A DNA stretch of 64,000 bases from Candidatus Bathyarchaeia archaeon (GTDB lineage Archaea > Thermoproteota > Bathyarchaeia > 40CM-2-53-6), in contig JBEKVV010000005.1 of the NCBI GenBank assembly GCA_049513715.1, positions 32,001 through 96,000 of the forward strand, written 5' to 3'. Below are positions 1-64,000 of this stretch, one piece after another (position 1 is the stretch's first letter; every line of letters begins with the position of its first letter). The position numbers and the translations under genes are program-made. Below the pieces are notes generated by a model. It was not told the origin of the DNA. It ran no database searches and saw only the letters and a program-made list of their open reading frames with translations.

Positions 1-78
1 TGGGGTATTTCATAGCAAAATTCGAACGAGAAAAGTAGCAGTAACGAAGCACATTACCTGCATAGTTGCGGTGGTAAG

Positions 79-375
79 ATGGACCTGCCTGAGAACGTTT
101 TGACTAAAGGAAAGGCTGGGAAACTTGAGGTTAGGAGCCTTGAGTCTCGCGGTAGCTATGTGATCTGCAAATACCTGGACCCGAAGACTATGAAGTCGGC
201 AGGCCAGAAGCGCAAGCTCATGCTTAGAGACAAAGATGGGAGGGTTATCGAATTCTTCATCATCCCCTTCAAAGACCCCAACAGAGCGCTTCTAATCTCA
301 GCCAAAACCGCGGAAAAGGAACGCCAAGTCTGGAACGAGAAACTGGGTAGCGCCGAAGACGTTTGGGCCGATTGA
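79..375 (+). CDS. hypothetical protein (98 aa)
   Basis: ATG start with GGTGGT SD-like motif upstream; protein-like composition; family not recognised. Confidence 0.6.
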   Translation: MDLPENVLTKGKAGKLEVRSLESRGSYVICKYLDPKTMKSAGQKRKLMLRDKDGRVIEFFIIPFKDPNRALLISAKTAEKERQVWNEKLGSAEDVWAD

Positions 376-378
376 CCT

Positions 379-990
379 CTAGGGTGAGGCCACGGGAAGA
401 ATCTGAATCAAAGATTTTAGTGGGAGTCCATCAATTTTCGTCATGCCGCTCTTGTTAACCAAAACCAGAACACCTACAGGCTTTGCTTTTGCATCTCGCA
501 AGGTCTGAATAGCGGCCCTGTGGGTTACCCCAGCCCGAAGTACTGCGTCAGCAACCAGCACTTTCTTTCCGGCAACACTGTGGAACGACGGGTTGACCAA
601 GCCAGGAACCTTCTTGCGGTTGATTCTATGGGAGCGAACGGCCGCGAAGGGTTTCTCCCATTCCTTGGCAAGGGCAACGCCCAGAACCATCCCACTACCT
701 TCAACCGCAACTATGACGTCCGGTTCCGGAAATTCTGATGCCTTCACAGACTCGCGTGCTAGGTCAGCCAAGGCTGACGCAATCGCCGACAGACGTTTTC
801 CATGCGATCCCAAAGAACTCCAATCAACGAAGACATCGTGCGGTGGATGTTTCGATGCCCGTTCTTTTCCTTTGAGTAGAAGCCAAACCACGGTGTCAGG
901 TTGGACCTTCAACTCGTCAGCTATTTCGTATGTTGAAAGGCCCTTTGACTTGAGCGCCTGGGCTCTCTTAACGAGCTCCTTTGCCACCAA
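379..990 (-). CDS. orotate phosphoribosyltransferase-like protein with N-terminal HTH (GfcR-type regulator)
   Basis: N-terminal HTH (GLSTYEIADEL) followed by PRTase fold with degenerate PRPP motif VLVADAVLRAGVT. Confidence 0.8.
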   Translation of the reverse strand: MVAKELVKRAQALKSKGLSTYEIADELKVQPDTVVWLLLKGKERASKHPPHDVFVDWSSLGSHGKRLSAIASALADLARESVKASEFPEPDVIVAVEGSGMVLGVALAKEWEKPFAAVRSHRINRKKVPGLVNPSFHSVAGKKVLVADAVLRAGVTHRAAIQTLRDAKAKPVGVLVLVNKSGMTKIDGLPLKSLIQILPVASP

Positions 991-1091
991 CCAAACAAAC
1001 CCCCGCGCAAACGCGGCTATTGTCCAGTTGATGTCTTATAAGGGCTAGTGAACTTCTACGGAAGTCGGCATCAAGAAAGTGAGCAACCCGT

Positions 1092-2063
1092 TTGTCGAAA
1101 CCGTCTCTCGCATTGCAAGAATATTCTTTCGAAATATCATCAAGCCAAGTCAACGGTCCCCTTAACCTGAATGAGACTGTGCTCAGCGCCCAAACATCAG
1201 AACCCGAATGGCAAAGAGAGACCGAAGGGTTTACTGATATTGAAGAACTTGGAGAAATTCCTGTAAAGTACACGCTTAAGCAAAGCGGCGATTCCGACCG
1301 TTTTGAAATCGAGGCTAGGGCCGTAAGCTCAAGGCCAGACAGCCATTCGTCGGCCGAATTGGAGTCACATTTGCACAAAGTTTTGGGCCTAAGGGATGAC
1401 CTCTTGTCTTTCTACTGGGCCTTTGAGGGCGACGAGCCGCTCGCTTCGACGTTCTCGTTGCTGCGGGGCCTAAGGCTGATGCGTGGTACGAACCTTTTTG
1501 AAAGCTTGATCTGTTCCATCTTGTCACAGAACAACTCTGCTTTGCTCTGGAATCGGACCGCTCGCCTCATGATGAAGCTTTACGGCCGCCGAGTTGATTT
1601 TCCCGACGGCTCAACTTCCAATCTTTTCCCGAATCCGCAAGCATTGGCGAAGGTGTCTGCGAGGGAACTCCAGTCGAAGACGTCTATGGGTTACAGGGCG
1701 AAGCCGGTCGTCCAGGTCTCGCGGATGGTCACTAGCGGCGAATTTAGACTCGATGAAGTGGCCACTTCTGGTTATGATGAAGCTATGGAGATGCTGCTTG
1801 AACTTCCAGGTGTTGGGCCTAAGGTTGCGGATTGCTTCCTCCTTTACGGAGCTGGAAAACTTGAAGCAGCGCCCGTTGACGTTTGGATCCATAGGATAGT
1901 CACACGCCTCTACTTCAGGGGGCGGAGGGTAAGCAGATTGAAGACTGCTGGGTTTCTGCGAGAGCGATTCGGTGGCTGGGCCGGGTACGCACAATTGTAC
2001 TTGTTCGATTATGTGCGACGAACCGCACAAGCAAGAGGCAAATCCAATAAGAGTCCGCCCTAA
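1092..2063 (+). CDS. HhH-GPD DNA glycosylase (8-oxoguanine glycosylase/AlkA-like)
   Basis: LPGVGPKVADC helix-hairpin-helix, PVDVWI, WAGYAQLYLF. Confidence 0.9.
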   Translation: MSKPSLALQEYSFEISSSQVNGPLNLNETVLSAQTSEPEWQRETEGFTDIEELGEIPVKYTLKQSGDSDRFEIEARAVSSRPDSHSSAELESHLHKVLGLRDDLLSFYWAFEGDEPLASTFSLLRGLRLMRGTNLFESLICSILSQNNSALLWNRTARLMMKLYGRRVDFPDGSTSNLFPNPQALAKVSARELQSKTSMGYRAKPVVQVSRMVTSGEFRLDEVATSGYDEAMEMLLELPGVGPKVADCFLLYGAGKLEAAPVDVWIHRIVTRLYFRGRRVSRLKTAGFLRERFGGWAGYAQLYLFDYVRRTAQARGKSNKSPP

Positions 2064-2593
2064 GTTTTAGTATGTCTCTTCTTGGCAGCTTGTTTCCGCA
2101 GAGGTTTCCGTTTCAGTTTGGTCCCGCAGACGGGACACTCTTGGATGTCTCCTGCAGGATAACGCCGGTAACACGCAGGGCAGTAATTGGTCCAGATGAA
2201 TTTGTGCCGTATACCCAATGTAGCGAGCGGTTGATAGCTGATACCAATTCCCTCCGCCACATTCTGAATCGCGTAATCATCGCTCACGATGATCGGCAGA
2301 TTACCTTCATTCCTTAGATCTAGAGCTAACGCTATGACGCAGGTATCCGCCCTCGAAAGTGCAACTTTATCCCCTAGCAGCTTGGCGCTCTCTGCAACAG
2401 ATTTGAGCGAGGCTGTTGTTGGACTTTGAATTCTCAATTTTCCAGATGAACTCGACACAGTGAGCCTGTAAGAGGGCCCAGTTTGCTGTCTCAGCTCCTC
2501 CGCAACTTCGGGAACCGAGTAAGACTCGGAATCAAGGCCGAGGGGGTCTAATCCCATAATGAAAGCAGATGTATCCAAAACAAGGACTTTCAC
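2060..2593 (-). CDS. nob1: Nob1 PIN-domain rRNA maturation endonuclease
   Basis: VLDTSAFI, LSRAD, SDDYAIQNVA, C-terminal CxxC...CxxC zinc ribbon. Confidence 0.92.
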   Translation of the reverse strand: MKVLVLDTSAFIMGLDPLGLDSESYSVPEVAEELRQQTGPSYRLTVSSSSGKLRIQSPTTASLKSVAESAKLLGDKVALSRADTCVIALALDLRNEGNLPIIVSDDYAIQNVAEGIGISYQPLATLGIRHKFIWTNYCPACYRRYPAGDIQECPVCGTKLKRKPLRKQAAKKRHTKT

Positions 2594-3432
2594 AAATCCA
2601 TTCGCTCCATCTTATGAAGGCGAGTTAGGCTTCCCAAGGTCGGCGCTGGCCCCAATCGCACGAAGACCGAATAGTGTTCTGCCTTCCGAATCACAAGCCT
2701 AACGTCTTGCGCAAGCTCTCTCTGAAATCGGCCATCTGCCACAACCAGCGCTCTGAGTCTGGGGTTAGTCAACTGGATCGAGAGGGAGCGATCCATCGAC
2801 AGCACAATTGGCCTAATGAACTCGAGCGGACAAATGAAGGTGACAACAAACGCGTCCACAGCAGAATCGACGACGGGGCCGCCTGCCGACAGGGCATAAG
2901 CTGTTGACCCTGTGGCAGTTGAGACAATGACACCATCTCCTCTGAGATGTACGAGTTCCTGCGAGTTCGCTGTAAGTCGAAGATCGAGCATCTTGGAGGG
3001 GCTTCCAGATGATACAACCAGCTCGTTTAGGGCGTCAACGATATGCGTTTCATTCATGTGAACAGCTAACTTCGAGCGTTTTTCTAGCCTGCACTTTCCT
3101 TTCATGAAAAGGTCGACCGCACGCAACGCTTTGGGTGGTTCAACTTCGGTAAGGTACCCTCGCCTTCCCATGTTTACTGCCAAAATCGGGGTTTCAGGGT
3201 TAGGAATGCTCATGCACGTTTTGAGGACTGTGCCGTCGCCGCCCACGGTCATCACGAGGTCGGCCCTTAGATCAGTGAGATCCTTTCCATCCCCCAGCCG
3301 GGCTCGCTTGGCCAGTTCCAGTTCCGCGTTGACGGTGACGCCTCTCTTCCTCAGTTGCTTGGCCAGAGTGGCCGCAACCTCAAGTGCTCTGGCGTCGTCC
3401 AGCCTTGAAACTAGGCCGACTTTGAGAACCAA
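2590..3432 (-). CDS. nadK: NAD(+) kinase
   Basis: GGDGT, LNE, GDGVIVSTATGSTAYALSAGGP motifs. Confidence 0.95.
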   Translation of the reverse strand: MVLKVGLVSRLDDARALEVAATLAKQLRKRGVTVNAELELAKRARLGDGKDLTDLRADLVMTVGGDGTVLKTCMSIPNPETPILAVNMGRRGYLTEVEPPKALRAVDLFMKGKCRLEKRSKLAVHMNETHIVDALNELVVSSGSPSKMLDLRLTANSQELVHLRGDGVIVSTATGSTAYALSAGGPVVDSAVDAFVVTFICPLEFIRPIVLSMDRSLSIQLTNPRLRALVVADGRFQRELAQDVRLVIRKAEHYSVFVRLGPAPTLGSLTRLHKMERMDL

Positions 3433-3624
3433 TATTGCTTCTCCAGGAAAAAACAGTAACCACGGCTAGGATAATTAAGTAATTCATTCAAAGTCCAAAA
3501 CTTGTTTGGAAGTTTGCCTCTTCTAAATTTCCGTTAAGTGACGGGACTGCCAGACAAGCTTTTTAGACGAAGAGTGTGCGTTTACAGGTTCGGTTCTCAG
3601 ATTGGAGCAAGCAGGGGAACGACA

Positions 3625-4020
3625 CTGAGCAAACCAGTAGACGTTGGTTCCGTGAAGATTGGTCAGTACATTATCGTAGATGGTGAACCCTGCAAAGTCG
3701 TCGAATTTGAGAAATCCAAGCCAGGAAAGCATGGGGCCGCAAAGGCGAGAATAGTTGCCATCAGTGTTACAACAGGAACCAAGAAGAATGTCATGAGTCC
3801 GGTTGACGGCCGGATTGACGTTCCAATGATCGAGAAGAAAACGGGCCAAGTACTTGCTTTTGTGGGTACCAATGTGCAAATCATGGATATGCAATCGTAC
3901 GAGACTTTCGAAACACCCATTCCCGAGGAAGAAGAAATCAAATCAAAACTCGGCCCTGGCGTAGAAGTTGAATACTGGCAGATGCTGGGGCAGAACAAGA
4001 TAATGCGAACGAAGGGTTAA
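3625..4020 (+). CDS. eif5a: translation factor aIF5A (eIF5A); probable CTG start at 3625 (ORF track extends to GTG 3538)
   Basis: Hypusination motif [11 protein letters not shown]; adjacent deoxyhypusine synthase. Confidence 0.93.
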
Positions 4021-4057
4021 TTCCACATCACGCCTCTCCGGTTGTGAAGGCCTCTTA

Positions 4058-4987
4058 TTGCCCCTAGTGTCCCACATCAAGATCAAGCGCGGCATGTCAA
4101 TATCAGACATCGCAAGCCAAATGGAAGCAGTCAAAGTCCTCGGACCAGGGCGATTCGGCAAAGCCGCAAACATTCTCACTGAAATGTTCCGCGACAGAAA
4201 TTACACCAATTTCATCTCTCTCGCAGGCCCAATGATACCCGGCGGCCTTAGAACCATCATCACCGACCTCGTTGACCGGAGATTAATAGACGGAATCGTC
4301 ACAACTGGTGCAAATGTAACCCATGATATGCTAGAAAGCTTAGGGCATAGGCACATTGTTGGCTCAGAACTCTCAGACGACAGGGCACTAAAACGAAAAG
4401 GCTTGTCACGCATCTTCGACCTATTGGTCAAGCAAAGTGCAATTGAGCACCTGGAAAAGACCACCTACCGAATGTTGAACCGAATTCCGGAATCCAAGCG
4501 CCGTAACATCGCAAGCCATGAATTGCTGTGGGAGTTTGGGGATCAACTTCGCGACCCCAACTCCTTGCTGCGCACTGCCCAAAAGCGAAAAGTGCCGATC
4601 TTCTGTCCAGGAATCTTCGACTCCATGTTGGGGTTGAACCTTTGGACGTACAGCCGGACCAACACGCTCCTCGTCAACCCGTTCAAAGACTTCTCAAGGT
4701 TGGTGGATCTGACGTACGAGCGCAAGAAAACTGGCGTTGTGATTTTGGGGGGCGGTATGCCCAAGCACCATGTTCTCATAGCCAACTCATACAGAGGCGG
4801 AGTTGACGCAGCGATTCAGATTACCCTAGACCGACCCGAAGGAGGAGGAGCCAGCGGGGCACCCCTAGAGGAAGCAATTAGTTGGGGGAAGATCAAAACG
4901 CCGAATAAGCTGGTGACGATTCTGGGAGACGCCGCAGTCATGTTTCCGTTGCTAACCGCGGCAGCTTTAGAGCGATTGAAAACCTAG
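4058..4987 (+). CDS. dys: deoxyhypusine synthase
   Basis: TTGANVTHD, GGGMPKHH, SGAPLEEAISWGK. Confidence 0.95.
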   Translation: MPLVSHIKIKRGMSISDIASQMEAVKVLGPGRFGKAANILTEMFRDRNYTNFISLAGPMIPGGLRTIITDLVDRRLIDGIVTTGANVTHDMLESLGHRHIVGSELSDDRALKRKGLSRIFDLLVKQSAIEHLEKTTYRMLNRIPESKRRNIASHELLWEFGDQLRDPNSLLRTAQKRKVPIFCPGIFDSMLGLNLWTYSRTNTLLVNPFKDFSRLVDLTYERKKTGVVILGGGMPKHHVLIANSYRGGVDAAIQITLDRPEGGGASGAPLEEAISWGKIKTPNKLVTILGDAAVMFPLLTAAALERLKT

Positions 4988-5002
4988 TCTTGTCGAGCGT
5001 GC

Positions 5003-5392
5003 CTACCTCAAGCGTGGAAGATGAACCTCGAGCACGCCACGTTTGAAACTGGTTTGAATCTTACTTTCATCGACGGGTACTGGTATTTGGATTCTCGCGT
5101 GGTAGCATGTGAATTCTCCGTGTCTATGTTTCAATCCGAGATCCTTGAACGTAATCTTCCTAGTTGTTTCGGCGTAGACTTCAATGCAATCATTTGTAGG
5201 GCAGTCCAATTTGACCTGTTTATGTTCCACGTATGGCAGATCCACTGTTAGAACCACTTCCTTTGCGGCCACAAAGAGGTTGTATAACGGCCGAATGCAG
5301 GCCGCGGCGGCGTTCCAACCTGAACCATGAGGAAGTGACATTACCGGCGGTTCAACTGCAGATCGATGGCTCTTCGTGTGTTCAGAGCTCAA
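5003..5392 (-). CDS. Hsp20/alpha-crystallin family protein
   Basis: VDLP and IPVPVDESKIQTSFKRGVLEVHLP motifs. Confidence 0.8.
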   Translation of the reverse strand: MSSEHTKSHRSAVEPPVMSLPHGSGWNAAAACIRPLYNLFVAAKEVVLTVDLPYVEHKQVKLDCPTNDCIEVYAETTRKITFKDLGLKHRHGEFTCYHARIQIPVPVDESKIQTSFKRGVLEVHLPRLR

Positions 5393-5398
5393 AGTAAT

Positions 5399-6160
5399 TC
5401 ACCCGTACAATGGTGGCAAGTCATATTCGTGAGCCTTGTTCATCTTCGCCATCTCTTCCTGCGTTCGATGCATCATATCCTTACTTTTCAGCCGAATTTC
5501 CTCACCTCTCTTCAGAAGTTCCGAGACGTCAACCTTGAGGTCGAGAATCTTGTTAACGGCTGTTAACGCTGCTCCTGCGGCTTCCGGGTCTGGATAATTG
5601 TAATGCGATTGTGTGAGCAGCGCTATCGCTGGAACTGATAACTCTGCACACCTTCGAAGTATCAAACCATAAGCCCCAACAATGTAGCCTTCCTCCAGAA
5701 CCTCAGCAGCACCCTTCAATTTTGGTTCAAGGTTCAGCTCTGAAAGCGCTGCGAAGACTTTGGGAACATCAATATCTTGCCTGTTCGTGACGGCCATTCC
5801 GCCCAAGGACAGCATCAAAGCTGCATCTTTGCTCTTCGCCCAGTCAACGAGACTGTTCGCCAGCGGTCGAAGAATGGCTGTCGGGACGGCTGTCTCCGAA
5901 ATCACGACAACCAAAGATTTGCCCGCGAAGACTCGGATTGGCGATTTCGGAAGCCCCCTATGCAACACTATAATCGGTGGGAGGAGCTCGGATTCAACAG
6001 AACCCACTTCCTGTAGATTCAATGAACTAATGATATGCGAAGCCGCAAGCAACCCCACTAGCCCAACATCCGGCAGACCGTTAATTATGATGCAACGCTT
6101 CGGAACCACACCGGTCTCCACAATCCGAAAAACTTCTTGTTCAGACAGTTTCGCAGGCAT
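5399..6160 (-). CDS. proteasome assembly chaperone PAC2 family protein
   Basis: GLPDVGLVGLLAA, LSLGG, PDPEAA, C-terminal LYG. Confidence 0.88.
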   Translation of the reverse strand: MPAKLSEQEVFRIVETGVVPKRCIIINGLPDVGLVGLLAASHIISSLNLQEVGSVESELLPPIIVLHRGLPKSPIRVFAGKSLVVVISETAVPTAILRPLANSLVDWAKSKDAALMLSLGGMAVTNRQDIDVPKVFAALSELNLEPKLKGAAEVLEEGYIVGAYGLILRRCAELSVPAIALLTQSHYNYPDPEAAGAALTAVNKILDLKVDVSELLKRGEEIRLKSKDMMHRTQEEMAKMNKAHEYDLPPLYG

Positions 6161-6299
6161 CTCATGGAACCCTTCTAACAGGTCAGAAAGCTGATGGGAA
6201 GCAATGTTAGCGAGTAATTAAACGGTTCGTAGAGCCTTCAAAGAACTTTTAGGCCGTGTCGAACAACGCATGCGATGAATAATCACGTAGGGCAAAACC

Positions 6300-7640
6300 A
6301 TGAGCGCGCTGGAAGGCCTCGGCAAGTCACTTAACGACGCAGTGAAGAAGCTTCTTCGCCTAGCTGTCGTCGATGAGAAAGCAGTTAAGGAACTAGTTCG
6401 GGATCTCCAACGAGCTCTCCTCCAATCTGACGTAAACGTCAACTTGGTTCTGCAGATCTCACAGGCAGTGGAGAAGAGGTCTCTTGAGGAGAAGCTGCCC
6501 CCTGGCATTTCTAGGCGTGAACACGTCGTTAAGGTTCTCTATGAAGAGCTTACTCGGTTTCTTGGCGAAGAACCCGCCAAGCTCGTAATAACACCTGGAG
6601 AACGCCACGTCATAATGCTGGTTGGAATTCAGGGGACCGGAAAGACCACAGCGTCCGTTAAGTTGGCGCGATTTCACCAAAAGCGAGGCGTGCGCCCTGC
6701 AATCATCTGCGCAGACACCTACCGCCCCGGAGCCTTCGAGCAACTCAAACAACTGGCGGATAGAGTGAACGTTCCAGTTTACGGTGAACCAACATCAAAG
6801 GACCCTTTGAGAATTGTGCGCAAAGGAATGGAAGAGTTCACCGATAAGAAACACGACCTGATCATTGTGGACACTGCTGGCAGGCACAAAGACGAGAGCG
6901 AACTCATGTCGGAAATGAAAGACTTGGCCAAACAAATCGAGCCTGATGAAATAATCCTTGCAATTGACGCATCCATCGGCCAAGCTGCTATGTCACAGGC
7001 TACAGCCTTCAACGAAGCCACGAAAATCGGGTCGATCCTTGTAACAAAGCTTGACGGAACAGCCAAGGGAGGGGGGGCTCTCTCAGCCGTAGCAGCAACT
7101 CACGCAAAGATCAAGTTCGCTGGAACCGGAGAAAAAATCGACGACTTGGAGCAATTCATCCCCTCAAGCTTCGTGGGACGCATGCTGGGAATGGGGGACA
7201 TCAAAGCACTCGTGGATCGGGTCCGCGAGGCAGAAATTGTCGTCCCACAAAAAAAGGTCAAGGCGTTCATGGAGGGAAAGTTCAGCCTCAAGGACATGTA
7301 CGACCAAATGGTCGCCGTCCGAAAAATGGGCCCCCTGAAGAAATTGATGGGAATGGTGCCAGGAGGCATGAACGTTCCGGATGATGCTATGGAAACAGCT
7401 GAAAGGAAACTGGATTCCTGGCGAGTAATCATTCAATCCATGACGAAAGAGGAAGTTGAAGATCCCAAGCTGGTCGACTCATCTAGGGCAAGGAGAATTG
7501 CACGAGGGTCGGGAACATCGGACAAGCAAGTGAAGGAGTTGATCAATCAATATTTCATGATGAAGAAGATGATGAAGAGCATGAAACGGCGGGGAGGCGC
7601 TCTTGGAAGGAGAGGCATGCCTTTCCCGATGCGACCATAA
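6300..7640 (+). CDS. srp54: signal recognition particle protein SRP54
   Basis: GIQGTGKTT, DTYRPGA, DTAGRH, TKLDGTAKGGG; Met-rich M domain with RIARGSG. Confidence 0.98.
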   Translation: MSALEGLGKSLNDAVKKLLRLAVVDEKAVKELVRDLQRALLQSDVNVNLVLQISQAVEKRSLEEKLPPGISRREHVVKVLYEELTRFLGEEPAKLVITPGERHVIMLVGIQGTGKTTASVKLARFHQKRGVRPAIICADTYRPGAFEQLKQLADRVNVPVYGEPTSKDPLRIVRKGMEEFTDKKHDLIIVDTAGRHKDESELMSEMKDLAKQIEPDEIILAIDASIGQAAMSQATAFNEATKIGSILVTKLDGTAKGGGALSAVAATHAKIKFAGTGEKIDDLEQFIPSSFVGRMLGMGDIKALVDRVREAEIVVPQKKVKAFMEGKFSLKDMYDQMVAVRKMGPLKKLMGMVPGGMNVPDDAMETAERKLDSWRVIIQSMTKEEVEDPKLVDSSRARRIARGSGTSDKQVKELINQYFMMKKMMKSMKRRGGALGRRGMPFPMRP

Positions 7641-7807
7641 CTCAACATCTAGTCGCCCGGATCGACCATCAATCCGACCCGGGTGTCGGTGGAATTCCTC
7701 TGTTCGCAACGCCGGGAAGCGAATAAGAAACATTGTGGGAAGCGCCCAGCCAAGAAGGTTAATTAGCGCGCCTCTTAGTCTGGTAGCGAAATTCAAGGTC
7801 GTCATCA

Positions 7808-8101
7808 ATGAGACGCTCCAAGGGCTTCCGTTCAAGGACGAGAAACCTTCTCCGGAAGAAGCCTCGCGAAAGAGGCAAGATCGGATTGAGTAGGATTCTT
7901 CGAGTATACCAACCCGGGGAGAAGGTCACAATCATACTTGAGCCATCAGTTCACAAAGGCATGCCCCATAGACGTTACCATGGAAGGGTAGGTGTAATTC
8001 ATGCCAAGAGAGGCAGGTCCTACGTGATCCATGTAGCGATGAGCCATCAAATAATCAAACAAATCATCGCACGGCCCGAACACATCACGCCCGCTCACTG
8101 A
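7808..8101 (+). CDS. rpl21e: 50S ribosomal protein eL21 (L21e)
   Basis: SKGFRSRTR, HKGMPHRRYHG, RPEH. Confidence 0.97.
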   Translation: MRRSKGFRSRTRNLLRKKPRERGKIGLSRILRVYQPGEKVTIILEPSVHKGMPHRRYHGRVGVIHAKRGRSYVIHVAMSHQIIKQIIARPEHITPAH

Positions 8102-8110
8102 GTGAACCTC

Positions 8111-8446
8111 ATGCCGCGGAAGATAGTGGATTCAAGACCTGCAACGACAGCAGAAGCCAAGAAAACTTTAGAGAAAGCTAAGGAGGATGAGCTCGGTGAG
8201 TTCCAGAGACGAACGCTTGACTACGCTTCGAAGTTCGCCAAGATTTCTCCAGCTAAGGCTGAGAAGCTCGCTCGGGAGCTGTCTGATAAGTTCCAACTTG
8301 ACCGGAAGGATTCGATTCAGATCGTGAATACAATGCCGCGGTACGTAGAGGAATTGCGCACTATTCTAACCGTGAAAGGTCGTATCATTATCGGAACGCA
8401 GCTAGAGGATATTCTGAAAATGCTCAATGGCTACAGGGAAGACTAG
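8111..8446 (+). CDS. rpo4: RNA polymerase subunit Rpo4 (RpoF)
   Basis: QRRTLDYASKFAK, IVNTMP; conserved position after L21e. Confidence 0.9.
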   Translation: MPRKIVDSRPATTAEAKKTLEKAKEDELGEFQRRTLDYASKFAKISPAKAEKLARELSDKFQLDRKDSIQIVNTMPRYVEELRTILTVKGRIIIGTQLEDILKMLNGYRED

Positions 8447-8646
8447 GCCGCAGCCGTAGTTTGAGAACCGAATACAGGAAGGCTTTTTTCCCTGCAAATC
8501 CACCTCATTACTAGTGGATGCGATCGACCTTGCGCAATTTCGGCCGCAACACAAAGAAAATGGCAAATGAAGAAAACGGGCCAATTCGAATCTTCTCGCT
8601 TTAGTGCGACCTGAGCTGATACCCTCAATTTCTGGAGACAATTAAG

Positions 8647-9306
8647 TTGAGTCAGAATAGGGAAAGTTCACCGGTTAAGAGTGGCCCTAGCATGTCCGAA
8701 TCGCAACGGTTTAGGCCGGCAGCAGCAGGGAACGCGGCTGAAGGCCTACCACCCCGCTTATACGAGGAGTACGCGTACGTACTCGACTACCTGCAATTCG
8801 GCAGGCCAGCAACCGATAAGCCTAGGCACCTCGCTCTTCCCACGGTACAAATGCTTGGCGAGAGCTACCTCACATTGCTCGAAGCTGAAGTCCGGGCTGG
8901 AGCACAAGCGGCGTTCCACGAAAGAGTCTACATTGGAAAAGACCGACGCGAGAAAATCAACCGCATCATTGGAAGAATCGGCTACACCGACCTAACAGCA
9001 AACGCGAAGGCGGAACTACTTCCAGTGCTTGAGAAGCTAATCACCAACCAGGAAGGACGTTTCGTTTCATTCTTCAACAACTCTCAAGCCATAACACCAC
9101 GGATGCACTCATTGGAACTTTTGCCAGGAATTGGAAAGAAGTCGATGTGGCAGATCATCAATGCCCGTGAAAAGAAACCGTTCACGTCATTCAAGGACAT
9201 TCATGATAGGAGCAGCATAGGCGACCCTACAAAAGTCATCGCGAAAAGAATACTGGATGAATTGATCGGTGGAGAAAAATACCGTATTTTCTCGCGAGCA
9301 CTATAA
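8647..9306 (+). CDS. DUF655 family putative RNA-binding protein
   Basis: EEYAYVLDY, RMHSLELLPGIGKK, PFTSFKDI; conserved context between rpo4 and ksgA. Confidence 0.92.
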   Translation: MSQNRESSPVKSGPSMSESQRFRPAAAGNAAEGLPPRLYEEYAYVLDYLQFGRPATDKPRHLALPTVQMLGESYLTLLEAEVRAGAQAAFHERVYIGKDRREKINRIIGRIGYTDLTANAKAELLPVLEKLITNQEGRFVSFFNNSQAITPRMHSLELLPGIGKKSMWQIINAREKKPFTSFKDIHDRSSIGDPTKVIAKRILDELIGGEKYRIFSRAL

Positions 9307-9345
9307 CAAAACCTTCACCGATGTTGCCAGAAGAGAGCTACCGGT

Positions 9346-10446
9346 TTGCCTACAAGGGTAATCATGCACGTTGACCTAGACTACTTCTACGCGCAATGCG
9401 AGGAAAACGCGAACCCAAGCTTACGCGGCAAACCCGTTGTAGTGTGCGTGTACTCCGGCCGAACCGAAGAGAGCGGCGCAGTTAGCACATGCAACTACGA
9501 GGCGCGAAAATTCGGAGTCCACGCGGGAATCCCAATAATCCAAGCAAAGAGACTTTTAGAAAGAACAGATGCAACTTTCCTTCCGATGAACCGGCCGCTT
9601 TACGATGAAGTGTCTCACAAGATCATGGAGGTATTGAGAACACAGGGTGATTCCTTCGAAAAGACGGGTATAGACGAAGCCTACCTAGATATGACCGTCA
9701 GAACGGATGGTGACTTCGAGGAAGCAAGAAATCTAGCGGGCGAAATCAAAGGCCTAATCTTTCAACAAGAGCACGTCACATGCTCCATCGGTGTAGCCCC
9801 GAACAAAGTAATCGCCAAAATAGCATCCGACCACCAGAAACCCAATGGCCTCACAATAGTAATGCGTGACGTAGTCAACGGCTTTCTCGCACGACTCCCC
9901 GTAGGCAAGATCCCCGGGGTCGGGAAGAAAGCGGAAAGAAAAATGGAAGAATTACATATCACAACCATAAGTGAACTAGCTACCCTCAGTCCGAGTATTT
10001 TGGTTGAGGCTTTCGGTAAGAACCTCGGAGGATACCTGTACCATGTTGCCCGGGGAGAGGATGACGACCCTGTCCAAGAACGAGAGCAACCAACCCAGTT
10101 CAGCCGTATAGCCACACTGAAAAAGAATACCCGCGAGCCTGAAGAAATCATGCTGATGCTTAACGAACTAGCTAACTCTGTTGCGGCCAAACTGAATGAA
10201 AGGAAAATGTTGTGCAAGTCAGTGAGCGTGATCGCAATCTTGGAAGACTTGAGCATTCACAGCAAATCCAAAACGTTCGAATCTGGGACAGCCGACGTGA
10301 GTGTCATCAAGCAGTCATCAAGGGACCTCGTTCAACAATTCCTGCAATCGATGCCCGGCGCTGTGCTTCGCCGAGTAGGGGTTAAAGTGTCGATGCTCTC
10401 AAGGCTGACTGGTCAGACGGACATCTCCAAATTTCTAATGGGATAG
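9346..10446 (+). CDS. dinB: Y-family DNA polymerase IV (Dpo4/Dbh/DinB)
   Basis: HVDLDYFYAQ, CNYEARKFGV, GIDEAY, IPGVG; C-terminal PIP box QTDISKF. Confidence 0.95.
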   Translation: MPTRVIMHVDLDYFYAQCEENANPSLRGKPVVVCVYSGRTEESGAVSTCNYEARKFGVHAGIPIIQAKRLLERTDATFLPMNRPLYDEVSHKIMEVLRTQGDSFEKTGIDEAYLDMTVRTDGDFEEARNLAGEIKGLIFQQEHVTCSIGVAPNKVIAKIASDHQKPNGLTIVMRDVVNGFLARLPVGKIPGVGKKAERKMEELHITTISELATLSPSILVEAFGKNLGGYLYHVARGEDDDPVQEREQPTQFSRIATLKKNTREPEEIMLMLNELANSVAAKLNERKMLCKSVSVIAILEDLSIHSKSKTFESGTADVSVIKQSSRDLVQQFLQSMPGAVLRRVGVKVSMLSRLTGQTDISKFLMG

Positions 10447-10492
10447 AGGCTAGAGGTAACTGAGTGATTGGATTTCCAAGGGGGGCTGACTA

Positions 10493-11299
10493 ATGGGATG
10501 GGTTCGCCGCGAACTTGATGCGTTGAGCATTCCGCCGTTGAAGAGGTTTGGTCAACACTTTCTCATAGACAAGAAAGTTCGCGAGAACCTAGTCCAACTC
10601 GCCGGCCTGACACCTCAAGACACTGTGCTTGAGGTGGGACCGGGATTGGGGTTCTTGACTGCCGCGCTTGTCACGAAGGCTAGTCGGCTAATTGCAGTTG
10701 AAAAGGACCGAACGCTAGCGGGGTATCTGACAACAAAATTCGCCTCGAACACCAATCTGACCGTAACAGAAGGCGACGTCCTGAAGATCGAGCTGCCAGA
10801 TTTCACGAAAGTCGTTTCTAGCCCCCCCTACAACATATCATCAAAGCTGATACTCCTATTGCTGAACAGCCGGTTCAAACGAGCGGTTCTACTGCTCCAA
10901 CAGGAATTCGTTGGAAGGCTAATGGCTCCGAGTGGTACTCGGGAGTACGGAAGGCTCACAGTAATGTTCCAGAGCAGAGCTCAGGCCACAGCTGCCTCAA
11001 GAGTCCCTTCGTCAGCGTTCTTTCCAAGACCACGCGTCGAATCAACCATCGCAATAATCGAGCCCAAAGCAAACCCACCAGAAATACACAACATGACCGT
11101 CTTTACTGACTTGGTTCGCGCCCTATTCACGCAGCGACGTCGCAAGTTGAGGGGCGTTCTGATCAGATATCTCAAGTACAAATACACAGAACTACCCTTA
11201 CTGCACGAACAAGCTCCACTGATGGAAAAACGCGTGTTTGAGTTAAGCCCTGAAGAGCTGGCGGACTTGTCCAACCAAATAACCGACAAAGTGTCCTAG
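10493..11299 (+). CDS. rsmA: 16S rRNA adenine dimethyltransferase KsgA/RsmA
   Basis: FGQHFL, LEVGPGLG, SSPPYNIS, FFPRPRV, FTQRRRKL. Confidence 0.95.
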   Translation: MGWVRRELDALSIPPLKRFGQHFLIDKKVRENLVQLAGLTPQDTVLEVGPGLGFLTAALVTKASRLIAVEKDRTLAGYLTTKFASNTNLTVTEGDVLKIELPDFTKVVSSPPYNISSKLILLLLNSRFKRAVLLLQQEFVGRLMAPSGTREYGRLTVMFQSRAQATAASRVPSSAFFPRPRVESTIAIIEPKANPPEIHNMTVFTDLVRALFTQRRRKLRGVLIRYLKYKYTELPLLHEQAPLMEKRVFELSPEELADLSNQITDKVS

Positions 11300-11311
11300 A
11301 GTATCGAGGAA

Positions 11312-12013
11312 GTGGTTCAATTGCCTGTTCGAGTAATCCTGTTACAGCCAGAAAAAGCGGGGAATATTGGGGCAGTATCTCGCTCCATGAAGAACTTCGG
11401 CCTCGACGACCTGTGGATCGTAGACCCGAAAGCACCACTTGATGGTGAGGCGAGGGCCTACGCGATGGGGGGACTCACAGTCCTTTCCTCAGCCAAGACT
11501 GTCAAAGTCCTGGATGACGCACTCAAAGGAGTTGACGTAGTCGTGGGAACAAGCTCAGTTACGGCGAAGAGCCCCACAAATCTCTCACGGATCTCGATCA
11601 CAGCAGAGCAATTGGCGAAGAAAATCGTCTTGGCCAAAGGAACAGTGGGAATAGTATTCGGCAGGGAGAGTTCAGGGCTAAGTAACGAAGAAGTGGAAGA
11701 ATGCGACTTCATGGCCAACATTCCCGCGAACCGTGAGTATAATGTCCTGAACATCGCAACTGCTGCGTCTATTGTCTTCTATGAGATCTTTCAGAGAAGG
11801 AGGGTAGGAAAAATGGAGCTCGCCTCGACCACAGAAAGGAAGAGGCTCCTGAAGCAGTTCGACCAATTAGCCAAACTTTGCAATGTTCAACCACATAAGC
11901 GCAGGCTGGCCCAACGGGCTTTCCGTAACGTAATCTCTCGTTCCTTCATAGCAAGGCGTGAGGCATCTCTGATCCTTGGGGTGCTCAGAAAGGCATCGTC
12001 GAAGTTGATGTAA
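11312..12013 (+). CDS. trmJ: SPOUT tRNA methyltransferase TrmJ/LasT family
   Basis: GNIGAVSRSMKNFG, VFGRESSGL, YNVLNIATA. Confidence 0.9.
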   Translation: MVQLPVRVILLQPEKAGNIGAVSRSMKNFGLDDLWIVDPKAPLDGEARAYAMGGLTVLSSAKTVKVLDDALKGVDVVVGTSSVTAKSPTNLSRISITAEQLAKKIVLAKGTVGIVFGRESSGLSNEEVEECDFMANIPANREYNVLNIATAASIVFYEIFQRRRVGKMELASTTERKRLLKQFDQLAKLCNVQPHKRRLAQRAFRNVISRSFIARREASLILGVLRKASSKLM

Positions 12014-12067
12014 ACTTAAGTAACACTCAGTGCAATCACGCTAAACTCGCCGAGAGGAACATGTAAC

Positions 12068-12586
12068 ATGAAGGGTAGAAATTACAGGCAGATCAAAGGT
12101 CAACCCTACACTAGGTTGAAGTACATTCATGGTACCCCTCCGCCCAAGATTTCGAAGTTCATGATGGGCGACCTCAAGGCCAAATTTGAATACAAACTCT
12201 CCCTTGTGGCACAGAGTCCAGTCCAGATAAGACACAATGCACTCGAGGCAGCGAGAGTTGCAGCCAACAAAGTCATGTTCGACAAGTTGGGGGAGACAGG
12301 CTACAAGATTCACCTTCGAGTCTACCCTCACGTCATACTTCGAGAGAACCGCATGATCGCGACGGCAGGCGCGGACAGGTTGCAGGAAGGAATGCGCAGG
12401 GCCTTCGGCAAACCAACCGGAAGAGCTGCAAGAGTGAAGTACGGGCAGTCGATTCTGGATGTCTACGTTAACGGCAACGCAATTGACACCGCGAAAGCAG
12501 CCCTACACGTCAGTTCAACCAAAATCTCCGTCGCATGCATCGTTACTCAAGAGAGCCTACTCGCTCCTCAAGTCCAAGCAGCCTAA
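12068..12586 (+). CDS. rpl10e: 50S ribosomal protein uL16 (L10e)
   Basis: HNALEAARV, YPHVILREN, GADRLQEGMRRAFGKP. Confidence 0.97.
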   Translation: MKGRNYRQIKGQPYTRLKYIHGTPPPKISKFMMGDLKAKFEYKLSLVAQSPVQIRHNALEAARVAANKVMFDKLGETGYKIHLRVYPHVILRENRMIATAGADRLQEGMRRAFGKPTGRAARVKYGQSILDVYVNGNAIDTAKAALHVSSTKISVACIVTQESLLAPQVQAA

Positions 12587-12697
12587 AGAAACAGACTCGT
12601 CTACTGCCGGTTTCGCAGCACAGCGATCCTTTCTCCCACTGGTTCGCTAAGAAGCAGTCACTATGTCGCATGAGGGAAGGAACGGTTAAGTTGCTCT

Positions 12698-13735
12698 GTG
12701 GACCTGCTACAACATTGTCTGCCCATGTTTCAATTGGAAAAAGATCGGATCGTCCAAGAAATTAGAAGACGCAGCCCGAAACGTATCCTCCTCCAAATGC
12801 CGGAGGGATTGAAACCCATAGGCTTTGAATTAGCTCAGACATTAGAGAAGGAGACTGGAGTGGAAGTTTTCGTTTCAGGTGACCCATGCTACGGCGCATG
12901 TGACCTCGCATTGTACCCCAAGAAGCATGTTGATGCGGACCTGCTCATTCATGTTGGGCATGCCGATATTCCGGGGGAGTTTCTGGACGAGCAGGTCTTG
13001 TACGTTGAAGCACGAGCCGACGAGCCCATTGAAGCCCCCATGCTTCAGGCTGTTCGGATGTTGGAGGCGGAACATCGGATCGGAGTTGCCTCGAATGTTC
13101 AGCACATACACCAAATCGATAAGGCAAGGAAGATTCTCGAAGATCATGGAAAGGAAACGGTCGTAGGCCGTCCGTCGGGTTGGCTCAAGTATCCGGGGCA
13201 AGTCCTGGGTTGCGACTACGGTAGTGTTCGCGCGATCGCAGACAAGGTCGACGCCATCCTACTGTTGAGCGGTGGAGACTTTCATGCTCTTGGAATTTCA
13301 TTAGCCACGGGCAAACGCACGATCGTCGTCGACCCGTTCCAGCAAATTGCACGGGATATTACGGAGGAGTGCCGGAAGCTTCTCCGCAAACGCTGGATAA
13401 GCATTACCCGGTTTAAAGAGGCTAGGAGAATTGGCATAATCGTCGGTTTGAAGAGTAGCCAGATGAACATTTCACTGGCACGTAGGTTGAAAGGTCTGCT
13501 TGAGGAAGGGGGCTATTCAACGATGCTGATTTGCGCGACCGAAGTAATCCCTGAGGCATTAGGTTCGTTCGTCGACTTGGAGGCCTATGTCGAGATTTCT
13601 TGCCCAAGAATAAGCACAGATGACCAAGAACGTTACAGAAAACCAATCTTGAACCCTGAGGAGGTTATGGTTGCTTTGGGTAAGAAGAAATGGGAGGATT
13701 ACACTCAGGGAATGACGCTAGAGGAGTGGCATTAG
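12698..13735 (+). CDS. dph2: diphthamide biosynthesis enzyme Dph2
   Basis: LQMPEG, CYGACD, QVLGC, CPRI Fe-S cysteine motifs. Confidence 0.95.
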   Translation: MDLLQHCLPMFQLEKDRIVQEIRRRSPKRILLQMPEGLKPIGFELAQTLEKETGVEVFVSGDPCYGACDLALYPKKHVDADLLIHVGHADIPGEFLDEQVLYVEARADEPIEAPMLQAVRMLEAEHRIGVASNVQHIHQIDKARKILEDHGKETVVGRPSGWLKYPGQVLGCDYGSVRAIADKVDAILLLSGGDFHALGISLATGKRTIVVDPFQQIARDITEECRKLLRKRWISITRFKEARRIGIIVGLKSSQMNISLARRLKGLLEEGGYSTMLICATEVIPEALGSFVDLEAYVEISCPRISTDDQERYRKPILNPEEVMVALGKKKWEDYTQGMTLEEWH

Positions 13736-13786
13736 AAAGCTACCCCACACCTGAACAACTCGCATACGATTAGGAAGAGGCTTAAC

Positions 13787-14413
13787 GTGCAACCCGGAAC
13801 AGTGCAAATCCGCAAACGCGAATTAGCCATTAGGCTTCAGCAAATCGAACCGCACCCAGAACCAAAGGTCTGGTTGGAGCAGTACACGATTCCTGCGGAC
13901 CTGGCGGCGGAGATACTGTTCGCCGCTTGCTACACTTATGGAGACATTGAACAGAAGAACGTTGGAGATCTCGGTTGTGGAACTGGAAGGCTCGGGTTGG
14001 GAGCTTCGATGCTCGGTGCGAAGTACGTGGTCGGTGTCGATTTGGACAGGCGAAGCGTGGCAATTGCATTGCAAAATACCAAGGCTTTTCGGTTGCAGGC
14101 GGACTGGATTCTGGGGGACATTGAAACCCTGCGCGGACATTTCGACACTGTTCTCATGAACCCGCCATTCGGCACCAAGCAACCTCATGCCGACATACGG
14201 TTTCTGGAAACTGGGATGAAACTGGGTTCAGTTGTTTACAGTATCCACAAATCGGCGACACGAGATTTCATTTCACGTTGGTTGCGCAGGCGTAACACCC
14301 TGCCAGAAATAGTCATTGCCACTAAGTTGGAGATCCCTCACCAGTTTGGATTTCATAGAAAGAAGAAAGCCAATGTGGATGTCGACGTAATCAGAAGCTC
14401 ACTAAATCGGTGA
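13787..14413 (+). CDS. METTL5-family N6-adenine RNA methyltransferase
   Basis: LEQYTIP, DLGCGTG, MNPPFG, YSIHK. Confidence 0.92.
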   Translation: MQPGTVQIRKRELAIRLQQIEPHPEPKVWLEQYTIPADLAAEILFAACYTYGDIEQKNVGDLGCGTGRLGLGASMLGAKYVVGVDLDRRSVAIALQNTKAFRLQADWILGDIETLRGHFDTVLMNPPFGTKQPHADIRFLETGMKLGSVVYSIHKSATRDFISRWLRRRNTLPEIVIATKLEIPHQFGFHRKKKANVDVDVIRSSLNR

Positions 14414-14540
14414 CGCTACTGTCTCTGGCCTTATATACAGGGCTGCAATCTATCGCGTTCGAATCTACGATAATCGGGAAGACTTACCGAGGCTGACTTA
14501 ATCGGCCGAGGACCGAATAGGATAGGCAAAGTGCAGTAAG

Positions 14541-15113
14541 TTGAGCAAAACAACACGAGAAACAAATCAAGCAGTACTCCCCGGAGACAAGTTGGGAGTT
14601 ATAGAAGAGTTTCTGCCAGGCACGGGCACATACGAAACTGAGGGCACGATTTACGCTAACTACACGGGAAACGCTAAGATGGACATGAAGAACAAGCGTG
14701 TCACAGTCATCCCGACTACGAGAATCCCTCAACTGCCTAAGGAGGGAACGGAGGTTTTGGCCTCTGTTACGCATACGACAGAGAAGATGGCGACGGTCAG
14801 CATTTGGAAGATTGACGGTAAGATGTTACAGAACCCGTTCACTGCATTACTCCACATCTCAACATCAAGTCCGCGTTATGAGAGGAATATGTCCGACGTA
14901 TGCAAAGCGGGCGACCTCATCCGAGCCAGGGTCATTGACATGACGAATAGGGTTCCGCAGCTGACCACAGCAGGCCGCGGCTTGGGCGTTATCAAAGGAT
15001 TCTGCTCCAAGTGTGGAGGCGTCCTAGAGCTTGTCAACAGAAGGCTCGGGTGTCCTTCGTGCGGAAACTCGGAAAGAAGAAGACTCGCTGAGGATTATGG
15101 AAAGTTCACGTAA
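14541..15113 (+). CDS. csl4: exosome RNA-binding subunit Csl4
   Basis: VLPGDKLGVIEEF, S1 domain, C-terminal CSKC/CPSC zinc ribbon. Confidence 0.95.
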   Translation: MSKTTRETNQAVLPGDKLGVIEEFLPGTGTYETEGTIYANYTGNAKMDMKNKRVTVIPTTRIPQLPKEGTEVLASVTHTTEKMATVSIWKIDGKMLQNPFTALLHISTSSPRYERNMSDVCKAGDLIRARVIDMTNRVPQLTTAGRGLGVIKGFCSKCGGVLELVNRRLGCPSCGNSERRRLAEDYGKFT

Positions 15114-15125
15114 GGGTGATGGATT

Positions 15126-15410
15126 GTGGAAGTGAAAGTTCTCTCAAAATCAAAGAATGAACTAAGAATTGAGATCGTCGGGGAAGACCACACCTTCTGC
15201 AACCTGCTACAAAACGTGCTGCTGGAGGACAAGAATACCGAGATAGCTGGATACGACCAACCCCATCCCCTCATACGCTCGAGCATTGTCTACCTCAGAA
15301 CCAAACGTGAAGCATCACCAGAGAAGACATTGCTGAACGCCCTAACCAGCATTCAGCAATTAAATAAGGAGTTCAACGAAAAATTCTCTAAGGCCACCGG
15401 GCCTTCCTGA
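15126..15410 (+). CDS. rpo11: RNA polymerase subunit Rpo11 (RpoL)
   Basis: GEDHTFCNLL, AGYDQPHPL. Confidence 0.95.
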   Translation: MEVKVLSKSKNELRIEIVGEDHTFCNLLQNVLLEDKNTEIAGYDQPHPLIRSSIVYLRTKREASPEKTLLNALTSIQQLNKEFNEKFSKATGPS

Positions 15411-15781
15411 TGAACAACCCCGACGCGATCCGCCAAATCCTTCGGGACAAGCAACTTGCGAGCCTCGGAGACGCCCTCGTAAACCTCATCTACTCCCTAG
15501 CCCTGACAAAGGTCAGCGGTAGCCCCCACGGAATCAAAGTCAGCGACAGAATCCTAGCCGACGCCCTGAAACTAGCCGGGCTGAGGCAATACATGGGATC
15601 ACGAGTCACGAAGGAAGACATGGCGAATGCCGGCGAAGCCCTCCTAGCAGAAGCCTACCGCAGAAACGTTCTGACGATAGAGGAAGGCGTGAAAGTCCTA
15701 GCAGCAAACCCTGACGGACCGTTCGGAGGGCTCCTTGAACTGCTGAAATTAGCCGCTCAGCGCGTAAGCGACGACGCGTAG
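15410..15781 (+). CDS. archaeal ribonuclease III-like (mini-III) protein
   Basis: LASLGDALVNL signature, ANAGEAL; context after rpo11. Confidence 0.8.
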   Translation: MNNPDAIRQILRDKQLASLGDALVNLIYSLALTKVSGSPHGIKVSDRILADALKLAGLRQYMGSRVTKEDMANAGEALLAEAYRRNVLTIEEGVKVLAANPDGPFGGLLELLKLAAQRVSDDA

Positions 15782-15791
15782 GCGGTTCCAG

Positions 15792-16364
15792 TTGCTCAAG
15801 AAAGAGATCAGAATTCTCGGATTGAGCGCAGCACCAGAACGAAACGAGAAGACTCCTGTCGTCGGCGTCATCTTCAGAGGAAACCTGTGGCTTGATGGAG
15901 CATTCGCCTGCATATTGAAAAAGAGCCACCGGAACTGTGCCTCTGCTCTCGCAAAGACGATCATGCAAACCAAACAGTATTCGCAACTTCACGCAGTAAT
16001 TATGTCTAGCGAATACTCCACCAGACAGGAAGTGGATATAGTTGCTCTCGCAAACAAAATCAAATTGCCTGTAATAACCGTGGTCAGAGACGGCGGTGAA
16101 AAGCCCGGCAGAACAAGGAATTCCACGGGCTCCAAGAGAGCATCAAAGTTGAGGCCGTATACTTTCAAGATTGAAAACAACGCAGTGCACATTCAGGCTG
16201 CTGGCATAAACAGAGAGATGGCTCATGAGATTCTCAGAGTCAGCTGTCCTCGCGGTAGTCATGTTCCTGAAGCAGTGAGAGTAGCAAAGGTACTCGCAAA
16301 ACATGCATCATTAGTACAAGATGCAAGGAATCAGAATGGCGCTTGTCATTCTGCTGGAAGGTAA
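15792..16364 (+). CDS. DUF99 family (endonuclease V-like fold) protein, probably catalytically degenerate
   Basis: EIRILG, VVGVIFRG, WLDG, LPVI, VPEAVRVA; usual acidic residues replaced. Confidence 0.75.
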   Translation: MLKKEIRILGLSAAPERNEKTPVVGVIFRGNLWLDGAFACILKKSHRNCASALAKTIMQTKQYSQLHAVIMSSEYSTRQEVDIVALANKIKLPVITVVRDGGEKPGRTRNSTGSKRASKLRPYTFKIENNAVHIQAAGINREMAHEILRVSCPRGSHVPEAVRVAKVLAKHASLVQDARNQNGACHSAGR

Positions 16365-16421
16365 TGCGTCTCTTTTGTGGCTCGACACGCATGGCGTAAG
16401 CATCACGTACGGTTCGCTCTT

Positions 16422-16797
16422 TCAGTCGGTTAGGTACTGAGAGGCCAGTGATTGCATCGTTTCGGTGAGTGCACTCATGAACGGTCTTGTCACAGTAGGA
16501 CTGAAGCTCAGAACAACCACATAATTCTCCTTTGTGAAAAATACGAGAAGGACCTTTTCGTATCTCACAGTCACCGACTCCACTTTGCCAAGTAATGGTG
16601 TTAGTTTTTCGACAGCATCAAGAAGGATTGGAGGTATCAATTGGACGAAGTGGCGGTCATCCTCTTCCGGAGTGATGCTGGCAACGCCTTCCCTCATTCT
16701 CGAGACGAGGACATGGAACTGCCTATCAACAATTGCAACGTAGCGAATACGACTATCCATCCTGAACGTTTCTTCAGCGAACTTGTTGGCGTTCATA
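16422..16797 (-). CDS. conserved TACK hypothetical protein (DUF6659/roadblock-like)
   Basis: DSRIRYVAIVD...MREGV...LGKVESVTVRYEKV pattern; likely ATG at 16797. Confidence 0.65.
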
Positions 16798-16850
16798 CCA
16801 ATCTGCCATGCCACTAGAGCGTCTCTTGTTGAAAAGATTTCACATTGCAG

Positions 16851-17022
16851 AACAAAGACCGACACACTGAGCATATGCGCTACATTTCCTTCGCTTCATC
16901 AGGCCCCATAACAACAAGATGGACCGCATCAACGGCGGCTACTCGAAAGTGAAAATGTTATGCGCTCACTCAAGAAAGAGGACACCCCAATTATCTCAAG
17001 GCTTCAGATTTATCATAACTTA
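16851..17022 (+). pseudogene. degenerate C-terminal fragment of an archaeal DDE transposase/integrase
   Basis: Three consecutive segments separated by frameshifts read TEHMRYISF / HNNKMDRING / ENVMRSLKKEDTPIISRLQIYHN, resembling the recalled tail NNKMERxNG...REKVMRGLK..DTPI..G.QIYHN of TACK DDE transposases. Confidence 0.65.
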
Positions 17023-17089
17023 ACAGCCCCGTGCCAAGTAACGCTTAAATGGAACTCTCAGGGATTGGGCTGGCTGGTCGTTATCAAAA

Positions 17090-17413
17090 GTGCAGTTCTG
17101 CCCAAAATGCGGCCTGGCGCTTCTGCCCACCAAGAAGCAGAAGAATGTTGTGTTGAGTTGCCCGAAATGTGGCTATGAAACCAAGAAGTCAGATCGCACA
17201 GTGCAGAAACTTGAGGAGCATAGGGAGAACGTAGTCGTCATCGGCAAGGAAGAGGAAAAGATACGCACGCTGCCCAAAACCAAGGTAGATTGCCCCAAGT
17301 GCGGGCACAAGGAAGCGTTCTACTGGCTCGTCCAGACCAGAGGCGCAGACGAGTCGTCAACACAATTCTTCCGATGCACAAGTTGCGGCACGACTTGGCG
17401 CGAAAACTCTTAG
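17090..17413 (+). CDS. tfs: transcription factor S (TFS/RpoM)
   Basis: FCPKCG zinc ribbon; QTRGADE acidic hairpin; FFRCTSCG. Confidence 0.96.
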   Translation: MQFCPKCGLALLPTKKQKNVVLSCPKCGYETKKSDRTVQKLEEHRENVVVIGKEEEKIRTLPKTKVDCPKCGHKEAFYWLVQTRGADESSTQFFRCTSCGTTWRENS

Positions 17414-17497
17414 AATCCGCCGTTTCTTTTGACACCGTTGAATTAAAGTACGTAGAAACATCTCTTTAGGCAGAGCCCAACATTTGGTGGTTAATGT

Positions 17498-18250
17498 TTG
17501 TTTAAGGCAACAATTAGTGATGCTAGACTTTGGAGGAACATGTTAGCTGCGATCTCCACACTCATCGAGGAGGCAGACTTCAATGCGGCGCCCGAAGGAA
17601 TCAAACTCAGGTCAATGGACCCCTCTCACGTCGCGATGGTTGACTTTGAATGGAACAAGTCTGCTTTCGAGGAATATACATGCCTCCAGCCCACCAAGAT
17701 TCGTTTGAACGTTTCGGATATAGTGAAGAAATTGCGGGGCGCCGGCCAAGAGCCGCTGGAAATGTCGTACGACGAGAACACCAAGAAGCTCAGCATGGTG
17801 ATTAAAGGTAAATGGAAAACCACGTTCACACTCCCAACGCTAGACCCTGGCGACGAAGAAGTCCCCACCCCGAAAATCGCCTTCAACACGAAAATCAAGA
17901 TGATTAGCTCAAGCTTCAAGGACATCATCGACCAAATTCAAACCGTCAGTGATAACGTAAGACTTGAGACAACCCCAGAGAAGTTCACCGCTGAGGCTGT
18001 TACTGAGTTGAGCGGGGCGAAAATTGAGCTTGAGAAAGGCAGCGACGTCCTCTTAGAGCTTGAGGTGAAAGAGCCCTGCAAAGCAACGTTCAACCTGAAC
18101 TACCTAGCTCAGATATCCAAAGCTGGCGCCATGGCCGCAGAACTTGTCACTCTGGAATTCTCAAGCAACATGCCAGTCAAGCTTGAGTACGAAATGCCAC
18201 AGCAGGGTAAGCTACAATACTATCTCGCGCCAAGAATTGAGGCGGAGTAG
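17498..18250 (+). CDS. pcn: PCNA sliding clamp
   Basis: SMDPSHVAMV and YYLAPRIE. Confidence 0.97.
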   Translation: MFKATISDARLWRNMLAAISTLIEEADFNAAPEGIKLRSMDPSHVAMVDFEWNKSAFEEYTCLQPTKIRLNVSDIVKKLRGAGQEPLEMSYDENTKKLSMVIKGKWKTTFTLPTLDPGDEEVPTPKIAFNTKIKMISSSFKDIIDQIQTVSDNVRLETTPEKFTAEAVTELSGAKIELEKGSDVLLELEVKEPCKATFNLNYLAQISKAGAMAAELVTLEFSSNMPVKLEYEMPQQGKLQYYLAPRIEAE

Positions 18251-18307
18251 AAGAATAAACGCCAACCCGTCTAGCTGCCTCACCCTGACAGTTCAGGGGC
18301 GTACAGC

Positions 18308-19399
18308 ATGCAAGCGCTACTCACAAAACTTGACCTCGCAAGATTCCCCTTCACAGCCGAGGCTTCAGAATACGTAAAGTCTCGAAACATCGACCCGACC
18401 GAGCTAATTCGGCCCGAGCTGCTCCCCATATTGGAGCGCGCGATGGACCGCATCAGGCAAGGAGTGTTTAGCGGAAGAATCTCAGCTGACCTAACCCAGG
18501 AAGACGTGGACATACTCGCCTACCCCACAGCCCTGATGCTCATCACAGCCGTTGGCGACGACCGAACCCGAAGGCGCTACGCGCTTGCGGAGGCAAAACG
18601 AGCGTATGAACTTCTGAGGAACGAATTACCCGAGAAGCTGCTTCAAATCGCCGCAGGCTCATTCGGATGGGACGCCAAAATCACAGAGCGCGATGTGGGC
18701 GACACGCATTTCGAGTTAGCGCTCAACTTCAGACACTATGTCCACAACTCCGCTAGAATCCACGACTTGAAATGGAAGCTAGTAAACCGAGTCCTCTCGG
18801 ACGGCTACGTCCTTCTTCCACGGGAAGACTTCGCGAGGCTGCTTGAGGAGGAAGTCCAAGTCAGAGTACTGGAGAGAACGTCGGGTATGGGCGTTACGCT
18901 CCCTGATGAGCTAGGACGGCGCGTTGATCCTCTGCGTTCCGTCCTGCAAGCGAGATCACGCTCACTTGCCGCAGACGAGATGCCGCATGCGGTTATGGCG
19001 TCTGCGATGCCACCATGCATGAAGAACCTACTCAGCTTGCTCCAAACGAGCAAGCACATCTCACATATGGGCCGGTTCGCCATGGCGGCTTTCTTGTTGA
19101 ATATTGGAACGAACGAGGAGGAGTTGCTCAAGATGTTCAAGACCTTCACCGATTTCGACGAGCGAATCGCTCGTTACCAAGTTGAACACATTGCAGGCAG
19201 GCGTGGATCAAGAAGAAAATACACTGCACCCAACTGTGCCACAATGCGAACCCACGGGTTATGCATCAACCCTGATGAATTATGTGGCACCATTAAACAT
19301 CCTTTGTCATACTACCGAAGGAAGGCACGGACGCTATTCAGAGAACGGCGAACGAATACGAGGCGGCGTCCGCAAACTAATACTGGGGTCAACGAGTGA
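18308..19399 (+). CDS. priL: DNA primase large subunit PriL
   Basis: RFPF, MPPCM, HMGRF, YQVEHI, Fe-S cysteines, HPLSYY. Confidence 0.95.
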   Translation: MQALLTKLDLARFPFTAEASEYVKSRNIDPTELIRPELLPILERAMDRIRQGVFSGRISADLTQEDVDILAYPTALMLITAVGDDRTRRRYALAEAKRAYELLRNELPEKLLQIAAGSFGWDAKITERDVGDTHFELALNFRHYVHNSARIHDLKWKLVNRVLSDGYVLLPREDFARLLEEEVQVRVLERTSGMGVTLPDELGRRVDPLRSVLQARSRSLAADEMPHAVMASAMPPCMKNLLSLLQTSKHISHMGRFAMAAFLLNIGTNEEELLKMFKTFTDFDERIARYQVEHIAGRRGSRRKYTAPNCATMRTHGLCINPDELCGTIKHPLSYYRRKARTLFRERRTNTRRRPQTNTGVNE

Positions 19400-21777
19400 A
19401 CAGGTTCACAACCATTCTAAGTTTGGCACTTCTGGTGCTCACCATCCCATCGGTAACGCACGCAATCGTCGCAGTCCACGCCTTCAGTCCTAATGAATCT
19501 TCTTCATCCTCACGTGCAATCACGGTCATGATCGTTTCTCTGCATGACCTGGGGTCTGAACAAACCCAGCTGCTGAGTGCCTTCGGAACGATAACCACTG
19601 TTGCAGGTCCAGTTGCAGTCCTACACACCACAACGACCTCCATCCCGACCCTGTCCCGCCTTCCTTTTGTTTCGCGAATTGAACGTTCACATCCCCTCAG
19701 CGTCTACCTTGACCAGAGTGTGCCCGACATCGGAGCAAACATGGTCTGGGACGAAGTCAAAGACCCATATGGTCAAAATGTGACTGGTGCGGGTGTTGTT
19801 CTGGGTTTCGTGGATACGGGACTTGACACGACGCACCCCGATTTCAGTTTTCCAAACGGAACATCCAAAATACTCTACGTTTGGGACCAGACACTCTCGG
19901 GCCGACCCCCAGCAGGATTTGACTACGGTTACGAATGCACCACTGCTGACATCCAAGCGAAAAACTGCCCGGAGGAGGACACGTTTGGGCATGGAACGCA
20001 TGTGGCGGGTATTGCAGCCAGCTCAGGAATGGCGACTGGCAACTATACTGGGGTGGCGCCTGGTGCGTCGATTATTTTCGTCAAAAGCGGCGGGCCGCTG
20101 TGCAGCGGAGAAAGCTGGTATTTCGACACGGACCAAATACTTGATGGCGTAAATTACATAGCCACTAAGGCTCGACAACTCGGTATGCGGGCTGTAATTA
20201 ACCTAAGCCTCGGAGGGAACATAGGAGCACACGACGGCTCAGACCCAATGGAATTAGCCCTCGACGCAATTGTGAAGGCAGGTACTCCCGTCGTTGTCGC
20301 GGCTGGAAATTCTGCACTTGACAACAGCCACGCTGACGGCCGGTTATCCCAGGGACAAAGCGTCACAATGAGCATCGGGGTTATGCCAGGGACCACTGAT
20401 CTTGTGGTTGATGCATGGTACTCCCCCCAAGACCAAATCGATGCGACAATTACAACTCCCAACGGCGAAAAGTTCAACGTTCCAACCCTTTCCGGAGGTG
20501 CGACCAGCAAAGTGGGAAACGTAACTGCCCTAGCTGGCCTATCTTGGGCATCTTCACCGGTTGGAAAGGAGTTGTACTTCGAGGTGAACTCAACCGCCCA
20601 GCTTCCCTCTAGCGGTTGGAGCGTTACGCTTACAGCAAAACAGGTCAACTCCGGTAGTTACTGGGACGCATGGGTTGATACAAACTCATGCTCCTCTCCT
20701 GGGGCCTCGTTTCTCCCCGGTAATGGTTACCAGATTGATAGCCACGACACGATAGGAATCCCTGGCACAGCGAAGAGCGTAGTTACAGTCGGCGCCTACG
20801 TCACAAAGGCATCATGGCTCGGAGAAAATCGAAACACCTTGGGCAACTCTGGGGCAACCACGGGAGGCATAGCTCCATTCAGTTCTTGGGGGCCAACAAG
20901 GGACGGCCGAGTCAAACCTGACGTTGTGGCACCGGGAATGTATATTGCCTCTGCAAGATCAAGCGCAATCTCAATTGGCAATAGCGATCCAGACATATAC
21001 CATAGGATTTCGGCTGGAACAAGCATGGCCGCCCCCCACGTCGCGGGCACAATCGCACTGATGCTCCAATATGCGCCCAATTTATCCGCAACCGAAATTC
21101 CTAACATACTCAGAGAAACGGCTCGACTCGACGCTAGCACTGGACCACTTGGGTCAGGTTCTCCAACATGGGGGTACGGGAAAGTGGACAGCAGAACTGC
21201 TACCGGCCTCTTTCGATTGACGCTCGCAACAGAAGGCCTCCCTAGGTCAGTTACAGACATGGTCAAAATAGATAATGAACGGGTGCTCGAGGTTCCTGGG
21301 GGTTCGTGGACGGACATGTATTGGCCCAAAGGGTCGACGCACACCGTCGTGTTGGGAACATTGGCGAATAGCACAGCGGACAGTCGATATCAACTATTGG
21401 GCGGAACCTTCACTGTCTCATCGAATACTTTGGAACCTGTCAAATTCACAGCTCAATATTTGCTGAGGGTTAACTCGCCTTTTGGAGACACGGGTTCTGG
21501 GTGGTATGACGCCGGCCAAGTTGCGACATTCAGCGCTCCCTCACGAGCAGCTGCATCAGGAGCTCTCGGCTACCTTGGTGCGGAGTATGTCCTATCTCAT
21601 TGGGTTTCTGATGAAGGCAACGCCATTTCCAATTCATCCGTGAAAATGGACCGCCCCACCACAGTCACAGCGGTGTACCAACTGACCGTCGTCCCCGTGA
21701 CACTCGCTACCATAATAGGTCTAATTGCAGCCGCAATCCTCGCCCTAACAGTGGTTATACGACGTCGAAGAAATTAG
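19396..21777 (+). CDS. membrane-anchored S8 subtilisin-like serine protease
   Basis: Signal peptide; DTG, GHGTHVAG, GTSMAAP catalytic triad; AAGN oxyanion motif; C-terminal TM helix with RRRR tail. Confidence 0.93.
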   Translation: MNRFTTILSLALLVLTIPSVTHAIVAVHAFSPNESSSSSRAITVMIVSLHDLGSEQTQLLSAFGTITTVAGPVAVLHTTTTSIPTLSRLPFVSRIERSHPLSVYLDQSVPDIGANMVWDEVKDPYGQNVTGAGVVLGFVDTGLDTTHPDFSFPNGTSKILYVWDQTLSGRPPAGFDYGYECTTADIQAKNCPEEDTFGHGTHVAGIAASSGMATGNYTGVAPGASIIFVKSGGPLCSGESWYFDTDQILDGVNYIATKARQLGMRAVINLSLGGNIGAHDGSDPMELALDAIVKAGTPVVVAAGNSALDNSHADGRLSQGQSVTMSIGVMPGTTDLVVDAWYSPQDQIDATITTPNGEKFNVPTLSGGATSKVGNVTALAGLSWASSPVGKELYFEVNSTAQLPSSGWSVTLTAKQVNSGSYWDAWVDTNSCSSPGASFLPGNGYQIDSHDTIGIPGTAKSVVTVGAYVTKASWLGENRNTLGNSGATTGGIAPFSSWGPTRDGRVKPDVVAPGMYIASARSSAISIGNSDPDIYHRISAGTSMAAPHVAGTIALMLQYAPNLSATEIPNILRETARLDASTGPLGSGSPTWGYGKVDSRTATGLFRLTLATEGLPRSVTDMVKIDNERVLEVPGGSWTDMYWPKGSTHTVVLGTLANSTADSRYQLLGGTFTVSSNTLEPVKFTAQYLLRVNSPFGDTGSGWYDAGQVATFSAPSRAAASGALGYLGAEYVLSHWVSDEGNAISNSSVKMDRPTTVTAVYQLTVVPVTLATIIGLIAAAILALTVVIRRRRN

Positions 21778-21803
21778 GAATGGGGAGCGTGTTGACGGTG
21801 GGC

Positions 21804-22118
21804 CTACGCTTTCTTGAGAAGTACATCTGAACCTTGAATTTGAACATTGAATTTTGCTTCGTCTTTTGTTGGAGGCGGGCTTACGGCCTTTCCGGTTGTA
21901 ACGTCAAATTGTCCCCCGTGATAGGGGCATATGACGTTGTTCCGTTCCAGTTCCCCCTCATTTAGGGGGCCGCCCCTATGGGTGCATGCGTTCGCGATTG
22001 CATGAAGCGTTCCATTTATGTTCACTACCAACACTTCCTCGCGTCCAACCTGAACCTTCTTCAATATTCCACTTGGAAAATCGTTAAGCTGCCCGACTTT
22101 CACGTAACCTTCGTTCAT
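21804..22118 (-). CDS. Rieske [2Fe-2S] ferredoxin
   Basis: CTH...CPYHG ligands, FDVTTG; likely ATG at 22118. Confidence 0.9.
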   Translation of the reverse strand: MNEGYVKVGQLNDFPSGILKKVQVGREEVLVVNINGTLHAIANACTHRGGPLNEGELERNNVICPYHGGQFDVTTGKAVSPPPTKDEAKFNVQIQGSDVLLKKA

Positions 22119-22284
22119 GACCGCCGCCCTACAGGTGTAGTGGCATCTTGAGGATTTAGCGCTTGTCCAAAAGTTCAAAGCCATGTCCACCTGACTCGCT
22201 TCATGAACCTATATTCACCAAATCAATGGGACGAGGAAGGGAACACTGCTCCCACAGAACGAGTCGACGCAACGCTTCGACTTC

Positions 22285-23517
22285 TTGAAATCCAAATTCT
22301 TAGACTATTACAAGAACAACATTGCTGCGGTCAAACCGCCCATGGCCATGACGGAGCGGGAGTTCGGATTCCTACTCTTCAGAGAAAGAATCATGGTGCG
22401 CCACAAGGCTTTCCAAGATTTTAGGGACTTCGCCGACTCACTCCTATCGCTCATCCCCTCCGATGTCTACTATTCAACTGCATATTACAGACACCCCGAT
22501 CGTGAGATGGATCAGAAAGGCTGGCTTGGCTCAGACGTTGTTTTCGACGTAGACGCTGACCACATAGACACTCCCTGCAAAGAGGCGCATGACATGTGGC
22601 TGTGCCCCAAATGCAAAGAAACACGTAGGGGCAAGAAACCAGTCAAGTGTCCCAAATGCGGAAACGAGAAACTAGATGAGAAGGCTTGGCTGTGTGACAG
22701 ATGCCTGATCGCTGCGAGGGAAGAGGTTTTGAAGCTAGTCGAGTTCCTCTCCGAGGACTTCGGAATAAAATCCCATGACATGCACCTATTCTTCTCCGGC
22801 CACCGAGGATACCACTTGCACTTGATCTCCGAGAACCTGAAGACATTAGACGAGATCCAAAGGAAGGAGTTGGTGGATTATGTGATCGGACTAGGATTGG
22901 ACCCAGCTGAACAGGGGCTGTACCAAGACTTGGTGGACAACAGGCACCCTATTGTTGTTGGTCCCGAATTGACGGACCCGGGTTGGCGAGGCAGGTTAGC
23001 AAGAGGGGTGTACCAAATTCTCACAGAGTCTGACCCAAAGCAATTGATGGAGCTGGGATTTACGCGAGGAGCGGTCAACCAGATTGTGGGTGAGCGCGAA
23101 AGAATCAAGACTGAGTGGTCTAAGAAGATGCTTTGGAGTTCTTTTCAGGACAAATGGAGGATAAACGAGAAGATATGGCGGAACATAGTTGAGAAGGCCC
23201 TCACCCTCGTGGCCTTGCCAGCAAAAATAGACACAGTCGTTACGACAGACATCCACAGATTGATTCGAATGCCTGAGACACTCAATGGCAAAACAGGGTT
23301 CAGGGCGGCGTTTGTGGACCTAAAGCGATTAGAGGATTTTGACCCATTCACCGAACCTGTAGCTTTCGAGGGAACCCAAAAGGTCTTTGTTAAAGAATCA
23401 CCTGAAATACGAATTCGTGGTCAATCATTTGGCCCGTTCGTTGACGAGAAGGTTGAGCTGCCCCTAGGAGGGGCAGTGTTACTAATCGCCAAGGGCGTTG
23501 CTCTACCGGTGAACTGA
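22285..23517 (+). CDS. priS: DNA primase small (catalytic) subunit PriS with Cys-rich zinc insertion
   Basis: REFGF, DVYYS, FDVDAD, FSGHRGYH, IDTVVTTDIHRLIRMP; possible CTG start at 22246. Confidence 0.95.
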   Translation: MKSKFLDYYKNNIAAVKPPMAMTEREFGFLLFRERIMVRHKAFQDFRDFADSLLSLIPSDVYYSTAYYRHPDREMDQKGWLGSDVVFDVDADHIDTPCKEAHDMWLCPKCKETRRGKKPVKCPKCGNEKLDEKAWLCDRCLIAAREEVLKLVEFLSEDFGIKSHDMHLFFSGHRGYHLHLISENLKTLDEIQRKELVDYVIGLGLDPAEQGLYQDLVDNRHPIVVGPELTDPGWRGRLARGVYQILTESDPKQLMELGFTRGAVNQIVGERERIKTEWSKKMLWSSFQDKWRINEKIWRNIVEKALTLVALPAKIDTVVTTDIHRLIRMPETLNGKTGFRAAFVDLKRLEDFDPFTEPVAFEGTQKVFVKESPEIRIRGQSFGPFVDEKVELPLGGAVLLIAKGVALPVN

Positions 23518-23519
23518 TC

Positions 23520-24074
23520 ATGTATAACGAGCTATACAAAGCCTGGAAATCGGAGAAGACGGCTGAACCACCACAACCCTTGCCCCCCGATTTCTACAAG
23601 CGCGCAAACGGGTACCTGAAGGGGTTGGAGGCGGACTCCACTTCAACCGATGTGCATACTCTGCAGGGTCGCTTATTGCATAAAGAAATGGAAGTGGCAC
23701 GACGACTGCTAAGCGACCTCAAGGAACAACGCCTTCAAAAAATAATTAGCTTGGCAAAGAGTGGAACAGTAATCAACCCACAGTCACTTACTGAAGAAGA
23801 ACAGGCCTTGGCGAATTCCGTTGGTGAATCCATATCTGACTTCAATAAGGAAGAAGGAGACCAACAAATCAGAAAATCAGAGGCGACGCCCGAAATTGAG
23901 ACGGAGCTCACTGTGGTGAGATTTCAGGAGGATATTCCAGAAATCGTCGGAGTCGATATGAAGATGTACGGACCATACAAGAAGGAAGATGTTGGTTCGC
24001 TTCCCAAAGAGAACGCGACAGGCCTGATCAAGCAAGGTGCAGCGAAACTTGTTGAGGTAACAGGGGTCGTATAA
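23520..24074 (+). CDS. GINS complex subunit (Gins15/51)
   Basis: LPPDFY, RLQKI, IVGVDMKMYGPY B-domain; position after priS. Confidence 0.88.
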   Translation: MYNELYKAWKSEKTAEPPQPLPPDFYKRANGYLKGLEADSTSTDVHTLQGRLLHKEMEVARRLLSDLKEQRLQKIISLAKSGTVINPQSLTEEEQALANSVGESISDFNKEEGDQQIRKSEATPEIETELTVVRFQEDIPEIVGVDMKMYGPYKKEDVGSLPKENATGLIKQGAAKLVEVTGVV

Positions 24075-24154
24075 CCCCGACCACCATAACTAAACTGGCC
24101 CGCCAACAATAAATAGACCACGAACGGCTAGGTAGCGAACTCAAGCTGATCAGT

Positions 24155-24430
24155 ATGAAAGCCCCGAAACAAATGCGCACGTATTGCCCCAAGTGCAAAT
24201 CGCATACTGATCACCAAGTGTCCATATACAAGAAAGGTAAGGACCGAGCAATGGCGGTCGGGAATAGACGCCACGAGCGCGACGAGCACGGTTATGGGGG
24301 CCAAAAATTCCCGAAACTTAAGCGAACAGCGAAGACAACCAAAAAGCTGGTTCTCAGACTCACCTGTAAGACATGCGACGCCGACGTGTTCAGGCTCGGC
24401 ATAAGACTGCGTAAACTGGACCTTGTGTAG
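24155..24430 (+). CDS. rpl44e: 50S ribosomal protein eL42 (L44e)
   Basis: TYCPKC, GYGGQKFP, KTTKK. Confidence 0.97.
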   Translation: MKAPKQMRTYCPKCKSHTDHQVSIYKKGKDRAMAVGNRRHERDEHGYGGQKFPKLKRTAKTTKKLVLRLTCKTCDADVFRLGIRLRKLDLV

Positions 24431-24569
24431 ACGTTCGGCGCGTTCCAGAAATCAATCAAATTCTTCACGACCAGGGTAAGCTAGCCGCACCCTTGGGCGC
24501 TGCCATAATACTTATGTGGGCATTTCGTATTGGACTTCGTTCCTCACTAGAATCACGAGTGCAACAAAC

Positions 24570-24764
24570 ATGGTAAAGGGAGAATTAATTCCAAAACCCG
24601 AGAGCGTCTTCATTAGAGTGAAGTGTTCGAAGTGTGGAAACGAGCAAGTGATCTTCGACAGACCCTCTCTTGCTCCCCACTGCTCTGTTTGCGATGAAGT
24701 CTTAGCTGACCCCACAGGTGGCAAGGCCAAACTCAGATCGGAAGTAGTTCAAATCCTCGGTTAG
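24570..24764 (+). CDS. rps27e: 30S ribosomal protein eS27 (S27e)
   Basis: VKCSKCGNEQVIF, CSVC, PTGGKA. Confidence 0.96.
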   Translation: MVKGELIPKPESVFIRVKCSKCGNEQVIFDRPSLAPHCSVCDEVLADPTGGKAKLRSEVVQILG

Positions 24765-24776
24765 GGCTCACCAAAT

Positions 24777-25559
24777 ATGTCAGTAACGCCTCAGTACCCC
24801 GAAGTTGGCGACCTCGTCGTTGCGTCTGTCACGCGGGTTGTTGATTATGGCGCATACGTCAAGCTTGATGAGTACGAGGGCGTGGAGGGCCTAATTCACA
24901 TCTCCGAAATCGCAAGCACCTACGTCAAGAACATCAGGGTTCACGTAAGGGAAGGCCAAAAGCTCGTTCTGAAGGTTCTGCGCGTCAGCCCTCAGCGTGC
25001 CCAGGTTGACCTCTCGCTTAGGCGGGTAACTGGCCGCGAGAAATCTGAAAAGATGCTAGATTGGAAGAAGGTCAAGAAAGCAGACTCCATAATCAAAGGC
25101 GCCGCTGAACGCATGAAGGTTGGGGAGGATGAAGTCTCCAAGATCAGTAACGTTGTTTATGAGAAATTCGACAACCCCTACGACGCCTTCGAGGAGTCGA
25201 TAGATGAAGGAGAGGAGACGTTCACTAAACTCGGAATCAGCGAAGAGTGGGCGAAAGCACTCACAGAAGTCGCCAGAGGTAAGATTAGGCTTGAAAAAGC
25301 GAAGGTCAACGGGACCGTGGAGCTTACATGCACTAAGACCGCTGGAATCGAAGCTATTCGGCAGGCGCTTCGAGGCGCCAAGAAAGCGAAGAAGACACGG
25401 GGCACAACAATCAAAATCTACACTATTGGTTCGCCACGTTACAGACTTGAGGTTAGAAGCAAAGTAATAACTGACGCACAATCAACACTGAACCTCGCCA
25501 TTGAAGAAGTTTTGTCAGCGATAAAGGGGCTTGGCGGCGAGGGACGTAGGCTGGGTTGA
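24777..25559 (+). CDS. eif2a: translation initiation factor aIF2 alpha
   Basis: PEVGDLVV S1 domain, GLIHISEI, DLSLRRV, GSPRY. Confidence 0.96.
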   Translation: MSVTPQYPEVGDLVVASVTRVVDYGAYVKLDEYEGVEGLIHISEIASTYVKNIRVHVREGQKLVLKVLRVSPQRAQVDLSLRRVTGREKSEKMLDWKKVKKADSIIKGAAERMKVGEDEVSKISNVVYEKFDNPYDAFEESIDEGEETFTKLGISEEWAKALTEVARGKIRLEKAKVNGTVELTCTKTAGIEAIRQALRGAKKAKKTRGTTIKIYTIGSPRYRLEVRSKVITDAQSTLNLAIEEVLSAIKGLGGEGRRLG

Positions 25560-25708
25560 AGTGGCTTCTCCGAAAATGTCCCGCTTGTAGTCAGTACACA
25601 CTGAAACCGAAATGCCCCAAATGTGGAGCCGACACTATTATTCCACATCCATCCAAATACTCGCCCCACGACAAATACGCCAGTCTAAGGCAACGGGAAA
25701 AAGGATAA
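25556..25708 (+). CDS. nop10: H/ACA RNP protein Nop10 (50 aa, absent from the ORF track)
   Basis: TTG start overlapping the aIF2a stop; MKWLLRKCPACSQYTLKPKCPKCG...PHPSKYSPHDKY; conserved position. Confidence 0.93.
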   Translation: MKWLLRKCPACSQYTLKPKCPKCGADTIIPHPSKYSPHDKYASLRQREKG

Positions 25709-25731
25709 CGATTAATCAATTTCTAGGCTGA

Positions 25732-28524
25732 TTATGGTCTTGACGTGATTATTACTCCGTTACTGATAACGAAGTCGTAATTTGTGTTGCCGCGGAACCC
25801 GACCCGAATCGTGAACGTGCCCTGGATGTTGACTTTCCAACTGTAGGTCGTCGTGTTCGAGGTCATTGTGAAGGTTCCTATGGGCGTGTAGGTCTTGTTG
25901 TCCAACGTGTAGGAAACGTCAATTTGCGAACCTTGTAGGAATGGATTCATCGTGACGGCTAGCGTAATGTTGCTGCCCGTTGTTACTGTCGTGGGTGAGC
26001 CGGAGAGGGCTAGGGTGATTTGTCCTTTCGTTACCGTGAGGCTCTGAGGGTCACTCACAGAGTCCACATAGACCCCTTCGAGACCTTGGTAGTGCGCACG
26101 AACCAAGTAACTCCCGGCATCCGGTGTCCACGTGTAGTTGTATGCTCCCCTTGATGACACAGGGATTGTTTCTATGCTCTTCCAAGTCTGAGCGTTATCG
26201 GTCGAGTACTCCAAGACAACCGCAATTGGACCTAGGGTTAGTGGCAAGCTGTTGGTGTCCGTGAGGTTGCCGGACAAGTAAACCTTGTCCCCGTATCTAA
26301 TTTGGGGAGGAATCTGGCTCATCGTGATACTTGTCGCTTTGACGTACCTTACTTGAAAGAGGAATACAAAGCGGTTCGAAGAGGCGAACACTTGAGTGAG
26401 GTAGGGCGAGGTTGTCGCGGCCGCTGCACCGCTGAGGGTTGCTTTGGCCATCATGTATCCTAACATGCTGTTATCGCTGAGTTGATTGCTGGTGGCAATG
26501 GTCTGGTTGTCCACTATCCTCCCTGACTTTGGATCCTGAAGGACCCTCGTGTAGGTCGCGGCCCCAGTAGTTCGGTCCGTGATGGTATCCGTAAACATGA
26601 CTTTGTACGCGTTCCACATGGTGTTGTTTCCAATCCTCGCCATCCAGTACCATTTGCCATCTTCACCGTATCCCTGGAATTGACTAGAGCCGGAGCTGGA
26701 ACCGCCGGACGGGGTGATGAATATGGCTACGTAGGATACGTTGTATCGCTGCATCGTTGGAACCGCCATAGTGATATTGTCCAGAAAGGTTTGAGCTATG
26801 ACGCCGATCTGTGTGGAATTCTGTGTACCGTTATCAGCTAGGCTCCTACGGTCCCCTAAGGCAGTAATCCAATACCCGTAGTCCCACCAAGCGAATATGA
26901 CCGCCCCTGGGGGCGTGTTGTAACGCATCCAAGACAATCCCTCCAACCAGTCTTGGTATTTCAGTTCCGACCCTGCGGATGGGATCGTCGGGATACTTGA
27001 CGTGACAATCGTGGCCGGCTGGTAAGAAGCCTGCACCGACCTCCAGAATGATGGAACAATAACAATGAGAAGTATTAGGAATATTGCAACGCCAAACTCT
27101 CTACCAATCCTCGCGATCACGCGTGTCTTTCGCTTTGGATAGATTACGGCCTCCCTGATTATGTCAACCGCTGGCTTACCAAGCTCAACGGTTCCAATTC
27201 CTGCAAGGATGCAGAACGCAGGAGCTAACAGCAGTGTCAGACGGACGAAAGAGGCTGCGAAGTAAACGGATGTTAGACCCCAAAGAACCATGAAGATGTC
27301 ATCATTCCTAGCCCTCTGCAGCGTGAAGACAAACCCGAACAGCATCAGGAAGATCACGGTTCCAAATTCGTAGAAGAAAGACGCCCATGTAGCGGGTTGA
27401 TGCTCCGCCACGCTCTGGATGATTGGAACGTCCCCTCGAACAAATGGGTTGATTACCGCATAGAACTTGCCAGCCGGGTTGGCGATTATGTTGAAGTATG
27501 AAAGCAGGAAGACAACGCCCAAGGTTGCAATAACAGCGGTCGAAAGAGCGTACAACTGAAGCCTTCTACGTGAAATGTAGGTTGAGGCTTCACGAGCAAG
27601 GAGAACAACCTCACCTGCCGGGATAACCAACCAAGTTAGATCTATAAGCGATGCGAAACCAAGTTTCGGAACCATGAAGGGTGTGAATAGCAGGAAGATG
27701 CCCATCGATACTGAGTACGTTATGAAGAGCTTCTTTGAATACCGTCCAATAACCACCAAGATGACTGTGTATAGGACCAGAAGGTCGAGTGGGTAATACG
27801 AAGCGGCCCAAGATGCTGCTAGGTAGAAGAGGGAGAAGCCAGCCAGAGCAGCGTAGGTCAAGGTTTTGCGCAGAGACGTTGTGGGAACCATGGCGCGCCT
27901 GAAAAAGAGAAATATCAGAATCATTAAGAGAATACCAAGAGGCTCGTGGCGAAGGAACCCAAGTTGGGTTCGGCCTATGCTGCTGGCATTCAACGCTAAG
28001 AACAGGGCAGTGAACATGCCCACGCCTTTACCCCAAATGTCCTTTCCCAAGAAGTAGGCCGCTATGACGGTGATCGTTCCGGCGACAACAGGGAAGATTA
28101 CGGCAACGTCAAAAGTGTTGGTTGCTACGCCTACCCCCTTGAGGAAAAGGGTTATGGCAGCTACAACGAAAGCCTCTCCGTACAGGTTCCAAGTGGGCAT
28201 GTCTGCGCCATATGGGTACCAACTCATCGTGTCATGCCATGAGAACCAAGCCAGGAAGCCATGGTCAACAACATACTGCGCCATACGCCATTGCAGGTAA
28301 GGGTCGAATTCATTCAGATAGAACCCCCACCGAATCGGCATAATCCTAACTGCCAAGGCAACGATGACAATGAGCGAGAGCGCAATCGCTTCGATAATGG
28401 TTCCGCGGGAAACCTCCGAAAACGCTTTACGGGTTCCCTGAACGCGTTCGGCGAGGACCTCGCGGTTGACATACTTACCCAAGAAACCGACAAGTTCCTT
28501 GACTGCCCGCCGAGTCGCCGACAT
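25732..28524 (-). CDS. aglB: oligosaccharyltransferase STT3/AglB with two C-terminal Ig-like repeats
   Basis: EFDPY, SVAEHQP, WWDYG, DNGT, DGKWYWMARI; many TM helices. Confidence 0.95.
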   Translation of the reverse strand: MSATRRAVKELVGFLGKYVNREVLAERVQGTRKAFSEVSRGTIIEAIALSLIVIVALAVRIMPIRWGFYLNEFDPYLQWRMAQYVVDHGFLAWFSWHDTMSWYPYGADMPTWNLYGEAFVVAAITLFLKGVGVATNTFDVAVIFPVVAGTITVIAAYFLGKDIWGKGVGMFTALFLALNASSIGRTQLGFLRHEPLGILLMILIFLFFRRAMVPTTSLRKTLTYAALAGFSLFYLAASWAASYYPLDLLVLYTVILVVIGRYSKKLFITYSVSMGIFLLFTPFMVPKLGFASLIDLTWLVIPAGEVVLLAREASTYISRRRLQLYALSTAVIATLGVVFLLSYFNIIANPAGKFYAVINPFVRGDVPIIQSVAEHQPATWASFFYEFGTVIFLMLFGFVFTLQRARNDDIFMVLWGLTSVYFAASFVRLTLLLAPAFCILAGIGTVELGKPAVDIIREAVIYPKRKTRVIARIGREFGVAIFLILLIVIVPSFWRSVQASYQPATIVTSSIPTIPSAGSELKYQDWLEGLSWMRYNTPPGAVIFAWWDYGYWITALGDRRSLADNGTQNSTQIGVIAQTFLDNITMAVPTMQRYNVSYVAIFITPSGGSSSGSSQFQGYGEDGKWYWMARIGNNTMWNAYKVMFTDTITDRTTGAATYTRVLQDPKSGRIVDNQTIATSNQLSDNSMLGYMMAKATLSGAAAATTSPYLTQVFASSNRFVFLFQVRYVKATSITMSQIPPQIRYGDKVYLSGNLTDTNSLPLTLGPIAVVLEYSTDNAQTWKSIETIPVSSRGAYNYTWTPDAGSYLVRAHYQGLEGVYVDSVSDPQSLTVTKGQITLALSGSPTTVTTGSNITLAVTMNPFLQGSQIDVSYTLDNKTYTPIGTFTMTSNTTTYSWKVNIQGTFTIRVGFRGNTNYDFVISNGVIITSRP

Positions 28525-28990
28525 TTCTACACCAGAGAGGATTTTTTGATTACACTTTGTGCGTGTTATAAAAGCTTGATGAAAGGCAAATTGGCCGTTC
28601 TTCGCGTGTTACATACCAACCCTTACAAATGCGAATTCTTGATACCCAGTAGCTTGTCAACAACTCTACTATAATGCAACTTCGCCAGTATCAACCGAAA
28701 ATTCATGTTTGCGAAGATTCACGAGCTCATTTCTCGGTTGAACGAAACTTGGTGAGCTCCTAGAATTAGAGCCGCTCCTAGGATTTCTCGTCCATCGACC
28801 CGGTCGGACCTACACTTCCGCCCATTGCTGAAATAGGGACAATAAGCCTGACTAGCGGAGCTTCCGTTGACAAGGTGAATCTTCGGTGTATGTGGCTCAG
28901 TATGGTTCCTAGTAAGATTGATTCCGAAAGCCTTGTTTGACAGTCGGTCCGACTGTAACTGTAGACAGCGTGCGAAACGTGGGGCTCACC

Positions 28991-29350
28991 ATGACTAGTT
29001 CCATTTCCAAATGCCCGTCCTGCATGAAGACCAACAAGCCGGACAGCAGATACTGTATCTATTGCGGTTCCATTATGACCCCCGTCTTTTGCTCTTCATG
29101 CGGTACCGTGAACCCCGAAGGACTGCCTCAATGCCTTGAATGCGGAAATCAAATCCCAAGACTATCCGAGATTCACTGGAACCCCATCGTCACAGTCATA
29201 CAATCGACATCAGGCATGACAGAAGTTGGGGGACAAAACTTACAGACAGAAATCGAGCCCACCTTATCCGTCAAGGATTCTGACGAAAGACAAACTCTGC
29301 GATGGCTACGCGACAGATTCGCCCGAAAGGAGCAGTCGTCAGGGGACTAA
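28991..29350 (+). CDS. double zinc-ribbon domain protein
   Basis: Four CxxC pairs (CPSC, CIYC, CSSC, CLEC). Confidence 0.75.
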   Translation: MTSSISKCPSCMKTNKPDSRYCIYCGSIMTPVFCSSCGTVNPEGLPQCLECGNQIPRLSEIHWNPIVTVIQSTSGMTEVGGQNLQTEIEPTLSVKDSDERQTLRWLRDRFARKEQSSGD

Positions 29351-30492
29351 CCCTTCCTCGAGTATCCATATCGGGTTGTATCGTAGAAGGGTGTTTTCAC
29401 AATCTTGGCTTTCTCGATTCGTTCGCGAACTTGAATGTCGACGAAACGCCCTTCTTGGGCGGATTCTCTTTGAACGTATCCCATTGCGATTCCGGTATTC
29501 AGTAGAGGTGATAGAGTTCCGCTGCTTACTGTTCCAATGGGTTTTCCCTCGCCCGCTATCCCGAAACCACGCCTAGGGATAACGCGCTTTACAGTCAGTA
29601 GGCCAACTCGTACCCGCGGGGTTCCTTTCTCTTTAATGGCTTGCAGTCTTTGCTTGCCGATGAATTCCTTGTGCAACTTGACTACGAAGCTCAATTTGGC
29701 CTCATAGGGGTTCGTGTTCTCATCCATGTCGGTTCCGTATAGGCACAAACCAGCTTCGAGGCGTAGCAAGTCTCTCGCGCCGAGACCACACGGTTCAAGG
29801 CCGTAGGGTTTGCCCACCTCTAGCAGTCTGTCCCACACTGATCTAGCCTTGGAGGGGTTTGATATGGAGGAATCCCATACGTAGACTTCGAACCCATCTT
29901 CGCCAGTGTAGCCCGTCTGTGTGACCAGCGTTTTCGCGTGCGCCAACTCAGTCCAGGCCCATCCAAATCGCGGGATCGTGTCGAGGTTGTTCTTGCTTAA
30001 GCTTCCGACGATTCTTCTGGCCTTAGGGCCTTGCACGGCGAACATCGCAACATCATCCGAAACGTCACTTATGGAGACCTCAAGGCCGCTGGCATTTGAA
30101 ACGATCCAATCATAGTCCTTCGATCGATTTCCTGCATTATAGACCACAAGATGCTCATGCTCTCCCAGCCTGAAAACTGTGACATCGTCCTTGATTCCCC
30201 CCTCTGGATTGCAGATCAGGGAGTACTGTCCTTGACCGATTTTGAGGGAGGGGACATCGTTTGTGGTCACGTTGTCAAGTAACTTCGCCGAATCTTTGCC
30301 TTTGATTACAACGCGTCCCATGTGGCTGACATCGAAAATTCCCGCTGCATTCCGTACGGCCATGGCTTCTGGAATTATTCCTTTGAACCATAGTGGTAGA
30401 TTGAATCCCGCGAACTCAGTTATGTTGCCGTTCTTCTCGTGGAAATCCTGAATCTGGACGACTTTCAACGAACTGCTTCCTTGTACTCCCAA
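29347..30492 (-). CDS. gcvT: glycine cleavage system aminomethyltransferase T
   Basis: FDVSHMG, TGYTGEDGFE, GLGARDLLRLEAG. Confidence 0.96.
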   Translation of the reverse strand: MGVQGSSSLKVVQIQDFHEKNGNITEFAGFNLPLWFKGIIPEAMAVRNAAGIFDVSHMGRVVIKGKDSAKLLDNVTTNDVPSLKIGQGQYSLICNPEGGIKDDVTVFRLGEHEHLVVYNAGNRSKDYDWIVSNASGLEVSISDVSDDVAMFAVQGPKARRIVGSLSKNNLDTIPRFGWAWTELAHAKTLVTQTGYTGEDGFEVYVWDSSISNPSKARSVWDRLLEVGKPYGLEPCGLGARDLLRLEAGLCLYGTDMDENTNPYEAKLSFVVKLHKEFIGKQRLQAIKEKGTPRVRVGLLTVKRVIPRRGFGIAGEGKPIGTVSSGTLSPLLNTGIAMGYVQRESAQEGRFVDIQVRERIEKAKIVKTPFYDTTRYGYSRKG

Positions 30493-30510
30493 CAGAGCAG
30501 AATGAGCGTT

Positions 30511-30696
30511 TTAGCCAGGCGGTTTGGCGGCTTGCTCAAATGGAATTATCTTGACTTTCTCCGTCTCGAACTCCAGCTTCTTCTTGCATTGTGGGCACAC
30601 GCCATTATGGCGTTGAATTATCTCTGTTGGTGTCTCAAGCTCAAGGCCGTGGTATAGAATCGAGCCACACTCACGGCAGACGATTTTCTGTGGCAA
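30511..30696 (-). CDS. small zinc-finger protein
   Basis: TTG start; PQKIVCRECG...CPQCKKKL. Confidence 0.7.
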   Translation of the reverse strand: MPQKIVCRECGSILYHGLELETPTEIIQRHNGVCPQCKKKLEFETEKVKIIPFEQAAKPPG

Positions 30697-30774
30697 GCCA
30701 TAACCACGGCAAAGCCAGTGGCAAGGCAAGATATTTTAGCCTCGTGGTTATGTCCCGTTAGCAGGACTGGGAAA

Positions 30775-31233
30775 ATGCTGGAAGCACTTCGAATCAAGCT
30801 CAGAAAATTGCCATGGAAGCTTCAACGAAGCTTCGGTAACTTAGGCTACTCAATGAAGATATTCAGCGGACCAACCGCCCGCAGAATGAAACCTTCAACA
30901 ACGGTCTCATTGCTTGCGGTCTTAATCTTCGTCGGGTTTGTCCTGGCTGGTGGAATCTACGACATCCTTGAAAGACCGATTTCACTCCTTCCGACCGCAA
31001 ATGGCTATTCATTCGTAATCAAAGGAACGCTGGGACAGCAGACCCTTAACGAGAGCCTTGTGGCAGGATTCGTCTACATGCTAGGCCTAGGCGGCCTTTA
31101 CATGCTACTAAGGAGTACGCGGTTCGCCTATCGGCCCCGCAACGCGTACCTGCTCCTAATCCTGGGCACGATTACGATAATGTTGGTTATCGCCTATTCC
31201 AACGCGCTGATTACCCAAAAGATTGGCGGGTAG
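30775..31233 (+). CDS. OSTC/DC2 (OST3/OST6 family)-like three-TM membrane protein
   Basis: GGIYDILERP, QTLNESLVAGFVYMLGLGG and NAYLLLILG segments align by eye with eukaryotic OSTC/DC2 as recalled. Confidence 0.7.
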   Translation: MLEALRIKLRKLPWKLQRSFGNLGYSMKIFSGPTARRMKPSTTVSLLAVLIFVGFVLAGGIYDILERPISLLPTANGYSFVIKGTLGQQTLNESLVAGFVYMLGLGGLYMLLRSTRFAYRPRNAYLLLILGTITIMLVIAYSNALITQKIGG

Positions 31234-31238
31234 AGAAC

Positions 31239-31751
31239 CTACCAGTAATTCGATTTCAAACCCAAAGCGTAAGCCCCTACGTTCGCAAGAAAATGGATCG
31301 GCGGGGTAACCAATAGCAGTATCAACACTGTTCCTAAGCTAAGCTGGAAGACAGTTGACACCGCAAAAACTGCGCCTATAACAAAATCCAGTTGGTCTAT
31401 GCCAGGCAACGAACCCCCTGGAGAAATCTTCAACCTTCTCTTGATGAAAGCCCCACACAAGTCACCTAATAGAGCGCCCAAGGAGGCTAGAAGCGCAGCA
31501 GGAAACAGGTTGGATGACGTGTACAGGTTTTCAAACGCTCCCACAATCCCTCCCACGACCAGCCCGCTCACAAAGCCCCTAATCGTCTTGTGGCCGCCGA
31601 AAATTCTCTCTCCGTCGGTGAAGGTCTTGCCAAAATCAACCGAAGGTCCACCCCCAAATAGAACGGGGGCACCGTTGGTACAGTAGATTGGGACGATAAT
31701 GTACAGAGCATTTATCCAATCCTGAAGCGTTGGCCACACGCTACCCACCAA
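31239..31751 (-). CDS. carS: CDP-archaeol synthase
   Basis: NGAPVLFGGG, DFGK, GHKTIRG, GDLCGAFIKRR, DQLDF. Confidence 0.93.
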   Translation of the reverse strand: MVGSVWPTLQDWINALYIIVPIYCTNGAPVLFGGGPSVDFGKTFTDGERIFGGHKTIRGFVSGLVVGGIVGAFENLYTSSNLFPAALLASLGALLGDLCGAFIKRRLKISPGGSLPGIDQLDFVIGAVFAVSTVFQLSLGTVLILLLVTPPIHFLANVGAYALGLKSNYW

Positions 31752-31793
31752 CTAGAATTATCGCCCGTAACCTAAGGTCGAATGAATTAAGAC

Positions 31794-32510
31794 TTAGGCC
31801 GCCGCGTCTTCTAACCCACCCTCTTTCAGCGCCACCAAACTACTGTTGGCTCTAACGTCTGAGCCCTCTATCCGCTCAACGCTGAACTCTTTCACGTTTG
31901 ATTTTGGCGTATTCCTGATTCGGATTACCATTCGTGGGAAGTGAAGGACAGCCCGGCGCGCAACGGGCTCCACATAGGAGAAAGGCGGCATAGGCCTAGC
32001 GTGTACTTGGCTCGTAATCATGCATGCGAGCCGTGAGCTGGAACAAAGTTCACCGAGGTACGCAAGTTGACCACTGAGGTCTCTGTTTAAACTGAAAATA
32101 CTGTCAGCCTTGGAAAACGCAGCTCGGTAGAGGGAGGAGATAGAGTCAACTATGACCAAACCGAGCAAAGGGGTGACATAATTTTCGAGCGACTGGATTA
32201 TTTTGCGTTGCTCTGCGAAAGTCTCGGGAAGGAAGAGCATTATCAATTCGCTAATTTCCTTTAAGTTGTCTTTCGCTATTTGTTGGTATCTCTGTTGTGT
32301 GAAGGAGTGATCGGAGTCAACGTAGAGTACTTTGAAACCCATCTTGGCGGCATTTGTTGCGGCTTGAATTACTGTGGTGGTTTTTCCTGTCGCGGCTTCG
32401 CCGTAGATTAATGAGATTTCACCGCGGTGAAATCCTCCGCGCAATAGCCCATCTAATCTTGGGCAACCTATTGGAATGTTCCCCTCCCTCGGTGGCAATT
32501 CGATAACCAT
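31794..32510 (-). CDS. radB: DNA repair protein RadB
   Basis: RecA core only; GEAATGKTT, IVDSISSLYR, TSQV. Confidence 0.85.
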   Translation of the reverse strand: MVIELPPREGNIPIGCPRLDGLLRGGFHRGEISLIYGEAATGKTTTVIQAATNAAKMGFKVLYVDSDHSFTQQRYQQIAKDNLKEISELIMLFLPETFAEQRKIIQSLENYVTPLLGLVIVDSISSLYRAAFSKADSIFSLNRDLSGQLAYLGELCSSSRLACMITSQVHARPMPPFSYVEPVARRAVLHFPRMVIRIRNTPKSNVKEFSVERIEGSDVRANSSLVALKEGGLEDAAA

Positions 32511-32596
32511 GCTCGGTGTGGAAAGTTACCTAGTACAATGCGACGGTTTCCGGGACATAGGTAATAGCCCTACCCCGACGCTTGAGCGTGGAACCC

Positions 32597-33040
32597 CTAT
32601 TCTTGACTCGACATCAATTCCTTAACGATAGCGCGTGGTCTGGCAGCGTCAAGCAGCCGTGTGAACTGTTTGATCCACAGAGGGTACAAGTACAGCTTTC
32701 CGTAGAAGAATTCCTCAAACACCAAGTTATCGAGGAGGCTTATGGCCCTACGGACCGTTGAGTACCCGTAGACAGTGGAAAGACGGTCCACATTATCTAG
32801 CGATGGAAGGCTCAAGAACTCCGAGGCGATTGTCGCGTAAAGTTGTCTTTGGTCGCGTACTTCCTGTAGCCTTCTTTGACTCAGTTTTCGCAGAGCCAGT
32901 CGCTTAAACACCCGCGACTGCTTCAACCGCTCTTCTAGGGCGAAATTCTTCGGCAAATCCAAGGGGCTCAGTTCCAGTACTTCTGAGCCACGCATTTTTA
33001 AATTCATGCACGTACGATGAAAGAAATGTTCACGAACCAC
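32597..33040 (-). CDS. hypothetical protein
   Basis: 147-codon ORF co-oriented between gcvH and radB. Confidence 0.55.
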   Translation of the reverse strand: MVREHFFHRTCMNLKMRGSEVLELSPLDLPKNFALEERLKQSRVFKRLALRKLSQRRLQEVRDQRQLYATIASEFLSLPSLDNVDRLSTVYGYSTVRRAISLLDNLVFEEFFYGKLYLYPLWIKQFTRLLDAARPRAIVKELMSSQE

Positions 33041-33049
33041 ATGGAGTCT

Positions 33050-33463
33050 TTATTTCTTCTTGCTAACTTCCTCAAGGTACTTACCGTAACTTTCGGAGCT
33101 CAGCAGGGATTTCAAGTCCTCTTGTAGACGCGAAACCTTAACTACCGCAATCCATCCCGCGCCGTAGGGTTCCTGGTTTACAAGTTCAGGTGAATTCACG
33201 AGTTTCTCGTTGCGTTCTATGACTTCACCCGTAACTGGTGAATACAACTCCGACACCGCCTTGACAGATTCAACTGTTCCGAATACTGCGCTCTGAGTCA
33301 ATACTTTTCCGATGTTTGGTAGGTCTACGTAAACGACCTCGTGGAGCGTCTTTTGCGCGTAGTCAGTGATTCCGACCCTGCACTTGTCCCCTTCGACCTT
33401 CAACCACTCGTGTTCTTTGGTGTAGTAGAGTTCGCCCGGCACTTCGCTATCGACTACCTTCAT
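33050..33463 (-). CDS. gcvH: glycine cleavage system H protein
   Basis: EHEW, VGITDYAQ, ESVKA lipoyl lysine, PYGAGW. Confidence 0.96.
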   Translation of the reverse strand: MKVVDSEVPGELYYTKEHEWLKVEGDKCRVGITDYAQKTLHEVVYVDLPNIGKVLTQSAVFGTVESVKAVSELYSPVTGEVIERNEKLVNSPELVNQEPYGAGWIAVVKVSRLQEDLKSLLSSESYGKYLEEVSKKK

Positions 33464-33531
33464 GGCAATAGACACCACACGTCCTTTTTGACGAGGAGGC
33501 AGCGTATTTAGCAATATGCTCTGGCTTCTAG

Positions 33532-34665
33532 TTGTGCGAGAGCGAATTCAGAGAACGGATCATGCGAGGTGCACAATCGTTGCGCTACCTAGTTGCGGCC
33601 CATAATACGTTAGTCATCCGCGGTCCAGGGTCATTTCAACTTCTAAGTGGAAACGCCAGTGTTCTTGGCGCGCGCATCGGCACCAACCGCAGAATTGTCA
33701 TCAGACAAGAAAAGCAGCTTCCAATAGAAACTCAATCTGAAACCGACTTAGAGATACTGTTGGGCGGCGAAGGTGGAGTATTCGAAGTCGAGGGAAGTAC
33801 GATTCCGAACTCTTGGGCAACCGCAGCCGAAGCGCTGACACAGCTTAAGCAGGGCAAGATCATTGTGATTGGGCCTTCTGATGTCGGCAAGAGTGCTTTC
33901 TGCACGTACCTCGCTAATTCACTAATGAAAGAAAGACTTAGAGTTCGCATACTCGATGGCGACATCGGTCAGGCAGACATTGGACCGCCGACAGCGATAG
34001 GCAGTGCTATCCCAACCAGCCCCATCTATTCTCTTACCGATCTCAACCCAGAAGCACTCCTCTTCGTCGGAGATACCACGCCGAGCCGCGTAGAGGCGAA
34101 GCTGATTGAAGGAATCCACCGACTGGGTGCCATCAGCCAAGAAGAGCTCACAATCATCAACACTGATGGATGGGTCTTGGATCCACAGGCTGTATTGTAC
34201 AAGATGAAGTTGGTTGAGGCCATTGAGCCTGACCTCGTCATTGGGATATCGGCTTCCGATGATCTTCAACCTATCCTGTCCGGGTCAAGGGCGAAGTGCT
34301 TTCAAGTTCGGCCGCCCGAGCAGGTTTTGCCTCGTACCAGAAGCGATAGACGAGATCTTCGCACGCTGCAATACCGGAAATTTCTGGATGGTGGAACAAT
34401 CAAAACGATGTCCACACGCGACGTGATCCTCAAAGGCCCTCAGGGGCCAATTTCACCCCAAAACTCCAAGTACAAAGAACATGCGGGACTGATTACAGGA
34501 CTCTTGGATCAAAATGGATTCATGCTTCAGATAGGCGTCACAATGAACTTGGAGCGAGAATTCTTGAAGGTCTACACAAGGTCAATAGAGAAGGTAAGTG
34601 AGGTGGAGTTCGGCCAAATTAGGCTCACAATCGAGGGGATGGAGGTAGGGTATCTAGAGTATTGA
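33532..34665 (+). CDS. Clp1/Grc3 (Nol9) polynucleotide 5'-hydroxyl kinase
   Basis: GPSDVGKS, DGDIGQADIGPP, INTDGWV. Confidence 0.9.
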   Translation: MCESEFRERIMRGAQSLRYLVAAHNTLVIRGPGSFQLLSGNASVLGARIGTNRRIVIRQEKQLPIETQSETDLEILLGGEGGVFEVEGSTIPNSWATAAEALTQLKQGKIIVIGPSDVGKSAFCTYLANSLMKERLRVRILDGDIGQADIGPPTAIGSAIPTSPIYSLTDLNPEALLFVGDTTPSRVEAKLIEGIHRLGAISQEELTIINTDGWVLDPQAVLYKMKLVEAIEPDLVIGISASDDLQPILSGSRAKCFQVRPPEQVLPRTRSDRRDLRTLQYRKFLDGGTIKTMSTRDVILKGPQGPISPQNSKYKEHAGLITGLLDQNGFMLQIGVTMNLEREFLKVYTRSIEKVSEVEFGQIRLTIEGMEVGYLEY

Positions 34666-34751
34666 ACCACGGGCCGAATTTGTGATTAGACTAATCCTTT
34701 AATGAATCAATTGCGAGCTATCAAGCCACTTTTGCCCGGAGGAAAGCAGTC

Positions 34752-36155
34752 TTGAGGGAGCTGGAAGAGTACAGAACGAAGATTCGTGAAACTGACCGAC
34801 AAATGCTCTCCCTAATCCAAGAAAGGTTATCACTAGGCGATAAATTGGCGGCAGTGAAGCACGCGAAAAGCCTGCCAATAATTGATGCAACCGCAGAGCA
34901 AGCAGTTCTTGACAACTTAACAGAAACTGCAAAGACCCTTGGACTAACGACTAGTTTCGCACGGCGATTGGGAGAACTCCTAATTGAGGAATCCGTGAGA
35001 GTCCAGGATGAAGGAAAACCGAAGCAATCGAAAGACCAATTGATGAAGGAAATTTTCGAACTCATACAGAAACTGTTAGCCCAGGGTCAACGTGTCACAC
35101 GCTTTGAGATTGGAGAACCGAACTTTCCTCCGTCAACACAAATTGTACGCGCTCTGACGGATACTTTCCGCAAGAAGAAGATTGTTGGATACGGACCCGC
35201 TGCTGGTCTCCCGGAGCTGCGGAAGGCTCTGGCCGATGAACTAAGCGCCCAGCACAATTTCACAATCGACCCCGACCAGATCGTCGTAACACCGGGTGGG
35301 AGATTTGCCATATTCGCCGCCGTCACAAGTTTCGTCTCTCCCTTAGAACGCGTGGCCATTCCGCAGCCGGCTTGGCCAGCATATGAGGAATGCGTCGACT
35401 TCGCAAGGGGTCGCACAATTCCGATTAACACAACACTCGAAGACAGCTGGGAGGTTGACCTGGGAAGGCTGGAAGACGAGCTGAGGAAAGGCGTCAAATT
35501 ACTCATCCTGAACACGCCCAACAACCCTACAGGCAAGATCATACGTCAGAAAAAATTCAGGGAAATCGTAGACCTAGCAAAGAGGTATGGCACGTTGGTG
35601 CTCTCCGATGAGGTGTATGAGAGGTACGTTCACAAGAAGAGTCCAAGCATCCTAGAGAGCGGATACGAAAACTTCGTGTATATCAACAGCTTCTCCAAGC
35701 AATTCAGTCTAACAGGGTGGAGAATCGCATACCTGGTAACCACGAAACAAGCTGCTCTGAGAGTCCGCCGCGTGATTCAAACAGCAATAACCTGCGTACC
35801 CGAATTCACACAAAGAGCTGCCCTCGTTGCAATAACAAAAGGCCGTAGAGAAGCCCAACGGCAAGTCAACGATATTTTGAAGAAAGTAGACTTCACCTGC
35901 CGGGAACTGAGCAAAATCGACGTTTCCTTCTATAAGCCCGAAGGGGCTTTCTACGTCTTCCCTAAGGTTAACAGATCGAACTTTGATTCAGTCAGATTCG
36001 CAAGGGAACTTCTAGAGAAACATCATGTTAGCATAAGCCCGGGCCAGGCCTTCGGAGACTACCCAGAATTCTTCAGACTTGCGGTCTCCTTGCCCAAAGC
36101 CCAGATCCCCAGTGCCATCAAAGCCATCGGCAGGGCGATAGATGCTTGGTCGTAG
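34752..36155 (+). CDS. chorismate mutase (AroQ) / class I-II PLP aminotransferase fusion
   Basis: N-terminal LEEYRTKIRETD...ER...K...ES AroQ domain; GEP, NTPNNPTG, DEVY, SFSKQFSLTGWR. Confidence 0.88.
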   Translation: MRELEEYRTKIRETDRQMLSLIQERLSLGDKLAAVKHAKSLPIIDATAEQAVLDNLTETAKTLGLTTSFARRLGELLIEESVRVQDEGKPKQSKDQLMKEIFELIQKLLAQGQRVTRFEIGEPNFPPSTQIVRALTDTFRKKKIVGYGPAAGLPELRKALADELSAQHNFTIDPDQIVVTPGGRFAIFAAVTSFVSPLERVAIPQPAWPAYEECVDFARGRTIPINTTLEDSWEVDLGRLEDELRKGVKLLILNTPNNPTGKIIRQKKFREIVDLAKRYGTLVLSDEVYERYVHKKSPSILESGYENFVYINSFSKQFSLTGWRIAYLVTTKQAALRVRRVIQTAITCVPEFTQRAALVAITKGRREAQRQVNDILKKVDFTCRELSKIDVSFYKPEGAFYVFPKVNRSNFDSVRFARELLEKHHVSISPGQAFGDYPEFFRLAVSLPKAQIPSAIKAIGRAIDAWS

Positions 36156-37027
36156 CGACCGTCATCGGTGGAGCGGGACGAATGGGCGCATGGTTCGCCA
36201 ACTTCCTAAAGAAAAACGGGTACAGAGTCATCATACAAGACAAGAACTCCACCGCTGCTAGGGCACTCGCCAGAAAGGAAGGCTACCAATTCATCAAATC
36301 ACAGAATCAGGCAATCTCATTGGGCCAAATAATCGTACTAGCCACACCCACGAATGCAACATTGTCCTTGCTAAGTCGTACGAGCCTAATGTTCAGTCGG
36401 GAAAAACTTTATGTCGAAATTTCCTCAGTTAAAGAACCAGTCAGGACAACCATTCAACTATTACGCCGAAGGATTGGCATTCTAAGCGTTCATCCGATGT
36501 TCGGCCCAGGGTCTCAGACACTGTCAGGAAAAGCCATGCTCGTTACATCTGAGCCAGCTAATAGTAAAATGGCCGAAGCGCTGTTGAAACTGTTCCGAAA
36601 GAAAGGCGTAATGCTATTCCGGTTTGACCCGGAACGCCATGACCAACTGATTGCGCTGGTTCTGGCCCTACCTCATTTCGTCAACAACATCTTCATGAAT
36701 ACCCTGAAGACAATTGGAGAGAACCCTAACCGCCTTCGTAAAGTAGCGGGCACGACCTTTAGACTGCAGTTGCTCACTGCAGAAGCAATCAGTCAGGAGG
36801 ATACTGAGAACGAGCTTTCAATATTGATCGACACTAAGGAAACCCTGACGGTACTGAGGCTATTCCTCAAACAATGCACTGCAGCGGCTAAGGCTGTCGA
36901 AAAAGGTCAACGCAAACGTTTGCGCGAGACTCTCGTTAATGGACGAAGCTACGTTCAAAGAGACCGGGTGTTCGCAACTGCATATAGACGATTTAATGCA
37001 GCTGTTGAAGCGTCTAGTTCTGTTTGA
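36146..37027 (+). CDS. tyrA: prephenate/arogenate dehydrogenase
   Basis: GGAGRMG, ISSVK, HPMFGP, HD...LPH. Confidence 0.92.
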   Translation: MVVATVIGGAGRMGAWFANFLKKNGYRVIIQDKNSTAARALARKEGYQFIKSQNQAISLGQIIVLATPTNATLSLLSRTSLMFSREKLYVEISSVKEPVRTTIQLLRRRIGILSVHPMFGPGSQTLSGKAMLVTSEPANSKMAEALLKLFRKKGVMLFRFDPERHDQLIALVLALPHFVNNIFMNTLKTIGENPNRLRKVAGTTFRLQLLTAEAISQEDTENELSILIDTKETLTVLRLFLKQCTAAAKAVEKGQRKRLRETLVNGRSYVQRDRVFATAYRRFNAAVEASSSV

Positions 37028-38141
37028 TGATCCTGGATTGTTTCTTGCCCATTACGCGTGGGAGCACACCTGCACGCAGGCAATGGTCCGCAAGCACTAT
37101 TGCCACAGCAGATTCTACCACTGGGACGGCTTTTGGAACAATGCACGGGTCATGGCGCCCAGAAACCTGGACGATCGTGTCTTTCATTTCCTGAAGGTTG
37201 ACAGTTTGCTGTTGCCTAGGGATTGAGGATGGCGGCTTGAACCCTACGTGAACCACAACAGGCATTCCGTTTGATAGACCACCTAGGATTCCTCCGGAGT
37301 TGTTGGTTAGGGTGACGACCTTGCCTTCGTGAACGGTGTACGGGTCGTTATTCTCTGAACCTTTCACGGCAGAGGCCTGAAAACCTAACCCTACCTCGAA
37401 GCCTTTCACTGCGGGTATGCTGAAGGCGATTTTAGCGAGATCTGCGTCTAAGCTGTCAAAGAATGGTTCCCCGATCCCAGGAGGTACACCATCGGCGACA
37501 CATTCTACAACTCCTCCAACGCTATCGCCAGACCTGCGAGCCTGAAGAATCACTTCTCTCATTTTCTCTGCTGTTTCTGGGTCTGCGCAGCGGACTGAGT
37601 TTGCGAACGCGTTCTTCTTTATAATGTCATGGGGCAGTGTCCGGCCCAACTTTACTGTGTGAACTTGAATTGTGTGCGCAAAAACCTCGACTCCAATGGT
37701 GCTCAGTAGCTTCCTGGCTATGGCCCCAGCCATGACGATGGGGACGGTCATTCTACCGCTGGCTTGTCCGCCTCCCCGAAGGTCACTGAAATCACCGTAT
37801 TTTATTCGCATTGGAAAATCCGCATGCCCCGGTCTGGCTACGGACTTAAGTTTCTCATAGTCTTGGGACCTGACATCTTTGTTCAATGTTAACAGGGCTA
37901 CAGGTGCGCCGGTTGTGTGACCCTCGAAGATGCCCGAGAGAATCTGAACTTCGTCCTTTTCTCGCCTAGCTGATGTCATTGCTGGATCTGGTGGAATTCT
38001 TCTGTCCAGCTCTCGTTGAATGTCTTCTGTGTTCAACGAAAGCCCGGCGGGGCAACCGTCGACCACAGTCGCCACTCCGGGGCCATGGCTTTCACCGAAG
38101 ACTGTGACGCAGAATTCCTTTCCGAATGTGCTGTCACCCAT
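37014..38141 (-). CDS. aroC: chorismate synthase
   Basis: GESHG, RPGHAD, RGGGQASGR, NNSGGILGG, GRHDPC. Confidence 0.97.
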   Translation of the reverse strand: MGDSTFGKEFCVTVFGESHGPGVATVVDGCPAGLSLNTEDIQRELDRRIPPDPAMTSARREKDEVQILSGIFEGHTTGAPVALLTLNKDVRSQDYEKLKSVARPGHADFPMRIKYGDFSDLRGGGQASGRMTVPIVMAGAIARKLLSTIGVEVFAHTIQVHTVKLGRTLPHDIIKKNAFANSVRCADPETAEKMREVILQARRSGDSVGGVVECVADGVPPGIGEPFFDSLDADLAKIAFSIPAVKGFEVGLGFQASAVKGSENNDPYTVHEGKVVTLTNNSGGILGGLSNGMPVVVHVGFKPPSSIPRQQQTVNLQEMKDTIVQVSGRHDPCIVPKAVPVVESAVAIVLADHCLRAGVLPRVMGKKQSRIIKQN

Positions 38142-39402
38142 TCACTTCAACTCCCAATGCACGCATGTCATCGAAGAAGGTTGGGTATGATTTGCTTACG
38201 CATTCAGCGCCTTGAATTTCAACTCTGCCATCTGCGCCCAGGGCAGCAACTGTGAGCGCCATTGCAATTCTGTGGTCACCATGCGACTGAACAACTCCTC
38301 CTCTCAACGAGGCGGGACCATGAATGCGAAATCCATCCTCTGTCTCTGTGACGTTTGCGCCCAATGCCACTAATTCATCGGAAATACTGGTCAATCGATC
38401 AGACTCTTTGAATCGCAACCTTGAGGCCCCGCAGATCGTTGTTTCCCCATCAGCGTAGCATCCAAGAACTGCCGCCACAGGCCCCAAGTCTGGAGAGTCA
38501 TGAATATCAATTCTAGCGGCCTTCAGACCCACGCCTTCGACCAATACCCCATCATCAACGAGCCTGACGGCTGCCCCCATTTGAGACAGAAGCCCAAGAA
38601 CAACGCCGTCCGGTTCATGGCTAGGTGACGCAAGGCCTCGAACTACAACGCGTGAATTCGTTATAGCTGCGGCGGAGAGTGGGAACGCAGCCGAGGAGTA
38701 ATCTCCCGAAATCGAATGCTCAGCCGAAACGTACCTCTCATTCGGAGTAACTTCAAAAAATGACATCTCACCATCGGTTCTAGCGTGAACCCCATGTTTT
38801 TTCATGGCATCCATTGTGAGCGAGACATATCCTCTTGATTCCAAACGCGTTGTCAAATCCAATCGTAAACCCTTCTTCATGAGAGGCCCGGCGAGGATTA
38901 GGCCTGAGATGAACTGGGAACTGACATCCCCCCGAACAGAAACAGAACCCCCCTCTGGCACTTCACCATCCAATACAACCGAATCATCGTTTACGGTGAG
39001 CTTCACTCCGACTTGTTCCATTGCTGACGCCAAGGGTTGCAAAGGCCTTTTCAGGAGATTACATTTCGCTCTCAACGCCACCCTTCTGCCCGTAAGGGAT
39101 ACTATTGGAATTAGGAAACGCAGGGTAACACCTGATTCACCGCATTGAATTTCCTCTTGCGGTGGATTCGGGAAACCTTTGCCTTCCACGTTCCAAATCC
39201 TCCCTTGTCGAATTATCTTTGCTCCTAAAGCGGAGATGCATTTAGCGGTCGCTTCTGTGTCATCACAAGAGAGTGGATTGTCGATCCTTGTAGTGCCTTT
39301 CGAAAGGAGACCAGTGAAAAGTGCGCGGTGAGTTTGCGCTTTTGATGGAGGAGCGGTTATCGTACCCGAGAGTTGGCGCTTTGGAGTTATTGTGACGTTC
39401 AA
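38134..39402 (-). CDS. aroA: EPSP synthase
   Basis: PPSK, GESGVTLRF, SSQFISG, KESDR, DHRIAM, KSYP. Confidence 0.97.
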   Translation of the reverse strand: MNVTITPKRQLSGTITAPPSKAQTHRALFTGLLSKGTTRIDNPLSCDDTEATAKCISALGAKIIRQGRIWNVEGKGFPNPPQEEIQCGESGVTLRFLIPIVSLTGRRVALRAKCNLLKRPLQPLASAMEQVGVKLTVNDDSVVLDGEVPEGGSVSVRGDVSSQFISGLILAGPLMKKGLRLDLTTRLESRGYVSLTMDAMKKHGVHARTDGEMSFFEVTPNERYVSAEHSISGDYSSAAFPLSAAAITNSRVVVRGLASPSHEPDGVVLGLLSQMGAAVRLVDDGVLVEGVGLKAARIDIHDSPDLGPVAAVLGCYADGETTICGASRLRFKESDRLTSISDELVALGANVTETEDGFRIHGPASLRGGVVQSHGDHRIAMALTVAALGADGRVEIQGAECVSKSYPTFFDDMRALGVEVNG

Positions 39403-40280
39403 TTCATCACCCTCAGCACATGAGCTTTCTCGAAGTTTGGACGAGCGTCAATAGTATATCCCGGAATTAGGTTCCACGAGCGAAGAACGGCCTCAACTTT
39501 CGAGCTTGGAGCAATAGCTACGACTGCGGGCCCTTTCCCGGACAAACCTGCCGCTATGGCCCCTGCCCGAAGTGCCTCTGTGATGGGGCGAGCGCTATAG
39601 CCCAAAGCTTCACAGTATAGCAGTCCGTTCAATGTCAGCGAAAACCAATGGTTGCCTTTCAAGGCTTCTCGGTGGGCCGTTTGGACGAATCGCCTTATCC
39701 TCCTGAACTCGGTCGGGTCAATGTCCCTTGTGTACTTCTTAGAATTTGGGATCTGCACTAGTGCGTGCAATCGACGGTTGGGATTGAACCGTTTCAGTAC
39801 TCGCCGCCGTTTATTGTCCGTTATTACCCCGCCGCCAAAGTAGCAGGCGCACGCATCATCGAACGCTCCAGTAAGAGTAACCCCTGCTTGAAGGCTGGCG
39901 TCGACCGCAAGCCTCACCGTATCTAGGTCACCAGTTTTCTTATTCAGAGCTCTGATTGTGGCCAAAGCCACGGCGTTGCTTGCAGCACTACTGCTCTTCA
40001 AACCGACAGCAACAGGTATGTTCGATCGGGTTTCCACGAATGCTCCAAATTGATGATGGACTCTGAACTTTCGGAAGACACGACGAACGGTGGTTTCAAT
40101 TAGGGTTGTGTCCTCATCAGGATGAGTCAAGCTGCGTCCTTTTATTACCCCTACTTCGCTGCTCAGTTCAACACGAGCCTTTGTCCAGAGAGCTATGCCT
40201 AGGGCTGCGCCTCTTCCTGTTGCCATGGCATTGACTATGGTGACAGCCCCATGGCTCACGGCCTCAGCTACTCTTAGCAT
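39399..40280 (-). CDS. aroK: archaeal (GHMP-type) shikimate kinase
   Basis: GAVTIVNA, GLKSSSA, TGAFDDA, GLSGKGP. Confidence 0.95.
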   Translation of the reverse strand: MLRVAEAVSHGAVTIVNAMATGRGAALGIALWTKARVELSSEVGVIKGRSLTHPDEDTTLIETTVRRVFRKFRVHHQFGAFVETRSNIPVAVGLKSSSAASNAVALATIRALNKKTGDLDTVRLAVDASLQAGVTLTGAFDDACACYFGGGVITDNKRRRVLKRFNPNRRLHALVQIPNSKKYTRDIDPTEFRRIRRFVQTAHREALKGNHWFSLTLNGLLYCEALGYSARPITEALRAGAIAAGLSGKGPAVVAIAPSSKVEAVLRSWNLIPGYTIDARPNFEKAHVLRVMN

Positions 40281-41169
40281 CTGTCACCGCCATCACATTT
40301 TGAGCAATTGCGCCTCGCATTTCCGACATTGGTGCCTTCCTTCCCGTCCACAACTCAAAAGAAGCTGCACCTTGACTCACTAGCATGTCAAGACCGTTGA
40401 TCGTTTGTGCGCCCGCCGATTCAGCAGTTCTGAGGAGCTTGGTTTGAATTGGCTTGTAGACAATGTCCAGGACCCATTGCCCGGCACTAATTGAGCCTTC
40501 ATGGACGGGCGGATTGTTTCTTCCATCCATACCCATGGAAGAAGCGTTTATGATTACATCGGATCCTTTCACCAAGAGCTGTAGTTTAGGATTCGAAATT
40601 GCAGTATGGGAGATGTTGACCGGGAATTTCTTGTGTAATTGATTCTGCAGACGCGTGGCCTTTGTGAGGGTTCTATTTGCGAGCAAGATCGTTCTGACAC
40701 GTGACGCCATCGCGAAAGCGATAGCCTTACCAGCGCCCCCAGCGCCGAACAAGAGAACCGACTTTCCCTCGAGTATTGCACCAGCCCCCCTGAATGCGTT
40801 TACCGCACCGATTCCATCCGTATTGTAGCCAAGCAACGAACCATTTCGGTTTACGACCGTGTTTACTGAACCGATCTCAGCCGCCGTGCGGTCTAACTTG
40901 TCTAGATATCTCACCACCCTGAGCTTGTAAGGTGACGTAACGTTGAACCCCTTCACACCCACATCGCGAAGACCCTCGACCGCAGATCCGAGGGTGGATT
41001 GTTTCACTCGAAATGGCACGTAAACAGCATTCATGCCGATCGACCGGAACGCGGCGTTTTGAACCAGAGGGCTCAGCGAATGATCCACAGGATCTCCGAT
41101 AATGGCGTAGACCGCGGTCTTCCCGGAAATCGTTAGGTTACTGTACTCCAAGGCTCTGCCACGCGTCAC
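40264..41169 (-). CDS. aroE: shikimate dehydrogenase
   Basis: HSLSP, NVTSPYK, NTD, GAGGAG, GLDMLVSQ. Confidence 0.96.
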   Translation of the reverse strand: MTRGRALEYSNLTISGKTAVYAIIGDPVDHSLSPLVQNAAFRSIGMNAVYVPFRVKQSTLGSAVEGLRDVGVKGFNVTSPYKLRVVRYLDKLDRTAAEIGSVNTVVNRNGSLLGYNTDGIGAVNAFRGAGAILEGKSVLLFGAGGAGKAIAFAMASRVRTILLANRTLTKATRLQNQLHKKFPVNISHTAISNPKLQLLVKGSDVIINASSMGMDGRNNPPVHEGSISAGQWVLDIVYKPIQTKLLRTAESAGAQTINGLDMLVSQGAASFELWTGRKAPMSEMRGAIAQNVMAVTDAKSS

Positions 41170-41800
41170 GAAGCCTGTCTATGCTCAGTTGTCCATCCGC
41201 CGTTGCGGAATCATCGGTGAGGGCAGCGAAGGTAAATTCTGCGCCGAAGAGTGGGGACAGAACCCTGGACGGCACACCGATAGAGCCCATGGCGAAGGAA
41301 ACGAGTTTCGTGTTTGCTGATTTGCTTTCAAGAAATCCAAGGACAGTTAGGTTGTCACGAGGGTGTCGTGCGGTCGTTACAATTTTGAAAAGATCACCAC
41401 GGCTCTTCCGCTCAGACATCAATATTCCCTGCAAATCGCTCAGCGTTGGCGTGCCAAAATAGTCGTGAAAAGAGATGATTACTTTCGACCCGCAGTCATG
41501 AGCCTGCGGGACTAAGGTGCTAGTTGAAGGATATGCCGCATCAATGTCGACGTACTCGAAGCCACTCGCAGCGGCGGTGAGAAGCACTTTCTCCTTTTCT
41601 ATGCTCTCTCTGTTTGACTTGTCGGTAGCAATTGCCGGAAACGGTTTCACCTTTCCAATTCTCTCAACGACATCAGCATCCCGTACTGAATCTAAGCGGA
41701 ACTCAACCAAGTCTGGGTTCTTTTCAGAGATTCGTTCTATTAGTTGCTCGACATTGTCCGCGTCATCTAAAACGACGGACAGACAGACTCGGCATTTCAA
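41138..41800 (-). CDS. aroD: type I 3-dehydroquinate dehydratase
   Basis: VEFRLD, ISFHD, KIV, FAMG, SR, ADGQ. Confidence 0.93.
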   Translation of the reverse strand: MKCRVCLSVVLDDADNVEQLIERISEKNPDLVEFRLDSVRDADVVERIGKVKPFPAIATDKSNRESIEKEKVLLTAAASGFEYVDIDAAYPSTSTLVPQAHDCGSKVIISFHDYFGTPTLSDLQGILMSERKSRGDLFKIVTTARHPRDNLTVLGFLESKSANTKLVSFAMGSIGVPSRVLSPLFGAEFTFAALTDDSATADGQLSIDRLRDAWQSLGVQ

Positions 41801-42855
41801 CGTTCAATCACCATTTCATCTGCCACTAATGTGCCGAAATGACGGCCACCACTTTCTATCCGGACCAGAACCTCGTCGTCCGGTTTCAGTTCCGATACGG
41901 ATTTCGAGCTTCCATCAGACATCAACCGAACGGTCTCAGCGTTCTGAACAATCAGAGAGAAGCTGTGCCCACTTGATTCCGTCTGTATGACCATCATAGG
42001 CCTTCTTTCGATTTTGACCCTTCCAACGTGGCCCGTTCTTACTACGCCATTTCTGTTTGCAATTAGGACTTCATCGCCCGCCTTCAACTCGGACAGGTAT
42101 CGCGTTCTGTGGCCTGGTGTAAGTACGTACGAGGAGACTGGCCCCGCGTTCACTCTAAACGGCCTGGGGTCGACATGTGGGTTTCTGTGAACCTCCGCCT
42201 CGACTAGGAAAAGACCGGCGGATTGAGAACCTACAAGCATCCCTTCGCCGGGGTCCATCAGTTCGCATGTGTCGACGCAGACCCTTGTGCCCAGCCCGAT
42301 TGGCTTGACAGAGACCACTTTGACCTTGTTTAGCACAACCGGTTCTTCGATTTGCTTTACGAGGCGTTCCATTTCTTCTATTTCAGTTGACGTTTGTGGC
42401 GCGATGACTACGCCGTCCACGCCAAGCTCCAGTGTTTGCAGTGCAATCTTCGCTTCACTTTGGTCAGATGTGTCTGCGATTACCTCAGCTTTACCTCGCG
42501 TTTGGGCAATGAGATTCTCTAGTGGAATGATTTTCCAATCAGGACACCGAACTATTAGGTAGCGGACGCCTTTGCCAGCAAGCTGCAAGGCTATTTTCTC
42601 CGCCGCACTGTCTTTGACGGTGATTTCCACGGCCGCTTCTTTTGGAACCTGTTTGTCGAGCAGTTCATCACTTGAGAATAGTTTGATTTCTGAATCACCA
42701 TCTCTTGCGGCGGTTCTTAGTTTGAGGTTTGATACGAGCGGAAGATCTTGCTGGTCGAGCATGGCAACCGTGCAACGGCCCTGAGCAGCTTTGAGAAGCT
42801 CGTGTTTCTGTTCAATCGGAATGCTGGGGTCGAGCCTTAGCCAGAGCTGCTTCAT
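41797..42855 (-). CDS. aroB': 3-dehydroquinate synthase II (archaeal)
   Basis: WKIIPLENLIA, RVCVDTC, RPFRVNAG, QNAET, RHFG. Confidence 0.96.
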   Translation of the reverse strand: MKQLWLRLDPSIPIEQKHELLKAAQGRCTVAMLDQQDLPLVSNLKLRTAARDGDSEIKLFSSDELLDKQVPKEAAVEITVKDSAAEKIALQLAGKGVRYLIVRCPDWKIIPLENLIAQTRGKAEVIADTSDQSEAKIALQTLELGVDGVVIAPQTSTEIEEMERLVKQIEEPVVLNKVKVVSVKPIGLGTRVCVDTCELMDPGEGMLVGSQSAGLFLVEAEVHRNPHVDPRPFRVNAGPVSSYVLTPGHRTRYLSELKAGDEVLIANRNGVVRTGHVGRVKIERRPMMVIQTESSGHSFSLIVQNAETVRLMSDGSSKSVSELKPDDEVLVRIESGGRHFGTLVADEMVIER

Positions 42856-43643
42856 AGCGCGGACTCCAACATTTTCATCGCTTCTTTAGCGTTCGCACCA
42901 TCATGCACTATTGCCGCGAGAGCTTTGCTCATTGCTTCGGGGTTCTTATGTTGGAAGACGTTCCGCCCGAACGACAGCCCAGCAGAGCCCGCCTTTATAG
43001 AACCCTCCGCGAGCTCGAATACCTCAGAGTCGTTCTTCATGCGTGCCCCACCCGCGACAACTATCGGAACGGGGCACCCTCGAAGTACCTTGCGAAAACT
43101 CTCCACATCACCCGTGTAGACTGTCTTCACTATGTCTGCTCCTAATTCGGCGCCTATCCTTGCGGCGTGCGCAACCTCTTCGACCCCATTCTCGTCTTTT
43201 ATGTTTGGGCCTCTGGGATACATCATGGCAAGTAGAGGAATACCGTAGGAATCACATTCCTCCGACAGGCCGCCAAGGAATTCGAGCATTTTGTCTTCCT
43301 CCTCGGCCCCAATATTGAGGTGAGCAGAAACAGCATCCGCACCCAACCTGATGGCCTCCTCAACGGTGCAAACTCCAACCTTCAGGTTGGGTTTTGATCC
43401 GAGTTTCGTCGAAGCGGAAACGTGCACGATTAGCCCGGCATTGTGAGTGTCGACTCTCTTAGCGATGCCCTTGTGTACAAGCACGGCGTCCGCACCGCCC
43501 TTCACGACGAGTTTTACGGTTTCTTGCATGTTCTCTAGCCCCTGAACTGGACCGACCGTTATGCCATGGTCCATCGCAATGATGAAGGTCCTAGAGTCGC
43601 TTCTGACGAATTTTCGTAGCCGCCTAGTTTTTCCAGATTCCAT
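42852..43643 (-). CDS. aroA': 2-amino-3,7-dideoxy-D-threo-hept-6-ulosonate (ADH) synthase
   Basis: DhnA-type aldolase motifs [25 protein letters not shown]; adjacent to aroB'. Confidence 0.92.
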
Positions 43644-43659
43644 TTTTCCACTTCACCCT

Positions 43660-44691
43660 TCACAAGTAACCTTGAGATTTCATCGATTCAGCGATTAGAA
43701 TCGCGCAGCCAGCAGCACCGCGAATCGTGTTATGGCCGAGCGCCACGTACTTGACGCCATCAAACACGGTGTCCTTCCGTATCCTACCAACAACAACTGC
43801 CATGCCTCGTCCTTCAGCCCTGTCGAACCGCGGTTGTGGGCGATCCGGCTCCTGCCTGACTACGACCGGTTTCTCAGGAGCTGAGGGCAACCTGAGTTTC
43901 TGGGGCTCTGCCGCAAAATTCCCCATTGACTCAGCTATTTCTTCAGGGCTGGCCTGTTTCTCAGTCTCGACAAATACTGCCTCTGTATGACCGTCAATAA
44001 CCGGAACACGATGACAACTTGCCGAAACCTTGAAGCCAGCGGATTTGCCCGCCTCCCCGAGGATCTTCTTAGTTTCACGCTCAACCTTCCCCTCCTCGTC
44101 CTTGATGAAGGGGACGATGTTGTCGATTATGTCAAGAGACGCGACGCCTGGGTATCCCGCCCCGGACACTGCTTGCATGGATGACATGACGACGTTTCGG
44201 ATCCCGTAGCAGACATGAATTGGTTTCAGCGAGAGTGTGAGGACGGCAGTGGTGCAGTTCGGATTTGTGATTATCGCGCCGTCCCATTTCCGTTCCCGTC
44301 TTTGTTGGTCAATCAGTGAAAGATGATCAAAGTTGGCTTCTGGGTTCATGAGCGGAACGTCAATATCCATTCTGTGTGCGGCGGCATTGCTTACGACCGC
44401 GTAACCTGCTCGCGCAAAACTTTCTTCTACTTTCAGGGCTTCGTCAGACGGTAGGGCCGAGAACACCACGTCGGCATCAACCTCTTTAGGATCTGTCGGC
44501 TGGACTGTTAGCTCGCCAATTTTCTGTTTCAGCTGGGTTTCCATTCGCCAGTTGACGGCATCTTTGTAGACCGTGCCGGCAGATCTATCGGACCCGGTCA
44601 GTGAGGCGATTTCGAACCATGAATGGTCGTTCAGTAATTGGACAAATCGTTGCCCAACTAGCCCAGTTGCGCCCAGTATTGCTGCTTTCAC
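43660..44691 (-). CDS. asd: aspartate-semialdehyde dehydrogenase
   Basis: GATGLVGQ, NPNCTT, QAVSGAG, HNTIRGAAG. Confidence 0.97.
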   Translation of the reverse strand: MKAAILGATGLVGQRFVQLLNDHSWFEIASLTGSDRSAGTVYKDAVNWRMETQLKQKIGELTVQPTDPKEVDADVVFSALPSDEALKVEESFARAGYAVVSNAAAHRMDIDVPLMNPEANFDHLSLIDQQRRERKWDGAIITNPNCTTAVLTLSLKPIHVCYGIRNVVMSSMQAVSGAGYPGVASLDIIDNIVPFIKDEEGKVERETKKILGEAGKSAGFKVSASCHRVPVIDGHTEAVFVETEKQASPEEIAESMGNFAAEPQKLRLPSAPEKPVVVRQEPDRPQPRFDRAEGRGMAVVVGRIRKDTVFDGVKYVALGHNTIRGAAGCAILIAESMKSQGYL

Positions 44692-44692
44692 C

Positions 44693-46060
44693 TTAAAGTT
44701 CCCCTTTCACAACTTGTTTAATCAAAGTCATTGCTTGCTCTTTCTCGTCCCACGAAACAAAGACTAAGATGCTTGAGGCCAAGGTCAGTAATCCGAAGAT
44801 GTTGATTCCGTTTTCTTGGAGGCGTTGAGACATCTTCCCAATTATTCCAGGCGTATCTTCCAGCCCGACGCCTTTCACCTTCAAGAACGCCAAATCGAGT
44901 TGAACGGCCATGGCGAGGCTTTCGCCGTGGCCTGTTACGACATCGTGGATATAGGTGAGCAATGAGTTGGATGGGCTTTGAGGTACGTAAAAGATTACGG
45001 AATCGAAATTCGCGGATAAACCGTTGAGTGTCGAATGGTTTCGGATTTCTTTCACAAGGTTGGCTAGTATGGATGGGTTTTCCGAGATGCCTTTGCCAGC
45101 AATTGTCACTGCCATAGATTGTGTGTTGCTTGCGAAGATTACCTCAATCTCGCTTGAGATTCCGCCAGTAATGATCGTTCCGTCGCCTTCTAAGTCGTCT
45201 TTCCTATGATTAATCACTCTGACCGGGATGTTCGGGTCCTTGTATCTCAATGCTTTTCTATGGATGAATTTCGTTCCCGAGTCAGCTAGCCCAATCAGGG
45301 TTCTAACATCAATTCTGTCAAGTTTCTTTGCGTTTGGGATGAGCTTAGGGTCGGCTGACAGTATGCCGTCCGCGTCCGTCACCAGGACGACTTCATCTGC
45401 CCCGATAGCCTTGGCTATTATGAAGGCGGTCGTGTCGCTTCCCCCGCGGCCGATTGTACTTACCTTGCCAGCGGTCGAACGTCCAATGAAACCCGCAATC
45501 ACGGGAACGGTTCCCCAATCCAGAAGTGGGATAACATGCTCGCGAACCTTCTGCAAGCATAGTTCGAGGATTGGGTTCGCGTCTGAGAACTGGTCGTCGG
45601 TTAAGATTGGCCAATCTGGGTCGGATGGATCGAAGTACCTTGTGTCAAGGCCTTCGGCTTTCAAGGCTGTTGTGAAAACCCTGACGCTTGTCCGTTCACC
45701 CATCGCAATGACATCGTCAAGGTCTGTCTTGTCCGGCTCCTTTCCCGCGTCATGATTGATCAATCCGATTAACTGGTCAGTCATCTTGCCCATGGCTGAG
45801 ACTACGACCACAAGCCTCGTGCCTTTCCTGCATTCCTTTGCAATCAGTTGAGCTGCTTTCGTGATTTTGTCCTTATTTGCTAAGCTTGAGCCGCCGAACT
45901 TGACAACCAGTCGCCTATTCTTTTGGATTTCAACGGCTACTGGTTTCTGCTCACTAAGTGTCTGAAGCGTAGTGTTTGCAGAAAGGTTAGTTTGTGGAGA
46001 GCGGGGCGCATGAGAGCCAGTAGTGATCACCATAAATGTGACCACCGAAAATGTAACCAC
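44693..46060 (-). CDS. lysC: aspartate kinase (true start uncertain; frame overlaps the leader ORF)
   Basis: VKFGGSS, VVSAMG, GRGGSDTT, TDADG, DP; C-terminal ACT-like repeats. Confidence 0.93.
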   Translation of the reverse strand: MVTFSVVTFMVITTGSHAPRSPQTNLSANTTLQTLSEQKPVAVEIQKNRRLVVKFGGSSLANKDKITKAAQLIAKECRKGTRLVVVVSAMGKMTDQLIGLINHDAGKEPDKTDLDDVIAMGERTSVRVFTTALKAEGLDTRYFDPSDPDWPILTDDQFSDANPILELCLQKVREHVIPLLDWGTVPVIAGFIGRSTAGKVSTIGRGGSDTTAFIIAKAIGADEVVLVTDADGILSADPKLIPNAKKLDRIDVRTLIGLADSGTKFIHRKALRYKDPNIPVRVINHRKDDLEGDGTIITGGISSEIEVIFASNTQSMAVTIAGKGISENPSILANLVKEIRNHSTLNGLSANFDSVIFYVPQSPSNSLLTYIHDVVTGHGESLAMAVQLDLAFLKVKGVGLEDTPGIIGKMSQRLQENGINIFGLLTLASSILVFVSWDEKEQAMTLIKQVVKGEL

Positions 46061-46073
46061 TCATTTGTTCCAT
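45987..46073 (-). CDS. putative aromatic-rich leader peptide MEQMSGYIFGGHIYGDHYWLSCAPLSTN
   Basis: ATG at 46073 preceded by GGGGTG SD (5-nt spacing) and a TATA-like box; 3 Tyr, 1 Phe, 1 Trp within 13 codons; heads the aromatic operon. Confidence 0.7.
   Translation of the reverse strand: MEQMSGYIFGGHIYGDHYWLSCAPLSTN
46017..46061 (-). repeat. three tandem 15-nt units AGTGGTTACATTTTC / GGTGGTCACATTTAT / GGTGATCACTACTGG
   Basis: Read directly from the reverse complement; units end in TTC (Phe), TAT (Tyr), TGG (Trp). Confidence 0.9.
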
Positions 46074-46113
46074 TCTTACACCCCACGGTGTTCCCCGCAT
46101 CCCGCAAGGGCGG

Positions 46114-46130
46114 CTTAAAAGAGTTCCTCA
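46114..46130 (-). promoter_or_regulatory. putative promoter (TATA box) of the aromatic operon
   Basis: Minus strand GAGGAACTCTTTTAAG about 40 nt upstream of the leader ATG. Confidence 0.55.
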
Positions 46131-46290
46131 AGCAGTCAACATAGCTGTACATCGAAAACGGTTACGCATAACTATGTTCATCTCAAGTCTGGATCTATGA
46201 GTGTGTACAAATCGTTAATTTTGTTCATGATATTTCGAGGCTTCGCAGTTTCGTTCAAACGGAGACAAACCGCTGGTAGTTGATTATGGT

Positions 46291-46989
46291 CTACATCCCA
46301 TCGTATAATCGCTCTGCCAAGAACGGTGGCAAGCATGCTTGGGTGATCTTACTGGTCACTGAATCTACATCATACTTCACTCGAATGATGTCGAATGAAA
46401 AATGGCCATCAAGAATATTGAGCATTCCAAAGCTTGCGCGTGGATCACTATCTCTAGGCTGGCCTACACTTCCAGGGTTCGCCAACATCTGACCTTCAAA
46501 TGTGTAAACCATGGGCATATGGGTGTGTCCGAGTAAGACTAGATTTGCGCCTCCCTCCAGAATCAATTCACGCGCTTGCGAGCTGGATATGCCAGGAAAA
46601 ATGTACTCCGTAAGAGGGTCTCTGGGGCTGCCGTGAAACAACGCCATCTTAGTGCCCTCCATCTCCAGCTTCGCGGAGGGAAGCAATCCTCTCAGGTAGT
46701 CTAGGTTTTCTTGACTGATCTGACTCCGTGTCCAAATAATCGCATCAGCTGCATGGTGCGTAAACCCGTCCACATCACCTGTGACAGTGGCATAATCATG
46801 GTTTCCCGTGAGAACGACAGAAGGATTTTGACCCTGAAGGTAGCTGATGACTTCGTTCGGTTGAGGACCGTATCCGACAATGTCACCCAAGCAGAGAAGG
46901 GCATCGTGCTTGGGGAGTTGTGACGTGACTGCCTGCAAGGCGTCAAGGTTTGAGTGAATGTCTGATATGACCGCAATTCTCAAGCCCAA
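46291..46989 (-). CDS. calcineurin-like metallophosphoesterase
   Basis: SDIHSN, GDIVGYG, GNHD, HGSP, GHTH, NPGSVGQPRD. Confidence 0.93.
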   Translation of the reverse strand: MGLRIAVISDIHSNLDALQAVTSQLPKHDALLCLGDIVGYGPQPNEVISYLQGQNPSVVLTGNHDYATVTGDVDGFTHHAADAIIWTRSQISQENLDYLRGLLPSAKLEMEGTKMALFHGSPRDPLTEYIFPGISSSQARELILEGGANLVLLGHTHMPMVYTFEGQMLANPGSVGQPRDSDPRASFGMLNILDGHFSFDIIRVKYDVDSVTSKITQACLPPFLAERLYDGM

Positions 46990-47037
46990 ACCTCACTACA
47001 CCTCCTAGCAGAACTGAGAAATGATTGGCGGTTGAGG

Positions 47038-47625
47038 CTACAGTTCCAGGTCGATCTCTTCTAAGTAGGATAGGTCTTCCCCACAGTACGGACATAATTT
47101 GAACGTTTTATCCACCGATTTGCCGCATTCAGGGCATTCGATTTTGAGAGCGTACCTGCAGAACGGGCAGATAGTGAAGTCAGCTGAAACTTTATGCCCG
47201 CACTTCTTGCACAAGAGGGCAACATCTTCCTCGCCTCTGTCAACCGACCTCTCGGAGCTCTGGACAAAAACTGGGAAAGGCTGAGGCCCTTCCGAGCCCG
47301 ACGCATGGATTATGTTTTCGCGGAGAATGCGGTGCAGCTGGAAAGCATCAGCTTTGCTCAGACCCGCAATTTTGATGCTTTGGACCCCCGCTCGCATGAG
47401 GATTTCAACACTCGCCCGCCGAATTCCTCGATCTAGTTTTATGTTGACCATGTTTGAGTACGGATAGTCTACAAAGGTTTTCTTGAGGCCGAGTCCCCCG
47501 GTCTTTCGCATTATGATGCGTTGGTCGCTCACGACGACTGTTTCGCTTCCGCGTACTACCCAGATGACTTTCTCATCATAGTTGATGAGATGCTTCATGT
47601 CCTCTGGGATAGGTAACATTGCCAA
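47038..47625 (-). CDS. PH-like domain plus double zinc-ribbon protein
   Basis: VVSDQRII...DYPYSNM PH-like pattern; four C-terminal CxxC. Confidence 0.75.
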   Translation of the reverse strand: MAMLPIPEDMKHLINYDEKVIWVVRGSETVVVSDQRIIMRKTGGLGLKKTFVDYPYSNMVNIKLDRGIRRASVEILMRAGVQSIKIAGLSKADAFQLHRILRENIIHASGSEGPQPFPVFVQSSERSVDRGEEDVALLCKKCGHKVSADFTICPFCRYALKIECPECGKSVDKTFKLCPYCGEDLSYLEEIDLEL

Positions 47626-47809
47626 CCGTTAGAGCCTCGTGAATTGCCGAAAACATCCACCTCAACCCATTTGTGATAAGATGTATTGCGTTACATCATC
47701 AAAAAAGACGCCCAAACGGGCCTGTAAACCGACCCAGACAACGCAATTTCACGCGTCCATGGAGGGGTGGGTTAACTAGGCCCATTTGAGAAGGCGACAA
47801 TGGATCTAC

Positions 47810-48193
47810 ATGGAAGTTAACGAGGAAAAACTCGAAGTTAACTCCCGAGTCTTCAGGGTCAACTATTTCCAGTTAGAAAACGCGGTGGTAGCCCTCTTCT
47901 TTGAGGATAAAGAGCGCATAGGAACCGTTGCAATTGCAATGCCTGGGACTGGGGAGGTTGCTGTTGGGCGATCATCGGTGTTGGTCGGTGGAAAATACCT
48001 GATGACGACGCGTGCATTAGCAGAAAGAATGGCAGCGAAGGCGGGGAAGCTTGCGTTCGTTTCCTTGTTTACCGAACTTGGCGAAGCAGAAGCCTTACGC
48101 ATATACGTGAAACTCCTTGACAAAGTAGCTCTCGGGTCAGATATGAGAAGAAACGGCCTTCGAAACGATATCGAGTCAGCTGAAATCGTCTAG
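47810..48193 (+). CDS. proteasome assembly chaperone PAC4-like protein
   Basis: IGTVAIAMP, SSVLVG, ALAERMAAKAGKLAFVS resemble recalled PSMG4 segments LAVAM, STSLLG, LAQRLARKTNKQVFVS. Confidence 0.6.
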   Translation: MEVNEEKLEVNSRVFRVNYFQLENAVVALFFEDKERIGTVAIAMPGTGEVAVGRSSVLVGGKYLMTTRALAERMAAKAGKLAFVSLFTELGEAEALRIYVKLLDKVALGSDMRRNGLRNDIESAEIV

Positions 48194-48277
48194 GAACGCC
48201 CCACGGTCAGGAAGGCTGTGATTCCGTGGCCGTTTTCAGAAATCGCGGCCACAAAAATGCCGTGTTACGACCAATGT

Positions 48278-49636
48278 TCAGTACGATAGGATGTTTGATA
48301 GAGGTGATTCACCCAGAACCTGCGCTGCTGCTTCCGCCACTTGCTCCCTGTACTCTTGCTGGGTGTAAACACGGATGATGTTCATGAATACCTGTAATAC
48401 ATCGACAATTTTGGAGAGTTCGTTAATCTTCTGGGGGACCTTTTCACCTGAACGTGATTTCGAGAAGATTGGGATATCTATTGGACCAATGTCCATTGCG
48501 TAGTGGTATGGCACAGATGGGAGTGATGGCACGTCAATCGTTACTTCCGTAGCAGGAACCTTGGCTTTCGCAGCGATTTCTTCCTCTAACTTCACTCGCA
48601 CGTTCTCATTGGTGAATACGCTTGAGACCAGCTCATCCTTAGCGTAGAAGGTTCTTTCATAGGCACACTTCAGAAGCTTCCGTTCAGAAATAGCCTGTAC
48701 AATTTTGCTTGAGCGAGGGTTTGCTTGCAGTTTTGACCAGACCGTGTAATCATCGAATTCAAGGTATTCGTCAGCCGTTTTCACTTTCAGAATGTCAAGA
48801 TCTTCTTTCGCGGCGTCCAGCGCTTTTAGGAGCATCATTTGGACCGCCCTGCACGCACGGTGAAAGTATATCGCTCTGAAAGATTCGAGCCGAGCTAGGA
48901 TTAAGCTCTCGAGCGTGGGCAGGGCGGTAATGTCAACCGCTAGGTTGCCGTTCAAAATGTCCATCGTGTAAATGAGGCGGAACACGTCCACGGACCCATA
49001 TCCCGCTCCAGTATGGTAAGAGTCCCTGACAACAAAGTCCATTTTGTCAACATCAAACGAGCTACTTATAATCTGACCCAAGAACGGCTTGTCGGTTCCT
49101 GATGGCTTGCCAACAGCAAAGCCACTTAGATTCCTGGGATCAAAGCCTTGTTCACGAATCACGTCGCTAAGAGCGGATTCTGCGATAATCCACGTCGACA
49201 TGTCCTCATGGTTCCGATTCATGTATTTGAGAAGCAGTGGCTCGAAGAGATGAGAAAATGGAGCATGGCCTACATCATGCAATAGAGCCGCCAAACGGAC
49301 CTCCTGCTTCTCCTCAGAGGAGAGCTGAATCGGCAGATTATCCGCAACGACCCCTGCTAGGTACATTGCGCCTAACACATGTTCGAAACGCGTATGATTT
49401 GCGGCCGGATACACATATTCTGCCCCGGCAAGTTGCCTTATTCGGCGCAGTCTCTGTAACGCGAGAGTGTCGATGATGTTCCTCTCAGCGTCTGTCAAGC
49501 GGATATATCCATAAATGGGGTCTTTGATGAAGCCCCAATAGGCACGTTGCTGACCGTTGTTACCCCTCCAACCCGAAGGCCCGCTCATCATTCCATCCAG
49601 CTGGGAGTACGCCGCTGCCCAGTATGTCACGCTCAT
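48278..49636 (-). CDS. HD-domain phosphohydrolase (SAMHD1/dNTPase-like)
   Basis: QRLRRIRQL, HTRFEH, LLHDVGHAPFSH, DVDKMDF, IYFH. Confidence 0.93.
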   Translation of the reverse strand: MSVTYWAAAYSQLDGMMSGPSGWRGNNGQQRAYWGFIKDPIYGYIRLTDAERNIIDTLALQRLRRIRQLAGAEYVYPAANHTRFEHVLGAMYLAGVVADNLPIQLSSEEKQEVRLAALLHDVGHAPFSHLFEPLLLKYMNRNHEDMSTWIIAESALSDVIREQGFDPRNLSGFAVGKPSGTDKPFLGQIISSSFDVDKMDFVVRDSYHTGAGYGSVDVFRLIYTMDILNGNLAVDITALPTLESLILARLESFRAIYFHRACRAVQMMLLKALDAAKEDLDILKVKTADEYLEFDDYTVWSKLQANPRSSKIVQAISERKLLKCAYERTFYAKDELVSSVFTNENVRVKLEEEIAAKAKVPATEVTIDVPSLPSVPYHYAMDIGPIDIPIFSKSRSGEKVPQKINELSKIVDVLQVFMNIIRVYTQQEYREQVAEAAAQVLGESPLSNILSY

Positions 49637-49765
49637 TAGTTAATCCATCTTCTTCATTGTGCTCGACTGCAGAACGATGCCACATCGGCGCATCTCTGAA
49701 TGCTGAAAATAATCCGAGTAGTCAATAAATAGAAGCCGCGCCACCTCGCCTTTGTAGGTTGGAAT

Positions 49766-50707
49766 ATGATATTCGGCATGCAGCACCCAAACTTCTCGTA
49801 CGACGGTCAAGGCCCGCAGCTAGTTGAATCCCTCAAGAAACTCGCAACCGAGGCTGAAAGTCTCAGATTCGACTCTTTCTGGGTTATGGACCACTTCCAC
49901 CAGATCCAATACGTTGGGCAACCCAATGAACCGATGTTGGAATCTTGGACCACTCTTGCCGCTCTGGCAGGAATGACCTCCAAAATCAAACTCGGCCCGC
50001 TTGTCACCGGGAATGTTTACAGGCACCCAGCGGTGCTCGCCAAAATTGGCGCAACTCTCGATGTACTGAGTAAAGGACGAGTGAACATGGGAATCGGCGC
50101 CGCATGGAATGAAGAGGAATCGAGGGCATATGGAATCCCGTTCCCTTCTACAAAGGAACGCTTCCGGCGCCTTGAGGAAGCAGTGCAGATTATCCGCAAG
50201 ATGTGGACCGAAGAGAGTGCTAACTTTGACGGCCAGTTCTACAAGATTAAGGGAGCGTACTGTAACCCAAAACCAATCCAAAAACCCTATCCTCCAATCA
50301 TGATTGGTGGAGGCGGAGAGCGCGAAACGCTCAAGCTTGTTGCGAAATATGCCGACGCCTGCAACGTCTTCGGTTCCCCGGACACGTTCCGCAAGAAAAT
50401 GAACGTCCTCCGCGAACACTGCATATCAGCTGGGAGAGACTACGACTCCATTCTCAAAACGAAACTTGGCATCGTGATGATAGATAGCGACCAAGCCGCT
50501 CTAGAGAAGCGAATTGCCGCAAGATACAAGAACGTCCCGGAACAAATGCGGCGAGAAATGGCGATCTACGGGCGGCCTGAACATGTTCGACAACAGTTAG
50601 AATCCTTCCGAGATGCTGGTGTTCAAACCTTCATAATGAGCTTCGAGCCCGACAGACAGCTCGAGGAACTGAAGCTCTTCGGGAGAGAAGTTGCAAAACA
50701 CTTCTGA
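49766..50707 (+). CDS. LLM class F420-dependent oxidoreductase
   Basis: WVMDHF, ESWTTL, YRHPAVLAK, GIGAAW, IMIGGGGE. Confidence 0.9.
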   Translation: MIFGMQHPNFSYDGQGPQLVESLKKLATEAESLRFDSFWVMDHFHQIQYVGQPNEPMLESWTTLAALAGMTSKIKLGPLVTGNVYRHPAVLAKIGATLDVLSKGRVNMGIGAAWNEEESRAYGIPFPSTKERFRRLEEAVQIIRKMWTEESANFDGQFYKIKGAYCNPKPIQKPYPPIMIGGGGERETLKLVAKYADACNVFGSPDTFRKKMNVLREHCISAGRDYDSILKTKLGIVMIDSDQAALEKRIAARYKNVPEQMRREMAIYGRPEHVRQQLESFRDAGVQTFIMSFEPDRQLEELKLFGREVAKHF

Positions 50708-50756
50708 TCTTCCCTAGGGAGGGCGCAGGCGCCGTCTCGAGAACCTAAGACGTAAA

Positions 50757-51680
50757 TTGAACCACTCCAACGACCTTTGGAGACAAATTTTCTTGCACAG
50801 CATGTCTTTACTCGGTGTGCCCCTCTACACTCTCGCAAGATACCACGGAATGGGCGCTGCCGTCAAAGTGCTGCGGAGCCTTGGCATCGCAGAAACCCTG
50901 AAGCAAGGTTCAGTTTCCTTCACGGACCTGAGTGACGTCCCGCTCCTCGAATTCAGTACTGACTCGGGACCTTCCAATATGAGGAACTTCTCATATTTCC
51001 TAGATAGCTCGGCAGCAATCATGGATAGGGCGAGCAAAGTGCCTAGAGGAGATTTCGTTTTCTGCTTAGGAGGGGAGTGTGGCTTGGCTTTGGGGACGTT
51101 AGCTGCGTTGAGATCGCGTTTCAGGGGTATGCCTGGGCTTTTGTGGTTGGATGCGCATGGCGACTTCAATACACCCGAAACTACGCGGTCCGGGTTCGTT
51201 GGAGGCATGCCGTTGGCTTTCGTGTGTGGGCGGGGGCCGAAGTTTCCACCGAGCATTGAGAACTTACGGCCTCTCGTTAAGGAAGAGAATGTAGTTCACT
51301 TTGGGAGCAGAGACCTAGACCCGCTCGAGGCTAAAGCCGTAGAATCCTCTTCAATCAAGCTGCATTCCGCTGTCTCACTGCACAAAGAAGGATTGGAAAG
51401 AACATTAGAGCGAGAGGCCGCGTACCTTGAAGACAGCGCTGATTGGATCATTTGTCACTTAGATGTTGATGTTATCGACCCGTCAATCATTCCAGCGGTC
51501 AGTTTTCCTACGAATGGCGGCCTGAGCCTGAATGAGGTAAACACCATTGTCAAGACTCTACTCAAAACGGGTAAGTTGAAAGTCTTCAACCTTGCAGCGT
51601 ACGAGCCTACTCGAGACATTTCCTACTCCGCGGGCAGAACGATCGTTGGCTTAGTTTCAGAGATCTTCAAAGCGAAATGA
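50757..51680 (+). CDS. arginase/ureohydrolase family protein
   Basis: GGEC (in place of GGDH), DAHGDFNTP, HLDVDVIDP. Confidence 0.88.
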   Translation: MNHSNDLWRQIFLHSMSLLGVPLYTLARYHGMGAAVKVLRSLGIAETLKQGSVSFTDLSDVPLLEFSTDSGPSNMRNFSYFLDSSAAIMDRASKVPRGDFVFCLGGECGLALGTLAALRSRFRGMPGLLWLDAHGDFNTPETTRSGFVGGMPLAFVCGRGPKFPPSIENLRPLVKEENVVHFGSRDLDPLEAKAVESSSIKLHSAVSLHKEGLERTLEREAAYLEDSADWIICHLDVDVIDPSIIPAVSFPTNGGLSLNEVNTIVKTLLKTGKLKVFNLAAYEPTRDISYSAGRTIVGLVSEIFKAK

Positions 51681-51736
51681 GCCAATGCAGGCTGAGAAAT
51701 ATCATGCCGGCCAAGTCGTACGCTACGATTCGCAGC

Positions 51737-52354
51737 TCAACTCTCCAAACCTTCTTCACGCATGGCTAGAAGCAGCGCTAGAGAAGCGGACACTGCAAGA
51801 AAGTAGAGTGAAATGTCCGTTAGGAGAGGTGAGATTGAGGCCACGATACCTCCAACATATACAGCCACGATTGTTGCGGCATAGCAACTCGCAAAGACGA
51901 CGCCTTTCCGACCCACTTGTCTGAGGGTTCGATTCATAGATTTCTCTAGGGCAACAACCGAAATTTCGTTCGAATACTTCAAAGTCCGTTTTGACGAGAG
52001 TGCCCCCTGCTCACAGACTAGTGTGAGATTCTCGACAGAATACAGGAGGATCACGAACGCGAACAAAAGCAAGAACAAGTACTGAGTTATGCTCTTCGAG
52101 AGTGCGTGAAGCAACAGAACCGACAGGAACATGAAGACGGTTGTCAGCGAGCTCAATCTCGCCCATCGCAAATCATTCGTGAGAACCGCACCCATCCCAA
52201 GAGCCAGTCCGGCAACCGCACCGACGGCCACGAAGGATATGGCCCACGAAGGAGACAATAGAACGACTGCTCCAGAAGCTGATATGAGCAACACTGAGGA
52301 AAAAACGCGGAAGGAGTTCCACCTGATCAGGTATGAGTTCAATTCGTTCTCCAA
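51737..52354 (-). CDS. multi-pass membrane protein
   Basis: Several hydrophobic segments; overlaps the 3' end of the DUF58 gene. Confidence 0.7.
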   Translation of the reverse strand: MENELNSYLIRWNSFRVFSSVLLISASGAVVLLSPSWAISFVAVGAVAGLALGMGAVLTNDLRWARLSSLTTVFMFLSVLLLHALSKSITQYLFLLLFAFVILLYSVENLTLVCEQGALSSKRTLKYSNEISVVALEKSMNRTLRQVGRKGVVFASCYAATIVAVYVGGIVASISPLLTDISLYFLAVSASLALLLAMREEGLES

Positions 52355-53610
52355 GTTTCCTTCCTCCGGAGGGCGGATTTGATCGAGATCTCGGGTGAGA
52401 GCTCAATCACTTTTGCGTATCTTGCGATATCGAGCAGTCTCAACCTACGCTCGATGGAGAGAACTCTCCGTGCGATCATCTCGACTTCAGGCATACCCCC
52501 GTAATCCCCACCCAATGCCGGCGCAAGGCACAGCAGGCTGTAACCCCTGGCCGCAACGTTCGCGATGATGTCAATGACTTCCTCTCCTATGAGAGGCGAA
52601 ATGAAGACGATGATGGACCTCGAGGGGGCTACCGCAACGATGACCGACTGAACAGCGTACTCCATTGGAACAGTGGGACGCCCTGCTTTCGCGATCGCAA
52701 GGTTGTCGAGCAAACGGAGGAGCTGGCGTTTCCCAAACGCAGGGTCGACCCAAGTCCTTACGGCACCATAGACGGACAGCCCTACCCGGTTCCCTTGAAG
52801 AATCAGCTGCGAGCAAAGCGATGCCGCGAGGCTTACCTCAAATTCAACAGCATCATACTCGAAAAGCTTTGACAAAGCTCCCTCTGAACAGTCCAAGACA
52901 ACCAGGACATCAGTGACCTGCTCGCCTTCAAATTCGCTCGTCACAAGTCGCGCCAATTTCGCGGAAGCTTTCCAGTTGATCCGCCGGAGTTCATCTCCTG
53001 GTGAGTAGAGCCTCAGTCCGAAGAACTCACTCCCTAACCCTATGTTTCTTGATGGAACCATTCCTGGCCATGGGCCAACTCTCTTAGCTCTTAATTCAAT
53101 TGAACCTAGCTTCTCGAGGTTAGGGTAGATTCTCAGTTCACTTAATTCTGACAATTGGCCCCTGTACTCATGAAACCCCATAGCGTCGGACAATCGGAAT
53201 GATAGCGGACCTAGAACATAGCTTCCCCTCAATGGAGCGCATATCCGGTAGCAGTATTCTACCGTCTCTCCTGGTTTCAGAGATACTGCAATTTGCTTTG
53301 TTCCCGCTTCCAAAACGAGTGGCGGCGGGACCGAGTCTTCTAAGTAGACCGTATCGTATTTCTTGTTCGATTTGTTCTTCACCTGTACTGTGACGTCAAT
53401 GCTCTCCCCTCCAAAGGAGCGCGATGGATGCAGCTTTCTTGCAACACTCAATGGATCACGTTGGATTGTGCCTAAACCCGATGATACAAGAATGACGAAT
53501 GCTAACGGGATCACGAAGATCGTGATTATGGGTTCTCTAAGTACTAGGGCCAGGCCTATGAACCCGTATGCCAAAAGCAGGTGTGCTAAGCCCTTCCCAG
53601 TGAGTGGCAT
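52339..53610 (-). CDS. DUF58 family vWA-like protein (usual MoxR partner)
   Basis: EFFGLRLYSPGDELRRINWKASAK, VVLDCS. Confidence 0.92.
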   Translation of the reverse strand: MPLTGKGLAHLLLAYGFIGLALVLREPIITIFVIPLAFVILVSSGLGTIQRDPLSVARKLHPSRSFGGESIDVTVQVKNKSNKKYDTVYLEDSVPPPLVLEAGTKQIAVSLKPGETVEYCYRICAPLRGSYVLGPLSFRLSDAMGFHEYRGQLSELSELRIYPNLEKLGSIELRAKRVGPWPGMVPSRNIGLGSEFFGLRLYSPGDELRRINWKASAKLARLVTSEFEGEQVTDVLVVLDCSEGALSKLFEYDAVEFEVSLAASLCSQLILQGNRVGLSVYGAVRTWVDPAFGKRQLLRLLDNLAIAKAGRPTVPMEYAVQSVIVAVAPSRSIIVFISPLIGEEVIDIIANVAARGYSLLCLAPALGGDYGGMPEVEMIARRVLSIERRLRLLDIARYAKVIELSPEISIKSALRRKETWRTN

Positions 53611-53672
53611 TTTACCTTACCTTTATAGGTATTGTAGTTATATCAGGTCTTAGGGCTTCCGGGGCTAATTGA

Positions 53673-54902
53673 ATGATCGATGAGATGTATGAGCTTTGGC
53701 TCAAGACTCTGAGACCGTCAACTAGAAAGTCGTATGGGGCTATACTTAGGCGATTATTCAAGCTAACCAACCTAACCCCACAGCAGGCTCTCAGTAGAGT
53801 GAAGGCTGAGGGCAGGAAGAACAGCGCTACTACGTATGTTCTGCTGCAAAACCAAGCCAGAGCCAACCTAACCGAACGAACCGCATACATCGGCATATTC
53901 GCCCTACGCCGATTCCTTTTCGACAACGGAGTAATGCTTCTACCGCCTACTAGATTGTCTACGCCTAGAAGAGTCAAGCCCAGTACGAATATGACCTGGG
54001 AGCAAGCCAACAGAATCTGTGACGCAGCCAGCAAACCCTACAACCTGATCCTAAAGCTAATGTTGCATTGCGGCTGGGGAATCGGAGAATTCCTCAAATT
54101 CAACTCGGAGGATACATGGAACACAATAAGGTCCTATGTTGCAAGGAATCCTCAAGCCGAATACTTCCGATTCAACTACTCAGGCCGCAAAACAAGCCAA
54201 CAAGAATTCTACGCACTCGTGCCAATGTTCATGATTCAGGAAATCATGAGCACCATACCAGTGCCTATCAGAGCCACGCATGGATTCTCAGGCAACAAGA
54301 AAGGAAAGCTGACTAAAGCTGAGGGCATAATCATCGACACCTCACACTACGCCTCATCAACCAAGTACATCGAGCAAGCCTTCAAAACAGCTCTAAAACG
54401 TGCACCCATAGTCGTTCAGGGTACACCGTCAGTACACGAACTTAGGGACACGTTCAGAACTAGAGCAACATTCGTAGAATGCGCTGCGGAAGCAGTGGAA
54501 TTCGCGATGGGTCACACAATAGACCCCCTTGGATACAACAAGGCATACTATGACGAAAAATGGGCATGGACAAACCTCAACAAAATCTACGGACCATCAT
54601 CAGTCAACGAACAACAACTCAAATCAGTACAATTAGAAGCCGAACGAGTCAAACAAGAAAATGAACTACTCAAAACCACAATAATCGAAGCTTTGAGCGC
54701 TCAAAGAGAACAAACAGAAAAACGATACAATGAACTACTCAAGGTCAAAGTAAAACAACTCGGCGTAAGCGTTGAGGGCGATTTGCCCAACCGTCTAATG
54801 ACCCCCGCCATGAAAGAACTACAAACCGAATACGACCGCCTAACCAAACAGCTCACTAACTTGGGTGCAATCAAGAAAGTTGACCGGGTTGCAACAACAT
54901 AA
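53673..54902 (+). CDS. tyrosine recombinase/integrase with C-terminal coiled coil
   Basis: HELRDTFRT, MGH...Y motifs; N-terminal STRKSY SAM-like domain; first catalytic Arg motif atypical (CGWGIGE). Confidence 0.8.
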   Translation: MIDEMYELWLKTLRPSTRKSYGAILRRLFKLTNLTPQQALSRVKAEGRKNSATTYVLLQNQARANLTERTAYIGIFALRRFLFDNGVMLLPPTRLSTPRRVKPSTNMTWEQANRICDAASKPYNLILKLMLHCGWGIGEFLKFNSEDTWNTIRSYVARNPQAEYFRFNYSGRKTSQQEFYALVPMFMIQEIMSTIPVPIRATHGFSGNKKGKLTKAEGIIIDTSHYASSTKYIEQAFKTALKRAPIVVQGTPSVHELRDTFRTRATFVECAAEAVEFAMGHTIDPLGYNKAYYDEKWAWTNLNKIYGPSSVNEQQLKSVQLEAERVKQENELLKTTIIEALSAQREQTEKRYNELLKVKVKQLGVSVEGDLPNRLMTPAMKELQTEYDRLTKQLTNLGAIKKVDRVATT

Positions 54903-55451
54903 CCAATGGAGGATTAGTATTGACCGAGTTCACTTCGAGGGCTTTTGAGCTCCATAACTACCACCCCTCTCTGAGACAACCAGCAAAGCAGAAAACTGAT
55001 TATTCCCAATCAACCTTACCCATCTATCTGAGATGAAAGAAGATTTGTCAGCCATTCACCCAAATGAGCCGAGAGCATTCCTTGAACAAGAAATGGCCAA
55101 ATTACAGGCAGAACTACTCAATCAGAAAACCGAAAGACACACGACAGGTAACATAAGCAGTCGAACTGGCTTCGATCATGCAGACATTTTCTCTGGTAAC
55201 TTAACGTCTTCGACTGCTGTGGATTGTTGTAACAAATCCTCTTTTCCACAACTACATACGCCCACACATGGCACTGAAAGGTAAAACACTTGCCGAAACT
55301 GGTCGAATGATTTTCAGATCGGCTCCACAAGTTGGGCAATACGAAAGGCCGGAGTCAACTTGAGCCCCACAGTTGTAGCAGAATCCCAACTGGTTACCTT
55401 CTCTTGACCTCGTCCTTTCTTAGAACCTTGCAATAGAAATGCATAGTGAGC

Positions 55452-55919
55452 CTATGCAGAAGGTGCATACGTTTTGCAGTTCTCACAATACCATCTCTGA
55501 TACTGTGAGACCCATGACATCGGCCTGCCACAGTTTGTGCAATAGTAAGGGGATGCAGGTGTTGGAGGTGGAGGCAGCTTCTTCTCTTTTCTCACAAGAG
55601 CGATTATTCCGGCAACCAGAAGCAGTAGAGCCCCAACCCAAAGCCCCAATGCAACGAAGAGGCCCAGCAAACCACTGCCAACCATCATTATGCCTGCAGC
55701 CTTCGGGTGGCTTTTGACGAAAGCAACTCCCACTAGTCCGATAATCGACAGCACGGCTCCTGCGACTGCCCCTTCTGCCACAGCCATACCGGCTCGAAGA
55801 CCGAATGCTCCAATCAAACCTCCAAGGAAAAAGAGACCTGGAGCAACGACAATTCCTAGAATCCCACCGATGAGGCCTATGATAAATTCGGCAGTTCTTT
55901 CAGCCAATCCCAAGGTCAC
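55452..55919 (-). CDS. membrane protein with C-terminal zinc ribbon
   Basis: Four Gly-rich TM helices, Pro linker, CTNC...WYCENC. Confidence 0.75.
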   Translation of the reverse strand: MTLGLAERTAEFIIGLIGGILGIVVAPGLFFLGGLIGAFGLRAGMAVAEGAVAGAVLSIIGLVGVAFVKSHPKAAGIMMVGSGLLGLFVALGLWVGALLLLVAGIIALVRKEKKLPPPPTPASPYYCTNCGRPMSWVSQYQRWYCENCKTYAPSA

Positions 55920-55972
55920 CTGCTAGGGTCTTGCAATACGAACATGAATTCATCTCTGTCCTGCAATCTCGA

Positions 55973-56935
55973 TTAGGCGCAAGAGTAAGCTCTGGGAAGT
56001 ATGTCAAATGTGAAAGAATTACCAGCCACTGTCATAATTTCGACTCCATAACCAGTACCTTGCTTGAGGTTGACTGGAACCAAGACTTCTGTCCAGTGTC
56101 CTGCTACGAGAATCGTTTTCTCATTTGAGACAACTGTGCCGTTCAAGAGAATTTTATCGATAGTCACGTTATACGCTCCCTCATTCTTGATTTCCAAGCG
56201 TGCTTTCTCATCGACCATTTGACAGGACTCAAGGCTGAGTTTCTCGTACACCTGAACACTTTGGTCGATTCCTTTCACGTCGAGGAGAAAAGTTACGTCA
56301 CAGTTTGCTGTGGAGCCCATACAAGTCGAATAGTATCTCACTTCAGTTGGGCTGGTGGTGGTCAGAATCATGAAAGTCAGTTCGCTGTCTATTTCTTCCT
56401 CAGGTTTGATGGAGTTCACGAGCGAGAAGGGGGTGTCTTTCGCTTCGTAAACGTAGCCTTTGTCCACAGTGACTTCCCATTTCGAGAAGATAGAGAATAG
56501 ACTGGTCTCTCTATTTCCCATATTCCTGGCATGAATCGACAGCAAAAGGAATTTGTATCCCTGGTCTGCCCAAGTGTAATCGTATCCCAAAGTGAGTCTT
56601 GCTGAAGTGAAGGTAAACTGTACAGGCACTTCATCGCTCCCCATTTTCATATTGAATGGTTCACCTATTCGGATTAAACTGCCACTTTGAAGTTCTGTCG
56701 TTGTTTCAGCGGTCGTAGACGTACCAATATTCCGTGGCGTGCTAGATGCAGCCATTATGACCCCGATGAACAACACTACTATGACGATAACCAGAATGTT
56801 CCTCTTAGTATGGGAAGCCTTTCGAGCTGCACTCATGACAGGTGGTGGTACAGCTGCAGCGAGTGCTGTCCCACAGTACGTGCAGAACTTGGTTTCTGGG
56901 GGAAGTTCTTTCCCGCATTTCCAGCAGTGAGGCAA
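55973..56935 (-). CDS. zinc-ribbon / single-TM / extracellular Ig-like (DUF4352-like) protein
   Basis: CWKC...CTYC, TM helix, GYKFLLLSIHARNMG. Confidence 0.75.
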   Translation of the reverse strand: MPHCWKCGKELPPETKFCTYCGTALAAAVPPPVMSAARKASHTKRNILVIVIVVLFIGVIMAASSTPRNIGTSTTAETTTELQSGSLIRIGEPFNMKMGSDEVPVQFTFTSARLTLGYDYTWADQGYKFLLLSIHARNMGNRETSLFSIFSKWEVTVDKGYVYEAKDTPFSLVNSIKPEEEIDSELTFMILTTTSPTEVRYYSTCMGSTANCDVTFLLDVKGIDQSVQVYEKLSLESCQMVDEKARLEIKNEGAYNVTIDKILLNGTVVSNEKTILVAGHWTEVLVPVNLKQGTGYGVEIMTVAGNSFTFDILPRAYSCA

Positions 56936-57032
56936 GTCCCACTACACCATCTGAACCTACCTTGTCACGGTCTTAAGATTTTGCTTTTGCCTGATGGCAA
57001 AGAGATAAGTCTGCAGAAGCCTCAATGAACCT

Positions 57033-57161
57033 ATGCCATATTGTCCAAACTGTGGCAAACTCTCGCCGAATTCAAAACGTATCCACTCAAATGCTCTTGA
57101 GAAACGGGTTTTCAGGAAAGTACTCAGCAAAGGCATTGGTCTTCTCATCAAATTGTGCTAG
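57033..57161 (+). pseudogene. truncated zinc-ribbon gene start (MPYCPNCGK...)
   Basis: Typical zinc-ribbon N-terminus lacking the second CxxC; runs into the antisense of the 57087-57617 gene. Confidence 0.4.
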
Positions 57162-57617
57162 GCTGAAGGTTCTGTATTCTCCTATATGGAGCAACGAGAA
57201 GATCACTTTTGACAGTCTCTTCAATTCCTCGGGAATCTCTTCCGTTGTAACAAGAAGAGCATACTTGGCATCGAAGAGCTCAGCGTACTTCTTGGTTTGA
57301 TAGATATCATCGAGTTTCAATTTCTCCGCCTTGACTTCAACAACGACGAATCCCACTTCATATTGTTCCTTAATGAAGCCAGTAATGTCAGGTGCCGCAT
57401 CTTTCAGAAAGAGGAAGATTATATCTCTATTAGAATTGACCTGAGACTTCAGTTTGTTGCTGAATGTTTTGTCAGCAGTAATTTCTAGATGTAACTCTTC
57501 AAACTTGGTCTTCAGTGTTTCAAAGAGCAAGGCCTTAACGGGCTCGTAGAGCCTGCGTTCTTTCTTGGTATCGTCTGTTCCCTTGGGCATACCACAACAG
57601 GTTACACGAGGGGCCAT
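57087..57617 (-). CDS. PD-(D/E)XK nuclease-fold protein
   Basis: PDITG...VVEVK...IYQTKKY. Confidence 0.65.
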   Translation of the reverse strand: MAPRVTCCGMPKGTDDTKKERRLYEPVKALLFETLKTKFEELHLEITADKTFSNKLKSQVNSNRDIIFLFLKDAAPDITGFIKEQYEVGFVVVEVKAEKLKLDDIYQTKKYAELFDAKYALLVTTEEIPEELKRLSKVIFSLLHIGEYRTFSLAQFDEKTNAFAEYFPENPFLKSI

Positions 57618-57698
57618 CTAACTCTTATGAGTTGAGAGGACATAGTGTTCTGAGGAAACATCAACGCTACTGTTGCTAACGTAGCCTTCTTCCTCCGT

Positions 57699-57788
57699 GG
57701 TTATCTTAAGATTCTCTTGGAATTTGTGCAACGGGACGAAGGGTTACAAGCGGGAAATTGCTTGTGTGAGGGAGATTGGAGCGAACAC
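57699..57788 (-). repeat. dispersed 90-bp repeat family A, copy 1
   Basis: 70/90 identical (ungapped, hand count) to 58727-58816; terminal 22 bp TGAGGGAGATTGGAGCGAACAC identical. Confidence 0.9.
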
Positions 57789-57818
57789 CGATTCGGTCTC
57801 AGCACCTAATGTTCCTGT

Positions 57819-58673
57819 TCAGCTTAAGACAGCCGCAACATTCTTGAAATGTGTTTTTGCGACGTTAGCAAGTATTTCTTTGGAAACAGTTTCGGGCTTA
57901 GCTCCTCTCAATTGCACACCGTATTTTCGCTCTAGGTCAGCAACTCGATGTTCGAATTCTTCCTTAGCAAGTATGCTCGCTACTGAGACTGGAATTTCTG
58001 TATCACCAGACGGAGTTTGGAAAACCTCTAAGTTGGAACTCTTATCGGATACATGAGCCGTGGTAAGGAGTCTCAGTTCGGTCTTCTCAACATCAAACTT
58101 GTCTATGAGTATCTTTATTCGACGTTCACCCAACTCAGCAAGGACTCCACGAATCGCAGAAGCGTGGGCCCATGCCAAGAGGTCGTTAAGCGATTTTCCT
58201 TCCATTTTGAACTCTTTGCATAATTGATTATATTTCTCCGGCATGAGGGTTAGCACATTCTTCGTAAATGATTCACGGGCTATTTCCTGTGCTAGCTTCA
58301 TCAAGCGACTTCGTTCAATCTCCTTGCTGTCTCGAACTCCGAGTTCTCTCATGCGGGTGATTTGATTTGGCGTCATTGCGATGCAGGCAACAACTAAGGG
58401 TCCATACCATTCTCCCTTGCCAACCTCATCTGAACCAACCAGATAGTCGTAGGAAGCTTCCGCAGTCAGGATTTCTTTGAGAAGCTTGCGAGTATCACGA
58501 GCATTATTGTGAACAATTTTCCCGGATTTATACACAATAAGTTGGATGTCGCCATCAGAGACCCTCAGAGCTTCATGTTGACTCTTTGGCTCGACTTTCT
58601 TCAAATTGGAACGTAGGATTTGTTTCTTGAGTTTGTCGAGTTCTACATTTGAGAGCGCAATGGAAACCGGCAC
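57819..58673 (-). CDS. rnhC: ribonuclease HIII
   Basis: N-terminal TBP-like domain (IVYKSGKIV); GSDEVGKGE..GPLVV, GVRDSK, LNDLLAWAH, IDKF, VASILAK. Confidence 0.88.
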   Translation of the reverse strand: MPVSIALSNVELDKLKKQILRSNLKKVEPKSQHEALRVSDGDIQLIVYKSGKIVHNNARDTRKLLKEILTAEASYDYLVGSDEVGKGEWYGPLVVACIAMTPNQITRMRELGVRDSKEIERSRLMKLAQEIARESFTKNVLTLMPEKYNQLCKEFKMEGKSLNDLLAWAHASAIRGVLAELGERRIKILIDKFDVEKTELRLLTTAHVSDKSSNLEVFQTPSGDTEIPVSVASILAKEEFEHRVADLERKYGVQLRGAKPETVSKEILANVAKTHFKNVAAVLS

Positions 58674-58726
58674 ATCAAGTCCCTTGATATAGCATGTCCA
58701 TAGAACGAACTCATTATTTTTCCATT

Positions 58727-58816
58727 GGATACCTTAAGAATCTCCTGAAAATTGCGTAGCTGAGTGAAGGGTTACACTCGGATAATCGCTTGGTTGAGGG
58801 AGATTGGAGCGAACAC
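58727..58816 (-). repeat. dispersed 90-bp repeat family A, copy 2
   Basis: Ungapped match to 57699-57788. Confidence 0.9.
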
Positions 58817-58836
58817 TCTAGTGCATTTGCTCAAGG

Positions 58837-59241
58837 CTAGCGTGTTAGGAGGCTTCTGAAGTAGGGGTGCATGTGTTTGTTCTTGTGTGTGCTGAAGTTA
58901 GCGAGGTTGAGGTGGGCTTGGGGGAATTGTTCGGTTAGGTCGGAGTAGGTCCACCCTGAAATTAGCATGGTATCGATTTTCTCGCATGTTTCCGGTTCGA
59001 GTTTGCCTATCTTGCATTTTCGTGGGCATCGACTGTAGGCTCTTCCTGATTTTATGTTTTCATTTTCGGGCTTGGTCCACGTGTACTTTCCACACTCAAG
59101 ACAGATAAGAAGCCGGTTGTGTTGAAACGAAGAAAGATAGTTCTCTATGTGATTGCAGTGTGCGCATGCAATAGTTACCATTGTGGATTCGCCCTTCGAC
59201 GGTGATTTCGGGAATTGTTGTTGAATCTTGATTTCGTTCAG
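58837..59241 (-). CDS. Cys/His-rich zinc-binding/HTH-like protein (ATG 59181 or in-frame CTG 59241)
   Basis: CAHC, CLEC, CPRKC, C-terminal HKNKH. Confidence 0.6.
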   Translation of the reverse strand: MNEIKIQQQFPKSPSKGESTMVTIACAHCNHIENYLSSFQHNRLLICLECGKYTWTKPENENIKSGRAYSRCPRKCKIGKLEPETCEKIDTMLISGWTYSDLTEQFPQAHLNLANFSTHKNKHMHPYFRSLLTR

Positions 59242-59336
59242 TTTTCTCTCTCCTGCATTAGTATATCACATCCACAATAGAATATGATGAAAAGTACGCT
59301 CTTATCGATTTCAGAGGGTTTGTGAGAACTGGAAAA
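59236..59336 (-). repeat. dispersed ~100-bp repeat family B, copy 1 (promoter/RBS-like module)
   Basis: GTTCAGTTTTCTCTCTCC..GCATT.GTATATCACATCC.CAATAG shared with 62734; TCTTATCGATTTCAGA.GGTTTG.GAGAACTG shared with 63090-63121. Confidence 0.85.
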
Positions 59337-59473
59337 CCATCAGCGGATTCGAGGTTACTTCCGGAAAAGAAGATAGTGCGGTTGAACCCTTCCTTCGTAC
59401 TGGAAACGGGTTTTCAGAAAGTAAGATAAGTGAATCTTGGTGACAATGTTATGGAGTTAGGCGGTACAGAATA

Positions 59474-59716
59474 ATGCCGAAAATAACGCCGGAAAAGGAT
59501 AACGAAGCTCTGTACAAAAGGCTTGTAATCATCTCCAAACTTCTGGCTATGAGTTTGGTAAAAGATATCAAATCTCAACAAGAAAGAGTGAAGCTTCTCG
59601 ATGAGGCAGGACTGAGCCCGTATGAGATAGGAGATCTGCTCGAGATTAAACCCGTGACGGTTAGTGTGACTCTGTTCAACATTAGAAAGAAAGCGAAGAT
59701 GAAAAAAGGTAAATAA
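59474..59716 (+). CDS. small HTH protein
   Basis: AGLSPYEIGDLLEIKPVTVSVTL HTH pattern. Confidence 0.7.
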   Translation: MPKITPEKDNEALYKRLVIISKLLAMSLVKDIKSQQERVKLLDEAGLSPYEIGDLLEIKPVTVSVTLFNIRKKAKMKKGK

Positions 59717-59740
59717 GCTGCCCTTTGAGGCTTTTCTTGA

Positions 59741-60259
59741 TTGCCTCGGCCACAACCGACTCCTGTTGACAATCCGATAGTTGTTTTTGTAAGTTCGAGT
59801 CAAAGAGAATTCCAGCAACTTCGAGATTATCTTAAGCTAATTCTTGAAGAAGACGACTTTCTGCGTAGGGGAATGGTCAAGGTCGAACTTGCTGAAAGGC
59901 GGAGTGGTGAGCGCATCCGAGGAGATATTTCTCAGGCCCTAAGCAACTCATCTATTTACGTTGGGATTTTTGGAAACAGATACTCTCCAATTACGATTGC
60001 GGAATATTTCGAAGCACGGCGCTGCGGATTGCCTCTAGTAATTTTCGATATGGTCAAGACAGGAAGTCGAGACAGGCGTGTTAGGGTATTTCTCTCCGAT
60101 CAAGTTAAGGAGAAGGATGATTGCCGCTTGACTGAAATACGTTTCAGACCATCTAAGAGCGAGTCGGTAGCGTGGTTGATTTGTCAGAGAGTGGCTAATA
60201 CGATTGCTAATCTTGTCCGGGAGGATGTTGAGGTGAGGAAGAAAGTCCACCCACAGTAG
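59741..60259 (+). CDS. stand-alone DUF4062 (TIR/NDT-like) domain protein
   Basis: VFVSS, SSIYVGIFGNRYS, TIAEYFEA, LPLVIF. Confidence 0.75.
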   Translation: MPRPQPTPVDNPIVVFVSSSQREFQQLRDYLKLILEEDDFLRRGMVKVELAERRSGERIRGDISQALSNSSIYVGIFGNRYSPITIAEYFEARRCGLPLVIFDMVKTGSRDRRVRVFLSDQVKEKDDCRLTEIRFRPSKSESVAWLICQRVANTIANLVREDVEVRKKVHPQ

Positions 60260-60349
60260 AATAAGGGATTTCGGGGATGTGATGAGAAATATGTCGGGAC
60301 TTAGAAAGTGAGATAAGAGACGACCTAGGTTCGGTACTCTGAGTGTGTC

Positions 60350-60574
60350 TTGCCAAAGACTGCTGAAAAGGAACGAGATGCGATAACAAAACGACTTGAT
60401 GCAATCATAAGGCTTCTGATGGAAGACCAGATTAGCCTTGGCAAAGCGACAAAAGGAAAGTTGTTGTTGCTATTGAAGTCCAGTGGGCTCTCCACGGGAG
60501 ATATCGCATTGATTGAAGGAAGAGCTTCTAAGGACGTAGCTAGTACGATGCGCAAGGCCAGGAGTGGAAGATAG
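60350..60574 (+). CDS. small HTH protein, paralogue of 59474-59716
   Basis: MPK start, KRLDAIIRLL, SGLSTGDIA. Confidence 0.65.
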   Translation: MPKTAEKERDAITKRLDAIIRLLMEDQISLGKATKGKLLLLLKSSGLSTGDIALIEGRASKDVASTMRKARSGR

Positions 60575-60578
60575 ACCG

Positions 60579-60746
60579 ATGAGTGAAAAAGAATTGAGAG
60601 AATTGATGGATATCAAGAAGCTCCTTATACTGAATCTTCTCCGGCTTGACGTACCTGCGGAATCGATAGCCGAACTACTAGGCATGGATAAGGGAAACTT
60701 CAGTCGGGAATTCCCTGTGAGAAAACTCCTGAAACCAAAGAAATGA
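60579..60746 (+). CDS. small HTH protein
   Basis: DIKKLLILNLL...ESIAELLGMDKGNFSR. Confidence 0.6.
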   Translation: MSEKELRELMDIKKLLILNLLRLDVPAESIAELLGMDKGNFSREFPVRKLLKPKK

Positions 60747-61143
60747 GCTTTCGACTGTAAGAAAAGGCTGGGAATCTAGCAACGGGACTCGATGCGGATA
60801 CTTGGGCACGAAGAAAGGTCGAGGAAAGTATCAAGGAATACGCATTAGGCGTATGGGAAAGGGCTAATCTGGAATGGGTAATTGGTGAAGTACATTTCGC
60901 TATCGATAAGATGCACGTTCCTGCGAATGAGATTCTAGTTATGCTTTCTAAGATTGAGAGTTCTGCAAGTGATGAGGGAAGGACACGGCTTAGCGAGCTG
61001 CGTTCCCGTTTGAAGCTCTAGGCCTCTAGGTGTTACTCAGGTAACTAGGTATTATCTGAAGAGGGTGGATTCTGATTATTTTGCTGAAGTATGAATAGCC
61101 GAGTCGATATCGCTATCGTCGATTTTGCAACTAACACGATGTT

Positions 61144-61554
61144 CTAGAAGAATATGGGAGGCATGCGAGGCTTACTGTTCCTCAGCCGTAGGACCATGGA
61201 TATCGACAGCAATTGAATCAATAACTGCGTAGCGTGGATTGCGTCAAGAGTTAGAGATATCGTGGCTAGCTCTTCCGCACGTGCGGCGTTCGCTGCATTA
61301 TAGTATAGCGGTGGGCTCAATGAGTCTGCTATGACGTAGTTGTCCGAGACTGATATATTTGTGGAGTTAAGGCCGTTTGGGAGGGTGATGACCGTCTCGG
61401 TCGACGGTGGAGTTGGACTTGGGACAATCAGCGGTGTTGGAGCGGTCGCAAGGAAGCGGTAACTCATATTTTGATAGTATAGTTCTCCCGCTTTTAGGCC
61501 AACAGTAGTAGTAGCGAGTAGAAGTAGGAACACAATTTCCCTTTTCCGCCTCAA
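61144..61554 (-). CDS. hypothetical membrane/secreted protein
   Basis: N-terminal hydrophobic helix, Pro/Thr linker, C-terminal hydrophobic stretch. Confidence 0.5.
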   Translation of the reverse strand: MRRKREIVFLLLLATTTVGLKAGELYYQNMSYRFLATAPTPLIVPSPTPPSTETVITLPNGLNSTNISVSDNYVIADSLSPPLYYNAANAARAEELATISLTLDAIHATQLLIQLLSISMVLRLRNSKPRMPPIFF

Positions 61555-61688
61555 GAGAGAACGCCTTTAGGAATCCGATGATGTCAGTCGTATTTATGGT
61601 GTACCCTTAATGGAACAATACTGTTCAGGATATCTTTTAGTTGTAAGGTGTCAGGATTTCGAGTGTTCTGGAATGGCACTCAGGAGTC

Positions 61689-62537
61689 TTGTTTTGGGAT
61701 TCGTCCGGAGCCTATGTTCGTCATCTGAGCTTAAGGAATGTTGAAATTCCTGCCAATGTCCGAAGCGGGTTACTTGACTCTAGCCCTCTCTGTGCAGGAG
61801 ATTCGAGCGAACACGTAAGTATTGAAACTTGGGGAGATGACTCTCTTAAGATCAATAGACCGATATTCCTCATCGCATACTGGAATACCTACACATTTAG
61901 AACCATGCACATAGAGACCGTGAAGACCTTGATGACAAAGCTTCAAGGGAGGAAGCATAATCGGCAGAAGCAATTAGCCCTTGAGATCCCAACATGGTAC
62001 GCATTGCTATGGCTTATCGCCCCTTATTTTGTGGAGAAGGATGGTCTAATTCGATTCGATACTTCCCGCCAGAGAACTATTGCGTGCTGGCAATGGGGAG
62101 TAACGTTAACATGGTTTAGAAAAAATAATGAAAAGGTAAACTACGGAACTCATACTCCGGATTTCGTCATCAAACAGGTTGACAAGCCTCTATTGGCTAT
62201 TGAATGTAAGAATGTCAACCATAGATTCAAAATTTACCCTGACTGGCTCACGAACGAAGTAGTATCCAGGTTCGAAAACTATCACCAGTGTAGGAAATTG
62301 GCAATCTTCAGCTTCTTTGTTCCAGCTTACAATTATGAAACCACAATTCACAGAGCATTGATGCAAAAACGGATTCAGATAATCGAACTTGATGAACAGC
62401 CATTAAGTCACAAGATAGCTGATATCGGCTTTGCAACGATCCCTCTTAGAACCTATCTCTCTCCACACGTGACGAAAGTAATGGAGAAGCTCAAGCCTAC
62501 TCCCATGGCGCCACTGGAATCGTTTTCCCTCAAGTAG
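61689..62537 (+). CDS. hypothetical protein with C-terminal PD-(D/E)XK nuclease motif (start uncertain)
   Basis: HTPDFVI...AIECKNVN. Confidence 0.6.
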   Translation: MFWDSSGAYVRHLSLRNVEIPANVRSGLLDSSPLCAGDSSEHVSIETWGDDSLKINRPIFLIAYWNTYTFRTMHIETVKTLMTKLQGRKHNRQKQLALEIPTWYALLWLIAPYFVEKDGLIRFDTSRQRTIACWQWGVTLTWFRKNNEKVNYGTHTPDFVIKQVDKPLLAIECKNVNHRFKIYPDWLTNEVVSRFENYHQCRKLAIFSFFVPAYNYETTIHRALMQKRIQIIELDEQPLSHKIADIGFATIPLRTYLSPHVTKVMEKLKPTPMAPLESFSLK

Positions 62538-62671
62538 GCCCCCTCAGCCTTGAATGTTGGTTGGGCACTCTCTAATTATTACTCTGGCTGGGTTTAGTGT
62601 TCGCTTCCCTATCTATTTTTTCCGATTCGCGTGATTAAAATGAGATCAATCAGAGGTGTCCGTAATTGTCA

Positions 62672-62720
62672 GCTATTTTAATAGTACTTTAGCGAGCTTT
62701 AGGCTATTTTAATAGTACTT
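62672..62720. repeat. 18-bp direct repeat GCTATTTTAATAGTACTT x2
   Basis: Exact copies at 62672-62689 and 62703-62720. Confidence 0.9.
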
Positions 62721-62733
62721 GGGAATCGATTTA

Positions 62734-62805
62734 GTTCAGTTTTCTCTCTCCTCTGCATTGGTATATCACATCCTCAATAGTATATGGAAAAACAGGTTTA
62801 GAGAA
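62734..62805 (-). repeat. repeat family B, copy 2 (internally deleted)
   Basis: Near-identical to 59236-59285, then jumps to GGTTTAGAGAA. Confidence 0.8.
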
Positions 62806-62814
62806 TTAGCCGTT

Positions 62815-63027
62815 CTAGGGGGTTCTGGCTTGAATGTTAGGAACATTGGAAATGGCCTTCTGCGTATGCTGTTCTACCATGGTAATCGCTAGCCAGTAGA
62901 GCTTGCCGTCTATTGAAAGGTTACGTCGCTTTGTATAGAAGCCAGTGCTACCCGTCTTAAATTGGGTTGGTCGTAGTGGTATTGGAATTCCTTCTATGGC
63001 GATTTCGGGGACTTTGATTATTTTCAT
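62815..63027 (-). CDS. small hypothetical protein
   Basis: GAGGAGG SD; PTQFKTGSTGFY...IDGKLY. Confidence 0.6.
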   Translation of the reverse strand: MKIIKVPEIAIEGIPIPLRPTQFKTGSTGFYTKRRNLSIDGKLYWLAITMVEQHTQKAISNVPNIQARTP

Positions 63028-63125
63028 TTTTCTTATCCCTCCTCTCATTTGTGTATCGTGTCCTCAATAACATATATTGAAAAGTGGTGTCTTATCGATT
63101 TCAGAAGGTTTGCGAGAACTGAAAA
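63028..63125 (-). repeat. repeat family B, copy 3
   Basis: TCCTCAATA, GAAAAGT, TCTTATCGATTTCAGAAGGTTTGCGAGAACTGAAAA. Confidence 0.8.
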
Positions 63126-63210
63126 TTTCGCAGTGGAACGCCACATAATGAAGCGGTGTACCTTGTTGCTACGTTCTTAGCCCGAACATCCACTTTTTGC
63201 TTTACTCTTT

Positions 63211-63299
63211 CGAATCTATAGAACAATGGGAATTCACTGCACTGTCGGTAGAGGCTTACACGGTGTTCAACTCGTGTCGGAGTAGTTTGGAGCGAACAG
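63211..63299 (-). repeat. repeat family A, diverged copy 3
   Basis: Minus strand TGTTCGCTCCAA, ACAC.AG, TGTAA.CCT, TGCA, AATTCC, AGAT collinear with copy 1. Confidence 0.6.
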
Positions 63300-63551
63300 T
63301 GCAGTAGTTAGCGTTGAGGAAGTCTTTCCCCATAACCTTTAGACAATCTTAAGAAAAGCAGGGAAGACGTGAAAGCGTCGGTATGGTATCGTTTTTCCCG
63401 AGTAACCAACCCATAGCTATAACAGCTATACTTGGCTAATTCACGCTTGCAACCAAGCTTTATCCTTTAGCATCTTTGACTTCTAAAGGATGAGTTAAAG
63501 AATGATTTTACCCGTGCAAGCGTGACTTAGGTTGAAAATTACCCGTGACGC

Positions 63552-63582
63552 CATCCTATAGCTATAATTGAGTTATAGGATG
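63552..63582. repeat. inverted repeat CATCCTATAGCT-N7-AGTTATAGGATG
   Basis: 11/12 complementary arms around a 7-bp spacer. Confidence 0.85.
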
Positions 63583-63724
63583 CAGCTATAGGTCAAGCTA
63601 CACGAAACGAATCCTCAGAGTCGGGTTCGACAGATACATGCTTGCGTAAGTTTTCCTCACCTCTCAGAGTCGAATGTGTTCTTCTGTCATAGCTTATTGT
63701 CGAACAGTAGTCTTGCAGAAGACT

Positions 63725-63916
63725 ATGCGATGTTTGAAGTGTGGTCGTGAAGCATTCCTGCTGAGTACCGCTCAGCAATGGCGAAGAGAGAATTGGATCG
63801 TCACAGAGAAGTACTATTGTTCGTCATGTGGAACAACGTACATCTCAGAGAACGATAAGATCTGGCAGATTGCCTTGCCAAGTTATTCGGTATTGGATAA
63901 GGAAACAGACTCGTAA
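63725..63916 (+). CDS. small zinc-finger protein
   Basis: MRCLKCG...YYCSSCG. Confidence 0.5.
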   Translation: MRCLKCGREAFLLSTAQQWRRENWIVTEKYYCSSCGTTYISENDKIWQIALPSYSVLDKETDS

Positions 63917-64000
63917 CAATACCATCTCTTCTCATTTTTGCGGAAACACCCAGGAATTGCATTGGCTTACCGCAAACTCTACACATGTGTGGGTAGGCTG

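What the first reader, a model, noticed from the sequence alone, without database searches (positions are those of the whole stretch)
45987..46121. Aromatic-sensing leader with three tandem Phe/Tyr/Trp cassettes overlapping aspartate kinase at +1
Seen: on the minus strand, a TATA-like box (46114-46121), then a GGGGTG SD, then ATG 46073 open a 28-codon ORF MEQMSGYIFGGHIYGDHYWLSCAPLSTN (TAA ends 45987) directly ahead of the lysC-asd-aroA'-aroB'-aroD-aroE-aroK-aroA-aroC operon. Its core is three 15-nt units AGT GGT TAC ATT TTC / GGT GGT CAC ATT TAT / GGT GAT CAC TAC TGG, ending in Phe, Tyr and Trp, one per pathway end product. The kinase frame is +1 relative to the leader, opens exactly at the first unit (TGA immediately before 46060) and stays open about 50 codons to VKFGGSS; its only ATG/GTG/TTG codons before that motif lie inside the repeats. 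Established: bacterial attenuator leaders are rich in the cognate amino acid, and the prfB +1 frameshift cassette is SD, 3 nt, P-site codon, slow A-site codon (AGGGGG UAU CUU UGA). Each unit here has that spacing (GGTGGT/GGTGAT, 3 nt, codon, aromatic codon), and ATT T to TTT in units 1 and 2 parallels CUU U to UUU. Inference: a hungry-codon +1 frameshift or attenuation switch that expresses the operon on aromatic starvation; I know of no such described archaeal system. Unit 3 (TAC TGG) is a poor slippage site, and plain initiation at ATG 46033 is an alternative.
Basis: partly seen in the sequence, partly recalled or inferred. Interest (0 to 1): 0.92.

Follow-up and report, generated by a model that had tools for sequence, protein, structure and literature searches.

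The report
Aromatic-codon leader overlapping aspartate kinase
A tiny conserved reading frame carrying Phe, Tyr and Trp codons lies on top of the start of an archaeal aromatic amino-acid operon, one base out of frame with the first enzyme, and looks built to let ribosomes short of these amino acids slip into the enzyme's frame, a kind of amino-acid sensing not yet described in print.

Summary
On the minus strand a TATA box, an SD and ATG 46073 open a 28-codon ORF built of three 15-nt units ending in Phe, Tyr and Trp codons. The aspartate-kinase frame is +1 to it and open from 46060.

It is not chance. In 45 distinct relatives (one genus of Bathyarchaeia-labelled archaea) promoter, start, leader stop and frame relation are kept. 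The ~45-codon link to the kinase has 0 stops in 1553 codons, against 76 and 90 in the other frames.

The middle unit is invariant: GGTGRT (complementary to the 16S 3' tail), 3 nt, NTT, TAY in 45 of 45. The Phe unit is shift-prone in 24 of 45; the Trp unit hardly ever.

The same module heads trpE (Trp codon, 25 of 25 genomes of the order, no conserved start in the enzyme frame) and a citramalate-synthase-like gene (Ile codon, 21 of 21 loci).

Best reading (about 0.55): a ribosome-based amino-acid sensor working by hungry-codon +1 frameshifting. Main rival: internal initiation at ATG 46033 or the GTG codons, modulated by leader translation. Nothing is shown experimentally.

Earlier notes of this scan report the same system on other DNA. 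My literature searches found no description.

The parts
46114..46121 (-). Archaeal TATA box CTTTTAAG of the operon promoter
   Evidence: TTTTAA is present at the same place in 45/45 relatives. CTTTTAAG is nearly invariant in the 18-genome alignment.
46079..46084 (-). Shine-Dalgarno-like GGGGTG of the leader ORF, 5 nt before ATG 46073
   Evidence: An SD-like word lies at this place in 38/45 relatives. The 16S 3' end of the genome is ...GGATCACCTCCT.
45987..46073 (-). Leader ORF: 28 codons plus TAA, MEQMSGYIFGGHIYGDHYWLSCAPLSTN. A second in-frame ATG lies at 46064.
   Evidence: A start codon lies within 27-39 nt of the cassette-2 P codon in 44/45 relatives. The stop sits at the same codon in 31/45. 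The codon there is TAA 20, TAG 12, TGA 9 and never TGG.
46047..46061 (-). Cassette 1 (Phe): AGTGGT-TAC-ATT-TTC
   Evidence: The A-site codon is TTC/TTT in 39/45 and CAC in 6/45. The P-site codon is NTT in 24/45.
46032..46046 (-). Cassette 2 (Tyr): GGTGGT-CAC-ATT-TAT, the invariant core. ATG 46033 of the kinase frame overlaps the Tyr codon.
   Evidence: GGTG 45/45; 5th base G 29 / A 16; 6th base T 41 / C 4; NTT 45/45 (ATT 25, GTT 15, CTT 5); TAY 45/45. ATT, GTT and CTT make up only 32, 29 and 16% of Ile, Val and Leu codons in this genome.
46017..46031 (-). Cassette 3 (Trp): GGTGAT-CAC-TAC-TGG. The hexamer is a perfect match to the 16S tail; the P-site codon is not shift-prone.
   Evidence: TGG in 36/45. 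The P codon is TAC in 28/45 and otherwise varied.
46022..46046 (-). Potential 9-bp RNA hairpin. Cassette-2 hexamer plus spacer pairs with cassette-3 hexamer plus spacer. The loop holds ATT TAT G, that is the shift site and ATG 46033.
   Evidence: 93.7% of cells are paired over 44 distinct sequences, with changes on one side only and no compensatory pair. It may be a by-product of the palindromic GGTGATCAC.
45908..46016 (-). Linker of the kinase frame: about 36 poorly conserved Ser/Thr/Pro/Gln-rich codons joining the cassettes to the kinase domain
   Evidence: 0 stops in 1553 codons of this frame, against 76 and 90 in the other two. There are eight different lengths, all equal to 1 mod 3. The region is variable with in-frame indels.
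44693..46060 (-). Aspartate kinase open frame (455 codons from GTG 46060). The AA_kinase domain starts at residue 50 (VVKFGGSS from 45907).
37014..44691 (-). Rest of the operon: asd, ADH-synthase-type aldolase, DHQ synthase II, aroD, aroE, GHMP-type shikimate kinase, EPSP synthase, chorismate synthase. The ORFs are tightly packed or overlapping.

Best explanation
This is the translated regulatory leader of the aspartate-kinase/shikimate operon of a Bathyarchaeia-type archaeon. The leader ORF starts about 45 nt after the TATA box and is made of 15-nt cassettes. Each cassette has four parts: a hexamer complementary to the 3' tail of 16S rRNA (GGTGRT), a 3-nt spacer, a P-site codon ending in TT, and an aromatic codon beginning with T (TTC, TAY, TGG).

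When charged Phe- or Tyr-tRNA (perhaps also Trp-tRNA) is plentiful, the ribosome reads through and stops 11 codons after the Trp codon, making only the short peptide. When the aromatic aminoacyl-tRNA is scarce, the ribosome waits with an empty A site. The peptidyl-tRNA on NTT then re-pairs one base forward on TTT. The rRNA-mRNA duplex, which sits 2 nt closer than at normal starts, helps this. The ribosome then continues in the +1 frame, which runs without a stop through a ~36-codon linker into aspartate kinase and, by close coupling, the rest of the operon.

Shown here:
- the leader and its cassettes are conserved;
- the kinase frame is translated from the cassettes onward;
- the frame relation is fixed;
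- third-codon positions are held by something other than the peptide.

Inferred: that ribosomes pause at the aromatic codons, that they shift +1 there, and the direction of regulation. The Tyr cassette is the only one fully equipped in all relatives.
For: (1) The leader is a real ORF. In 45 distinct relatives the start is kept (44/45). The stop falls at the same codon in 31/45 and is written TAA, TAG or TGA but never TGG.

(2) The kinase frame is translated from the cassettes on. It has 0 stops in 1553 linker codons against 76 and 90 in the other frames, and all eight linker lengths keep the +1 relation. Aspartate kinases of other families of the order that lack the leader have upstream open frames of only 14-33 codons; some show an ATG 8-12 codons before VKFGG. 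Here the figure is 43-59.

(3) The cassette anatomy fits an SD-stimulated +1 shift. The 16S tail is GGATCACCTCCT. The hexamer is GGTG, then G or A (both pair with U), then T, in 41-45 of 45. The spacer is 3 nt, whereas GTGAT lies 5 nt and GGTGA 6 nt before confident ATG starts in this genome.

(4) The P-site codon is NTT in 45/45 while its first base changes freely (ATT 25, GTT 15, CTT 5). Synonymous ATC, ATA, GTC and so on never appear, although NTT makes up only 16-32% of these codons genome-wide. The peptide cannot explain this. Re-pairing on TTT does.

(5) The same module appears at other operons with the cognate codon. For trpE it is ATG RGG NAT NNN NTT TGG in 25/25 analysed genomes of the order. 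The enzyme frame is +1 and is closed by TGA on the ATG in 9. It has no canonical start at all in 7, and starts at scattered positions in the rest. For a citramalate-synthase-like gene it is NTG GGT GAN NNN NAA ATY in 15 and ...TTT ATC in 6 of 21 loci, again +1. The last two bases of the P codon match the first base of the sensor codon: TT|T for Phe, Tyr and Trp, AA|A for Ile.

(6) A 2016 review states that no natural case of hungry-codon frameshifting making a starvation-specific trans-frame protein is known (PMC5009743, passages read). So the mechanism is established in principle but unreported as a natural switch.
Against: - No direct evidence. The only RNA run holding the locus gave two short contigs inside the kinase gene, and no proteomic or ribosome data could be consulted.
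- In this operon the kinase frame does have canonical starts inside the cassettes. GTG is present in 45/45 because GGTG contains it. ATG 46033 lies 7 nt after GGTGGT, within the range seen at real starts. Direct initiation therefore cannot be excluded.
- Cassette 3 lacks a shift-prone P codon (TAC in 28/45). Cassette 1 lacks one in 21/45. Phe is His in 6/45, and Trp is absent in 9/45.
- In trpE the bases upstream of the proposed shift site vary mainly at the wobble positions of the enzyme frame (GGN ATH). That would fit translation of that frame from just after the ATG, meaning an earlier shift or near-cognate initiation.
- The conserved position of the leader stop is not required by the model.
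- SD-stimulated +1 shifting has no precedent in archaea that I found.
- The counts come from related, non-independent genomes.
Confidence: 0.55

Rival explanations
1. Overlapping-uORF control without recoding. The kinase is initiated directly at ATG 46033 or the GTG codons inside the cassettes, using the preceding GGTGRT as its SD. Translation of the leader (or the cassette hairpin) merely raises or lowers access to these starts, depending on where ribosomes pause.
For: Canonical GTG codons lie in the kinase frame in 45/45, and ATG in 14/45. ATG 46033 is 7 nt after GGTGGT, within the observed spread of SD spacings. A hairpin that buries these codons is predicted in most relatives (93.7% of cells paired). 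In the citramalate-synthase-like gene a GTG of the enzyme frame lies 4 nt after the leader start in most loci.
Against: The universal GTG lies 10 nt after the hexamer, which is rare at real starts. A ribosome paused at any of the three aromatic codons would cover these starts, so starvation would repress the operon, the wrong direction. The model does not explain NTT in 45/45, nor the TT|T and AA|A rule. It cannot work for trpE (no canonical start in 7/25 and none conserved), nor for five citramalate-synthase-like loci without any start, although these carry the same module.
Confidence: 0.22
2. Bacterial-type transcription attenuation. Pausing in the leader decides between a terminator and an antiterminator structure ahead of the kinase.
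For: It is a short ORF with cognate codons directly after the promoter. A run of five T follows the leader stop in 4 of 18 genus genomes.
Against: RNAalifold finds only one conserved hairpin and no alternative pairings. A candidate SD-to-C-rich helix is paired in only 32.7% of cells. The fold z-score of the leader is -1.48. The T-run is absent in 14 of 18. The leader overlaps the translated kinase frame instead of preceding it. No Rfam family matches at gathering score.
Confidence: 0.06
3. The repeats are DNA operator sites. The palindromes GTGATCAC / GTGGTCAC, 15 bp apart, would bind a dimeric repressor, and the reading frames would be incidental.
For: GGTGATCAC is palindromic, and the two copies are conserved at the nucleotide level in all codon positions.
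Against: The sites lie well downstream of the TATA box, 68 to 99 bp after its first base, which is unusual for archaeal repressors (my knowledge, not tested). This does not explain the conserved leader start and stop, the aromatic codons, the open +1 frame, or the occurrence of one half-module with a different sensor codon at trpE and the citramalate-synthase-like gene. The motif is unique in the genome.
Confidence: 0.04
4. The hydrophobic N-terminal extension of the kinase (VVTFSVVTFMVITTG...) is a functional protein segment, and the leader frame is a by-product of its codons (or the leader peptide itself is a functional small protein).
For: Some changes are conservative or silent in the kinase frame (V/I; ACA/ACG/ACC). 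The extension is present in all genus members.
Against: TAT/TAC is silent in the leader but gives Met/Thr in the kinase frame. The leader stop is selected (never TGG). Two unrelated enzymes (TrpE and the citramalate-synthase-like protein) would have to need similar N-termini. The rest of the extension is unconserved and of variable length.
Confidence: 0.05

Closest known systems
prfB (release factor 2) autoregulatory +1 programmed frameshift of bacteria
   Same: The layout is the same: a hexamer pairing with the 16S 3' tail, a 3-nt spacer, a P-site codon that re-pairs on UUU (NUU_U), a slowly decoded A-site codon, and the full-length product in the +1 frame with the zero frame ending soon after.
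   Different: The A-site codon is a sense codon for the pathway's own end product, not a stop codon read by the gene's product. The sensed quantity would be aminoacyl-tRNA, not a release factor. The cassette is repeated three times with different sensor codons. It sits in a leader at the head of a nine-gene operon, and the host is an archaeon. Frameshifting here is not demonstrated.
Bacterial leader-peptide attenuators (trpL, pheL, hisL type)
   Same: A short ORF just after the promoter of an amino-acid biosynthetic operon, carrying codons for the end products. The ribosome is the sensor of tRNA charging.
   Different: There are no terminator/antiterminator alternatives and no Rfam match. Each cognate codon occurs once instead of in runs. 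The leader overlaps the first enzyme's translated frame by design. The output would be a change of reading frame, not of transcription.
Hungry-codon +1 frameshifting (yeast Ty1 CUU_AGG_C; starvation-induced shifts studied in E. coli)
   Same: A +1 slip of a peptidyl-tRNA on NUU when the next codon is slow to decode for lack of its tRNA (PMC5009743, passages read).
   Different: Ty1 relies on a constitutively rare tRNA and makes a fixed ratio of products. The E. coli cases are errors under artificial starvation. Here the shift would be an evolved switch that feeds back on synthesis of the missing amino acid. The review says no such natural example is known.
Antizyme +1 frameshift (polyamine sensing, eukaryotes)
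   Same: A metabolite level sets the efficiency of a +1 shift that is needed to make the regulator or enzyme of that metabolite's own pathway (recalled; mentioned in PMC5009743).
   Different: It has a stop codon in the A site, different stimulators (pseudoknot, nascent peptide), eukaryotic ribosomes and the opposite sign (abundance induces the shift).

Membership tests
prfB-type SD-stimulated +1 frameshift cassette | Internal element complementary to the 3' tail of 16S rRNA just upstream of the shift site | tested here: met
   The 16S 3' end is GGATCACCTCCT. The cassette-2 hexamer is GGTG 45/45, then G 29 / A 16 (both pair with U), then T 41 / C 4. Cassette 3 in the window is GGTGATC, a 7-nt perfect match.
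prfB-type SD-stimulated +1 frameshift cassette | Spacer of 3 nt between that element and the P-site codon, shorter than at initiation sites | tested here: met
   The spacer is 3 nt in 45/45 by construction of the repeat. In 429 confident ATG starts of this genome, GTGAT peaks at 5 nt and GGTGA at 6 nt from the ATG.
prfB-type SD-stimulated +1 frameshift cassette | P-site codon whose tRNA can re-pair one base forward (CUU_U type) | tested here: met
   Cassette 2 has NTT followed by T in 45/45. Cassette 1 has it in 24/45, and cassette 3 in at most 2/45. So it is met for the Tyr cassette only in all relatives.
prfB-type SD-stimulated +1 frameshift cassette | A-site codon is the stop codon recognised by the gene's own product (autoregulation) | tested here: not met
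   The A-site codons are sense codons TTC, TAY and TGG, and the downstream gene is aspartate kinase. Not a member of the prfB family; the resemblance is in mechanism only.
prfB-type SD-stimulated +1 frameshift cassette | Full-length protein encoded in the +1 frame; zero frame terminates shortly after | tested here: met
   The kinase frame is +1 in 45/45, with 0 stops in 1553 linker codons. The leader stops 6-16 codons after the cassette-2 P codon.
prfB-type SD-stimulated +1 frameshift cassette | Trans-frame product actually made | not testable with these tools
   No proteomic or ribosome-profiling data. The RNA contigs cover only part of the kinase gene.
Leader-peptide transcription attenuator (trpL/pheL type) | Short translated ORF with codons of the regulated amino acids directly after the promoter | tested here: met
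   the leader is conserved; Tyr codon 45/45, Phe 39/45, Trp 36/45.
Leader-peptide transcription attenuator (trpL/pheL type) | Mutually exclusive terminator and antiterminator hairpins followed by a U-run | tested here: not met
   Only one conserved hairpin. The second candidate helix is paired in 32.7% of cells. A T5 run follows the stop in 4 of 18.
Leader-peptide transcription attenuator (trpL/pheL type) | Match to a curated leader RNA family | tested here: not met
   Rfam 15 at gathering thresholds gives 0 matches in the 64-kb window.
Leader-peptide transcription attenuator (trpL/pheL type) | Leader ends before the first structural gene begins | tested here: not met
   The leader (46073-45987) lies inside the open, translated kinase frame (from 46060).

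The most novel reading that the evidence does not exclude
Bathyarchaeia (and, by earlier notes of this scan, other archaea) use a portable 15-nt cassette as a general amino-acid homeostat. The cassette consists of an rRNA-tail complement, a 3-nt spacer, a shift-prone codon and one codon for the end product. A ribosome short of the cognate aminoacyl-tRNA slips +1 out of a leader ORF and thereby becomes the ribosome that translates the biosynthetic operon. The aro/aspartate-kinase leader strings three such cassettes (Phe, Tyr, Trp); trpE and the citramalate-synthase-like gene carry one each (Trp, Ile). This would be the first natural amino-acid-sensing programmed frameshift and the first ribosome-based amino-acid sensor described in archaea.
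Probability: 0.5. Interest if true: 0.95.

Novelty: new variant of a known kind. Interest (0 to 1): 0.86.

Why it matters
How archaea sense amino-acid supply is largely unknown. Leader-peptide sensors are textbook for bacteria, but my searches found none reported for archaea. A 2016 review of recoding states that no natural use of hungry-codon frameshifting to make a starvation-specific protein is known.

If the reading is right, this small and sharply defined element gives a directly testable case. The cassette is 15 nt long, modular, and has a predictable rule: the last bases of the P codon match the first base of the sensor codon.

It also bears on annotation. Aspartate kinase, TrpE and the citramalate-synthase-like protein of these lineages would be mis-started or called pseudogenes by standard gene callers.

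Tried and rejected
- RNA evidence. The one RNA run with part of the locus gave two contigs of 152 and 253 nt inside the kinase gene, and a second RNA run gave none. This says nothing about the transcript start or the leader.
- Pattern scan of genome contigs with GGTGNTCACNTTTAYGGTG. Nearly all were bacterial chance matches; only three archaeal loci (L073, L074, L096) carried the leader. The pattern was too short for that collection.
- A long-range helix between the leader's SD and the C-rich stretch after the Trp codon. It was predicted in several single folds but was paired in only 32.7% of cells in one register. Mean duplex z was -0.6 against shuffles. Rejected as a conserved structure.
- Genome-wide search of this assembly for other short ORFs with a start-less long +1 frame. 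It gave 33 hits, 8 with an SD-like word, none convincing.
- A crude scan for Trp-, His- or aromatic-rich mini-ORFs gave only noise.
- No comparable leader was found before pheA (normal TTG start), before the chorismate-mutase/aminotransferase-tyrA operon, or before two TPP-enzyme genes.
- The upstream ATG 46100 as leader start: not conserved.
- Literature: five searches found no description.
Full report
**The observation**

On the minus strand CTTTTAAG lies at 46121-46114. GGGGTG lies at 46084-46079, five bases before ATG 46073. The ORF MEQMSGYIFGGHIYGDHYWLSCAPLSTN ends with TAA at 45989-45987.

Its core is three 15-nt units:
- 46061-46047, AGTGGT TAC ATT TTC;
- 46046-32, GGTGGT CAC ATT TAT;
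- 46031-17, GGTGAT CAC TAC TGG.

Tandem Repeats Finder sees a period-15 array here. The long ORF 44693-46060 is +1 to the leader and is closed by TGA 46063-46061. It runs 51 codons to VVKFGGSS. Its only ATG/GTG/TTG codons in that stretch are at 46060, 46045, 46033 and 46030.

Pfam confirms the operon: aspartate kinase with ACT domain, aspartate-semialdehyde dehydrogenase, a DeoC/LacD aldolase (the archaeal ADH-synthase type), DHQ synthase II, dehydroquinase I, shikimate dehydrogenase, a GHMP kinase, EPSP synthase and chorismate synthase. The kinase domain begins at residue 50 of the ORF.

The window has no Rfam match at gathering score and no tRNA. An in-frame ATG at 46100 lengthens the leader in this genome only.

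**Who carries it**

The window is part of an 11-contig, 2.79-Mb assembly. Runs holding the DNA are wetland and peat metagenomes. Public records with the same leader are titled Candidatus Bathyarchaeota/Bathyarchaeia.

The kinase has a match at E <= 0.001 in 40 of 41 related genomes searched. The 17 other same-genus loci fetched are 73-80% identical, and all but two of them keep an open frame of 450-463 codons, against 405 for the query.

A scan of metagenome contigs added 80 loci. Of these, 59 had the kinase motif with at least 260 nt upstream. After removing identical copies, 74 distinct upstream regions remained of 88. Of those, 49 are of the genus type.

Four were dropped before counting. 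L012 has a 1-nt insertion in the linker. L198, L228 and L265 lack the exact anchor pattern, although their kinase-frame peptides show the same core. The counts below are on the remaining 45. They are related genomes, not independent trials.

**Conservation**
- TTTTAA is in place in 45/45.
- An SD-like word occurs in 38/45.
- A start codon lies 27-39 nt before the cassette-2 P codon in 44/45. The exception, L004, has an extra 15-nt unit.
- Cassette 2 is invariant in design: GGTG 45/45; fifth base G 29 / A 16; sixth base T 41 / C 4; spacer CAC 38; P codon NTT 45/45 (ATT 25, GTT 15, CTT 5); A codon TAY 45/45 (TAT 14, TAC 31).
- Cassette 1 has TTC/TTT in 39 and CAC in 6. Its P codon is NTT in 24.
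- Cassette 3 has TGG in 36, TGA in 1 and Ser codons in 8. Its P codon is TAC in 28 and otherwise varied.
- All three aromatic codons occur together in 31/45.
- The leader stops at the same codon in 31/45. The codon at that place is TAA 20, TAG 12, TGA 9 and never TGG. The stop itself is therefore selected.

**Both frames are read**

The linker between the cassettes and the kinase domain is poorly conserved and rich in Ser, Thr, Pro and Gln. It comes in eight lengths, yet all keep the kinase +1 to the leader. The kinase frame has 0 stops in 1553 codons, against 76 and 90 in the other two frames.

Kinases of other families of the order that lack the leader have upstream open frames of only 14-33 codons, some with an ATG 8-12 codons before VKFGG. 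Translation of the kinase must therefore begin in or before the cassettes.

Within the core neither frame shows clean wobble periodicity. The three variable positions of cassette 2 are the R of the hexamer, the first base of NTT and the last base of TAY.

Gly is always GGT (19% of Gly codons genome-wide). The Ile/Val/Leu codon always ends in T (32, 29 and 16%). The peptide cannot explain this. A nucleotide-level requirement can.

**What the nucleotides fit**

The 16S rRNA of this genome ends in GGATCACCTCCT. GGTGAT(C) is its complement, and the G/A alternation keeps pairing with U.

In 429 confident ATG starts of the genome, GTGAT peaks 5 nt and GGTGA 6 nt before the ATG. NTT followed by T lets the peptidyl-tRNA re-pair on TTT.

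**The same module at other operons**

I found this before consulting earlier notes. Upstream of trpE, all 25 analysed genomes have an SD, then ATG (TTG once) RGG NAT NNN NTT TGG. There were 26 loci, of which one lacked my anchor; they comprise 15 of the genus and 10 of other genera and families.

The TrpE frame is +1. It is closed by a TGA overlapping the ATG in 9 genomes. It has no canonical start before the conserved LLES region in 7, and starts at scattered non-homologous positions in the others. Its Phe codon is TTT in 25/25, which keeps TGG in the leader frame.

The leader is NTG GGT GAN NNN NAA ATY in 15 and ...TTT ATC in 6, with the enzyme again +1. Five genus loci have no canonical start in the enzyme frame.

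So the sensor codon follows the pathway: Phe/Tyr/Trp for the common aromatic path, Trp for trp, Ile for citramalate. The last two bases of the P codon match the first base of the sensor codon, TT|T or AA|A. That is what a slip model predicts and what no initiation model requires.

**Structures**

RNAalifold finds one conserved element. It is a 9-bp hairpin between hexamer plus spacer of cassette 2 and of cassette 3, with the shift site and ATG 46033 in the loop. Over 44 distinct sequences 93.7% of cells pair, but all changes are one-sided and there is no compensatory pair.

Because GGTGATCAC is palindromic, the hairpin may be a by-product. It could also keep the internal starts closed in the absence of a leader-translating ribosome.

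A second helix (leader SD with a C-rich stretch after the Trp codon) is not conserved: 32.7% of cells paired, mean z -0.6. The leader as a whole folds no better than shuffles (z -1.48). A T5 run follows the stop in only 4 of 18. Bacterial-type attenuation is thus not supported.

**Weighing the mechanisms**

The +1 shift at hungry codons explains:
- the fixed frame relation;
- the rRNA-complementary hexamer with wobble-tolerant variation;
- the 3-nt spacer;
- NTT_T;
- the cognate codons;
- the start-less enzyme frames at trpE and the citramalate-synthase-like gene;
- the right direction of control.

Against it:
- Nothing is shown experimentally.
- This kinase frame has GTG and, in 14/45, ATG codons inside the cassettes, with ATG 46033 at a tolerable SD distance.
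- The Trp cassette, and about half of the Phe cassettes, lack a shift-prone P codon.
- In trpE the bases just after the ATG vary like wobble positions of the enzyme frame (GGN ATH), which hints at an earlier shift or a near-cognate start.
- The conserved leader stop is unexplained.

I put the frameshift reading at about 0.55, internal initiation modulated by the leader at about 0.2, and the rest lower.

**Literature and earlier notes**

Five full-text searches found no description of such leaders in archaea or of amino-acid-sensing frameshifts (listings and abstracts seen).

In the recoding review PMC5009743 I read the passages on hungry codons and archaea. It says such frameshifting could make starvation-specific trans-frame proteins, but 'no examples are known'. 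It lists only a few archaeal frameshift cases, none of this kind.

Earlier AI notes of this scan describe the same kind of leader before aromatic, branched-chain, histidine, tryptophan and citramalate-synthase genes of other Bathyarchaeia and of methanogen-related archaea, also read as +1 frameshift sensors. Other notes describe Trp-codon mini-ORFs on trp operon starts in further archaea. They agree with my reading but are not independent evidence.

**Verdict**

The finding is real, conserved and specific. It is a ribosome-read aromatic sensor at the head of the operon, most likely acting by a +1 change of frame. It is a new variant of known kinds (prfB-type recoding combined with leader-peptide sensing), unreported in print as far as I could search.

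Noticed in passing
whole assembly G000 (outside the window): Pfam searches find no TrpE (PF00425), TrpA (PF00290), histidinol dehydrogenase (PF00815) or HMGL-like (citramalate/isopropylmalate synthase, PF00682) gene in this 99.4%-complete, 8.8%-contaminated assembly. A tblastn with a relative's TrpE also finds nothing. In relatives the trp operon lies about 28 kb from the kinase. Either a biosynthetic block is missing from the bin, or this organism is auxotrophic while keeping the Trp codon in its aro leader.
   Followed up: partly
L040-L065 (trpE loci of relatives), e.g. L040:1200-1400: In the five same-genus trpE loci that were aligned, a 30-nt promoter block with two TGTAC-like words next to the TATA box (…TTTTTGTACGCTGTAGCTTTAAATA…) precedes the Trp-codon leader by about 60 nt. 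It may be an operator for a Trp repressor acting on top of the leader.
   Followed up: no
window 34752-37027 (+): Convergent with the operon end lies a two-gene unit: a chorismate-mutase-like N-terminus fused to an aminotransferase (34752-36155), then a prephenate-dehydrogenase-like gene (36146-37027, PF02153). No aromatic leader precedes it.
   Followed up: partly
L004 (same-genus relative), leader region: One relative has a fourth 15-nt unit (…GGTGGC TAC ATT TTC GGTGAC TAC ATT TAC GGTGAG…). This shows that whole cassettes are gained by tandem duplication.
   Followed up: no
L012 and L018 (same-genus relatives): L012 has a 1-nt insertion in the linker that breaks the kinase frame. The kinase match of L018's genome contains 2 TGA codons. 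These could be assembly errors, decay, or further recoding.
   Followed up: no
L020 and L023 (other family of the order): L020 carries a variant leader (…LFGDGVYTDHIYEY…) with Phe, Tyr, Tyr cassettes and a 73-codon open kinase frame. L023 has a leader-like ORF (…RIFGDFVYF…) about 290 nt upstream, whose +1 frame is not continuous with the kinase.
   Followed up: partly
window 46015-46049, run X17: A 650-nt contig of another organism in the same metagenome matches only the 35-nt cassette core and diverges on both sides, as expected for a relative's leader.
   Followed up: no
whole assembly G000: Besides this kinase, only one weak amino-acid-kinase-fold match was found in the genome (C1:351437-351607, E 8e-6). 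Several relatives have a second aspartate-kinase-like gene at about 30% identity. The kinase under aromatic control may be the only aspartate kinase of this organism.
   Followed up: no
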